39,504 bases of DNA from a virus. Lineage: Duplodnaviria; Caudoviricetes. The notes below the pieces were generated by a model. It had not been told where the DNA came from, did not search any database, and saw nothing but the letters and a program-made list of their open reading frames with translations. Positions within the stretch are counted from its first letter, which is position 1. Every line of letters begins with the position of its first letter. Positions 1-39,504 of this stretch are shown piece by piece. The position numbers and the translations under genes were made by a program. The stretch is from positions 1 to 39,504 of the IMG/VR virus record IMGVR_UViG_3300030433_001675, one strand, 5' to 3'.

Positions 1-99
1 TCGGACCCCGTGTACCGGATCTGCACTGAGCGTTGCGACGGCGATGACTGGGACTGCCTGTTCCAAGTGCTCGAGCACGGGACCGTCATCTACGGCTGA
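1..99 (+). CDS. 3' part of an early hypothetical protein that spans the window junction (continues from 39175..39504)
   Basis: Frame 1 reads SDPVYRICTERCDGDDWDCLFQVLEHGTVIYG then TGA (97-99). It is in frame with the 110 open codons at 39175..39504 and has the same C-ending codon style. Confidence 0.75.
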   Translation, partial: SDPVYRICTERCDGDDWDCLFQVLEHGTVIYG

Positions 100-100
100 T

Positions 101-137
101 CACGACCCCCCACCTGTCCCCTCCTCGGAGGGGGCGG
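101..137 (+). repeat. 37-bp direct repeat copy 1, containing a GC-rich stem-loop
   Basis: CACGACCCCCCACCTGTCCCCTCCTCGGAGGGGGCGG, 35/37 identical to 468-504; lies directly after the stop at 99. Confidence 0.9.
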
Positions 138-171
138 GATGAGGAGCCCTGATTATTTCAAAGTATTATGC

Positions 172-199
172 TTGACAACGATCAATTGCACCTTACAAT
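172..199 (+). promoter_or_regulatory. sigma70-type early promoter
   Basis: TTGACA (172-177), 16-nt spacer, TACAAT (194-199), with an AT-rich tract upstream; followed by a small hairpin and GGAGAACTGACC-ATG. Confidence 0.7.
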
Positions 200-233
200 G
201 ATTTCGGGCGATTGTGCCCACGGAGAACTGACC

Positions 234-461
234 ATGACCAACGTAAGAATCACCATTCACAGCAACGAGTACCAAGCCATCTGCGACGCAGTCCAATGCG
301 TGCAGGAGCAACTCGATGTCCTCAACGAGGGCGTGGACAACCAGTCCAACGTCGATGGCTACATCGACCAGCAGGGCATCGACGATGCGATCATCTGCAA
401 AGAGCGAACCATGATGGTTCTGCAAGACCTTCGCACACGCCTCGAGGTTCCACTTGACTGA
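234..461 (+). CDS. early hypothetical protein (75 aa, acidic, helical)
   Basis: ATG at 234 follows GGAGAACTGACC; the longer ORF-track start (168) lies at the promoter and is unlikely. Confidence 0.75.
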   Translation: MTNVRITIHSNEYQAICDAVQCVQEQLDVLNEGVDNQSNVDGYIDQQGIDDAIICKERTMMVLQDLRTRLEVPLD

Positions 462-467
462 GACTCG

Positions 468-504
468 CACGATCCCCCACCTGTCCCCTCTTCGGAGGGG
501 GCGG
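468..504 (+). repeat. 37-bp direct repeat copy 2, stem-loop with a cUUCGg loop
   Basis: CACGATCCCCCACCTGTCCCCTCTTCGGAGGGGGCGG; begins 7 nt after the stop at 461. Confidence 0.9.
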
Positions 505-539
505 ACTGGGCGACCCTGCCCCAACACTGGAGAACTACC

Positions 540-860
540 ATGACCAACACCTTTACACTCAAAAGCGGAACCAGCAAAGGCAACCGCCGCATCTGGATCG
601 AGGGCAACCGACTGCTCGAAGCCGGATGGACCAAAGGCACGCAACTTCACCGCATCATGGACGTGCAGGGCCATCCCGATTCCCTGATGCTCGTACGGGC
701 CGAGGGCAAGCACCGCATCAGCGGCAATGAAGGCCGACCCATCCTCGACATGACCGGAAAATGGGTCACCGAGTTCATGGGCTGCAGCGAGCATTTCCTC
801 GTGGAACTGACCGACGAACGAATCATCATCACCCCATGCGATACGAATCTGGAGGACTAA
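540..860 (+). CDS. hypothetical protein, SymE/AbrB-like swapped-hairpin pattern
   Basis: RBS GGAGAACTACC-ATG; motifs RIWIEGNRLLEAGW.KG and RPILDMTGKWV resemble the SymE-type 'L.G.WL..AGF..G' pattern. Confidence 0.6.
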   Translation: MTNTFTLKSGTSKGNRRIWIEGNRLLEAGWTKGTQLHRIMDVQGHPDSLMLVRAEGKHRISGNEGRPILDMTGKWVTEFMGCSEHFLVELTDERIIITPCDTNLED

Positions 861-862
861 GC

Positions 863-1387
863 ATGACCTACCCCGACTACGTGACTGACCCCAAACTGAT
901 CTCGCCCTGCGAGGTCGCATGCACCCAAGCCATCGAGTCGTACCTCGAACAGCGGGACATCGAGTTGCAGTTCTACACCGTGCAGTGCACGACGATGCGA
1001 TCAGACAAGCAGTACGAGCAGGACCACGGCCACCCACCGTTTGCGTTCACCATCGCCCCAGCCATCACCAACCGTGGGTGGTTCGAGCACTCCGAGTGCG
1101 GCGTGGCTGCGAAAAAGCACATCACTGCCTTGGCCAACGCCTTCGGCTGCGTGGTCGAGATCGAGTACCCGGAGACCCTGACAGCCTGCTGCTACGTCAT
1201 CCGTGTACGCATGAACGTGAAGCACTGGGAGTTGTGGTATCGCTACGACGAGCAGGACCGAGGCGTACGCTCACAGTGGGACGTGACCCACAAGGCGGAC
1301 GACACGTCCCCGGAGGACGAGGATGCAGCCTTCTATCAGGAGCGAACCGATAACATGATCTGGGGCCAGCCTGGCCTGGAGAGCTGA
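863..1387 (+). CDS. early hypothetical protein (174 aa)
   Basis: GGAGG (851-855) precedes ATG 863; coding-like codon usage. Confidence 0.75.
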   Translation: MTYPDYVTDPKLISPCEVACTQAIESYLEQRDIELQFYTVQCTTMRSDKQYEQDHGHPPFAFTIAPAITNRGWFEHSECGVAAKKHITALANAFGCVVEIEYPETLTACCYVIRVRMNVKHWELWYRYDEQDRGVRSQWDVTHKADDTSPEDEDAAFYQERTDNMIWGQPGLES

Positions 1388-1426
1388 AATAATTCTTTCG
1401 ATTTTTCCCGATTGCCATCAATTGTA

Positions 1427-1461
1427 TGGTATAATACACGCGAGCCCGAGGGGCTCAGGAG
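1427..1461 (+). promoter_or_regulatory. extended -10 promoter with leader hairpin and SD
   Basis: TGgTATAAT (1427-1435) in an AT-rich gap, hairpin GAGCCC-GAG-GGGCTC (1442-1456), then AGGAG; near-copy at 3463-3496. Confidence 0.7.
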
Positions 1462-1470
1462 ACCCGACCA

Positions 1471-1782
1471 ATGCAATACATCGAGATCATTCAAACACAG
1501 TCAGCCACCGTCGTCGAGACCGTCAAAGTCCGCGTGCAAGTCCCCGAAGGCATGACCCAAGAGGAGTTCCGGTATCACATCGACGACGAGGGGATCGCCT
1601 CTGAGTTCACTGAAGTCCACGAGGACGCTGCGTACATCCAGTACGACAACGACGACCCAGAGGATGGACCTGTGGCCCGAGAGGTGGAGGTGTTCGTGGG
1701 AACCGACACAGAGCGTGTGAAGATCGAGCGTTCGTTCGACTGGCACGACCCTGAAATCGAGATGAAGGACGTGACCAAATGA
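1471..1782 (+). CDS. early hypothetical protein, strongly acidic (103 aa)
   Basis: SD AGGAG upstream; D/E-rich; ATGA overlap with the next gene. Confidence 0.8.
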   Translation: MQYIEIIQTQSATVVETVKVRVQVPEGMTQEEFRYHIDDEGIASEFTEVHEDAAYIQYDNDDPEDGPVAREVEVFVGTDTERVKIERSFDWHDPEIEMKDVTK

Positions 1783-1988
1783 GCGAGCCAACCAAGAAAT
1801 TCATCGTGACCTCATCCCAAATCATCGAGGTTGTCAAGACGTGGGAGATCATCGTGCCTGACAACGAGGATGCCGAGGCTCTCGCCTACGAGATTGCCGA
1901 GGAGTGCGGGCCTGACAGCAACAACCACATCCCGGTGGAAGACATCGAGACCGAGTGGTCCATCAAAGAGGTGGAGACCTTCCGATGA
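1779..1988 (+). CDS. early hypothetical protein, strongly acidic (69 aa)
   Basis: ATGA overlaps on both sides; E-rich. Confidence 0.75.
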   Translation: MSEPTKKFIVTSSQIIEVVKTWEIIVPDNEDAEALAYEIAEECGPDSNNHIPVEDIETEWSIKEVETFR

Positions 1989-2197
1989 CCAAGTTCACAG
2001 TTTTCACCCGCACATGGTGGCGAGAGAACCCAGACTGGCCCGATGGCCTAGAGCCCTGCATCGGGCCGAAGCGGATCATCGGTCGCTGCCAGACCATCGA
2101 GCAGGCACGGGAGATGTGCCGCCAGTACAACGAGACCACGGGCCAGACCAAAGCCAATCTGCGACTGTCCCGCAAAGCAGAATTCATGGAGAACTGA
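1985..2197 (+). CDS. small phage hypothetical protein (FTRTWW..NP.WP.GLEP motif)
   Basis: ATGA overlap at 1985-1988 with GGAG upstream; I recall this motif from other phage hypothetical proteins. Confidence 0.75.
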   Translation: MTKFTVFTRTWWRENPDWPDGLEPCIGPKRIIGRCQTIEQAREMCRQYNETTGQTKANLRLSRKAEFMEN

Positions 2198-2199
2198 CA

Positions 2200-2856
2200 A
2201 TGAATAGCACCGAACCAATCTGGACCATCAAGAAGTACCGCTCATGCGTTGGGCATGACGGGCAGGAGGCGTACTCCTTCGACCTGTATCGGCACAACCG
2301 ACTGTTCGCCCACTGCAACGACGATGCATGGGGCGGCGGATCAAACTGCCACTTCGCAGCCAAGCGGAAAGACGGCGAGCCCATGGACGTGTACAACGAG
2401 CGGCAGCAAGCCATGTTGGAGGTCGGCATGGCCTACCTCTGGAACCATGTGCTCAGCCGCAAGGACAAGATCGCATGGCAGACCAGCCCGCATGAGGTGG
2501 CACTTGATGAGCCCCTGACTTGGGATCAGGTCAAGGCTGACAGCAGTGGCGTGTTCCTAAGTTGCTTTCAGGACGAGTTCTTCAATCACCTCATCGAGCG
2601 TCACCTGCACCGAGAGTGGATCAAGAAGCAGTCCCGCACCCACTACCTGTATCGCTGCCTTGGCGACGAGCCACAGTCTTGGCGGCGGGTCAAGCGGACT
2701 GTACCGATCCGTGACCCACGCAATGGATACTTCGAGGGGCTGTTCATTGACATGCTCAAGATCAAACTTGCCGAGGATGGGAACACCTTGGAGCGGACTG
2801 CTGGCCTGCGTGATCGGCCCAACCTTGGAGCACCCGACCCATGTACCGCGCTCTAA
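2200..2856 (+). CDS. early hypothetical protein (218 aa)
   Basis: GGAGAACTGACA-ATG at 2200 matches the recurrent early RBS; the ORF-track start (1831) overlaps other genes. Confidence 0.75.
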   Translation: MNSTEPIWTIKKYRSCVGHDGQEAYSFDLYRHNRLFAHCNDDAWGGGSNCHFAAKRKDGEPMDVYNERQQAMLEVGMAYLWNHVLSRKDKIAWQTSPHEVALDEPLTWDQVKADSSGVFLSCFQDEFFNHLIERHLHREWIKKQSRTHYLYRCLGDEPQSWRRVKRTVPIRDPRNGYFEGLFIDMLKIKLAEDGNTLERTAGLRDRPNLGAPDPCTAL

Positions 2857-3467
2857 TTGCTTGTGAATTCTCAGGGATCGTGCGTGATGCGATCCGAGCT
2901 CGGCCCGGCTGGGAGGCACTGTCCTGTGACCTGCTGCCCAGCGAGAAGCCGGGGCCACACTGGGAGGGTGATGTCCAGCAGTTGCTGCTGAACGCGCCTA
3001 ACCACTACGACCTGATGGTGGCCCACCCCCCATGCACTCACCTTGCAGTGAGCGGGGCTCGGTGGTTCAAGGACAAGGTCGAGGAGCAGAAGGAGGCACT
3101 GGCTTTCGTGCAGATGCTGATGAATGCTGACGTACCACATATCGCCTTGGAAAATCCAATCTCTGTCATCTCATCCAAGATCCGCAAGCCTGACCAAATC
3201 GTCCAGCCATGGATGTTCGGCCACGGTGAGACCAAGGCCACCTGCTGGTGGTTGAAGAACCTGCCCAAACTGGAGCCCACCGATGTGGTCGAAGGCAGGG
3301 AAGGTCGGGTCTGGAAGATGAGCCCAAGCGAGAACCGTTGGAAGGAGAGGAGCAGGACATTCCCTGGCCTGGCCCAAGCCATCGCTGATCAGTGGTGCTC
3401 ACACGTTGAAAAAAATTATGAAACAAAATCCGAAGAATCTTCTGAATCACAAGATCATACTGTATAA
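2841..3467 (+). CDS. orphan DNA cytosine-5 methyltransferase-like protein (short phage type)
   Basis: LIACEFSG (motif I variant), SCDLLP, GDV, catalytic HPPCT (motif IV), LENP (motif VI), C-terminal RSRTFPGLAQAIADQW. Confidence 0.8.
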   Translation: MYRALIACEFSGIVRDAIRARPGWEALSCDLLPSEKPGPHWEGDVQQLLLNAPNHYDLMVAHPPCTHLAVSGARWFKDKVEEQKEALAFVQMLMNADVPHIALENPISVISSKIRKPDQIVQPWMFGHGETKATCWWLKNLPKLEPTDVVEGREGRVWKMSPSENRWKERSRTFPGLAQAIADQWCSHVEKNYETKSEESSESQDHTV

Positions 3468-3503
3468 TAACACACGAGCCCGAGGGGCTAAGGAGAACTG
3501 ACC
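3463..3503 (+). promoter_or_regulatory. early promoter -10 with leader hairpin and SD
   Basis: TATAAT (3463-3468), ACACACGAGCCCGAGGGGCT hairpin, AGGAGAACTGACC; near-copy of 1430-1462. Confidence 0.65.
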
Positions 3504-3962
3504 ATGCCAAACTGGTGCGTAAACAGCGTTGATATCGAAGGCCCCGCAGCGGCCATGAACCACTTCTTGGACACCTACTGTGAGCGTGATCCAGAGAACG
3601 AGAACCTTTGCCGGATCTGCTTCGTCAAGGTCATCCCCATCGAGCAGATGCCTGACGAGGAGGGCCAGATCAGAGGCTTTGCACAGGTCGAACATCAGAC
3701 CGAACGCTGGGGCTGCAAGTGGGACACCGACGGGGACTTCAGGCTGGAGATCAGCAGGGTGTCCCGACCCCTCGCAGGGGACGACGGAGAATCTGTAGAT
3801 GAGATCCAAATCTGCGGGTACATGGACACGCCTTGGGGTCCGCCTGAGCATGTGGTCGAACGCATCCGCAAGATGTTCTCCACCGACCCCAAACTGGCTG
3901 GCTGCTTCATGAACGAGTGGTTCTACAAGGAGCCGGGTATGGAACTGTCGGGGTGGCTTTGA
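3504..3962 (+). CDS. DUF1281/YubB ferredoxin-like fold protein
   Basis: Motifs MPNWC.N, WGCKWD, DTPWGPP and YKEPGM. Confidence 0.75.
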   Translation: MPNWCVNSVDIEGPAAAMNHFLDTYCERDPENENLCRICFVKVIPIEQMPDEEGQIRGFAQVEHQTERWGCKWDTDGDFRLEISRVSRPLAGDDGESVDEIQICGYMDTPWGPPEHVVERIRKMFSTDPKLAGCFMNEWFYKEPGMELSGWL

Positions 3963-3964
3963 TC

Positions 3965-4285
3965 ATGAGCCTCACCTTCCCCCAACAGCGAGAGAACATC
4001 GAGAACCGCAAGTCTGTCTACGGTCTGGAGTGGGTCATGGTGCAAGCCTTCACCCACAACCGATCACCCGAGGACTGCATCGAGATGTTGCTGGAGACCG
4101 AGCAAAGCATGATGGCGATCCTTCGATCCCTTCAGAAGTGCAGGTCATTCAGATGCTCACCGACCCACACGCGGGACTACCAACAGTGGCGTTGGTGGAC
4201 TGACCGATTCGAGTTCAAACTCAGGTGGGTGCAGGCGACAGGACAAGCGGACAAATACTTCCAAGCAAAGGAACAACACCAATGA
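3965..4285 (+). CDS. hypothetical protein (106 aa)
   Basis: ATG 2 nt after the upstream stop; ATGA overlap downstream. Confidence 0.65.
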   Translation: MSLTFPQQRENIENRKSVYGLEWVMVQAFTHNRSPEDCIEMLLETEQSMMAILRSLQKCRSFRCSPTHTRDYQQWRWWTDRFEFKLRWVQATGQADKYFQAKEQHQ

Positions 4286-4905
4286 ACTTCATCAAAGAGA
4301 AAGCAATGAACCGCCTGCTGGAATCGCTGGCCGACATGCCCTGCACCAGGCCATCCCCACACGGCGTGCATTGCACCGGGGGTGGGGAGTATGCCTGCCA
4401 CCGATACGAGTACCCGGACAGCAACGGTGATGGGTACGACGTGCATGCCCGGAACCGAGAAGACGCTCAGGCCATGTACGAATTGCAGGACATGATCGAC
4501 TATGACGACGAAGAGATCGTGGACTTGTGCGAGCAGCCGCTCGGATTGCCTGAGCCTGCGTACCATCAGGACCCTAACTGGGACAGATTCCCTGACGGCA
4601 ACTTCCCGCAGCAAGTACCCTTCTCAATCAGCGAGCGGGACATGATGCTCCGCCTGTTCGATGGGTACTACGCAAGGCTTGAGGCTGACGTGCGTAAGTT
4701 CTACGAACACATCGAGGAGATGCACTCCGGTGACTTCAAGTTCGCAGCGGGTCGTGTCCTCAAGATGTACCAGATTCGCATGCTGCAATTCAAGCTCAAG
4801 AAACTGTCTGCCCACTGGCGTGATTGGAAGAAATGTAGAGAGCAAGACGATATTGCAGAAGCCAACGCATTGAATGAAGACTTTCGTAAAGGAGAAATCA
4901 GATGA
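4282..4905 (+). CDS. hypothetical protein (207 aa)
   Basis: AAGGA upstream of ATG 4282; ATGA overlaps at both ends. Confidence 0.7.
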   Translation: MNFIKEKAMNRLLESLADMPCTRPSPHGVHCTGGGEYACHRYEYPDSNGDGYDVHARNREDAQAMYELQDMIDYDDEEIVDLCEQPLGLPEPAYHQDPNWDRFPDGNFPQQVPFSISERDMMLRLFDGYYARLEADVRKFYEHIEEMHSGDFKFAAGRVLKMYQIRMLQFKLKKLSAHWRDWKKCREQDDIAEANALNEDFRKGEIR

Positions 4906-5174
4906 CCACCACTAACGAGAACACATCAAAGCCTTACCTTGGCCTGCGGGTCAGCCAAACCATCCTCGATCAACTGGATGTGTGGGCCGAGCATGAGGCA
5001 GCACGGATCATGGAGGCTGCTGGCGGAGTGGAGATTCTTTTCTCCCGAGCTGAAATCGCACGCAGCATCCTGATGAACGCCATCAATCGTGAGATGAACG
5101 ATGGCACAGACCTGGGCAAACAGTTGGCAAAGATTGCCAGCGTTGGCCTTGCTCGACCCGAAGGGGCTGAGTAA
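4902..5174 (+). CDS. ribbon-helix-helix (Arc/CopG-like) DNA-binding protein
   Basis: SD AAGGAG; beta strand YLGLRVS, helix QTILDQLDVWA, and second helix SRAEIARSILMNAI, with an insertion between the helices. Confidence 0.6.
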   Translation: MTTTNENTSKPYLGLRVSQTILDQLDVWAEHEAARIMEAAGGVEILFSRAEIARSILMNAINREMNDGTDLGKQLAKIASVGLARPEGAE

Positions 5175-5181
5175 ACTCCCC

Positions 5182-5344
5182 GAACTACTTTGGTCGGTAG
5201 TTCTCTCCGAGGGGGGTGTTCGCACGCCCTCCTTGGATTAGCCCCCTATAAGGCCCGCATTGCTTTATTGCGGAGGGGGCGACAACCCACCCTTCGCTTG
5301 GCGGCAGCATCCACCCGCTGCCGTCAGGCTTAGCCCAACCGGGC
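5182..5344 (+). other. highly structured intergenic element (five consecutive hairpins); candidate cis-regulatory RNA or ncRNA
   Basis: Stems: 5182-5188/5197-5203; 5206-5218/5223-5237 (UUCG loop); 5241-5247/5274-5280 enclosing 5255-5259/5269-5273; 5299-5308/5317-5326; 5333-5336/5341-5344. Confidence 0.55.
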
Positions 5345-5363
5345 GACATCTAAGGAGATACCA

Positions 5364-6206
5364 ATGACCGATCCAAAGTATGGGGTGTATTCCCCTGACC
5401 AACTATCAAATTCTGCATACCACGCCATCGGTTTGCCTTGGGCATCAGCCCACCGCTTGGCTACGTTCTCAAGATGGGGCGCAGCCACCGTGACGTACGG
5501 AGTGGACAACCCTGAGCCACCATCCAGCGCCATGGTGTTGGGCTCTGCAATGCACAGTCGCATACTGACCCCGAAGCATTTCAAGAACGAGTTCAAGGTG
5601 TGGACTGGTGACCGACGCACCAAGGTCGGCAAAGAGCAGTGGGCTCAGTTCCAACTGACGCTGGGCCAAGCTGAGGTTCTCACCAAAGACCAAGCCAATC
5701 AGGTGGACGCCATGGCTGACTCGGTCTTCACCCACCCGACACTTGGGCCAATGGTCATGGACTCGATCACGCACGACAGTGCGGAGCAGTCCATGTTCGC
5801 TGACATCAACGGGGTCAACTGCAAGGGTAGGATCGACGCCTTGTGCGACACGCCCATGGGTGTATGCCTGCTCGACCTGAAGACCAGCAGTCGTTCACTG
5901 TCCGTCGATGACTTGGTTCGGACGTGTGCCAACTACGGGTACGTCGAGCAACTGGCCTTGTACCTGCGGCTCTGCACCGAGTGTGGCATCAATGTCCACC
6001 GCGTCATGATCGGATTCGTCGGATCAAACCCACCATACCCCGTGCGTGTTTGCGAAATCACAACGGATTGGCTGGATGCTGCGTCCAAAGTAAACGATGT
6101 ACGACTTCACGAATGGAAGACTGCGGACTGGGACTGTCCCGAAGACCACGTCGAACCAATCGCTGATCTTGAAATGCCTGCATGGTATGGGAGCAATGTG
6201 GAATGA
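5364..6206 (+). CDS. PD-(D/E)XK exonuclease, RecE/exonuclease VIII-like (DUF3799 type)
   Basis: SD TAAGGAG; motifs AMVLGSAMH, KGRID, LLDLKT, YGY..QLALY and PPY. Confidence 0.85.
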   Translation: MTDPKYGVYSPDQLSNSAYHAIGLPWASAHRLATFSRWGAATVTYGVDNPEPPSSAMVLGSAMHSRILTPKHFKNEFKVWTGDRRTKVGKEQWAQFQLTLGQAEVLTKDQANQVDAMADSVFTHPTLGPMVMDSITHDSAEQSMFADINGVNCKGRIDALCDTPMGVCLLDLKTSSRSLSVDDLVRTCANYGYVEQLALYLRLCTECGINVHRVMIGFVGSNPPYPVRVCEITTDWLDAASKVNDVRLHEWKTADWDCPEDHVEPIADLEMPAWYGSNVE

Positions 6207-6589
6207 TTACTCTGATCTCAATTGTCATCGGCCTGACCGATCTCACCAAGTACGAAGATGCAACGTGGCTCGTTGAGTCCAGCCGCAAAGAGGGAATGAT
6301 CTGGGGAGACCAAGGCCGCAGCCTCGGCCCTCTGCAAATCTCCAAAGCGTGCTGGCAAGATGCCTTGGAATTTGACCCCAGCATCGGCGGGACATACCTT
6401 GACTGCCAACACTTGGACTACAGCATCAAGATCATGCGAGCTTACCTCGCCCGCTACTGCACCGAGCGGAGACTCGGTCGGAAGCCAACTGACTTTGACC
6501 GTGCCAGAACCTGGGTCGGTGGACCCCGTGGACCATGGCGTGAATCTTCTATCCCCTACGCTAAGAAAATCATGGGAGCAATGAAATGA
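6203..6589 (+). CDS. lysozyme-like protein (invertebrate-type/destabilase-like motif)
   Basis: ATGA overlap; VESS (catalytic Glu position), GDQGRSLGPLQISKACWQDA, C-terminal W.GGP.G; short hydrophobic N-terminus. Confidence 0.7.
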   Translation: MITLISIVIGLTDLTKYEDATWLVESSRKEGMIWGDQGRSLGPLQISKACWQDALEFDPSIGGTYLDCQHLDYSIKIMRAYLARYCTERRLGRKPTDFDRARTWVGGPRGPWRESSIPYAKKIMGAMK

Positions 6590-7332
6590 CTGCACCGAAA
6601 CCAATCATCCAAAACATCAAAGGCAAGGACTACGAAGTCGTTGCCAGCCGCCTCGCTCGGTTCCGCTACGATCACCCTGAGCGTGCCGTCCTGACCGAAT
6701 GCATCCACAACGGTGAAGAGCGAGTGGTGTACAAGGCCACCATCTGTGACGAGAATCACTTGCCCATCGCAGTCGGCCATGCCGAGGAGTACCGCAATGC
6801 AGGCATGATCAACAAGACCTCGGCCACTGAGAACTGTGAGACATCAGCCATCGGTCGTGCCTTGGGCATCTTGGGCTATGATGTCTGCAACTCAATCGCT
6901 TCGGCTGATGAAGTCGAGCGAGCGATCTCTCAACAGGACTCTCGTCCTTTCTCTTCGTCTGCCCCAGCCCCCGCCGCTCCCTCCCACACGCCTGCACCAC
7001 CTCCAGCAGGCTCAGGGGGCGGGGCAGCAGGAGATATTCCTCCGGGCCACAGACTGGTTGAGCTTCGGAAATACTTTGAGAACGAAACCTCCAAGGGCAA
7101 GCCATACATCAAGGCGTTTGCCAAGGTGGATGGTCAGGACATGGACGTGTACGTCTGGGATGAATTCAACTTGCAAATCATCAAGGACAACTGCCCAGGC
7201 CAACTCGCTGCAACTGGTGAGTACGAAGAGTTCCGAGGCAAGACACGCTTCAAACTGGCTAACGCCCAGACCATTGAGGCAGCACCTGCACCACAGAAGG
7301 GAGCATTCGATGACTCAGAAATCCCATTCTAA
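6586..7332 (+). CDS. probable ssDNA-annealing/binding protein (Rad52/Sak-like N-domain, Pro-Ala linker, acidic DDSEIPF tail)
   Basis: IKGKDY..V..R, GHAEE and ENCETSAIGRAL motifs; lies near a RecE-like nuclease; SSB-like C-terminal tip. Confidence 0.6.
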   Translation: MTAPKPIIQNIKGKDYEVVASRLARFRYDHPERAVLTECIHNGEERVVYKATICDENHLPIAVGHAEEYRNAGMINKTSATENCETSAIGRALGILGYDVCNSIASADEVERAISQQDSRPFSSSAPAPAAPSHTPAPPPAGSGGGAAGDIPPGHRLVELRKYFENETSKGKPYIKAFAKVDGQDMDVYVWDEFNLQIIKDNCPGQLAATGEYEEFRGKTRFKLANAQTIEAAPAPQKGAFDDSEIPF

Positions 7333-7672
7333 TGCGATCTTTGAATTGACCATGAGCCCTGCTTCGGCTGGTCAAGTGGCAAAAGGGATCAAGTGCTTCT
7401 TGATCAACCCGCATCCTTACATCGACACCTCTGAACGTCACCGTGACATTGCAGTGGACTTGCTTTGCAGGATCACTGAGTACCTTGCCAGTGACCTCCG
7501 CACCAAATTCTTCTACTACAAGCTGTACACCCAGATGGAGAAGACCTTGCTGGCGGACGTTCTGAACCACGGCATGACTGAGGAGACCAACAACAAAGTC
7601 ATCGACCACATCAGGGAGCAACTCTTTGGTGCGGGCGACGACCGCATGTATGACCATGCAACGAGCGTGTGA
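7310..7672 (+). CDS. hypothetical protein (120 aa)
   Basis: AAGGGAG upstream of ATG 7310; its stop overlaps the start of the initiator gene. Confidence 0.65.
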   Translation: MTQKSHSNAIFELTMSPASAGQVAKGIKCFLINPHPYIDTSERHRDIAVDLLCRITEYLASDLRTKFFYYKLYTQMEKTLLADVLNHGMTEETNNKVIDHIREQLFGAGDDRMYDHATSV

Positions 7673-8274
7673 TGTCTTGGATCAAGATGCGTACAAATTT
7701 GAGAACGGACGGACGTGTCCGTCGAGTCGCTCGCCTTTGTGACATCTCCAAGGCCGAGTGCATCGGCCACCTCTTCGTCTTCTGGTCACTTGCCGACGAG
7801 CATTCCACCGATGGCGTGCTCAAGAACTGGGACAAAGAGTCCGTCGATGACGAGACTTGCCCCGGCTTCTTCAACGCTTTGGCGGAGGTTGAGTGGGCAG
7901 ACACAACCCCAGATGGGGAGGTGGTCGTGCCTCGGTTCTCGGATCACAACGGGCGGTCAGCCAAGACGCGGGCTCAGGGAGCGTCCAGAGCCGCCAAGTA
8001 CCGGGCAAGGGCGGAAGCCGTCATGGAGTCCGCAGCCCCTGAGAAGCCATCTGAGCCCCCGCAGGAGGATTCTGGTGGTAAGATCGGGTGGTATGCCAAG
8101 CTCGATGCCATGGGTCTGGACAAAATGCAGTCCATTCAACTGGTCAAGCGTGTGTTTGACGATCACGGAGAGCAGGGAGAGCAGTGGCTAACCAAGGTGA
8201 CTGAGACATGCAAGACCAAGAGAAGCCCGATTGCGTACCTCAAGAAGATCATCAGGAACGAGTACGGTCTCTGA
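7669..8274 (+). CDS. phage replication initiator / replisome-organiser-like protein
   Basis: N-terminal WIKMRT.L....V, IGHL..FWS.AD.H, PGF..AL..V.W and PRF.DHNG.SAK.RA motifs; C-terminal DnaD-like SPIAYLKKIIRN. Confidence 0.7.
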   Translation: MMSWIKMRTNLRTDGRVRRVARLCDISKAECIGHLFVFWSLADEHSTDGVLKNWDKESVDDETCPGFFNALAEVEWADTTPDGEVVVPRFSDHNGRSAKTRAQGASRAAKYRARAEAVMESAAPEKPSEPPQEDSGGKIGWYAKLDAMGLDKMQSIQLVKRVFDDHGEQGEQWLTKVTETCKTKRSPIAYLKKIIRNEYGL

Positions 8275-8684
8275 TCTTCAACGTGCATGGACGGCCTGTC
8301 CCCTTGCCAAGACCTCGTGTCTTCAAGGGGCGGGCAGTGTCCATCGTGAACCCCAAAGCAAGAGCCTGGAAGGGAGCGGTGTTGGCGGCTGCGGAGCAGA
8401 AGGCAGCGGCGTGTGGATGGACACCGTCACACCGCCCCCTCCGGCTTGAGCTTATCTTCACCTACCAGAGACCCAAGAAGCACTTCGACAGCAAGGGTCT
8501 AGTGAAAGAGAACTACCACTCAGCCCACATGGTCGGGCGTCCCGACATCGACAACCTTGCGAAGATGATCATGGACGCCGTCAATGGCGTCCTTTTTGTT
8601 GACGATTCTCAGGTGGTCTATCTGTCCGCTACGAAGCAGTACGCCTCAGAAGACGGGGTACACCTCACGCTCACCGAGCTCTAG
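8208..8684 (+). CDS. rusA: RusA-family Holliday junction resolvase (true start uncertain, possibly ~8270)
   Basis: G.PVP..RPR, RPKKH, PDIDNLAK.IMDA, DDSQVV and KQY motifs. Confidence 0.9.
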   Translation: MQDQEKPDCVPQEDHQERVRSLIFNVHGRPVPLPRPRVFKGRAVSIVNPKARAWKGAVLAAAEQKAAACGWTPSHRPLRLELIFTYQRPKKHFDSKGLVKENYHSAHMVGRPDIDNLAKMIMDAVNGVLFVDDSQVVYLSATKQYASEDGVHLTLTEL

Positions 8685-11600
8685 CCGCCTTGCGTTCCTC
8701 ACGCTTACGAGCGCCCTCTTGACGGGCCTCTCGGAACACGGCCTTGAACTCATCGCTGAACTCGTTGCCTGACTCGGCACTGATGTTCATCATCTTCCTG
8801 AGTTGATACTCGGCAGACCGAAGCTCGGCTGGGCTGGCATCGGTGAACGCCGCCTCCAGAAGTTTGAACGGCTGGCCGATAGGCAGACCACCAAGCAAAG
8901 CAACGTCGGTGAACAATCGCTCACGAATCTCCGCCGCCCTGTCTGGGTCATCTTCGCCAAAGTATTTGAAAGCACCTTCACCAATGTTTACAACGGTGTC
9001 AACACCAACAGGAATCAAGGAATCAGACAAGTAGTCAGTGGTTCTGCCGAAATCCACGGGTCTGTTCTCATTGCTGGCCTCGATCGTCTCAGCGATGATG
9101 CTTGCCACCTCACGGCTGGTGATGAATGACAACAGGGGGAACGGGCTGGCACGGACGATGCCCTCCTCGATGAACATATCCAAGACACGGTCGGTTGCTT
9201 TTTGTTTGTGCAACTCCGCGAGAACTTCCTTCTTCTCGTCTTCGTCACCGATGACGCTGGCAAGCAGCATGTTCCAGAGGTAAGTCACGCTCACGTTGAT
9301 TGCGGCGTTGCCCCCGATGAAGACAGCGGCCTTCTTGGCGGTGTCACCGCTTGCCAGCTTGGAGCCAGGCTCATACAACCGCGAGTATGTCTTCATTGGG
9401 TCAGACGTAAACGCCAGCAAACTGGAGAGATACCCGCCTTCGGTACGCAGTTTGGCTGTGACGTTTGAGTCATCGAGCGGTGACGAAGTGTTCTGCGTCC
9501 TGCGGATCGCTGTCTCAGCAGCAAGGATTGAATCAGGTGACGCCTCTGTTTCACCTCGCTTGTTCATCTCAGCCTGCACAGCAGTAGCCACGATGATGCG
9601 ATCCAAAAGTCTCAAGGTGGGAATAGCTCGCGGCAACCCAGCCAGCGAACTTCTTGCTTGGTTCAGGTGTTCAATCGAACGACCCATGTTGCCTGACATA
9701 GCGGCCTGACCAGACGCAATGATGTTCCTCAAAGTATCACCCACGACGTTGTGTAACTGGGCAATGTCAGCGATGCCGGCAGACCCATCATCACGACTGA
9801 ACACCACTCGGCGATCTACGGCGTTGCTGGAGTCACGATCCCACAGATACCCAGACTTCTTGGACACCTGATCTTGAAAGAACCCGCCAAAGGTACGGCC
9901 TGCAACCATGCCCATGACTTGCTTCAAAGCCCCCGCTACTTCCTTCGAGGAGTATTCAGTTTGCAAAGTGTTGAGGCCACCGAACAGAATGCGTCCCCAA
10001 GTTGGCGGGCTCATCACCAAGATGCCACCCACAACAGTGGATACAAAGCCAAGCGACGGGTCGGATACTGCTGGCAAGACTCTGGTGGCATAGCCGACGT
10101 GCTTGAGAACCCTGTCGTAAGCTTCACTGCCAAACTTTCTGGTGATCAGTTGACGGACCTCGGGACGTGTAATCGTAGACCAGAGGGTGCGAACATCCTC
10201 GGCCATGTAGCCAAGCTCCAACGACTTGTCCATGTGGTCGAAATAGTCTCCAGCAAAGTCAGATACGACAATCGAACCAGAGGCAGATCGCTGCTTGGTG
10301 AACCCAGCGTTCTCGGCAAAGATGGTGGCGACACCACCTCTACCCTTCTGCTCGATCTCCTCAAGGCTTGTGATTCTTGTAGTGACCTCGGATGTTCTGG
10401 GCTCATAGCCCGCAACCATTGGAGGCACGTTGCCTGTGATGCGGAAGAGAGCAGCCATTGCAGGGTTGCGAAGATCCTGCTCTCGGGCATCCTTCATGTC
10501 TGCAACCAGCTGCTTCAGGTGTGGTGGCGCCGCCTCGCGGATTGCAAAGATGTCACTGATAAGGTCAGGTCCGCTCACCGGTATTGCTGAGCCCTTGTCC
10601 CCGACCCGAAGTGACAGCTTGCCTCGCCGGCCAATGATGTCCAACGTCTCATTGTCCATTGCAAGCAACTTCAAGAACTGACCGAGTGTGATCTCGTAGT
10701 TCTTGCCGCCTAGCCTGACGGTATGCTTCTCGGTGTTGATGCGGCCTCGGGTGTTGGACGCACGAGCCCTAAAGTCTGCCAAGTCACGGAAGCCTGCACG
10801 CCGGACCGCAGCATCCAGCTTCTCCATGTGGTCTCGCCTTGCCTTCAGCATTCGAGACTCGGCGCGGGTCAAAGCATTCCATGCTCCGCCCAGTCCAAGA
10901 ATCTTCAGAGTGGACTGCAAGTCAAGCCCGCCCCGCTGGAAGGTCATGAACATGCTTGTCGTGACCTCACCAGTTGCTGTTCTTTCACGGTCAGACCTAC
11001 CGGAAACGGCATTTTCAACCAAAGTTTGACCGCGTTCAATGGTCGCAATCTGTTCAGACTTGGCTTCTTCCATGGCGATCCGGTCGTCTCGGTACAACAC
11101 CTCGGCCTGGCTCAGCAGCTCGTCCAGAATCTGTGCGTTCTCGACCATCTCAGAAACTTCCTGATCAGTCTTGGGCAGTTTGCCCTTCTTCAAACCTGGC
11201 AGACGACCCGCAGCGTAGATAGATTTGATACCCGTTCGAGTGTCGTCGTCCATGTTCCGACCCAAGAGCTTCTTCATCCTCTTCTCAAAGCGGTTGACCT
11301 TGTTGGCGTGATGGTCTACCAACGCACGGCGAAGGACTTCACGTTCAAGCTTCAACAATGCCGCTTCAGTTCGGGCGTTCATCAACCTCTTGGTGAATCT
11401 TGGACGTGACTCTTTTTCCAGATTCTCTTCGATGAACTTCAACGTCTCTCGCTTGGCGTCTGCAAGACGTACGCGCTTGGCTTTGAGGTCAGCTTCACGA
11501 CGGCTCATCTTCCGCATCTGATCTCGAAGAGCGGCCTCTTTGTCGGCACGAGCAATCTCTTCTTGGATCTTGGCGCCCTCTTCAAGACCACGGAGGGCAG

Positions 11601-14600
11601 CGATGTCCGGCCTAGTTCCCTCACGAGCAGCCAGACGCTGCCGTTCACGATCCATGATCACGTCCAGAGCAGTCTTGAAAGCCCCGGCTCCACGCTTCTT
11701 GCCCATGCGTGCTTCGATGGCGGCACGTTCTCGGGCGGACTTTGTCATTGGTGTCTTCTTCGGACCCTTGCGGCTGCGAGCAAACACAAGTGGAGACACA
11801 TCTGAGTCCGTACCCACCACACCAGCACGTTGTTCTCGAACAGCGACCGAGTCCTGGGGCTGATTCTTGAGAACCCGATACGCACCAGACAAGGCGACCT
11901 CAAGCACAGACAACTGGCTTCCGTGGTTCGTGGTCAAGCTGTCCTCGGGTAGCCTCAGCAACTCTTCGATGGCAGACAGTTGAACCCGCAAAGCTGACTG
12001 CATCTCAGGGACCAAACCTTGTTGATCTTTTGCCACGAGACTGGATGGGACACGAGCCAAGAAGTCTTGCGTATCTCGATCAGTCATGGCATGAGCCACA
12101 AACTCGTCAAGGTTGCTCACGTTGTAGTCACCCACACCGCCCTTGTCGAAGTCTGGAGAGCGGTGATACACCAACGCATCAAGGTATGCCTCACAGATCG
12201 CACGCATCCAAGGCACAGTCTCTGACGGGTCTTTGTCCAAGTATGCTTCAGCAGCAAGTTCGTCGGAGGCTTGCGGAGCATCACCAGCTTGGGACTCAAA
12301 CCGTTGGTCGAGGCTGCTCATGTCCATTCTGGTCTTGCTCTTGTAGCCACCCAGCACACGGGCAAGTTCGTCTCTGATCGCAAGGTTGGTTCTAGCATGA
12401 ACCACCTCGTGCAACAAAGTCTCAACTCCGCCCACGGCATCAACACCGTACGCAGCACCGGCGCCGTAGAGTTCTGCTTTGGGCGCGAAGTATCCTGATG
12501 GACCGATACAAAGACACCCCTTCTCCACCCAGTTGTCTGGCAATGAACCATTGACTGCGTTTGGCATAAGAGCTTGAGCCCTTCTCTTTTTGCCCACGGC
12601 AGGTCGAGGTTGACTCGCGGCTGTGTCGGCCTGCGTGTCTCTCATAGGCGGAACAAACACACCCATGTAGCTGCCTCGTTGCTGGGTATCAATGGGCATA
12701 TCCAAGTCCATGCCCAAGTCAATTAGGTGGTTAGCCAAGGCTTTGGATGCTTCGTTGCGGCCACCCTGAGAACGGACAATCCGAAGGGCTACACCCTCGA
12801 TCACAGCGATGTCATCAGCCATCTCTGGAACCAGCTCCCGAAGACGGTTCATACGAGCCTTGATACTGTCCTCGGGGTTCATCGCGGCGACGATGTGCAA
12901 CGCTTCACCAACCGTGGTTGCCTTCTTGATTTTGCTCCAGCCATAGTCGTTGGCATTGATCAGCAACGTGTGGGCAATCTCAGGAGAGGTACGAAGTATG
13001 ACTTCACCCGTACCAAAGTGAGCCCCCAAGTCGTCAACTTTGCCGGATGAGATGAGTTTGTCCAACACCTTCGTGGCATTGTCATTCACCCGCATCATCA
13101 ACTGGTGTTCGTTTGTTCGCTGCTCTACGTCTACACCATTGCCAAACCCTTCAGAGTCAGCAGGGACGACGTGGACGCTAAGCTCACCTACCCTTACGCT
13201 TGGTCTTCGGCGTCGGGCGAACTGGGGGTTTCCGGGGAAGTCTTTCTTGATTCGCTTGGCGACGGAGTCATTGGCTTCCTGCTGTCTTGTGCGGAAGTCT
13301 GCTCGGTGGGCCTGGGTGGAGTGTCGAAGGTGATGAAGCCTGAATGCTTGACTTCCTCCAATAGCCTTCGCTGCTCTTGCTTGCTCATCTTTTGGCAGTT
13401 TGGCGAGACGCCCATAAACTTTGCGGACGACCTTGGCCCCTGTACTGTTCTCTTCACCCTGGCGGGCAACAGCCGCTGGCGCGAGGAGAGCAAGTTGTTC
13501 AGCTCTTGTAGGAGCGATTCGTAAGATGACTTCTCGTTGTCCTTTGCTGAGAGCTCGGAATCGCTTGGGTTCTGGTCTTGCGTTGTCATAATCATCCCTT
13601 GCCTTTGCGGCATCTTGACGGGCTAGTCGTCTTTCGGTTCTCTTCTGATCCACCTTAGCATCAAGATCAGTCGTATCTTTTCCGGCGTCCCTCGCCTTAT
13701 TCCGTCGAAGTATAGCATTGTCGTACTGGGTATCGACACGATCTCTCTTGCTCTCCGCTTTTTCTTTGGCGGTTTTCAGCTTGGCTTGCCGCTTTGCAAA
13801 CGCCTCGTCACTCTCCATCTCGCCAGTGGGGATGCCATCAAAGAACGTGCCAGAATCTATTTCAGTTTCCGCAGACTGAAGAATGATCTCATCCTCGGCC
13901 CGAGTGATATCGGACTCGGTCGGTGCAGTCTGACCGTCAGGATACAAGTTGTTCCATGAATCGCCAAAGACATAGCTGAAGTCGCTGTCCAAACGAACCC
14001 CATCTGCGGGTGTGTTGATGACAGCTTGAACCGTAGGAATGACTTGACCAATAGCGGTTTCGATTTCGGTGTTTGTCTGCTGATCAGTCTCTGCAAAGTC
14101 GTTGAAGTTTGCAAAGATGATGAGCGTTCCGTTTGACACGGGTTGCACAAGTGGTGTGACGTTAGGGTTGCTGATGCCTTGCTGGATAGCAGCGACTTCA
14201 ACGTTGGTCACAACGTGTCCGCGTGTGAACACGACGGTCACACCCAGACCGTCTGGTGCTCCGTCAACATCGGTCAAACGGTGGGATGCCGCAGCCTCTT
14301 GGCCAAGGGACACCGACAAGAAAGTGACTGCATCTACTGCATCAGACACTGACCCACCGGGGACCACGACGTTGACTACGTTGTTGAGAATCAAGTTGCC
14401 TTCGGTGTCTGGGTATGCACCAAGTGGACCGTTGACTACCACCCCGCCATCAAGACCAGTTCCAACCTGTGTCTGACCGGGCGAAGAAGTTCTCATGTGA
14501 GTCAAAGACGTGGCCGCAGATGACAGAGACATCGTTGGATTGACTGATTTGTTCTGAGTCGCTGCCGCAAGGTCTTGAACAAGTGTCACGTTTTTAGTGC

Positions 14601-17600
14601 GGCCTGGGGTGACGGTTGCCTTTCGGCCACCTGATCCGACCTCGACAGGTCCCTTTGACAACTGGGACCGCTTACCCGAGTTTGTAGTTCCTCGGACAAG
14701 GCCAGTGCCAGATGGGTCAATGACAACCTCAAGCATGAACGCCGCGTTGTCGATTTGCAAAGCTGCTTCCAACATTTGTTGGGCGCTTATGTCTGTGCGA
14801 TTTGCCGACAACGTGGCTAAGAAGGCATTGTTTGGACCGTACAGTTCAGCCAACAACTTCCGAGACAGCTCTTGTATTTCTGGCGATGAGTTTGGATTTA
14901 CCGCAGTGCCAAGAAGGAACTTGCCAATGTTGTTTGCTCTTCGTCCCTCAACCGTAGCTTCGGTCGCTACTTCGACGGTCGCTTTGCCGCTACCCTCTCC
15001 ACGGAAGAATGCCGCTGCCTCCAAGATGTCCTCGACTTTGGGGTCAAGGAAAGCGTCCTTGGTCATGGTGAGAACACCGTCAACCTTGGTCGCCAGACCC
15101 GCCTCGTAGGCTTGTTCCAAGAACTCATCTAAGCTCTCCGAGAACGTGCCAGTGTCATCACCACGGGTAGACCACATGACCGCTTGCAACTGCCAAGGCC
15201 GGAAAGGCTCGACAGCCATAGCTTCTTGTGGGGTCAAATCCTCGCCGCGTGCCAACTTGGCTCGGGCGTCAGCAGCTTGCTGTGTCTGGCTTGCCTGCTC
15301 ATTGACATCTTGAGCGACAAGACCCAAGAAGTCTGACATCAGTTCGTACACCAATGGGTCGGCAAACGCCTCCTGAGGAATACCGAAGAACCGTGCCATG
15401 ATCACATCAAGCGTGGGCAGTGGCACAGAGTCAGCCGTACCCATACCCAAAGCCAATGTGTTGTTGAACGATCCAACCTTAAATTGGCCTGGGGCATCGC
15501 CATACTCGCCGGCTTCAGCTTCAAGAACACCCTTGGGCTCCATGACGGACACGTTGGTCGGACGCCCAGCGATGTGAGCAGCGATCAAACCAAGAGCACG
15601 TCGCAGGTTCTGGCGGACGTTGGTGCGGGGAGATGTCGCAGAGATAAACTGTGACACCACCGTGGACAGTGACGGGGCTCCCTCCATGAATGGGAAGGCA
15701 CGGACCAAGTCCTGACCGAAGGCTTCATACCAGAACCGTTGAGCCCAGCTACCGTTGATGGCCGTGTTTACGAAGTTGGCGTTTGGGGTGCGGTATGATC
15801 CATCAGCCGAGTAGGTGACGGTGTGACGAATGATCTTGTTATCGTCATCAGACACGTCTGGTTGCGGTGGGTTTGCAGCGACGGCAGCTTGATACTCTGC
15901 CTCGGTCATCACGCCCCGAGCGTCTGGACGGATACCAGTCCTCGTGCTACCGATGTCGAACTCAGCTTCTGGTTTGCCTTTGACCTTCAGTGCGATTGAA
16001 GACTTTGCACGATCAACTGCATCTTCACCGTGTCGCTCACGCAGACGATCCTCGGCCTGAGACATCAAATCATCGACCCGGTCTTGGGTCAAGCTCACGC
16101 CATAATCAATGCGAGTGGCTCGGACACGCTCGATGTCCTCTGGCTCGTTCTCGTCAAACGTAGCGAAGCTGTTGCCAGACGCCATACGAAGTGGCTCGCC
16201 TGGGCTGAGGTTGACCGGAGATCCACCTGTCCTTGACGACTCGGGTACTTGTTCACGAACGTCATGCACCGTCACGTTGCTTGGTGCTTTGCCATAACCG
16301 CGAGGCTTAGCTTTGCGATCCCGAGCAAACATAGGACCGTCAGCCGTGGGCTCGGTTGCAGGATCAGAGGGGGTAGCGGGTGTAGAGTCCGGGCTCGTGC
16401 CAGCTGCTGCTCTTGCTGCTTCAAGACGAGCCTCCAGTGCAGGACCTGCGGCTGCTACGTCTTGGATAGTAGTATCCGCTTCCCCTGACAGGGCAGCACG
16501 TCCGGCAATCCCCGAACGCTTGTCTGTGTTTGCAGCTTCAAGAGCAGCAATAACTTTAGTCGCCATCTTGGCTTCCGCCCCAAGCAAACCAAGTGCTGCA
16601 AGACGCTGTGAGATTGGACCTTCGAGAGCAGCTGCACCCTCTTCAACTGTTTGTGCGGCGCCCTCAAGTTCGACACGGGCGGACACGGCCTCTCCAACGA
16701 GCACGCCTGCTTCGGGAGTGGCAGGTGTACCAAAGAGAACAGTCTCCCCCTCTTTAGCCTCGGCAGGCTTTTGGCTCTCAACTCGTGCAAGAACACCAGC
16801 AGCCGCTGCATCCAAAGCCCCACGAACAGGTCTTTCAGCCGGATCAAGAGCTTCGGCAGCTTCAGCTTGCGCCATCTCCGCACGGGTATAGCGTCGGAAC
16901 CCTTTGTATACGTTGAGGTCGCCCATCAATCCACGAATCTCTTTGTAAAGAGTTGGGTCAAGATGTTGAACCATATGAATAATTTCGTGCAATCCGTACG
17001 CAAACATCAGCGTCTCGTTCGTTCGCGAACGCTTGCCGGTTTGACGCATCCGTCTGATGTAGATCGTGCCAGCAGACTCGTTGGTGTAGAAGGCAGGAGC
17101 GCCGCCCAAAGCTGTGCCTTCACCACCTTCAAAGAAGACGACGTTAGTGGCGCCAAGTTTCTTTAGTCGCGCCGCAGTTTTGGTTTCCGACTCTGTCTGC
17201 TCGTTCTTCTTTATCCTTCGAGCAGGAGTGATGTCGCTCTCGCCATCTACCTTCGCCTGTGGCTTTCCACCGTATTTTTTGAGCACTTGGTCGGGTGTTT
17301 TACGCCCAACACTCATTATCTTGTTGCCTTCGCCATCAACCATGTCACGAACTTTGACACCTTCTCGTGCCTGTTCGTCAACTGTTTCAAGCAACTCAAG
17401 TACCCGGGTGTGCTCTTGAAGATCCAAGTTGATCTTTTCAGCTTCTGCAATCGCCTCGTCTGCTGCTGCTAAATGACCGGCCTTGGTGTCTTCTGAAATA
17501 CCTTTGCGATTTGCAAGTTTCTGACGACGTTCAGCTTCAGCCTGGGCTGCATCACGAGCCTCTTCCAGCTCTTTTCTGTTCTTACGTCTTTCTGTCAGTT

Positions 17601-18789
17601 CTTCGGCCCGGGCCGCGTCATCTTTGTTGGTGAACAAGCCAAGCATGGATCTATCGCCACCAAGGTTTGCTTCGTTCAACCGTTGAGCAACCTCTGGCAT
17701 CACACGCTTGGCATCACCACGCACCTGCAACTCTTGGATGGCTGAGTCAAATACTGCCGTACCACCCTTGACTGTGCCGCCGGCAATCGCACCGATAGCA
17801 AAGGATCGAGCGGCGCCTTGGATTGTGTCCATGCCCTGAAATCTGTCAATGTCAGATGCACGTCCCGCGATCATGTCTTGGAGCTGCCCGACTCCCATGT
17901 TGACCACTTCAGCACCCAGTTCTTGCGAACCCTCTGCAAGTGCTCCGCCACCAACAGTCGTGAGTGCCGAGATAGAACGACCCTTCAAGCCCCTGAGAGA
18001 TTGAAGGTCCTCTAGCTTGTCAAGGGTCAGTGCTAACCTGCCGGCGTCATCTGCCTTGCCGAGAAGTCTGCCACCAACGCCTTTTACAAGTTTGCCGCCT
18101 GTCCTTTCCAAAACGATTTCGGTTGCAGCCATTGAGAAGCCACGGGTGTTTGCTTCAAAGCTGTCAAACTCAAGAGCTTCTTGCCCACGCCTCAAACGTG
18201 CTTGGTTGGCAACAGCTTGATCGTGCATTGACTCGTAGTACCCGTTGTCATAGCTACGCAAGAACAGACGACCAAGGCCCACAAGGCCACCGATCTTTGC
18301 ACCAACAACCGTACCTACACCGGGGATGATTGAGCCAATGGCTGCGCCAGCAGCAGCTGACCCGCCAACCTCAGACGCCATCTGCCCCAAGGTGAAGCCA
18401 GTCTGCTCGCTAAAGTCTGTACCAGACGCAGACGTAGACGCTTGCTGCCTAGCCATGAAGTAGGCTTCAGCTTCTTCGCCTTCAAGCCCAGTAAAGTTGA
18501 ACCCGTTTTGACCAAGCTGAATGAACAAATCATCAGTGGACTGAGCGAAGCCTGCGACCAAGTTGCCGAAGAATCCATCAGACGCATCGACTTTATTCTC
18601 ACGAAGGGTTCGCTCGTAAACGTCGTAAGCCTCTTTGTCACGAAACAACCCTGGCAGCAGTGTTTCAGTTGCAGTTTTTTCTCGACGAACCTGTTCCTCA
18701 TCACCCGCCCCGTAGCGATAAGTTCTTCGCGGCCCGCCAGAGACGGATCGCAAGTGTGCATCAATAGCTGATTGGATTGGGTCTTTCAC
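8671..18789 (-). CDS. giant (3372 aa) virion ejection / large polyvalent-type protein
   Basis: Last gene of the structural arm; Gly/Ala-rich amphipathic N-terminus; two HExxH motifs (HEIIH aa 601; HEVVH aa 2127 with downstream NLDEFVAHA); helical C-terminal region with RRTQNTSSPLD. Confidence 0.85.
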   Translation of the reverse strand: MKDPIQSAIDAHLRSVSGGPRRTYRYGAGDEEQVRREKTATETLLPGLFRDKEAYDVYERTLRENKVDASDGFFGNLVAGFAQSTDDLFIQLGQNGFNFTGLEGEEAEAYFMARQQASTSASGTDFSEQTGFTLGQMASEVGGSAAAGAAIGSIIPGVGTVVGAKIGGLVGLGRLFLRSYDNGYYESMHDQAVANQARLRRGQEALEFDSFEANTRGFSMAATEIVLERTGGKLVKGVGGRLLGKADDAGRLALTLDKLEDLQSLRGLKGRSISALTTVGGGALAEGSQELGAEVVNMGVGQLQDMIAGRASDIDRFQGMDTIQGAARSFAIGAIAGGTVKGGTAVFDSAIQELQVRGDAKRVMPEVAQRLNEANLGGDRSMLGLFTNKDDAARAEELTERRKNRKELEEARDAAQAEAERRQKLANRKGISEDTKAGHLAAADEAIAEAEKINLDLQEHTRVLELLETVDEQAREGVKVRDMVDGEGNKIMSVGRKTPDQVLKKYGGKPQAKVDGESDITPARRIKKNEQTESETKTAARLKKLGATNVVFFEGGEGTALGGAPAFYTNESAGTIYIRRMRQTGKRSRTNETLMFAYGLHEIIHMVQHLDPTLYKEIRGLMGDLNVYKGFRRYTRAEMAQAEAAEALDPAERPVRGALDAAAAGVLARVESQKPAEAKEGETVLFGTPATPEAGVLVGEAVSARVELEGAAQTVEEGAAALEGPISQRLAALGLLGAEAKMATKVIAALEAANTDKRSGIAGRAALSGEADTTIQDVAAAGPALEARLEAARAAAGTSPDSTPATPSDPATEPTADGPMFARDRKAKPRGYGKAPSNVTVHDVREQVPESSRTGGSPVNLSPGEPLRMASGNSFATFDENEPEDIERVRATRIDYGVSLTQDRVDDLMSQAEDRLRERHGEDAVDRAKSSIALKVKGKPEAEFDIGSTRTGIRPDARGVMTEAEYQAAVAANPPQPDVSDDDNKIIRHTVTYSADGSYRTPNANFVNTAINGSWAQRFWYEAFGQDLVRAFPFMEGAPSLSTVVSQFISATSPRTNVRQNLRRALGLIAAHIAGRPTNVSVMEPKGVLEAEAGEYGDAPGQFKVGSFNNTLALGMGTADSVPLPTLDVIMARFFGIPQEAFADPLVYELMSDFLGLVAQDVNEQASQTQQAADARAKLARGEDLTPQEAMAVEPFRPWQLQAVMWSTRGDDTGTFSESLDEFLEQAYEAGLATKVDGVLTMTKDAFLDPKVEDILEAAAFFRGEGSGKATVEVATEATVEGRRANNIGKFLLGTAVNPNSSPEIQELSRKLLAELYGPNNAFLATLSANRTDISAQQMLEAALQIDNAAFMLEVVIDPSGTGLVRGTTNSGKRSQLSKGPVEVGSGGRKATVTPGRTKNVTLVQDLAAATQNKSVNPTMSLSSAATSLTHMRTSSPGQTQVGTGLDGGVVVNGPLGAYPDTEGNLILNNVVNVVVPGGSVSDAVDAVTFLSVSLGQEAAASHRLTDVDGAPDGLGVTVVFTRGHVVTNVEVAAIQQGISNPNVTPLVQPVSNGTLIIFANFNDFAETDQQTNTEIETAIGQVIPTVQAVINTPADGVRLDSDFSYVFGDSWNNLYPDGQTAPTESDITRAEDEIILQSAETEIDSGTFFDGIPTGEMESDEAFAKRQAKLKTAKEKAESKRDRVDTQYDNAILRRNKARDAGKDTTDLDAKVDQKRTERRLARQDAAKARDDYDNARPEPKRFRALSKGQREVILRIAPTRAEQLALLAPAAVARQGEENSTGAKVVRKVYGRLAKLPKDEQARAAKAIGGSQAFRLHHLRHSTQAHRADFRTRQQEANDSVAKRIKKDFPGNPQFARRRRPSVRVGELSVHVVPADSEGFGNGVDVEQRTNEHQLMMRVNDNATKVLDKLISSGKVDDLGAHFGTGEVILRTSPEIAHTLLINANDYGWSKIKKATTVGEALHIVAAMNPEDSIKARMNRLRELVPEMADDIAVIEGVALRIVRSQGGRNEASKALANHLIDLGMDLDMPIDTQQRGSYMGVFVPPMRDTQADTAASQPRPAVGKKRRAQALMPNAVNGSLPDNWVEKGCLCIGPSGYFAPKAELYGAGAAYGVDAVGGVETLLHEVVHARTNLAIRDELARVLGGYKSKTRMDMSSLDQRFESQAGDAPQASDELAAEAYLDKDPSETVPWMRAICEAYLDALVYHRSPDFDKGGVGDYNVSNLDEFVAHAMTDRDTQDFLARVPSSLVAKDQQGLVPEMQSALRVQLSAIEELLRLPEDSLTTNHGSQLSVLEVALSGAYRVLKNQPQDSVAVREQRAGVVGTDSDVSPLVFARSRKGPKKTPMTKSARERAAIEARMGKKRGAGAFKTALDVIMDRERQRLAAREGTRPDIAALRGLEEGAKIQEEIARADKEAALRDQMRKMSRREADLKAKRVRLADAKRETLKFIEENLEKESRPRFTKRLMNARTEAALLKLEREVLRRALVDHHANKVNRFEKRMKKLLGRNMDDDTRTGIKSIYAAGRLPGLKKGKLPKTDQEVSEMVENAQILDELLSQAEVLYRDDRIAMEEAKSEQIATIERGQTLVENAVSGRSDRERTATGEVTTSMFMTFQRGGLDLQSTLKILGLGGAWNALTRAESRMLKARRDHMEKLDAAVRRAGFRDLADFRARASNTRGRINTEKHTVRLGGKNYEITLGQFLKLLAMDNETLDIIGRRGKLSLRVGDKGSAIPVSGPDLISDIFAIREAAPPHLKQLVADMKDAREQDLRNPAMAALFRITGNVPPMVAGYEPRTSEVTTRITSLEEIEQKGRGGVATIFAENAGFTKQRSASGSIVVSDFAGDYFDHMDKSLELGYMAEDVRTLWSTITRPEVRQLITRKFGSEAYDRVLKHVGYATRVLPAVSDPSLGFVSTVVGGILVMSPPTWGRILFGGLNTLQTEYSSKEVAGALKQVMGMVAGRTFGGFFQDQVSKKSGYLWDRDSSNAVDRRVVFSRDDGSAGIADIAQLHNVVGDTLRNIIASGQAAMSGNMGRSIEHLNQARSSLAGLPRAIPTLRLLDRIIVATAVQAEMNKRGETEASPDSILAAETAIRRTQNTSSPLDDSNVTAKLRTEGGYLSSLLAFTSDPMKTYSRLYEPGSKLASGDTAKKAAVFIGGNAAINVSVTYLWNMLLASVIGDEDEKKEVLAELHKQKATDRVLDMFIEEGIVRASPFPLLSFITSREVASIIAETIEASNENRPVDFGRTTDYLSDSLIPVGVDTVVNIGEGAFKYFGEDDPDRAAEIRERLFTDVALLGGLPIGQPFKLLEAAFTDASPAELRSAEYQLRKMMNISAESGNEFSDEFKAVFREARQEGARKREERKAARAR

Positions 18790-18795
18790 TTGGGC

Positions 18796-20262
18796 TTAGT
18801 CCATCATGGGGCCTTGAGGCTCTTGAATCTCAACTGTTTCTCGCGGAGCGTTAGGGTCTATAACTGGTTGAGGTGTGCGCCGACCTCCCACCGTACGATC
18901 TCCAACGCTTGGGAACGTAACACGACCATCAAGAACCACCGCACCATGATCTGATCTAAGGGCTGCGTCGAAATCACTAATTTCAAATCTCGTTGCAAAC
19001 TGAGTCATGACCTGCAACATCTCTTGAGAAACTGGTTCGTTCGAGTTTGCAAGCTCACGAATCTTCTGAACAACCTGACGGTCACTCATTGAGCTTGCAC
19101 CTTGAACGCCAGCGATGCGAAGAGCTTGACGACCGTACTGGTAAGCAGCCGCTTCTCGTTCGTCATATGTCGATTCGTTTTCGTTAAGATCACGGAACCC
19201 GCCCTGTGGAATAGCCCGGTCAAGAAGTGGGTCAAGAGACCTCGTAATCTGATTACTTGTTCGTTGTTCCAGACGTTGAATCCCAGTTTCCAGCAAAGAT
19301 CCGTCACCGCCAATCAACGATGCACCGACAGCGGTAGCATACTCTGGGCTAAACGGCGTGATCCGTGCTGCTGCCTTAGACAGACCACCCACAAAAGTGG
19401 CGAAAGCCGGATCAGTGGTGTAGTCGTACGAGCTGTCTTCTGCGATTTTTTTACGAAGGCCAACAAGTGATTCTCGCAGATTCGTATCTGCCAGCACAAC
19501 TTTCAACCCAAAAGATTCCGCCATCTCATCAGGGCTGACGTTGCTTTCCCAATCAGCGCCCCGTGCGGCCTCACCCAAGAAAGCCAACCCTGCGCTAAGA
19601 GTAAGCACCCGAGCTTTGTCTTGAGCTGAAGCACCTTGCTCCACCTGTAAAGTCAAATTCTGTTGAGTTTGAGCCAAACGTCGAGCCACTTGGTCATTGT
19701 GAGTCTGATCTCGTGCTGCTTTGGCAGTTTCTTCAGCAGCCTTGATTGCACGCATGTCTGTTCGGTCAAAGCCAAGCAAGGTGGTAAGCACCGACGCTGG
19801 GTTGTCACCGTTGAACTCATTTCGGTACAGTTGGGCAGCAGCTTCAGAGAGCCCGCCCTCTTCGACCAGCCCGCTCAGTAGAGCATCGAAAGACCCTCGG
19901 TTTTTTTCACGATACGCGTCTCGGTCGTTTGCTCGCAACATCTTGGCAACGATCTCACGACGCTTTGCTTCGCGGGTCTTGATGGCGCTGAGCATAGTTC
20001 CAGCAGTCACGTCTACGACCATGCCGTTGGGGAGCCTGGCTACTGGCGATCCGTAAGCTGTGCCAAAGTCGATACCTTCAAGGCCCCGATACGTTCCGTT
20101 TTCAAGTGCCGACAAAGCATCAGCAGAAGACAACTTGCCAAAAGCTTGGGGGTCTCCTGTTGCAATTTGCTTTGTGGTGCGGTTGGCAAACCTTTTTGCC
20201 AGCTCCAAGGATTCTGGAGTGGAACCGTATTCGTAATCTTTATCGTCAAACACTGACATCAT
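18796..20262 (-). CDS. probable internal virion/ejection protein (488 aa)
   Basis: Located between small ejection genes and the giant gene; helical composition; overlaps the upstream stop. Confidence 0.7.
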   Translation of the reverse strand: MMSVFDDKDYEYGSTPESLELAKRFANRTTKQIATGDPQAFGKLSSADALSALENGTYRGLEGIDFGTAYGSPVARLPNGMVVDVTAGTMLSAIKTREAKRREIVAKMLRANDRDAYREKNRGSFDALLSGLVEEGGLSEAAAQLYRNEFNGDNPASVLTTLLGFDRTDMRAIKAAEETAKAARDQTHNDQVARRLAQTQQNLTLQVEQGASAQDKARVLTLSAGLAFLGEAARGADWESNVSPDEMAESFGLKVVLADTNLRESLVGLRKKIAEDSSYDYTTDPAFATFVGGLSKAAARITPFSPEYATAVGASLIGGDGSLLETGIQRLEQRTSNQITRSLDPLLDRAIPQGGFRDLNENESTYDEREAAAYQYGRQALRIAGVQGASSMSDRQVVQKIRELANSNEPVSQEMLQVMTQFATRFEISDFDAALRSDHGAVVLDGRVTFPSVGDRTVGGRRTPQPVIDPNAPRETVEIQEPQGPMMD

Positions 20263-20819
20263 TCAGTCTCCGCGTCGAAGGGATTAGTTTCGTCTTCTGT
20301 CTCTTCTTGGTTGCTGGCAGCATCTGAAGCCAACTTGTTGTTTGCAGCTCTTTCGTTGTTTAGCGTAGCGCCCAAACTCTTGAATGCCAGAGCCTTCATG
20401 CCGGCAAGAGCCTCTTGGTTAATCAGGGCTGTGAAGTCGTTGACAGGCTGTACACCTTCGGCAAAAGCCTTGCCAAGACCGCCTCCACTCAGACCTGCTT
20501 TGGCTCGACGCTCGCTCTCAGCTTTAAGACCCTCACTAAACCCGCTGACGAATCTAGACGAGAATCTTTGTAGAGGAGTGCCAGTCATTTGAGGAGCAGC
20601 TTTAGCAGCCTCAGCTGCGGCTCCAGCAACCTTTGCTCCTGCTGCTGCTCCTTTTGCTGCTCCGGCTCCAACCGCAGCTGCACCTTGCCCCACGGCTTGG
20701 CCTGCCGCTGCGGCTCCTTGTGCAGCCGCTTGTCCCGCTGCTGCTGCGCCCTGTCCTACAGCTGTAGCCGCCCCTTGGGCTGCTGCGGCTGCTGCTGCTA
20801 CGATTTCTGCAAGTACCAT
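20259..20819 (-). CDS. Ala/Gly-rich internal virion protein (186 aa)
   Basis: GGAGAG SD and TAATG coupling; QGAAAAG-type repeats. Confidence 0.7.
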   Translation of the reverse strand: MVLAEIVAAAAAAAQGAATAVGQGAAAAGQAAAQGAAAAGQAVGQGAAAVGAGAAKGAAAGAKVAGAAAEAAKAAPQMTGTPLQRFSSRFVSGFSEGLKAESERRAKAGLSGGGLGKAFAEGVQPVNDFTALINQEALAGMKALAFKSLGATLNNERAANNKLASDAASNQEETEDETNPFDAETE

Positions 20820-21598
20820 TACTCTCCACCTATTCCTAGTTCTTTCAATCCAAAGTCTGCAAGCCCTCCGCCAAGACCCTTAGCAGCGCCGCTCAAGATT
20901 GCACCGCCCAAGTTAAATCCAGTACCGATGTTTTCTGCCCGTGCTATGCCAAAATCGGCTGAGCCTTGGGCCATTGATTGTCCTGCCCCAAGCAGTCCAG
21001 TCGCCATCTGTGACCCCAGTCCACTGATCGCTACGGTGTAAGCACGACGAGTGTCACTCAGAGATCGTGCCTGTTGCCCAATCAAATCAACACGCTGGCG
21101 CCCAACGTCTGCGAGAGCAGCGCCTTTGGACAGAGCCAAGCTCATCTCTTTGCCGGCAAAGTCTTCTTTCGCACGACGTTGTTCTCGTAGGCCCTCCTGC
21201 CTGTATGCCTCAATCTGAGCTGATCCGAAGCTGGTCATGCCCAAACCTGACAAGGCGCCCTGAGCAGTGGCGCGGAGTGTGGCGCCCTCAGTTGCCAGTT
21301 CGATATCTTCGAGCTCTTGACCGAACGACTCAGTCAGTTTGGCTTCAGCCCGCTCAAAGCCCTCGGCGACATTTGCAGCGACAAGGTTGTCGAAGTCGGA
21401 CTTTTGCTGTTCAAAAGCAGCCTTCAACTCACCGATATCTACGGACTGAGCAGCCTCAACGTCGTCAATAATGCCCAACATAGATGCCTCAAACTGAGAC
21501 ATATATTGAGACATCTGTCGCTCAAACTTCTTTTGAGCTCTACGAAGGGCCGCATCGCGATCACCTTCATCTCCGAACAAGTCACTCATGAAGCCCAT
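20819..21598 (-). CDS. probable DNA pilot/ejection protein (259 aa)
   Basis: MGFMSDLFG start, coiled-coil middle, Gly-rich C-terminus; directly after the nozzle gene; TAATG coupling. Confidence 0.7.
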   Translation of the reverse strand: MGFMSDLFGDEGDRDAALRRAQKKFERQMSQYMSQFEASMLGIIDDVEAAQSVDIGELKAAFEQQKSDFDNLVAANVAEGFERAEAKLTESFGQELEDIELATEGATLRATAQGALSGLGMTSFGSAQIEAYRQEGLREQRRAKEDFAGKEMSLALSKGAALADVGRQRVDLIGQQARSLSDTRRAYTVAISGLGSQMATGLLGAGQSMAQGSADFGIARAENIGTGFNLGGAILSGAAKGLGGGLADFGLKELGIGGE

Positions 21599-23979
21599 TA
21601 TGTAACACTCCTAAATGGTCCGCCATCTTCTACGTCCACTGAAATATCTTCAATAGCGAAAGACCTGCCCAGTGCCGATACTGACACGAACAAGTCACTC
21701 GCACGAATTCTGAATCTGTTTGCTGAGTCTCGGCCCCGAGCCAGAGCACGCTTCTCACTGACCAGCCGCTCTGCAAAGTTCGATGTGGCTAGACGACCTT
21801 GGTCATCACTTTGCCGGCCAAACAACAATGTGTTGATATCAATTTCTTCAGGCAAACCAGCCACAGCATTTGTGGTGATGTACCAATTCAAATTGCTGGA
21901 GCTGATGCCAAAGAAGTCAGTGCCGTGCTTCAAAATCCATTTGCCGTCAGAGTTGCGGCTGAATGTCCAAGATCCAGGCCCTGAGAACGTAGTCTCGTTC
22001 AACACCGTGTCGCCCGTGGCGGGGGTGTACGTCCCAGCAATGCTGTTGGCAAACCCGCCCCACAGATACTTTTCATTGCCCGACGTTGGGTTGTCGTCTT
22101 TATCACCACCATCAATGGTTGAGGACCCCTCAAAGGCTGACGCTGTCTGCGCATCAAGCACCGCAGCGTTCTCATTGCTCATGGAGAATCCGGCAGCTGT
22201 ACCAACAGCCTCTTGTGCTGTCTCGCCAGAAACCACCTCCAAGAAGGGACCATTCGTTGTGTCAGGGGTTCTAATGTTGCCAGAAGAGTCTCGCTCCACT
22301 TGAGCACCCAGAATGGTCCTGACCTCTTTGAGAAGCACACGTCGGCTTGGGTCACTGTTGATTGGACCCATCTGCACAGTGCTGCTGATGTCGTTCTCAG
22401 AAGCCGTTGGGTTGTGAGTGGTGATTCCGTCACCGCTGGTTCCAAAGGTTGTGCCATCCAAAGTGCCACCGTCTTTTGACAAGACAGTCTGCTCTGGCAG
22501 AGTCAAGATGTGGCCCGTGTTGGTCGTGAACCAAGGGGTTGCTCTTGTGCCTGTCATCGTTTGGAAGGACAAGATATTGTTGACCGACCGGATGCCTGGA
22601 GTCTCGATTCTCCATGGCCACCACGTTCCGGTATCTGCATCCATTGCGTACAGACGTGACGCACTAGCATCGTCTGTCCTAGTAACGCACAAGAACACAA
22701 TCGCTCGGGACTCGTCGTACCCCATGACCACTTGAGTGTCCTCAAAGTCAGTGTTTGCAAACAAACGATCCAACTTGTCTCGCGTGATTCTTGCACCCTT
22801 TTCAACGTCAAAGGAGTTAGGATCAACGGCAAAGACGCCCTGAGTAGAGGCAATGAGAACAGCCATCTCACCGATCTTGGTGAACGCTCTCGGGCCAAGG
22901 CAACCGATGGAACGGCTGATTTGACGGAACGTAGTATCCGAGAAAACCGGATCATTGGTCAGAATAGACATGGAGTTGGCACAAGCAAAGATCAACCCGC
23001 TCGATCCGACTGGGATCAACGCCTTGATGTTGTCGCCAATCTCACCAAACTTCGTGCCACTTGTACCAGCAAGAGCGCCTACGTTGGCAGTGTTTGAGCT
23101 GATGTTTGGAATCCAGTTGAACGCGTCACCAATCCCTGAGAAGAACCAGTTAGTTGGGTTTGAATCAATGCCGGCCAGAACCAGTCGTGCATTGAATACT
23201 TGCAACAACTTGGCTCTTTTGGTTTGGCTCTGTGCTGTTGCCTTGACCGTGCTGTATGGTCCGATCCACTGTGAAACCTCAGGCGGGTCGAGAGCCATAT
23301 TGATCTTTACATACTTGTCGCCGTCAGTGGCATAAACAAAATCGTGTGGGGTTTCACTAGGGGCAGACAGAGTGCCGAGACTTGTCCCGCCGGCGGTGGC
23401 GCCACCCGAGGTTGTTGCAACTGCTTGATGGTCAGGTGTACCGACGTGCTTGAACGCCACCATTTCCACGTTTGCCGTGGTGCTCATCACCACATCAGCT
23501 ACGTTGACATCACCGTCTCTTTCTGTGCTACTGGCCTCTGCGTCTACAGTTGCGTTGCCTAAGGCGTTCAACGGCAAATTCGCAGTGGTTGTAGACGTTC
23601 GGTCATAGTTTGCGTTGAAGGGATTCATCACCGTGCCGTCAGAGTGGGTCTTTCTTGTCACTTGTTTGCAGGCGACTGGGTTGCCTGACAAGTCAGTGGC
23701 AAAGAAAGCCCCGCCCACGCAATAAACAAATCGACGCTTGAGGATTACGCCACCAGCGCCCTTGTTGACAAAAGCCTCAACAGCCGTACAACCTTGAATT
23801 TTCGCGTCCGCATCACCGATCTGAATGAAACCAGGCCGTGTACCAATCCGCCGACGACCGTCAAATGAGTCGTAAGGGAAGACGTTCATACACTCTTGTG
23901 TGTAGCCTTCAACTGCACCACGGTACGGAAGCGAGTCCGTATAGCCGTTGACTGGAACAGGAAGACGCGAGTATGCCAT
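21598..23979 (-). CDS. podovirus tail nozzle / head-closure protein (P22 gp10 or T7 gp12-like beta-propeller)
   Basis: 793 aa, beta-rich; NVFP...RPG, FNARLVLAG, WFFS, IGCLGP and GTWWPW motifs; syntenic position. Confidence 0.75.
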   Translation of the reverse strand: MAYSRLPVPVNGYTDSLPYRGAVEGYTQECMNVFPYDSFDGRRRIGTRPGFIQIGDADAKIQGCTAVEAFVNKGAGGVILKRRFVYCVGGAFFATDLSGNPVACKQVTRKTHSDGTVMNPFNANYDRTSTTTANLPLNALGNATVDAEASSTERDGDVNVADVVMSTTANVEMVAFKHVGTPDHQAVATTSGGATAGGTSLGTLSAPSETPHDFVYATDGDKYVKINMALDPPEVSQWIGPYSTVKATAQSQTKRAKLLQVFNARLVLAGIDSNPTNWFFSGIGDAFNWIPNISSNTANVGALAGTSGTKFGEIGDNIKALIPVGSSGLIFACANSMSILTNDPVFSDTTFRQISRSIGCLGPRAFTKIGEMAVLIASTQGVFAVDPNSFDVEKGARITRDKLDRLFANTDFEDTQVVMGYDESRAIVFLCVTRTDDASASRLYAMDADTGTWWPWRIETPGIRSVNNILSFQTMTGTRATPWFTTNTGHILTLPEQTVLSKDGGTLDGTTFGTSGDGITTHNPTASENDISSTVQMGPINSDPSRRVLLKEVRTILGAQVERDSSGNIRTPDTTNGPFLEVVSGETAQEAVGTAAGFSMSNENAAVLDAQTASAFEGSSTIDGGDKDDNPTSGNEKYLWGGFANSIAGTYTPATGDTVLNETTFSGPGSWTFSRNSDGKWILKHGTDFFGISSSNLNWYITTNAVAGLPEEIDINTLLFGRQSDDQGRLATSNFAERLVSEKRALARGRDSANRFRIRASDLFVSVSALGRSFAIEDISVDVEDGGPFRSVT

Positions 23980-25331
23980 TACTGCGCAATCTCCTGAGCA
24001 GAAATCATTGAGAAAGTTCTAATAGCGTGAATAGCGTTACTCACACCATCGTTGTTGCTGTTCAAAGTAAATGCTGATGAATTATCATCATCTGCGTCAG
24101 CATCTTTTAGCGCAACGGTGTAAACACACGCACTGGTAGTGTTTGGTTCATCTAAAAATTGAAATGTAAATGTTTCAAGTCCACCAGCGTCCGTAGTTTC
24201 AGATCCGCCACCTTCGCCAGTGCCAGAAGCCAGTGCCTTCACCGTACCATCATTTCCAGTGCCGCCAGTCGCTAGGTTGTCGCCAGCCAAGTCAACTTCA
24301 GACCCGCCGCCAATGGTGCGGACAATCGTCGCGCACAACGCTTCAGGTCGAGTCACCTCCATAGTGCCTTGTAGGGTCACGGATAAAAGAATTTTGCTGC
24401 TCGCTGACAGGGGGGTAATTGTGACCTGTAGATCAGTCAGTTTCACAGCAGCCTGACTTGCCAAATCAGTTCCAAGTTTGTGCGACGGCACGTTCACTGA
24501 TGTGTTGGCATTGGTCTGGGTAATTCTGAGTTGACCAAAATGGTTTGGAATAACCAGATTGCTGGTTCCGATAATGTTTCCAGTTACCGAAATGGGCTTG
24601 GCAATGTCGATACCGTGATCAGCAGTAGCCTCGGTGATGTCATCAACCTTGATCCCGCCGGTTGCAGTTGTCTCGCCGGTGACTCCCAGCGTTCCAGCAA
24701 CGGTTGTACCGGTATCGTTGACCAATAGCTCTTGGTTGCCATTTTCGTCTTGTACCTCGAAAATCTTGGCGTCGGCATCGCCAGCACTACTGCCCTTGAC
24801 TAGAAGCGCAGCCTGTTCACCCTCACCGTCTGCGGGCAGGATGGACACGTTTCCTTCGTTGTCAACAAACAGACCAGTGGAGTCACCAGATTGAGTGATG
24901 ACTTCAAGCAAAGACCCACCACTGCCGTCTGCTTTTTGCGCTGCTTGACCGATGATTTGAACAACTTTGTCAGCAGTGTCGCCGTGGTTTTCAATAGTGC
25001 AAATCGTCGTATCGTTGTCGGTAACCGAGAAAATCTTGTTGGTTCCGCCGTTGTCAGTTACCTGAAAGATCGGGTCGCCTTGGGTAGACGCACCTTTCAC
25101 GCTCAGCTGAACCTCGTTCGCACCACCGCCAAGTGTTCTACCGTTGCTGTCATCTAACGTGAGGAACTGGCCGGCAGCGATAGCTGTGTTGTAGGCCAGT
25201 GTGCTGGACGTAGAGTTGACGACGGCTCTGTTGTTGGTTGTGTCAATAACGATTTCGCCCGAAGCAATGTTCGGGTTGGCGCTATTAAGGTTGGCATGCG
25301 TATCTCTACGCAGTTGGATAGTTACTGCCAT
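23979..25331 (-). CDS. tail fibre / receptor-binding protein with Mtd_N-like N-terminus
   Basis: IQLRRDT.AN....NP..A.GE...DT N-terminus; C-terminal ITP....SKILL and FLD.PNTTS...Y.V motifs seen in aquatic phage fibres. Confidence 0.75.
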   Translation of the reverse strand: MAVTIQLRRDTHANLNSANPNIASGEIVIDTTNNRAVVNSTSSTLAYNTAIAAGQFLTLDDSNGRTLGGGANEVQLSVKGASTQGDPIFQVTDNGGTNKIFSVTDNDTTICTIENHGDTADKVVQIIGQAAQKADGSGGSLLEVITQSGDSTGLFVDNEGNVSILPADGEGEQAALLVKGSSAGDADAKIFEVQDENGNQELLVNDTGTTVAGTLGVTGETTATGGIKVDDITEATADHGIDIAKPISVTGNIIGTSNLVIPNHFGQLRITQTNANTSVNVPSHKLGTDLASQAAVKLTDLQVTITPLSASSKILLSVTLQGTMEVTRPEALCATIVRTIGGGSEVDLAGDNLATGGTGNDGTVKALASGTGEGGGSETTDAGGLETFTFQFLDEPNTTSACVYTVALKDADADDDNSSAFTLNSNNDGVSNAIHAIRTFSMISAQEIAQ

Positions 25332-25459
25332 CAGTCAAGTTCCTTCAGGATTTTGGCTTTGAGCCAATCGACGATGGGTCGCCCAACCCACATTCCGGCG
25401 ATGAAGGCCCCGGACACGACGAGCAGGGAGGCAAGAACATCAGAGAACGAATACGGCAT
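25331..25459 (-). CDS. small single-TM membrane protein (42 aa)
   Basis: MPYSFSDVLASLLVVSGAFIAGMWVGRPIVDWLKAKILKELD; TGATG coupling to the tail fibre start. Confidence 0.55.
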   Translation of the reverse strand: MPYSFSDVLASLLVVSGAFIAGMWVGRPIVDWLKAKILKELD

Positions 25460-25815
25460 AATTTCAAATCCTTCAGGTTGATTCCAAATACCAGCGTTGC
25501 CACCCCCACTGTCCCGATGATCAGCACCAGGGTCCACAGGTAGGTCAAGGCTTCCGCAAGCAATACATTCAGGACAATAAGTCCAACACCAGTCAGCAGA
25601 GGTATCCACCCCTTCACTCCCCGGCTGATAAAGAGCAGGACCGCCCCACTCATCAGACACAAACCCCCCGCCCAGCGGAACGGCTCCAGAGCTGCTATCG
25701 CTGGGTCGGTGGCTGCTTCTGGGCTCTGCCCCAGTTGGGGCAACGTAAAACCCAAGCCACCACCTCCAGTGGTCTGGCAACCGAGAAGCAAGAGTGTCCA
25801 CCAGTAGCGGGTCAT
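25345..25815 (-). CDS. membrane lipoprotein-like protein with three hydrophobic segments (possible lysis function)
   Basis: Lipobox-like LLLG-C at residue 13; three TM-like stretches; ATGA overlap with the upstream gene. Confidence 0.6.
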   Translation of the reverse strand: MTRYWWTLLLLGCQTTGGGGLGFTLPQLGQSPEAATDPAIAALEPFRWAGGLCLMSGAVLLFISRGVKGWIPLLTGVGLIVLNVLLAEALTYLWTLVLIIGTVGVATLVFGINLKDLKLCRIRSLMFLPPCSSCPGPSSPECGLGDPSSIGSKPKS

Positions 25816-26009
25816 TTCTCTGTCTTTCCTTCTAACCGTGCAATACGCTGCTCTACGCTTTGGGTTCGTGTTTCAAGCAATCTTACAGCCTGATCGAGTC
25901 GATCAACAGCATGTCGCAAAGATTCGATAGCAGCCTTGACTTGGGCCGCACCGAAGATGATGCCGATCAGAATGGAGGCTGGTGTAGCCCATGCGTCGAG
26001 AGTTTCCAT
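25812..26009 (-). CDS. small TM plus coiled-coil protein (holin/XhlA-like)
   Basis: Hydrophobic ASILIGIIFGAA followed by a heptad pattern ending RIARLEG; coupled at both ends. Confidence 0.6.
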   Translation of the reverse strand: METLDAWATPASILIGIIFGAAQVKAAIESLRHAVDRLDQAVRLLETRTQSVEQRIARLEGKTEK

Positions 26010-26365
26010 CACTTCTTCTTCTTTGCTTTTGTGTTTGCACGATTGATCTTGCGATCCAATTTTCTTCCAATTTTGGCAGACTTCTTTTTAGAAGCTTTTA
26101 CTGCCTTCTCCACGGTCTTGAACTCCCTGCTCATTTCACCCCGCCTGCGAGCAACACGCTTTGCCTGTTTCTCAGATTTGAAGTCTTCACCAGTCTTAGT
26201 GTTGAATGAGGGGACGTTGACGAACTTCTTTCCAGAACGAACTGTGATGCCCCTTCTTGTCTCATATTCGCCGCGCTGGTTGATATAGACCCTTCGCCCA
26301 CCCACCTTGTAAGGAGTGGAGCGTCTCACCGGTTTTTCATATGGGTTTCTATCTTGATACTTCAT
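26009..26365 (-). CDS. highly basic hypothetical protein (118 aa)
   Basis: K/R-rich; ATGA and TGATG coupling. Confidence 0.7.
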   Translation of the reverse strand: MKYQDRNPYEKPVRRSTPYKVGGRRVYINQRGEYETRRGITVRSGKKFVNVPSFNTKTGEDFKSEKQAKRVARRRGEMSREFKTVEKAVKASKKKSAKIGRKLDRKINRANTKAKKKK

Positions 26366-26610
26366 TTCTTTTTCTTTCTTCGCCGGCCACTAGCGGTGAC
26401 GGCGTACTCCACACGAGAGGGTCCGGTCTTGCGAGCAGCAGCTGAACGCTTCTCAGATGCCGTCATCTTGGCCGCGACCTTGGCTGGCCGGCACGCTGGG
26501 TAAGGACGCTTGCCCTTTTCTTTGCCCGAACGTCCGCATTTCTTGCCGGTCTTGATATCCCGCCAATCTTCCTTGAACCACTTTGTCAATCCGCCTTGGG
26601 GCTTAGCCAT
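26362..26610 (-). CDS. basic phage protein (GLTKWFKEDW...CGR...YPACRP; DUF5872-like as recalled)
   Basis: Motif familiar from aquatic phage genomes; coupled at both ends. Confidence 0.75.
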   Translation of the reverse strand: MAKPQGGLTKWFKEDWRDIKTGKKCGRSGKEKGKRPYPACRPAKVAAKMTASEKRSAAARKTGPSRVEYAVTASGRRRKKKK

Positions 26611-27215
26611 CAGACTCTCCTCCTGCCTGTAAAGAAACAGCTAAATGTCACAAGTGGCAAGATCCCAGCCTCAGGAATGGTCGTATACTCAGCTCCCCAA
26701 ATATCAGGAAAAAGGAGCAGGTCTTGACTATCTTCGGTTGTGATCCAAATTGGGACGTCTCCAGTGACGTCGTATTCTTGGAAGGTTATGACAGAGCTTT
26801 CGTAGGAATCGGAGACCAACACGGAGGCGTCGGGCAGGTAGCTACCTACAGGGTAAGCCTGATTGTCGAAGAGATTATGAGTAGGGATGCCTGCACCTTC
26901 GACGAGGCGTGGGAGTTCTTCAGTTACAACATCGCTTGCCTGTGCTTCGGGGCTAAGACTCCCATCCTGATCAATGACGTCCAAGCCCTGGGCGAGGTTG
27001 CCTCCGGGTGTCTCTCGCATGGATGTGATTGCCCCGAGTGACGAGGACAACCCAAGGGCATAGTCCAAAGTCTCTTTGCCGGCGAGCGTAGAAACAACAG
27101 TAAGAGCCAACGTCAAACGCTGGTTCTTGACGCTGATCTCTTTGCATCGGCCCTCACAATCAGAGAGCTTCTGCAATTCTTCAGCCTGTCGCTTCTCGCA
27201 CGCTGGACAAGTCAT
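26610..27215 (-). CDS. putative surface/membrane protein with a PEP-CTERM-like C-terminal sorting signal (201 aa)
   Basis: Ends IPEAG-ILPLVTFSCFFTG-RRRV; start MTCPAC overlaps the upstream stop (ATGA 27212-27215) and the stop overlaps the downstream start (TGATG). Confidence 0.65.
   Translation of the reverse strand: MTCPACEKRQAEELQKLSDCEGRCKEISVKNQRLTLALTVVSTLAGKETLDYALGLSSSLGAITSMRETPGGNLAQGLDVIDQDGSLSPEAQASDVVTEELPRLVEGAGIPTHNLFDNQAYPVGSYLPDASVLVSDSYESSVITFQEYDVTGDVPIWITTEDSQDLLLFPDIWGAEYTTIPEAGILPLVTFSCFFTGRRRV
26724..27041 (+). CDS. conserved phage hypothetical protein nested antisense inside the PEP-CTERM-like gene
   Basis: AAGGAG (26712-26717) lies 6 nt before TTG; LEGYDRAFVG...ATY....IVEEIM.RD..TFDEAWEFFSYNI....FG.KTPI matches a phage family I recall (DGFD.A.IG...Y...EEA.E.F..N....G..TP). 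Confidence 0.6.
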   Translation: MTIFGCDPNWDVSSDVVFLEGYDRAFVGIGDQHGGVGQVATYRVSLIVEEIMSRDACTFDEAWEFFSYNIACLCFGAKTPILINDVQALGEVASGCLSHGCDCPE

Positions 27216-27388
27216 GCTCGGTATCCGCCACCACGCTTCTTGTATGTGCGAACCAGCCACGCATTTGCATACGCAGATGGGTACACATCAAACTTACGCT
27301 TGGCCTCCGCCTTCACCCGGCTGTACAAAGCTGGGTTAGTGGGCTTCGGCCCCGACTTCTTTTTGGCTTTTGCTTTTGGCTTTGCCAT
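27212..27388 (-). CDS. basic 58-aa phage protein (PTNPALYSRVKAEAKRKF.VYPSAYANAWLV..YKKRGGGY; DUF5872-like); below the ORF-track cutoff
   Basis: Translated by hand; TAATG coupling upstream and ATGA coupling downstream; recognisable motif. Confidence 0.8.
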   Translation of the reverse strand: MAKPKAKAKKKSGPKPTNPALYSRVKAEAKRKFDVYPSAYANAWLVRTYKKRGGGYRA

Positions 27389-27570
27389 TACTTCTTCTTC
27401 TTCCCTTTTGTCACACTCCTGAAAGTGTTCTTCTTGGGCTTTGCAAGAACTCTTGGCTTGTCTGCTTTGGTGCTCTTACCGCGTCTGAGTGACCGCAAAG
27501 CTTTGCCAAAGTTTTCTCTTTGGACGCGATCTCTGGTTTTCTTGCCCATTACTTTTTTCTTGCCACGCAT
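27388..27570 (-). CDS. very basic 60-aa protein
   Basis: TAATG coupling at both ends; K/R-rich. Confidence 0.65.
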   Translation of the reverse strand: MRGKKKVMGKKTRDRVQRENFGKALRSLRRGKSTKADKPRVLAKPKKNTFRSVTKGKKKK

Positions 27571-28091
27571 TACGAACCTCGTCTTTCTTTGACGTATTGC
27601 AAAAATTCAGGCCCTAGCTTGTCGTAGTAGCCTGTTCTTTCAAGAACCTCGGAGACCCGATTGACATGGGTCAGCCGTTGTACAAACACCAACGAGTACG
27701 CCTCGTCAAGTAATTTGCCCCAGTGGTCGGGTTCTAGGTCTGGATCGTCTGGATCTTCGTTGCCAGCGATAAAAGGCATCAGGACTAGGTCCCGTTTGTC
27801 CTCCAGCAGTTCTTTGTTGATGTGATTGCACCATTCCTCTAAGCCACCAGACTGATGCTCACGGACGACAAACAAGACAACTTCGTGCTCGTCGTCCCAT
27901 GAGTTAACGATGTCAATGAGCTCTGCTTCACCGCCCAGAACAACCTTGCTCTTGTCTTTGGCCCAAGCCTCAGCGGCAAACGGGCATGGCTTCATCCCGC
28001 TGTAGTGATCGTTGGGTACGTCGAGATAGTTCAAGACCCAGTTCTGGATCTCTTTGGTGACGTTCTCAAGATTGAACTGAGCAGTTGTCAT
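27570..28091 (-). CDS. hypothetical protein with a PCPFA motif (DUF1415-like N-terminus)
   Basis: W...Y........PCPFA..AW pattern; coupled at both ends. Confidence 0.65.
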   Translation of the reverse strand: MTTAQFNLENVTKEIQNWVLNYLDVPNDHYSGMKPCPFAAEAWAKDKSKVVLGGEAELIDIVNSWDDEHEVVLFVVREHQSGGLEEWCNHINKELLEDKRDLVLMPFIAGNEDPDDPDLEPDHWGKLLDEAYSLVFVQRLTHVNRVSEVLERTGYYDKLGPEFLQYVKERRGS

Positions 28092-28924
28092 ACAACACCC
28101 GCCAACGTGTCTGAGACGACAGGGCCTGAAATATCAAGAACCAATTCACCTATCAAGTCCTGGTTGTGTACTCCATGCACACCAGTGGCCGCAACGAACT
28201 CTTTGTATTCGTGCGTACTCGGGAGAGTGTCAAGCCCATACTTGTCATCGAGATACGATTCTATCTTGACGCGCTCCGACTCCAGAAGAGTCCCGCCTCC
28301 CACAAGTATTTCTCCAATGTCACCATTAAGTGAGTTGCCACCCACAGCCGCTGCTCCGACATCAAACACATTGAAATTATTAATATTGGCAGTGTTGGTT
28401 GTGCCGGTCGTATCAGTTGCAGCCGCGTTGTAAAACCCATTGCAGGTAGATGAGACACGACTCGCTGTGGTCATGAAGAAATCTGTTCTAGTCCAGTTGC
28501 CAGAATTCATCGAAGGAATGTTGGTTTGACTACCAAGTCGGAAAGCAAGGGCTCCTGCCTTGGTAGAACTCAGTCCGAACGCTGAGGGCCCCTTCTCAAA
28601 AAGGAAAGACGCGCCGCCTGTGTTTGTCATTTTGCCTACTGTGGCAAACCAAATATCGCCTGTTCCTACGTTGAGATCAGAGACGACTCCGTCAGACAGA
28701 ATATCGTTGGTCCCGTCAAACCGAACGACTGGCTTCCCGTTTAACTCGTTGGTTTGTAAAGTTGGTTGTCTTAAAGCCGTGCCTTGCGTCACATTTTGAG
28801 GAGTCGCTTGGTTGGTCCACGATGAAACAGAATCACCATCCGACAGGGCTGCAAGATCGCTGCTGTCTGCCTTGAACCACATGGTCAAGGTAGAGGTCAA
28901 GTTGGATGGGTTCCACTTAGCCAT
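28088..28924 (-). CDS. LamG/concanavalin A-like virion-associated protein
   Basis: WFKAD, SWTNQ, QPTL, NGKPVVRFDG.ND, GDIGEILV and IESYL..KYG motifs. Confidence 0.75.
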   Translation of the reverse strand: MAKWNPSNLTSTLTMWFKADSSDLAALSDGDSVSSWTNQATPQNVTQGTALRQPTLQTNELNGKPVVRFDGTNDILSDGVVSDLNVGTGDIWFATVGKMTNTGGASFLFEKGPSAFGLSSTKAGALAFRLGSQTNIPSMNSGNWTRTDFFMTTASRVSSTCNGFYNAAATDTTGTTNTANINNFNVFDVGAAAVGGNSLNGDIGEILVGGGTLLESERVKIESYLDDKYGLDTLPSTHEYKEFVAATGVHGVHNQDLIGELVLDISGPVVSDTLAGVV

Positions 28925-28926
28925 GA

Positions 28927-29247
28927 TTAGTCCGAGATGATGTCAACCTTCATGACCGTGTTCGTACCAACACTGGTGGCCGTAGCCTTCATGTGAGGAG
29001 CCAAGGCAATCGTGAATGCGGCCATGTCGTTGGTCATGTCTGACGCGGTCACCGATTTGATGGTGTAGAAGTTTGTGCCATCCGAGCTCCCGAACACTGT
29101 GAGTGTCGCAGTGCTGGTTGCGATCTTGAACACCGCAACTCCGGTGATACTAGGGCCGTCACCTTGGCTGTATTTGTCTTGTAGTTTTACGGCACTCGGG
29201 GTGACATCGTCACTACTGGTGGCGTCTAAAAGGCTATGTACTCTCAT
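28927..29247 (-). CDS. small beta-rich (jelly-roll-like) probable virion protein
   Basis: LTVFGSSDGTNFY pattern; ATGA overlap. Confidence 0.65.
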   Translation of the reverse strand: MRVHSLLDATSSDDVTPSAVKLQDKYSQGDGPSITGVAVFKIATSTATLTVFGSSDGTNFYTIKSVTASDMTNDMAAFTIALAPHMKATATSVGTNTVMKVDIISD

Positions 29248-29414
29248 TCGTCATCATCCTCGTCTTTGGGAAACTCGTCGTCTTTGAATAGGTAGTCGAT
29301 TGCCATTTCTTGCAGCACACCTGCAACCACCCATTTGTTCATGTCAAACTCAATCGCGTAGTTCTCAACCTGACGCTCCAAAGTTTGCTTGAGATGTTGT
29401 GCTGCATTCAACAT
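29244..29414 (-). CDS. small acidic-tailed hypothetical protein (56 aa)
   Basis: GAGG upstream of MLNAAQ; it is the 3' part of ORF-track 29244..30107, whose remainder is a frame shadow of the phosphoesterase. Confidence 0.6.
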   Translation of the reverse strand: MLNAAQHLKQTLERQVENYAIEFDMNKWVVAGVLQEMAIDYLFKDDEFPKDEDDDE

Positions 29415-30181
29415 TTCATCGTCCTCAACTCGGCCTCCCATTCCTTCGCATTCAATCGCGAAGCTGTCTCCATCCTCGCTTCGATAATCGCCATGCCCGT
29501 CCCCCAGTTGTTCGTGTCCTTCCGAGTCATGTAGTCCGGTTTCAGGGGTCCACACGTCCCAACATTCATATACCACCAAGGCAGGGAAACCTTCCTGGTT
29601 CTCATCATCTGGGTGGGATGGACCGGTCGATGTGTGTGACCCCTCACAAAAAGGCGGTACGGGTGGCATCCCGTCGAGTTGTTCATCTGCAAGCCTTCGA
29701 GTTCGTCCGATGTCAATCCGCAATCGAACCCGTGGTAGAACACGATCTGGCCCACCTTGTAGCAGCCCTTCGAGGACTTGATGTAGGGACGCCAGTGCCA
29801 CTGCCTGAACTCGCTGGCGAACTCCGTATTCATCCAGTCGCACGCCTCCCTCAAACCCATGGGTATACGCCTTGGGTCCGCTCTCTTGATGTTGTCGTCG
29901 TGGTTCCCCTCGCAAATGATCAGCCGGCAACCCGTTGGCAGAGCCTCTCGAATACTCTTCAAGAAGGCTGCGGCATGCCGATACTCGTCCATCAAAGTAT
30001 GATCGCTTTCGTCGGGATGCACGGAGGCTGCGGCGGCGTCGAACACGTCGCCACAATGCACGAAGTGAGTGAGACCCGGAGTATTTGTTATCGTTTCCAA
30101 TATCCATTGATGCGTCTCACTTGGGGTGTGTGGGGAGTGGGTGCAAGAAATAGCAGCAATTTTCGCAACCTCATGGCCCAT
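29408..30181 (-). CDS. calcineurin-like metallophosphoesterase
   Basis: Motifs ISCTH (usually SDxH), GDVFD, GNHD, YHG and GHTH; GGAG upstream of ATG 30181. Confidence 0.85.
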   Translation of the reverse strand: MGHEVAKIAAISCTHSPHTPSETHQWILETITNTPGLTHFVHCGDVFDAAAASVHPDESDHTLMDEYRHAAAFLKSIREALPTGCRLIICEGNHDDNIKRADPRRIPMGLREACDWMNTEFASEFRQWHWRPYIKSSKGCYKVGQIVFYHGFDCGLTSDELEGLQMNNSTGCHPYRLFVRGHTHRPVHPTQMMRTRKVSLPWWYMNVGTCGPLKPDYMTRKDTNNWGTGMAIIEARMETASRLNAKEWEAELRTMKC

Positions 30182-30182
30182 T

Positions 30183-30473
30183 TCAACATCTCCATCTCCG
30201 TCGAGCTGCACAGATTCTCTTCTTCGGAGTCTTGGAGCAGTTGATGCCGTGCATCTTCATCTGACCAGCGGAACGCGAGCAGTACGACTTACGTCGCTTT
30301 GCACGGGCTCCAGTGGGCTTACGTTCGGTTACGGCAGTCTTGAGTTTCGACCCAGGGTTGCGACGACGGTATTCCGCAACTCCCTTCTTGGTCATACCCG
30401 CACCCTTGGCCGTGGGTCTCTTATGACCGCTACGGACACTCATGCCTTTCATGCCAGTCTTTCGGTTAGCCAT
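30183..30473 (-). CDS. basic phage protein (DUF6321-like as recalled)
   Basis: GAGMT.KGV..YRR.NPGSKLKTAV, RRKSYC.RS.G and RRRWRC motifs. Confidence 0.75.
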   Translation of the reverse strand: MANRKTGMKGMSVRSGHKRPTAKGAGMTKKGVAEYRRRNPGSKLKTAVTERKPTGARAKRRKSYCSRSAGQMKMHGINCSKTPKKRICAARRRWRC

Positions 30474-31261
30474 TAGGGATTAGGGATATTGCCGTTGGGA
30501 AAGAATTGTAAGTTCTGATATGACGATCTTCCCCGAACCGCCAACGGCAACGGCCCGTAGTTGGGGACAGTTGTCCCGTCACGTCTCAACGCTTGGTCAT
30601 AGATTGGCCCCGCCTCGATTACGGCCACACGTTGGTTGGTGTCGCCGTTCTCTCCGCCTTCAGCAAAAGCACGGATGTATTCGAGGAACAAAGCAGTCGC
30701 GGACTCGTCAACCGGCAGCTCGAAAGCTAAACCACTGGCTGATGTGGCAACGTCTGTCGAGCGTACGGTAGGAAAGTTGCGGCGATATTTGATGCCAATC
30801 ACATTTGACTCGGTGCTGGATGGCGTTGGGTAGACCTCCAGCCGCAAGTCCTTCATGGTGTCTGTGCCGAATGAAGCATCCTCACGAGTTGCTGTGATGT
30901 AGAACAGGCCCTCGGTGATGTTTAGATTGCGAGCCTCGAACTCTGCAAACTTCTCTGGTGAGACAAAGATGAACTCACGGAAGTTGTTGTTGATGGCGAA
31001 AACCTTGATGATCGTGCCGGACAGAACCTCGCTCAGTGTCGAGTCCGCCGGCAATGTCACATGCTTCTGGTCTGCGGTGAAGTCCAGAGTCAGATCAGAA
31101 GATCGCTCACGCCAGGTCCAGTTGTGGTGAAACAACTGTTGACCAGCCGAGTTGATGATCTCAGCAATACGCTCGTCCACCGTGAGGCCAGTGGCCGATG
31201 AGGGATCGCCACCGCAAGCGAGGAGTACGGCAGCTTTTGCACGTTGTACGGTAATCGGCAT
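30473..31261 (-). CDS. head-tail adaptor (P22 gp4 or T7 gp11-like)
   Basis: IN.A...L....W.W N-terminus and LEVYPTP motif; located after the capsid genes. Confidence 0.75.
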   Translation of the reverse strand: MPITVQRAKAAVLLACGGDPSSATGLTVDERIAEIINSAGQQLFHHNWTWRERSSDLTLDFTADQKHVTLPADSTLSEVLSGTIIKVFAINNNFREFIFVSPEKFAEFEARNLNITEGLFYITATREDASFGTDTMKDLRLEVYPTPSSTESNVIGIKYRRNFPTVRSTDVATSASGLAFELPVDESATALFLEYIRAFAEGGENGDTNQRVAVIEAGPIYDQALRRDGTTVPNYGPLPLAVRGRSSYQNLQFFPNGNIPNP

Positions 31262-31268
31262 GGGAAGA

Positions 31269-31296
31269 GGAGAAGGGGGCGGTAGCCCCCCTCTCC
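31269..31296 (-). terminator. GC-rich hairpin after the capsid/decoration genes (terminator or attenuator-like)
   Basis: + strand GGAGAAGGGGGC-GGTA-GCCCCCCTCTCC; followed on the - strand by only a short pyrimidine run, not a clean U-tract. Confidence 0.5.
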
Positions 31297-31314
31297 CGTG
31301 TGATCAAATGATCT

Positions 31315-31791
31315 TTACTCGTCAGTACCGGTGGCTGCGAAGCCAGTGATACCGTCGAACAAACAGGAAATAAGGTTGCCGTCAGAACCGCCACCTGCGG
31401 TGAGCGAAATGCCAACAATCTTACTAGCCAAGACATTGTCATCGGCTGGAACAGGATGAAGGTCCAAGTTGCCGTCGTGGTCACGGGACACACGAAGACG
31501 CTTCGACACAGCAGTCACTTCCGAATCCACTTGAACATCAACCACACCGCGAAGCACGATGCGACCTTTGTTACCAGCAGACACAGCCTCTTTGGCAACG
31601 CCAAAAAGACCGGTTCCGTCTTCACCTGGGTTGTCCGAAGCATCAGACAATTCGCAGGCAGAGAACTTGCCGCTTGCCAAGACCAGACGAACGACATCGC
31701 CTTTGGACACAGCTTCGTTGCAAGTGATGACTACAGATTCTTGAGCGAAGGCAATAGCGCCGTCGCCACCTTGTGTTGCAATTTTTACCAT
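31315..31791 (-). CDS. capsid decoration/cement protein (DUF2190-like)
   Basis: AVSKGDVV and GVAKEAVSAG..G.IV..GVV motifs; directly after the major capsid gene; GAGG SD. Confidence 0.65.
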   Translation of the reverse strand: MVKIATQGGDGAIAFAQESVVITCNEAVSKGDVVRLVLASGKFSACELSDASDNPGEDGTGLFGVAKEAVSAGNKGRIVLRGVVDVQVDSEVTAVSKRLRVSRDHDGNLDLHPVPADDNVLASKIVGISLTAGGGSDGNLISCLFDGITGFAATGTDE

Positions 31792-31812
31792 GGGAACAGA
31801 TCCTCTCTAGGT

Positions 31813-33201
31813 TTAGGCAGTCACATCGGTAACGTGTGGGGCGATGATGCCGTGACGTTGACGTGAGTTTGCGATGACGTTGTACCAGCTGTCCGTGATT
31901 TGGACGTAGGTAAACGGTTGATTTGGGTGACGCATGACCTCGTGCTTCTCCATGTACCGGTTGGAGTGGAGAACAGGGGTGAGGTAATCACCGTTGATGA
32001 AGTAGAACCGAGCACCGTGCATGATCGTGTTCGCACCAAACTCAGTACCACCAGCGGCGGTGTCCAGGGTTTCACCTTGGAGCTCTGAGATTTGCTGTTG
32101 AGCACTCACATCGGCGGCTGCTTTCGGGTGAATAGCAGCGTTGTCGAGCTCGGAGACGTAGGTCAAAGGCACACCAGAGTAGGTGGGCTGGTTGTAACCG
32201 GCGTCTTGAGCAGTCACAGTCCGGTCGTTTTCGGATCGCAAAGCGGCCTTGTAAAGGTTGATACCTTCACGCGAGCACAGAATCTTCTGACGGTTGAACT
32301 GGATGTTCTCGAAGTAAGCCTCAAAGGTTGGAGGCGGACGGAACTGAAGCCGCAAGTACATCTCGTCGAATGCACCCAAGAGGCTATACACGTTGATTGC
32401 AGCGAAGTCGTTGATAGGCATCGTGCCACCGCTGGTAGCGTTAACGACATTCTTGGAACCGTTGAACGAACGGGTTCCTCCACCGGTGAACGTACCGTCT
32501 GCCCCAATGCCGTAGGCGTTGGTTGAGTCGTAGAACACGACTTCGTTGGTCCAACGTTGTCCAGTTCCAGTGGTTGACGGCGCGATACCGAGAACAGTGG
32601 TGTCTGAACCGCTGATGACTGGCAAACCACCACGGAGACCGGCAGCGCCGCCACCGTCAAGGGTGGTTTGGATGCACTTCTCAGTGATCAAAGCTGGGAT
32701 CGAGTAAGGCTGCTTACCAGACTCACCTTCCATCTCAGCAAAGTTGCCACCTTGGGTTGGCTTGAAGAGTGCCTCTTCCATACCGTTGACCATGGAGGTC
32801 ACCATTCGCTGTTCCTTGGAACGCTTCAGGTTCTTGTACATGGCCTTGGTAGCTTCTGCGGTGAGACCGGCTCCACCTTGCAGTTCGATTTCTGCGTCGG
32901 TGAAGGTCATGTGGTCCATCGAGAAACGCCAGTTGGCTTTCAGAGTGTCCATCACCTGAGGATTGCTGTAGGTGAAGGTCTCGTTGGGTTGATAGAATTG
33001 GAAAGACCGTGCGTCATCCATCATGAGGACGTCACGGATCTCGTTGCCACCTTGGATGGCTTGGTTCTTCTCTCGAATCAAATCACCGAAGAGGTAGTTA
33101 CGCTTAACTGCTTCGTTGATGAGAACGTCAGGTCCGGTGAGATAAACCGGGCCAGTCGCCTCCATGAAATCGAGGAAGTTCTTAATGTGGGTTCCTGCCA
33201 C
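31813..33201 (-). CDS. major capsid protein (HK97 fold, 462 aa)
   Basis: AAGGAG SD before GTG; follows portal and scaffold; GG.EIR, W, YSGVP, YFIN..Y and N.RQRHG pattern. Confidence 0.8.
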   Translation of the reverse strand: MAGTHIKNFLDFMEATGPVYLTGPDVLINEAVKRNYLFGDLIREKNQAIQGGNEIRDVLMMDDARSFQFYQPNETFTYSNPQVMDTLKANWRFSMDHMTFTDAEIELQGGAGLTAEATKAMYKNLKRSKEQRMVTSMVNGMEEALFKPTQGGNFAEMEGESGKQPYSIPALITEKCIQTTLDGGGAAGLRGGLPVISGSDTTVLGIAPSTTGTGQRWTNEVVFYDSTNAYGIGADGTFTGGGTRSFNGSKNVVNATSGGTMPINDFAAINVYSLLGAFDEMYLRLQFRPPPTFEAYFENIQFNRQKILCSREGINLYKAALRSENDRTVTAQDAGYNQPTYSGVPLTYVSELDNAAIHPKAAADVSAQQQISELQGETLDTAAGGTEFGANTIMHGARFYFINGDYLTPVLHSNRYMEKHEVMRHPNQPFTYVQITDSWYNVIANSRQRHGIIAPHVTDVTA

Positions 33202-33224
33202 GATAAAACTCCTTGAAAGGGACT

Positions 33225-33238
33225 AGCCCCTTGCGGGG
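33225..33238 (-). promoter_or_regulatory. GCAA-tetraloop hairpin in the major capsid leader
   Basis: - strand GCCCC-GCAA-GGGGC between the scaffold stop and the capsid SD. Confidence 0.4.
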
Positions 33239-33244
33239 CGGGAT

Positions 33245-34144
33245 TTATCGCATTGAGGCTCGCTTCGCGTCTTCTACTGAACCGCCATTGAGGATGATGT
33301 CAAGTGCAACGTCGTCTGCTTCATCAGGAGTCAGTGGTCTTTCAGCTCGTACCGTTGTGCCTCGCGGCGGGGTGGAAATCTTAGCTGGATCTACTGACGT
33401 TCCCCTGTCTCTTGCCTCAGACCTTGGAACTCCCATAACCTCTGTGACGGCACGTTGGGCGAGGCCCTCAATGCCATTGAATTCACCTGGAGAAGATGTA
33501 TAGAGCTCTGTCATCCGATCTGCAATCGTCGCTTTCTCACGCTCCGACACTTCGTCGTAATTCATGAGAGCCTGATCAATCCGCAGCTTGGCGATTTCGC
33601 CTATCAACGTCTCCACAAGTAACTTCTGCTGAGGATCTTCTGGAGCAGCAGGCGGGTTAGCCTCCGGCTCTTTGGTCTCCACTGCTTCAGTCTCGGCGAC
33701 TTCCGTTGGTTCGGGGTCGTCAGGTGCGCTGCTTGGTTCCGCAGTCCGCGATTCGTCGCTTTCGGGTTGGTTGCCCTGAGCAGCGACCTGCTCTTCGAGA
33801 TGACGCATCCTTTCGGAATAGCCATCAACATTACCTTGCATCTCCATGAGTGTATCAGCCCATTCCGCAAGCTGCTCTGGTGTATCGGCCAGCTTGTTTA
33901 GGACTGCCTCAGGTACTTTAGCCCGTTTGAGAGCACGCTCTCGCTCAGGAGTCAGTGTGAGATCCTTAGGTTGTTCGTCTTGTACGACGGGTTCTGGCGA
34001 TTGTTCCCCAGAATCTTCCGTCTTTTTTGGTTCTTGTTGGGTGCGAGCCATAAGTTGCTCTTGTCGAGCAGTCTTTTGCTCGATAATCCGGTCAAGGATT
34101 GCGTCTTCTTCGTCTGAGAACTCTGCTTTAGTGTCTTCCGACAT
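33245..34144 (-). CDS. capsid scaffolding protein
   Basis: Acidic, Pro/Glu-rich with coiled-coil segments; lies between portal and capsid genes. Confidence 0.7.
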   Translation of the reverse strand: MSEDTKAEFSDEEDAILDRIIEQKTARQEQLMARTQQEPKKTEDSGEQSPEPVVQDEQPKDLTLTPERERALKRAKVPEAVLNKLADTPEQLAEWADTLMEMQGNVDGYSERMRHLEEQVAAQGNQPESDESRTAEPSSAPDDPEPTEVAETEAVETKEPEANPPAAPEDPQQKLLVETLIGEIAKLRIDQALMNYDEVSEREKATIADRMTELYTSSPGEFNGIEGLAQRAVTEVMGVPRSEARDRGTSVDPAKISTPPRGTTVRAERPLTPDEADDVALDIILNGGSVEDAKRASMR

Positions 34145-34446
34145 CAATCTCGCTCCAATCCATATCGCCCCATGATCTCTCTCTCATGTCTGCGAGAAGA
34201 AATAATGGGTTGGCCTTTTTTGTTTGTCTCACAGCCGGGCAGATTTCTTGGCATCTGTTGGCTGACGTACGGATACTTGTGAGTCACAACCTCTACCTCA
34301 GCAGATACTTGTGCGTCACTGACTAATCTTGTGAATCGTTCGCCATCACGCTCGATGACCGAACCAATCGGTGGTGCATCGGCCATACGAAAGTGGAACT
34401 CCACGATTTTTCCGTCTGATTCTCGGCTGAACTCGTACATCGGCAT
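34144..34446 (-). CDS. FmdB-like small protein (MPxYEF start, no Zn-binding Cys pairs)
   Basis: MPMYEF...G...E pattern at the usual post-portal position; TGATG coupling. Confidence 0.6.
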   Translation of the reverse strand: MPMYEFSRESDGKIVEFHFRMADAPPIGSVIERDGERFTRLVSDAQVSAEVEVVTHKYPYVSQQMPRNLPGCETNKKGQPIISSRRHEREIMGRYGLERD

Positions 34447-36212
34447 CAGAAACCACCTCTGCCGCGTGCTGATCGCTCTTGATTGCGCAATTCTTGCGTT
34501 GCATCTGCCGGCCCAGTCTGCATTCTGCTGCGAGCAGCCGCCTGTTGGGACGCAGCTTGGGCTTCTTTCTCTTGCATCTGAGCTTGTTGGGCCTGCTGAG
34601 CCTGCTCAACCGCCTTTTTCATCTCTTCAACGTTGAGAATGTCGCCCATATCTGGAATGTTCAAGGCATCTCCGACGATAGCCGTGAGTCTTTCCCAGTT
34701 GATGAACGGCATGGCTGCAACTTGCTGACCAACATTGCCGACAATTTGCAAAAGCTCAACCGCACGTCGCTGTTGAAGAGCTTCGCTGGTGCGTTCCATG
34801 GAATATGCCTGCACATCCAGGGTCATCTCGGCAAGATCAATACCCATCTCGCTACCCTTGGCCCGTGCCGGCAAGCCAAAGCTGGACGCTTGGGGTCCAA
34901 GTGGGATCTCAGTGTCGTCATTGACGATGTACCAAGCACACTTGTACATGGCTGAGTTGACGGCGTCTGCAAACTGGCGTTGGATGTAGCCAAGACGCAA
35001 ACCACTGGACGCGGAAGCGGTGGACACTTCAGTTGCGGTGGCATCACCGCTGACCGAACCACGGATGACCTCCGACATACCAGTCAATCGGTCGAGTCGA
35101 GCCGACATGATGTTCTGGTAAGCCATCTGCTGCTGGGTCACACCACCGATTTCCAGCGGTACAACCCGGTCGCGGTCCATGTTTTCGGCAGGAACCACGA
35201 ACATATCGGGCGTGGAGGCCACATCTTGGGCCATTTTGGAGCCCCGTGAATCCACCATGACCAGTCGTCGATAGGCCGCTGCGGAGTACGACATGGTCTT
35301 CGCATGGTCATTTGTCTCCTCAATCAGAGGCAAAGCCATGGTCATTGGACCTAGTGGGTACACATCAGACGGCACTGTGTAGGCTCCGAACACCGTGTAG
35401 GGGCCGCATGCGGGGCCGTAGTAGGGCTGTGGCTCGCCTGCAAGCTGTGCCGAGCCCTCTGCATCCTCTACGAGCCGGACGAGCCCACCGTGGTGTACAC
35501 CGTCCTTGGCGCCTTCTACCTCCAGCTCAGGAACCCACATCTCGATGATGGTGACTTCGTTCCTGTCTGGCACACTGACAGCACCCCGTGCGTACTCTTC
35601 TCTCTGACGGTCGTATGACGCCTTGAGATCGCGAACCACATCGAGGTCAAAAGCGTCGTCAGACTCCGCTTGAACCAACAGATCATCAAGATCCATGTTG
35701 TATTCATGACCAAAATATCGTGCTTCTCGGGCAGTCTCAGCTGCTGGGTCGATGAAGAATTTCTCGGGGGCTATTCGGTATACCCTGGGCATCAGACCGG
35801 CGCCACCCATGTCGATACGTCTCAGGTGCTTGACTGGCTCTGGGGTCACAAGTCCGACACCCCAGCACATGGTCATGTCTGTGGCCAGCTGTTGGAGCGT
35901 AGGACGCAGAGCAGACCGCTTGGCCCACTGGTTCATCCCAAGCTCAAGGGCTGAAGCTCGTTTGCTGTTTGCAGGGTCATCAGCCGTCACATGGATGCGT
36001 GGCACGTCGTAGGCCATACGGGGCAAGACGAGCGACACATACTGGCCGATGATGTTTTCGATGTCATGCTGATGGTCATAGCTGACATCAGACCGGTAAG
36101 CCAAGCCGGCAAACCGCTCCTTCATGCCTCGCCACTGACGCAGGTGTTTGTCTCTCCAGTCTCTTGCTGACCGGATTTCGTCCCTCAAGTTCTCTTCATT
36201 GATCCGAAGCAC
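34446..36212 (-). CDS. portal protein (podovirus/P22-like)
   Basis: AAGGAG SD; 588 aa; FFIDP.A, TGMSE..RG and TATEV motifs; Gln-rich C-terminal barrel. Confidence 0.85.
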   Translation of the reverse strand: MLRINEENLRDEIRSARDWRDKHLRQWRGMKERFAGLAYRSDVSYDHQHDIENIIGQYVSLVLPRMAYDVPRIHVTADDPANSKRASALELGMNQWAKRSALRPTLQQLATDMTMCWGVGLVTPEPVKHLRRIDMGGAGLMPRVYRIAPEKFFIDPAAETAREARYFGHEYNMDLDDLLVQAESDDAFDLDVVRDLKASYDRQREEYARGAVSVPDRNEVTIIEMWVPELEVEGAKDGVHHGGLVRLVEDAEGSAQLAGEPQPYYGPACGPYTVFGAYTVPSDVYPLGPMTMALPLIEETNDHAKTMSYSAAAYRRLVMVDSRGSKMAQDVASTPDMFVVPAENMDRDRVVPLEIGGVTQQQMAYQNIMSARLDRLTGMSEVIRGSVSGDATATEVSTASASSGLRLGYIQRQFADAVNSAMYKCAWYIVNDDTEIPLGPQASSFGLPARAKGSEMGIDLAEMTLDVQAYSMERTSEALQQRRAVELLQIVGNVGQQVAAMPFINWERLTAIVGDALNIPDMGDILNVEEMKKAVEQAQQAQQAQMQEKEAQAASQQAAARSRMQTGPADATQELRNQERSARGRGGF

Positions 36213-36504
36213 GTTTGCTCCTTGGTTTCTTTGGCGTAGCCTTCTTCGGTGGGTTATACGACGTAGGCTCCACAGGGACCAGATCCTCTTCCATATCTGA
36301 TCGACTCAAGAGCAACGGTGGTTCGCTGGCAATCTCCAGGTGGGTGAGCAATTCGTGACAGTCATCTTCAGGCACAAGGATCGTCTTCCGGCCCAGCATC
36401 TCTGAGCAATCAATCTGGAGATGGACGATTACATGCTGTGGCTTCACCTCAACAGCTGCAATGCTGCTTATCGGTAGATACACATTCATGACTCGAATCA
36501 ACAC
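36196..36504 (-). CDS. hypothetical protein between terL and portal
   Basis: YLPISSIAAVE beta pattern and basic tail; exact start uncertain. Confidence 0.6.
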   Translation of the reverse strand: MLIRVMNVYLPISSIAAVEVKPQHVIVHLQIDCSEMLGRKTILVPEDDCHELLTHLEIASEPPLLLSRSDMEEDLVPVEPTSYNPPKKATPKKPRSKRASDQ

Positions 36505-36519
36505 AGTCTCACCATACTG

Positions 36520-36602
36520 TTTTTTCCTCTCCTCTGTTCTCCTCTCTTCTCCTCTCCTCTAGGTTCGGTTTTAGCGTGACGGTTGCGTTACGCATGCGTT
36601 AC
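36520..36602. repeat. iteron-like repeats plus strand-asymmetric pyrimidine/purine tract; candidate replication origin
   Basis: GCGT(G/T)AC at 36574, 36585 and 36596 (11-bp period); seven pentamers CCTCT/GTTCT/CTTCT at 36526-36560; T6 run at 36520-36525. Confidence 0.6.
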
Positions 36603-38353
36603 TAACCAAGCCAGATGTCGTCGTCCATGTTGAGCATGGATCGCCAAGAGAAGTCAGGTTTGCCGTAATCCGATACGGGTCGTTCGCTCTCTGGGTTCAC
36701 TTCGCCCAGGAGCATCACGGCGCCACCAAAAGCGATGACCCGGTCACCGTGAGCGTCACGGGCTCCCGAGGACACGTCGATCTCCAGCCGAGCTGGTCCG
36801 ATGCCCCCGTCCTTGTAGATCACCGTAGATTCCATCTCATCCAGTATCTCCCCGTCAGGACAGATGACTGTGTCGTCAGCAATCGCTCGGGCAAGGTCAC
36901 CAAACAAAACACGCTTTGTAACCCGCGTAGAGGTCCATCCGACGCGTTTAGTACGGGTCTCAACCCGCTGTCCCAGCCGTTTGTGGTGAAACACGTTGTA
37001 ATATCTGAGCCTCTCAAAGTCATGTTGCATCGAAGCACCAGGCCCGTTGACTTCCCACCCAATGAGAACATCTGATCTGCCTCTGGCCCATGATCTCGCA
37101 GCACCGACTACCTCACGGGCAAGGTCATATGGTGGGATTGCCGGATCTACAAACGTGGCAACCACTTCCCGACTGTTCACATCCATCATCACGCAGCAGG
37201 CGTTCGCTGACCCTGTGCCGTAGCTGGGGTCCATAAATGCGACAAGCACCGAATGCTCATCGGGTTCGTTGAATATACGCCAGCGACCCGTTGGGTTATC
37301 CACAAGTTCTCCACGAATTGCCTCACATCTTCGTGGTTTGATGACGTAGTTGCGTTGTCTTTCGAGGTCAACCACCGGAAAGAAGCTCCGGCCACGGCTG
37401 GATGGCAATGCAAAGACGTTTTCGCGGAGGTCGTGGATGTCCCGACGCTTGATCTGACGCTCCAGCCAGGGTGACCACCAGTAACTCCGACCGGGGTCCC
37501 CAGTGATGGCGCCTTCAACATCGAGTCTCGGTTCGCCCCCCGCCGACTTCACTGGATCATCGACGTAGGTCAGAAGTATGTCTTTAGGGTCGTGGGTTGC
37601 TTTGGCCGTCTCCCACAGAGTATTTGTGAAATAAGACCCCACCAAGTGAGTCGAGACCGCCCAACGACTCGCAGCCGTGTCTGCTGCTGATCGCCATCCT
37701 TCCTCGAATCTGTCTTGGGATGCTGCTTCGTCGAACAGCACGACCGTCTTTCGAGCACCCCGGCCAATATGGGATGTAGTTGCCTCGCCCGTGATTGCGT
37801 TTCCATTTGGATGCTCCAGAATGCAGTGCCTACGTCTCTTGCCCCCGGACAGCAGCTCCTGCAACGGGCAGGGCAACCAAGACGGTGGCAGATATTTCAA
37901 CACATGCTCAGTCTTTGCGAACAGGGTATCGGGGTCCCCGGTCCTATCAACCAACGCTTCAGTCCGAGAACACAGCAGAACATCCCAGCCGTGGAACAGC
38001 CAGCCCCAAACCGCCACTGCTGTGCTCAAAACCGACACCCCGGTCTCACGACTCTTGGCCACAGCCATGTCACGTCCGCCGGCGACACAGTCCTGCATGG
38101 TTCTGATCATGTCCACCTGAGCTGGCCAAGGGATAAACGGGACCAGCTTCTGCTCCGCCGGACGCTCCTCACCCGTCTCCTCGTCCACAATCTTGACCCG
38201 CCGAGACCAAACACCCAGTGTTACGAACGCCACGGGGTCCCCAGCGGCCAACTCGCCCCAGGCCGCTACGTCAGCAGGCCCCCACCCAAACTCTTCAGGA
38301 GCCTTGGCGCCCGCAAGCACCAACCGGATGTTCTGGATCTCAAGCTCATTCAC
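36602..38353 (-). CDS. terL: terminase large subunit
   Basis: PWPAQ (Q motif), KSRETGVS (Walker A), VLFDEAA (Walker B), FMDPSYG and HGDRVIA nuclease motifs; GTG 38353 is the probable start. Confidence 0.92.
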   Translation of the reverse strand: MNELEIQNIRLVLAGAKAPEEFGWGPADVAAWGELAAGDPVAFVTLGVWSRRVKIVDEETGEERPAEQKLVPFIPWPAQVDMIRTMQDCVAGGRDMAVAKSRETGVSVLSTAVAVWGWLFHGWDVLLCSRTEALVDRTGDPDTLFAKTEHVLKYLPPSWLPCPLQELLSGGKRRRHCILEHPNGNAITGEATTSHIGRGARKTVVLFDEAASQDRFEEGWRSAADTAASRWAVSTHLVGSYFTNTLWETAKATHDPKDILLTYVDDPVKSAGGEPRLDVEGAITGDPGRSYWWSPWLERQIKRRDIHDLRENVFALPSSRGRSFFPVVDLERQRNYVIKPRRCEAIRGELVDNPTGRWRIFNEPDEHSVLVAFMDPSYGTGSANACCVMMDVNSREVVATFVDPAIPPYDLAREVVGAARSWARGRSDVLIGWEVNGPGASMQHDFERLRYYNVFHHKRLGQRVETRTKRVGWTSTRVTKRVLFGDLARAIADDTVICPDGEILDEMESTVIYKDGGIGPARLEIDVSSGARDAHGDRVIAFGGAVMLLGEVNPESERPVSDYGKPDFSWRSMLNMDDDIWLG

Positions 38354-38966
38354 TCGGCAGCTCTTTCCGATCAAAGCTCAGCTTACCAGCCCAAGCCTCC
38401 GCCGCAGCCTTGACCGCATCCGATCCAGCACCAATACCCATAATCGGACCACCGTTGGGACCCGACAGCTCAACACGCTCAATCCGGGGCAACCTGGCTC
38501 GCAGCCAAACCTCAGCCGCTCGAATCCGGTTCCGCTCATCCTCCGCATTCAACGCCATACCACGAAGCATGTCCATCATCGCCTGATCGCCCTGTGCCTC
38601 AGCTTCTGCTTCCTCCTCCCTGAAGCCCTCCTGACGGACTCGCCAGCTCCGCATGGTCTCGTAGTTCAAATCAATGATCCGACACGCCTCAGCCGCCGAC
38701 CAGCCCTGCCTACGGGCTTCTAGGTAAGGCAGCCTCTTGGTCTCCCACTGCCTGCTCTGTTTTGCAGGGGTTACCTCCGAGTCCCTTCCTGTGCGGGAAC
38801 CCTGACTGCAACTCGGGGCTGGCTGACCTGCATCCTGGCCCCCCCCTTGCTGCATGCCTGGCTCCCGGTCGCCTGCCTGTTCCTTGCGCGCGTGTTGGTC
38901 TGGTGGCTGCGCGTTGCTGGCTGCGGGCTGACGGGGGGGTTGCTGGTCAATGCGGGCTCGGGGCAT
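38346..38966 (-). CDS. terS: terminase small subunit (HTH); start uncertain
   Basis: SAAEACRIIDLNYETMRSW HTH, AAEVWL and VELSGPNGGPI motifs; overlaps the terL start; the N-terminal ~65 codons are low-complexity. Confidence 0.75.
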   Translation of the reverse strand: MPRARIDQQPPRQPAASNAQPPDQHARKEQAGDREPGMQQGGGQDAGQPAPSCSQGSRTGRDSEVTPAKQSRQWETKRLPYLEARRQGWSAAEACRIIDLNYETMRSWRVRQEGFREEEAEAEAQGDQAMMDMLRGMALNAEDERNRIRAAEVWLRARLPRIERVELSGPNGGPIMGIGAGSDAVKAAAEAWAGKLSFDRKELPSE

Positions 38967-39118
38967 GGCTGTTGTTCCTGTTCCCTGTATAGGGGAGAAT
39001 GGTCCGGCGATCTGGACAGATGCTGCCTCACGGTACAGGAACGGGGTTGTTCGGGTTCTGTTCGGGTAAAAAGTTTTTTCAACCAAATCCTGATTTTCTC
39101 CGATATCACGGAATCGCA

Positions 39119-39174
39119 TGGTATAATCCGTGCATCGAGGCGACGATAGCCTCTAATACTGGAGAACACTGACC
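39119..39174 (+). promoter_or_regulatory. extended -10 early promoter with leader hairpin and SD
   Basis: TGgTATAAT (39119-39127), hairpin GAGGC-7 nt-GCCTC (39137-39153), GGAGAACACTGACC-ATG. Confidence 0.7.
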
Positions 39175-39504
39175 ATGAACCAAATCAACCGCAACATCGA
39201 AGCCGCCACCAAAGCCGTCCGCATCCTTCTTGAGAACCAACAAACCACAGACCTGCCGAGCCGTGTCGATGGTGAAGTCAAGACCAAGATTGGCAAGCGT
39301 CTGGGCGGCGGCTGGTGCAAAGCCAATGGCGAGGAAATCCTCAACCGCATCGAGATCAAGACCAACATCCAAGGCGAGGACTGGGATTATGACCGATGGA
39401 TGCGAGACCTCGACAAGAAATGCTTGCAACTGGCGATGATGTTTGACTGCCAATGCCGCTTCGAGGACTTCGGTCACGGCACTCGCAATCGGCTTGAGGT
39501 CTAC
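39175..39504 (+). CDS. first early gene, 5' part (continues into 1..99; 142 aa in total)
   Basis: ATG follows the recurrent early RBS; 110 open codons to the window end (MNQINRNIEAATK...RNRLEVY); absent from the ORF track because it has no stop before the window end. Confidence 0.8.
   Translation, partial: MNQINRNIEAATKAVRILLENQQTTDLPSRVDGEVKTKIGKRLGGGWCKANGEEILNRIEIKTNIQGEDWDYDRWMRDLDKKCLQLAMMFDCQCRFEDFGHGTRNRLEVY

What the first reader, a model, noticed from the sequence alone, without database searches (positions are those of the whole stretch)
26712..27041. Fully nested antisense gene: a recognisable phage protein encoded on the opposite strand of the PEP-CTERM-like gene
Seen: inside the 201-aa - strand gene, which is translationally coupled at both ends, the + strand carries a 105-codon ORF with a well-spaced AAGGAG-6 nt-TTG start and a TATACT hexamer at 26684-26689. 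It is the only convincing + strand ORF I found in the ~30-kb late arm. Its core (EGYDRAFVG...Y...IM.RD..TFDEAWEFF.YNI...G.KTP) matches my memory of a widespread phage hypothetical family. Inference: either an inverted gene was captured as the variable extracellular linker of the surface protein, or both strands are coding, creating a sense/antisense pair that could be mutually regulated between early and late phases.
Basis: partly seen in the sequence, partly recalled or inferred. Interest (0 to 1): 0.8.

Follow-up and report, generated by a model that had tools for sequence, protein, structure and literature searches.

The report
Backwards gene captured inside phage gene
In this marine phage a small gene of a very widespread family lies backwards, with its own ribosome-binding site and a likely promoter, entirely inside another gene whose close relatives lack it, and related phages keep both reading frames intact, so the overlap likely arose by capture of a ready-made gene rather than by birth of a new one.

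Summary
Confirmed. The + strand ORF (26724-27041) belongs to a huge phage family: phrog_13182, E 7e-17, 2,269 clusters, mostly stand-alone genes. The − strand gene (27215-26610) is also real and occurs in two forms. Short forms (155-167 aa, 22 distinct genes, some in syntenic phages) have an unrelated middle and no antisense gene. Long forms (201-204 aa, 19 genes, many near-copies) all carry the nested ORF codon against codon, with AGGAG-6 nt-TTG and CGTATACTC kept in 19 of 19. Selection separates cleanly: inner dN/dS is 0.18, the outer N-terminus 0.11 and the outer tail motif 0.14. The outer middle is weakly constrained (0.62, interval includes 1), but stops are avoided in both frames. Best reading: an existing gene replaced, in inverted orientation, the predicted-disordered middle of a late gene, and both products are still selected. 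The outer protein fails the PEP-CTERM models and has no classical signal peptide, so 'surface protein' is unproven. Expression, sense/antisense regulation and both functions are untested. Closest precedents are anti-sense homing endonucleases inside inteins and synthetic alternate-frame insertions; here there is no intein and no recognisable nuclease.

The parts
26724..27041 (+). Nested gene, 105 aa, TTG start; member of the widespread phage family phrog_13182 (core residues about 15-86) with a Cys-containing C-terminal extension
   Evidence: dN/dS 0.18; model pLDDT 79; all nine fully kept family columns G21 A25 G28 Y42 A62 E64 N69 G76 P80 present in 10 of 10 nested copies
26712..26717 (+). 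Shine-Dalgarno AAGGAG, 6 nt before TTG
   Evidence: AGGAG-6 nt-TTG in 19 of 19 long-form genes
26682..26690 (+). Conserved CGTATACTC holding the predicted -10 hexamer TATACT, 34 nt before the start codon
   Evidence: outer codons GAG TAT ACG invariant in 19 of 19 rows while neighbouring third positions vary; TATACT absent from 22 of 22 short genes; the other three + strand TATA[AC]T sites of the genome precede SD + ATG at 35-47 nt
26610..27215 (-). Outer gene, 201 aa, long form; overlaps its neighbours at both ends (translational coupling inferred)
27045..27215 (-). Outer N-terminal domain (codons 1-57): CxxC, CxxxC, predicted long helix ending in a moderately hydrophobic stretch; shared by long and short forms
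   Evidence: dN/dS 0.11 [0.06-0.19]
26613..26681 (-). Outer C-terminal tail IPEAG-hydrophobic-RRR, sorting-signal-like, homologous to the tail of the short forms
   Evidence: P181 and R200 invariant in 22 long and short proteins; dN/dS 0.14 [0-0.43] for codons 180-188, 0.44 [0.23-0.92] for 179-200; PEP-CTERM cut-off not met
27212..27388 (-). Upstream small basic gene (DUF5872 N-terminal half), stop overlaps the outer start
   Evidence: conserved in syntenic long- and short-form phages
26362..26610 (-). Downstream small basic gene (DUF5872 C-terminal half, below cut-off), start overlaps the outer stop
   Evidence: lies at +605 in most long-form and +488 in syntenic short-form phages

Best explanation
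This is a nested antisense gene pair with both frames open and conserved in related phages, likely formed when a ready-made gene of the phrog_13182 family replaced, in inverted orientation and in codon-aligned frame, the middle of a late-operon gene. SHOWN: the inner gene has its own family with stand-alone members; the outer gene exists without it; inner amino acids, the outer N-terminus and the outer tail motif are each under purifying selection; stops are avoided in both frames. INFERRED: the outer protein tolerates the swap because its middle is a disordered spacer between an N-terminal helix and a C-terminal anchor-like tail. The outer frame must stay open to make the tail and to keep translational coupling, so it mostly imposes 'no stop' while the inner gene dictates the sequence. 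The inner gene is likely transcribed early by host sigma-70-type RNA polymerase from the TATACT site written over the outer tail codons, and the outer gene late from the long − strand operon, so the two are separated in time. The inner product is most likely a small non-virion accessory protein acting by binding a host or replication protein; this is the weakest step (about 40%). The long allele travels between phage lineages as one cassette.
For: Outer long/short dimorphism. Empty versus filled allele at the same locus with 89-100% identical neighbours, 117 nt shorter. Short-form middle profile does not match long middles (-0.2 to 4.0 bits, near shuffles, at inconsistent places). Family size and stand-alone copies. 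Nested copies form one group (90/90; 96 SH-like) and long forms one group on the N-terminal tree (91/87). dN/dS from 8 path-independent pairs, kappa 3: inner core 0.18 [0.09-0.32], antisense-frame controls outside the ORF 1.08 and 0.88, outer in overlap 0.62 [0.26-1.53]; outer N-terminus 0.11, tail motif 0.14. Stop-making Leu/Ser codons 0 observed against 4.8 and 5.9 expected in the two frames (P 0.016 and 0.003 counted by column; control regions 6 and 1 observed). Outer model disordered over most of 59-181. Promoter geometry equals that of three early-arm TATAAT sites. Same cassette in a phage with a different gene order and a likely integrase.
Against: No transcript, ribosome or peptide evidence (one search had no coverage of the overlap). 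No recognisable -35 and no hit in the consensus promoter scan (0 found). In three other long-form genomes (G016, G017, G019) the nested site is the only TATA[AC]T-SD match, so the 'early promoter' geometry is shown only for the window and G018. The short-form middle carries a conserved LFxxLPxLxP motif, so it was not a free linker, and the swap lost or replaced something. Tree supports are below the starred level, the trees are unrooted, and recombination is evident, so the direction and date of the event are inferred. An open antisense frame is not rare at this GC (5 of 20). In the L165 phage early and late genes appear to lie on the same strand, so 'early strand' is not general. Low pLDDT in the outer middle could also reflect a shallow alignment.
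Confidence: 0.8

Rival explanations
1. Only the inner gene and the first ~60 codons of the outer gene matter; the outer frame stays open merely to avoid polarity on the coupled downstream genes, and its middle and tail are functionless read-through.
For: Outer dN/dS in the overlap is 0.62-0.64 with intervals that include 1. The tail fails PEP-CTERM models. Part of the tail is constrained by the promoter on the other strand.
Against: Tail codons 180-188 show dN/dS 0.14 [0-0.43], and 5 of 6 invariant tail residues use several synonymous codons. The tail aligns with that of the short forms.
Confidence: 0.1
2. The inner gene is a selfish mobile element (like an anti-sense homing endonuclease inside an intein) that drives the long allele through phage populations.
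For: The long allele occurs in unrelated gene contexts. The N-terminus and the insert have discordant histories. The layout matches anti-sense HEN inteins (10.1101/2025.01.02.630785, passages).
Against: No nuclease or intein family hit in Pfam, PHROGs or NCBIfam for either protein. No structural match in PDB (Foldseek no E <= 0.001; best Z 4.0; inconclusive by itself). Two deeply diverged alleles kept under purifying selection argue for long residence rather than a recent sweep.
Confidence: 0.05
3. The long form is ancestral: the outer middle and tail arose by extension or overprinting over a resident antisense gene, and short forms later lost the inner gene; or the two nested alleles were captured independently.
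For: The two nested alleles are very divergent (about 45% protein identity; nucleotide windows down to 0.33), deeper than the N-terminal tree of long forms. The trees are unrooted.
Against: Short forms are far more diverse and share their own middle motif. Both alleles share start, SD, TATACT and position and group together.
Confidence: 0.05

Closest known systems
Inteins with an anti-sense homing endonuclease (LAGLIDADG or VSR-like) in actinobacteriophages and bacteria (bioRxiv 10.1101/2025.01.02.630785; passages read)
   Same: A gene of a family with free-standing members lies fully nested on the opposite strand inside a dispensable, structureless part of a host ORF that must remain open.
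   Different: Here there is no intein: the antisense-encoded residues would stay in the mature outer protein. The inner gene has no recognisable nuclease family or fold, and the event is a replacement of the middle rather than an insertion into a splicing domain.
Synthetic overlapping alternate-frame insertion, OAFI (bioRxiv 10.1101/2024.11.07.622342; passages read)
   Same: [quoted passage not shown]
   Different: OAFI is engineered and same-strand in the passages seen (+3 frame, shared promoter). This case is natural, antisense, has its own predicted promoter, and has evolved to about 45% identity between alleles.
Overprinted overlapping genes of viruses (PMC8227390, passages) and antisense olg1/olg2 of Pseudomonas aeruginosa (PMC8850804, abstract and outline)
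   Same: Fully embedded second ORF under purifying selection with stop-codon depletion; frame -0 overlaps tend to be the longest antisense ones (PMC8903798, passages).
   Different: Those are described as one ancestral plus one de novo frame without remote homologues. Here the embedded gene is the old, widespread one, and both genes have non-overlapping homologues; only the outer middle segment is new sequence.
Out-of-frame remodelled genes, ORgenes, in E. coli (PMC8788219, passages)
   Same: The outer long form is a gene partly built from the alternative frame of another gene; that paper proposes out-of-frame fusion or lateral transfer as a route.
   Different: Here both partners stay intact and selected at one locus, and the empty allele is observed.
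PEP-CTERM / exosortase substrates (PMC1569441, passages; TIGR02595, PF07589)
   Same: C-terminal Pro-containing motif, hydrophobic stretch and basic cluster; Ser/Thr-rich low-homology middle.
   Different: IPEAG rather than PEP; model cut-off not met; no classical signal peptide; Cys-rich N-terminus; phage-encoded.

Membership tests
Fully nested antisense overlapping gene pair | Both frames open over the whole overlap in divergent relatives | tested here: met
   19 of 19 long-form genes; they include near-copies and two deep alleles
Fully nested antisense overlapping gene pair | Purifying selection on the inner protein | tested here: met
   dN/dS 0.18 [0.09-0.32]; controls about 1
Fully nested antisense overlapping gene pair | Selection on the outer frame across the overlap | tested here: met
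   Stop avoidance P 0.016 by column and selected tail; amino-acid constraint inside the overlap is inconclusive (0.62 [0.26-1.53])
Fully nested antisense overlapping gene pair | Transcription and translation of both frames | not testable with these tools
   The two RNA runs found did not cover the overlap
phrog_13182 phage family | Significant profile match and conserved core residues | tested here: met
   E 6.8e-17; 16 of 25 family-consensus columns identical in the window protein; Foldseek viral matches to uncharacterised phage proteins, E down to 1e-7
PEP-CTERM | Score above the TIGR02595/PF07589 cut-off | tested here: not met
   0 of 17 proteins; best 8.7 bits against 16
PEP-CTERM | Motif, hydrophobic helix and basic cluster at the C-terminus | tested here: inconclusive
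   Pattern present (mostly 14-18 residues from Pro to first basic residue), but 19-residue hydropathy is only 1.1-1.9; model shows helix 185-195 at low confidence
PEP-CTERM | N-terminal signal peptide | tested here: inconclusive
   No predictor available; by inspection the first 33 residues are polar and charged, and the hydrophobic stretch (hydropathy 0.9-1.5) starts near residue 34
PEP-CTERM | Host encodes an exosortase | not testable with these tools
Intein with anti-sense homing endonuclease | Intein splicing domain flanking the insert | tested here: not met
   No Pfam, PHROGs or NCBIfam hit for the outer protein
Intein with anti-sense homing endonuclease | Inner product is a nuclease of a known fold | tested here: inconclusive
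   No sequence family hit; no convincing structural match
Classical overprinting (one ancestral, one de novo frame) | One of the two proteins lacks homologues outside the overlap | tested here: not met
   Both have non-overlapping homologues; only the outer middle segment is new

The most novel reading that the evidence does not exclude
A natural 'alternate-frame insertion'. An ordinary, non-selfish, non-spliced gene was captured backwards into the disordered middle of another protein, grew or brought a promoter over the host gene's tail codons, and has since persisted as a two-protein cassette exchanged between phage lineages. It would be a clean case, with the empty allele in hand, of a long overlap formed from two pre-existing genes, and would imply that low-constraint linkers of phage proteins are landing sites for hidden genes that annotation misses.
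Probability: 0.6. Interest if true: 0.85.

Novelty: new variant of a known kind. Interest (0 to 1): 0.72.

Why it matters
Long overlaps are usually explained by overprinting, where one frame is new and has no homologues (PMC8227390). Here both genes have independent, non-overlapping relatives and the before and after alleles are both available. That makes a second route, capture of an existing gene, directly testable, and provides a natural counterpart to engineered gene entanglement. It also shows a blind spot in annotation: only one nested copy (P0029, 101 aa) appeared among the 33 database proteins found with the inner profile, while 20 full-length long outer relatives were called.

Tried and rejected
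Single-sequence word search with the inner protein found nothing; the alignment search did. Structure searches of the inner model gave no function: Foldseek PDB had no E <= 0.001, VIA-align best Z 4.0, PDB sequence search best E 0.044. A missing match does not show a new fold. ESM Atlas gave only unnamed viral clusters for the inner protein and weak fungal hits for a short outer form, recognition below threshold; both disregarded. RNA: two seawater metatranscriptome contig sets shared 7-8% of words and covered only neighbouring genes, so they are uninformative. Consensus promoter scan found 0 sites. No terminator-like hairpin is conserved downstream of the inner gene. TIGR02595 search of the own genome rang nowhere, controls included. 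A donor for the nested gene was not identified: the stand-alone copy about 850 nt upstream of a short form in L025 and the second copy after RusA in G016 do not group with the nested copies. 10 of 11 short-form records searched had no family member, but none is 90% complete and 7 requested loci were not held. Host could not be assigned (the one GTDB hit is a 34-kb contig in an archaeal MAG, which I take for a binned phage contig). Rejected: shadow ORF (selection); outer gene as annotation artefact (short forms and N-terminal selection); homology of the short and long middles (an apparent LP column in alignments A1/A4 is not significant). Literature searches for a description of this family or this overlap found none in the held library; most subscription papers are not covered, and bioRxiv supplements were not seen. 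No complex prediction was run, since no binding claim is made.

Full report
Setting. The window is a whole 39,504-base virus record. It has a + strand early arm (methyltransferase, exonuclease VIII-like, replication initiator, RusA) and a long − strand arm (terminase, portal, major head protein, adaptor, 3,372-aa virion protein). Relatives come from IMG/VR and metagenome contigs, many of them Tara samples. The host is unknown.

The observation. Every stated feature is present: SD 26712-26717, TTG 26724, stop 27041, TATACT 26684-26689, inside a 201-aa − strand ORF that overlaps both neighbours. The frames are codon-aligned. The inner protein hits phrog_13182 at E 6.8e-17 and is the only one of 114 + strand frames of the late arm with a PHROGs hit.

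The inner gene is old. A profile of 14 nested copies finds 2,269 clusters at 50% identity. Stand-alone members include orf94 of Bacillus phage phiNIT1 and 76 of the 80 loci kept from a viral scan. The model is a compact alpha/beta domain (pLDDT 79) matching only uncharacterised phage proteins. Of 60 neighbours of stand-alone copies that I picked by hand, favouring long ones, from 148 representatives of 297 clusters, the best PHROGs hits were: 17 DNA or nucleotide metabolism, 5 head and packaging (mostly terminase), 8 other named, 9 unknown, 21 none. This suggests a non-virion accessory protein and no more.

The outer gene is real and dimorphic. It has 20 full-length relatives at 49-86% identity and 6 shorter ones. 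From fetched loci I obtained 19 long genes (201-204 aa, window included, several near-copies; one row is a truncated copy of another) and 22 distinct short genes (155-167 aa); loci cut by contig ends were left out of these counts. All long genes carry the nested ORF. No short gene has a family match in its antisense frames. Short-form phages L019, L020, L022 and L059 have the same gene order as the window, with 89-100% identical neighbours, and the downstream gene starts 117 nt earlier. The short middles share their own LFxxLPxLxP motif and do not match the long middles beyond shuffle level. The event is therefore a replacement, not a pure insertion.

Selection. I used 8 pairs on non-overlapping tree paths, sites classed by effect in both frames, kappa 3 as estimated. 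Inner core dN/dS is 0.18 [0.09-0.32]; the same antisense frame outside the ORF gives 1.08 and 0.88. Outer dN/dS is 0.11 for codons 2-55, 0.62 [0.26-1.53] in the overlap core (0.44 with kappa 1), 0.14 [0-0.43] for tail codons 180-188 and 0.44 [0.23-0.92] for 179-200. In the overlap core, 26 invariant residues are kept through synonymous change in the inner frame against 6 in the outer; in the N-terminus the count is 4 against 26. Leu and Ser codons that would be a stop on the other strand are absent in both frames (expected 4.8 and 5.9; P 0.016 and 0.003 by column), and present in the flanks. So the inner gene dictates the sequence, and the outer frame has to remain open and deliver a selected tail. 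Caveat: an open antisense frame is found in 5 of 20 stand-alone copies of similar GC. That makes capture easy, but it also means that openness in one genome proves little.

Expression signals. AGGAG-6 nt-TTG and CGTATACTC are kept in 19 of 19 long genes, including three third positions that are synonymous for the outer frame, whereas only 1 of 22 tail codons downstream in the outer frame (179-200) is invariant. The + strand of the genome has four TATA[AC]T hexamers. Three precede early-arm genes at 35-47 nt, and the fourth is this one at 34 nt. G018 shows the same pattern; G016, G017 and G019 have only the nested site. There is no canonical -35, no conserved terminator and no RNA coverage.

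History. Long forms are one side of a branch on a tree of the non-overlapping N-terminus (91/87, not starred; 36 rows after dropping 5 near-duplicates). Nested inner proteins are one group among stand-alone members (90/90). There are two deep alleles (window type and the rest, about 45% protein identity) whose N-termini have been exchanged by recombination, so the arrangement is older than the N-terminal tree implies and its direction rests on the greater diversity of short forms. The long gene also occurs in a phage with another gene order and a likely integrase, sharing little else with the window, so it moves as a cassette. No donor was found.

The outer protein. The model predicts a long N-terminal helix with paired cysteines, a disordered middle and a short C-terminal helix. 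The tail resembles a sorting signal but fails PEP-CTERM models. By the definition in PMC1569441 (passages) a signal peptide is expected, and none is evident. From memory, such VP/IP-x-x-G...RRR tails and a dockerin-like end in a neighbouring gene of L025 recall Phycisphaerales proteins; this is recalled and untested. I call it an anchor-like tail of a probable membrane-associated late protein.

Comparison with what is known. Overprinting assumes one de novo frame (PMC8227390, passages). Anti-sense homing endonucleases in inteins show capture of a free-standing gene into a dispensable region (10.1101/2025.01.02.630785, passages). OAFI builds such pairs synthetically (10.1101/2024.11.07.622342, passages). 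ORgenes propose out-of-frame fusion in theory (PMC8788219, passages). This locus works like those, but is neither an intein nor classical overprinting. Seven searches of the held library found no description of it. An earlier scan note describes antisense genes in linkers of another phage protein, part of which later fell; I did not test it and do not count it as support.

Verdict. A real, well-supported nested antisense pair, most likely formed by inverted gene capture. It is a new variant of a known kind; functions and expression are untested. Interest 0.72.

Noticed in passing
window 1430, 3463, 39122 (+): Three TG-N-TATAAT (extended -10-like) sites, each 35-47 nt before an SD + ATG; two share the leader ACACGCGAGCCCGAGGGGCT-like sequence, also seen in G018. 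The early arm starts at 39175 and continues at position 1, so the record is circularly permuted.
   Followed up: partly
L167:6294-6587 (-), genome G016: A second, divergent, stand-alone member of the inner family ends the early arm directly after the RusA-like gene in a phage that also carries the nested copy.
   Followed up: partly
L025:984-1271 (+): A stand-alone family member about 850 nt upstream of a short-form outer gene, on the same strand; not the sister of the nested copies.
   Followed up: partly
window 27388-27212, 26610-26362, 27570-27388, 26365-26009 (-): A run of very basic small genes; the two flanking the outer gene match the N- and C-terminal halves of DUF5872, so the family is split around it. 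The 60-aa and 118-aa genes are present or absent among close relatives.
   Followed up: no
L025:2591-3634 (+): A 347-aa gene with a signal-peptide-like start and a C-terminal CPxDLNxDG motif (dockerin-like, recalled) follows the short outer gene; homologues lie on small contigs of unnamed bacterial bins.
   Followed up: partly
L165:5873-9843: In this relative the long gene ends the late operon and is followed by a non-coding gap, small early-type genes and a likely tyrosine integrase (judged by eye from motifs); the contig sits in an archaeal MAG, probably mis-binned.
   Followed up: no
window 27041-27215: The N-terminal 45 codons of the outer gene are 96-100% identical to L003 while the insert region is only 33-82% identical, showing a recent recombination between the two alleles.
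   Followed up: yes
L071/L165 inner gene: In this lineage the nested gene ends five codons earlier (101 aa); it is the only nested copy found among the database proteins (P0029).
   Followed up: partly
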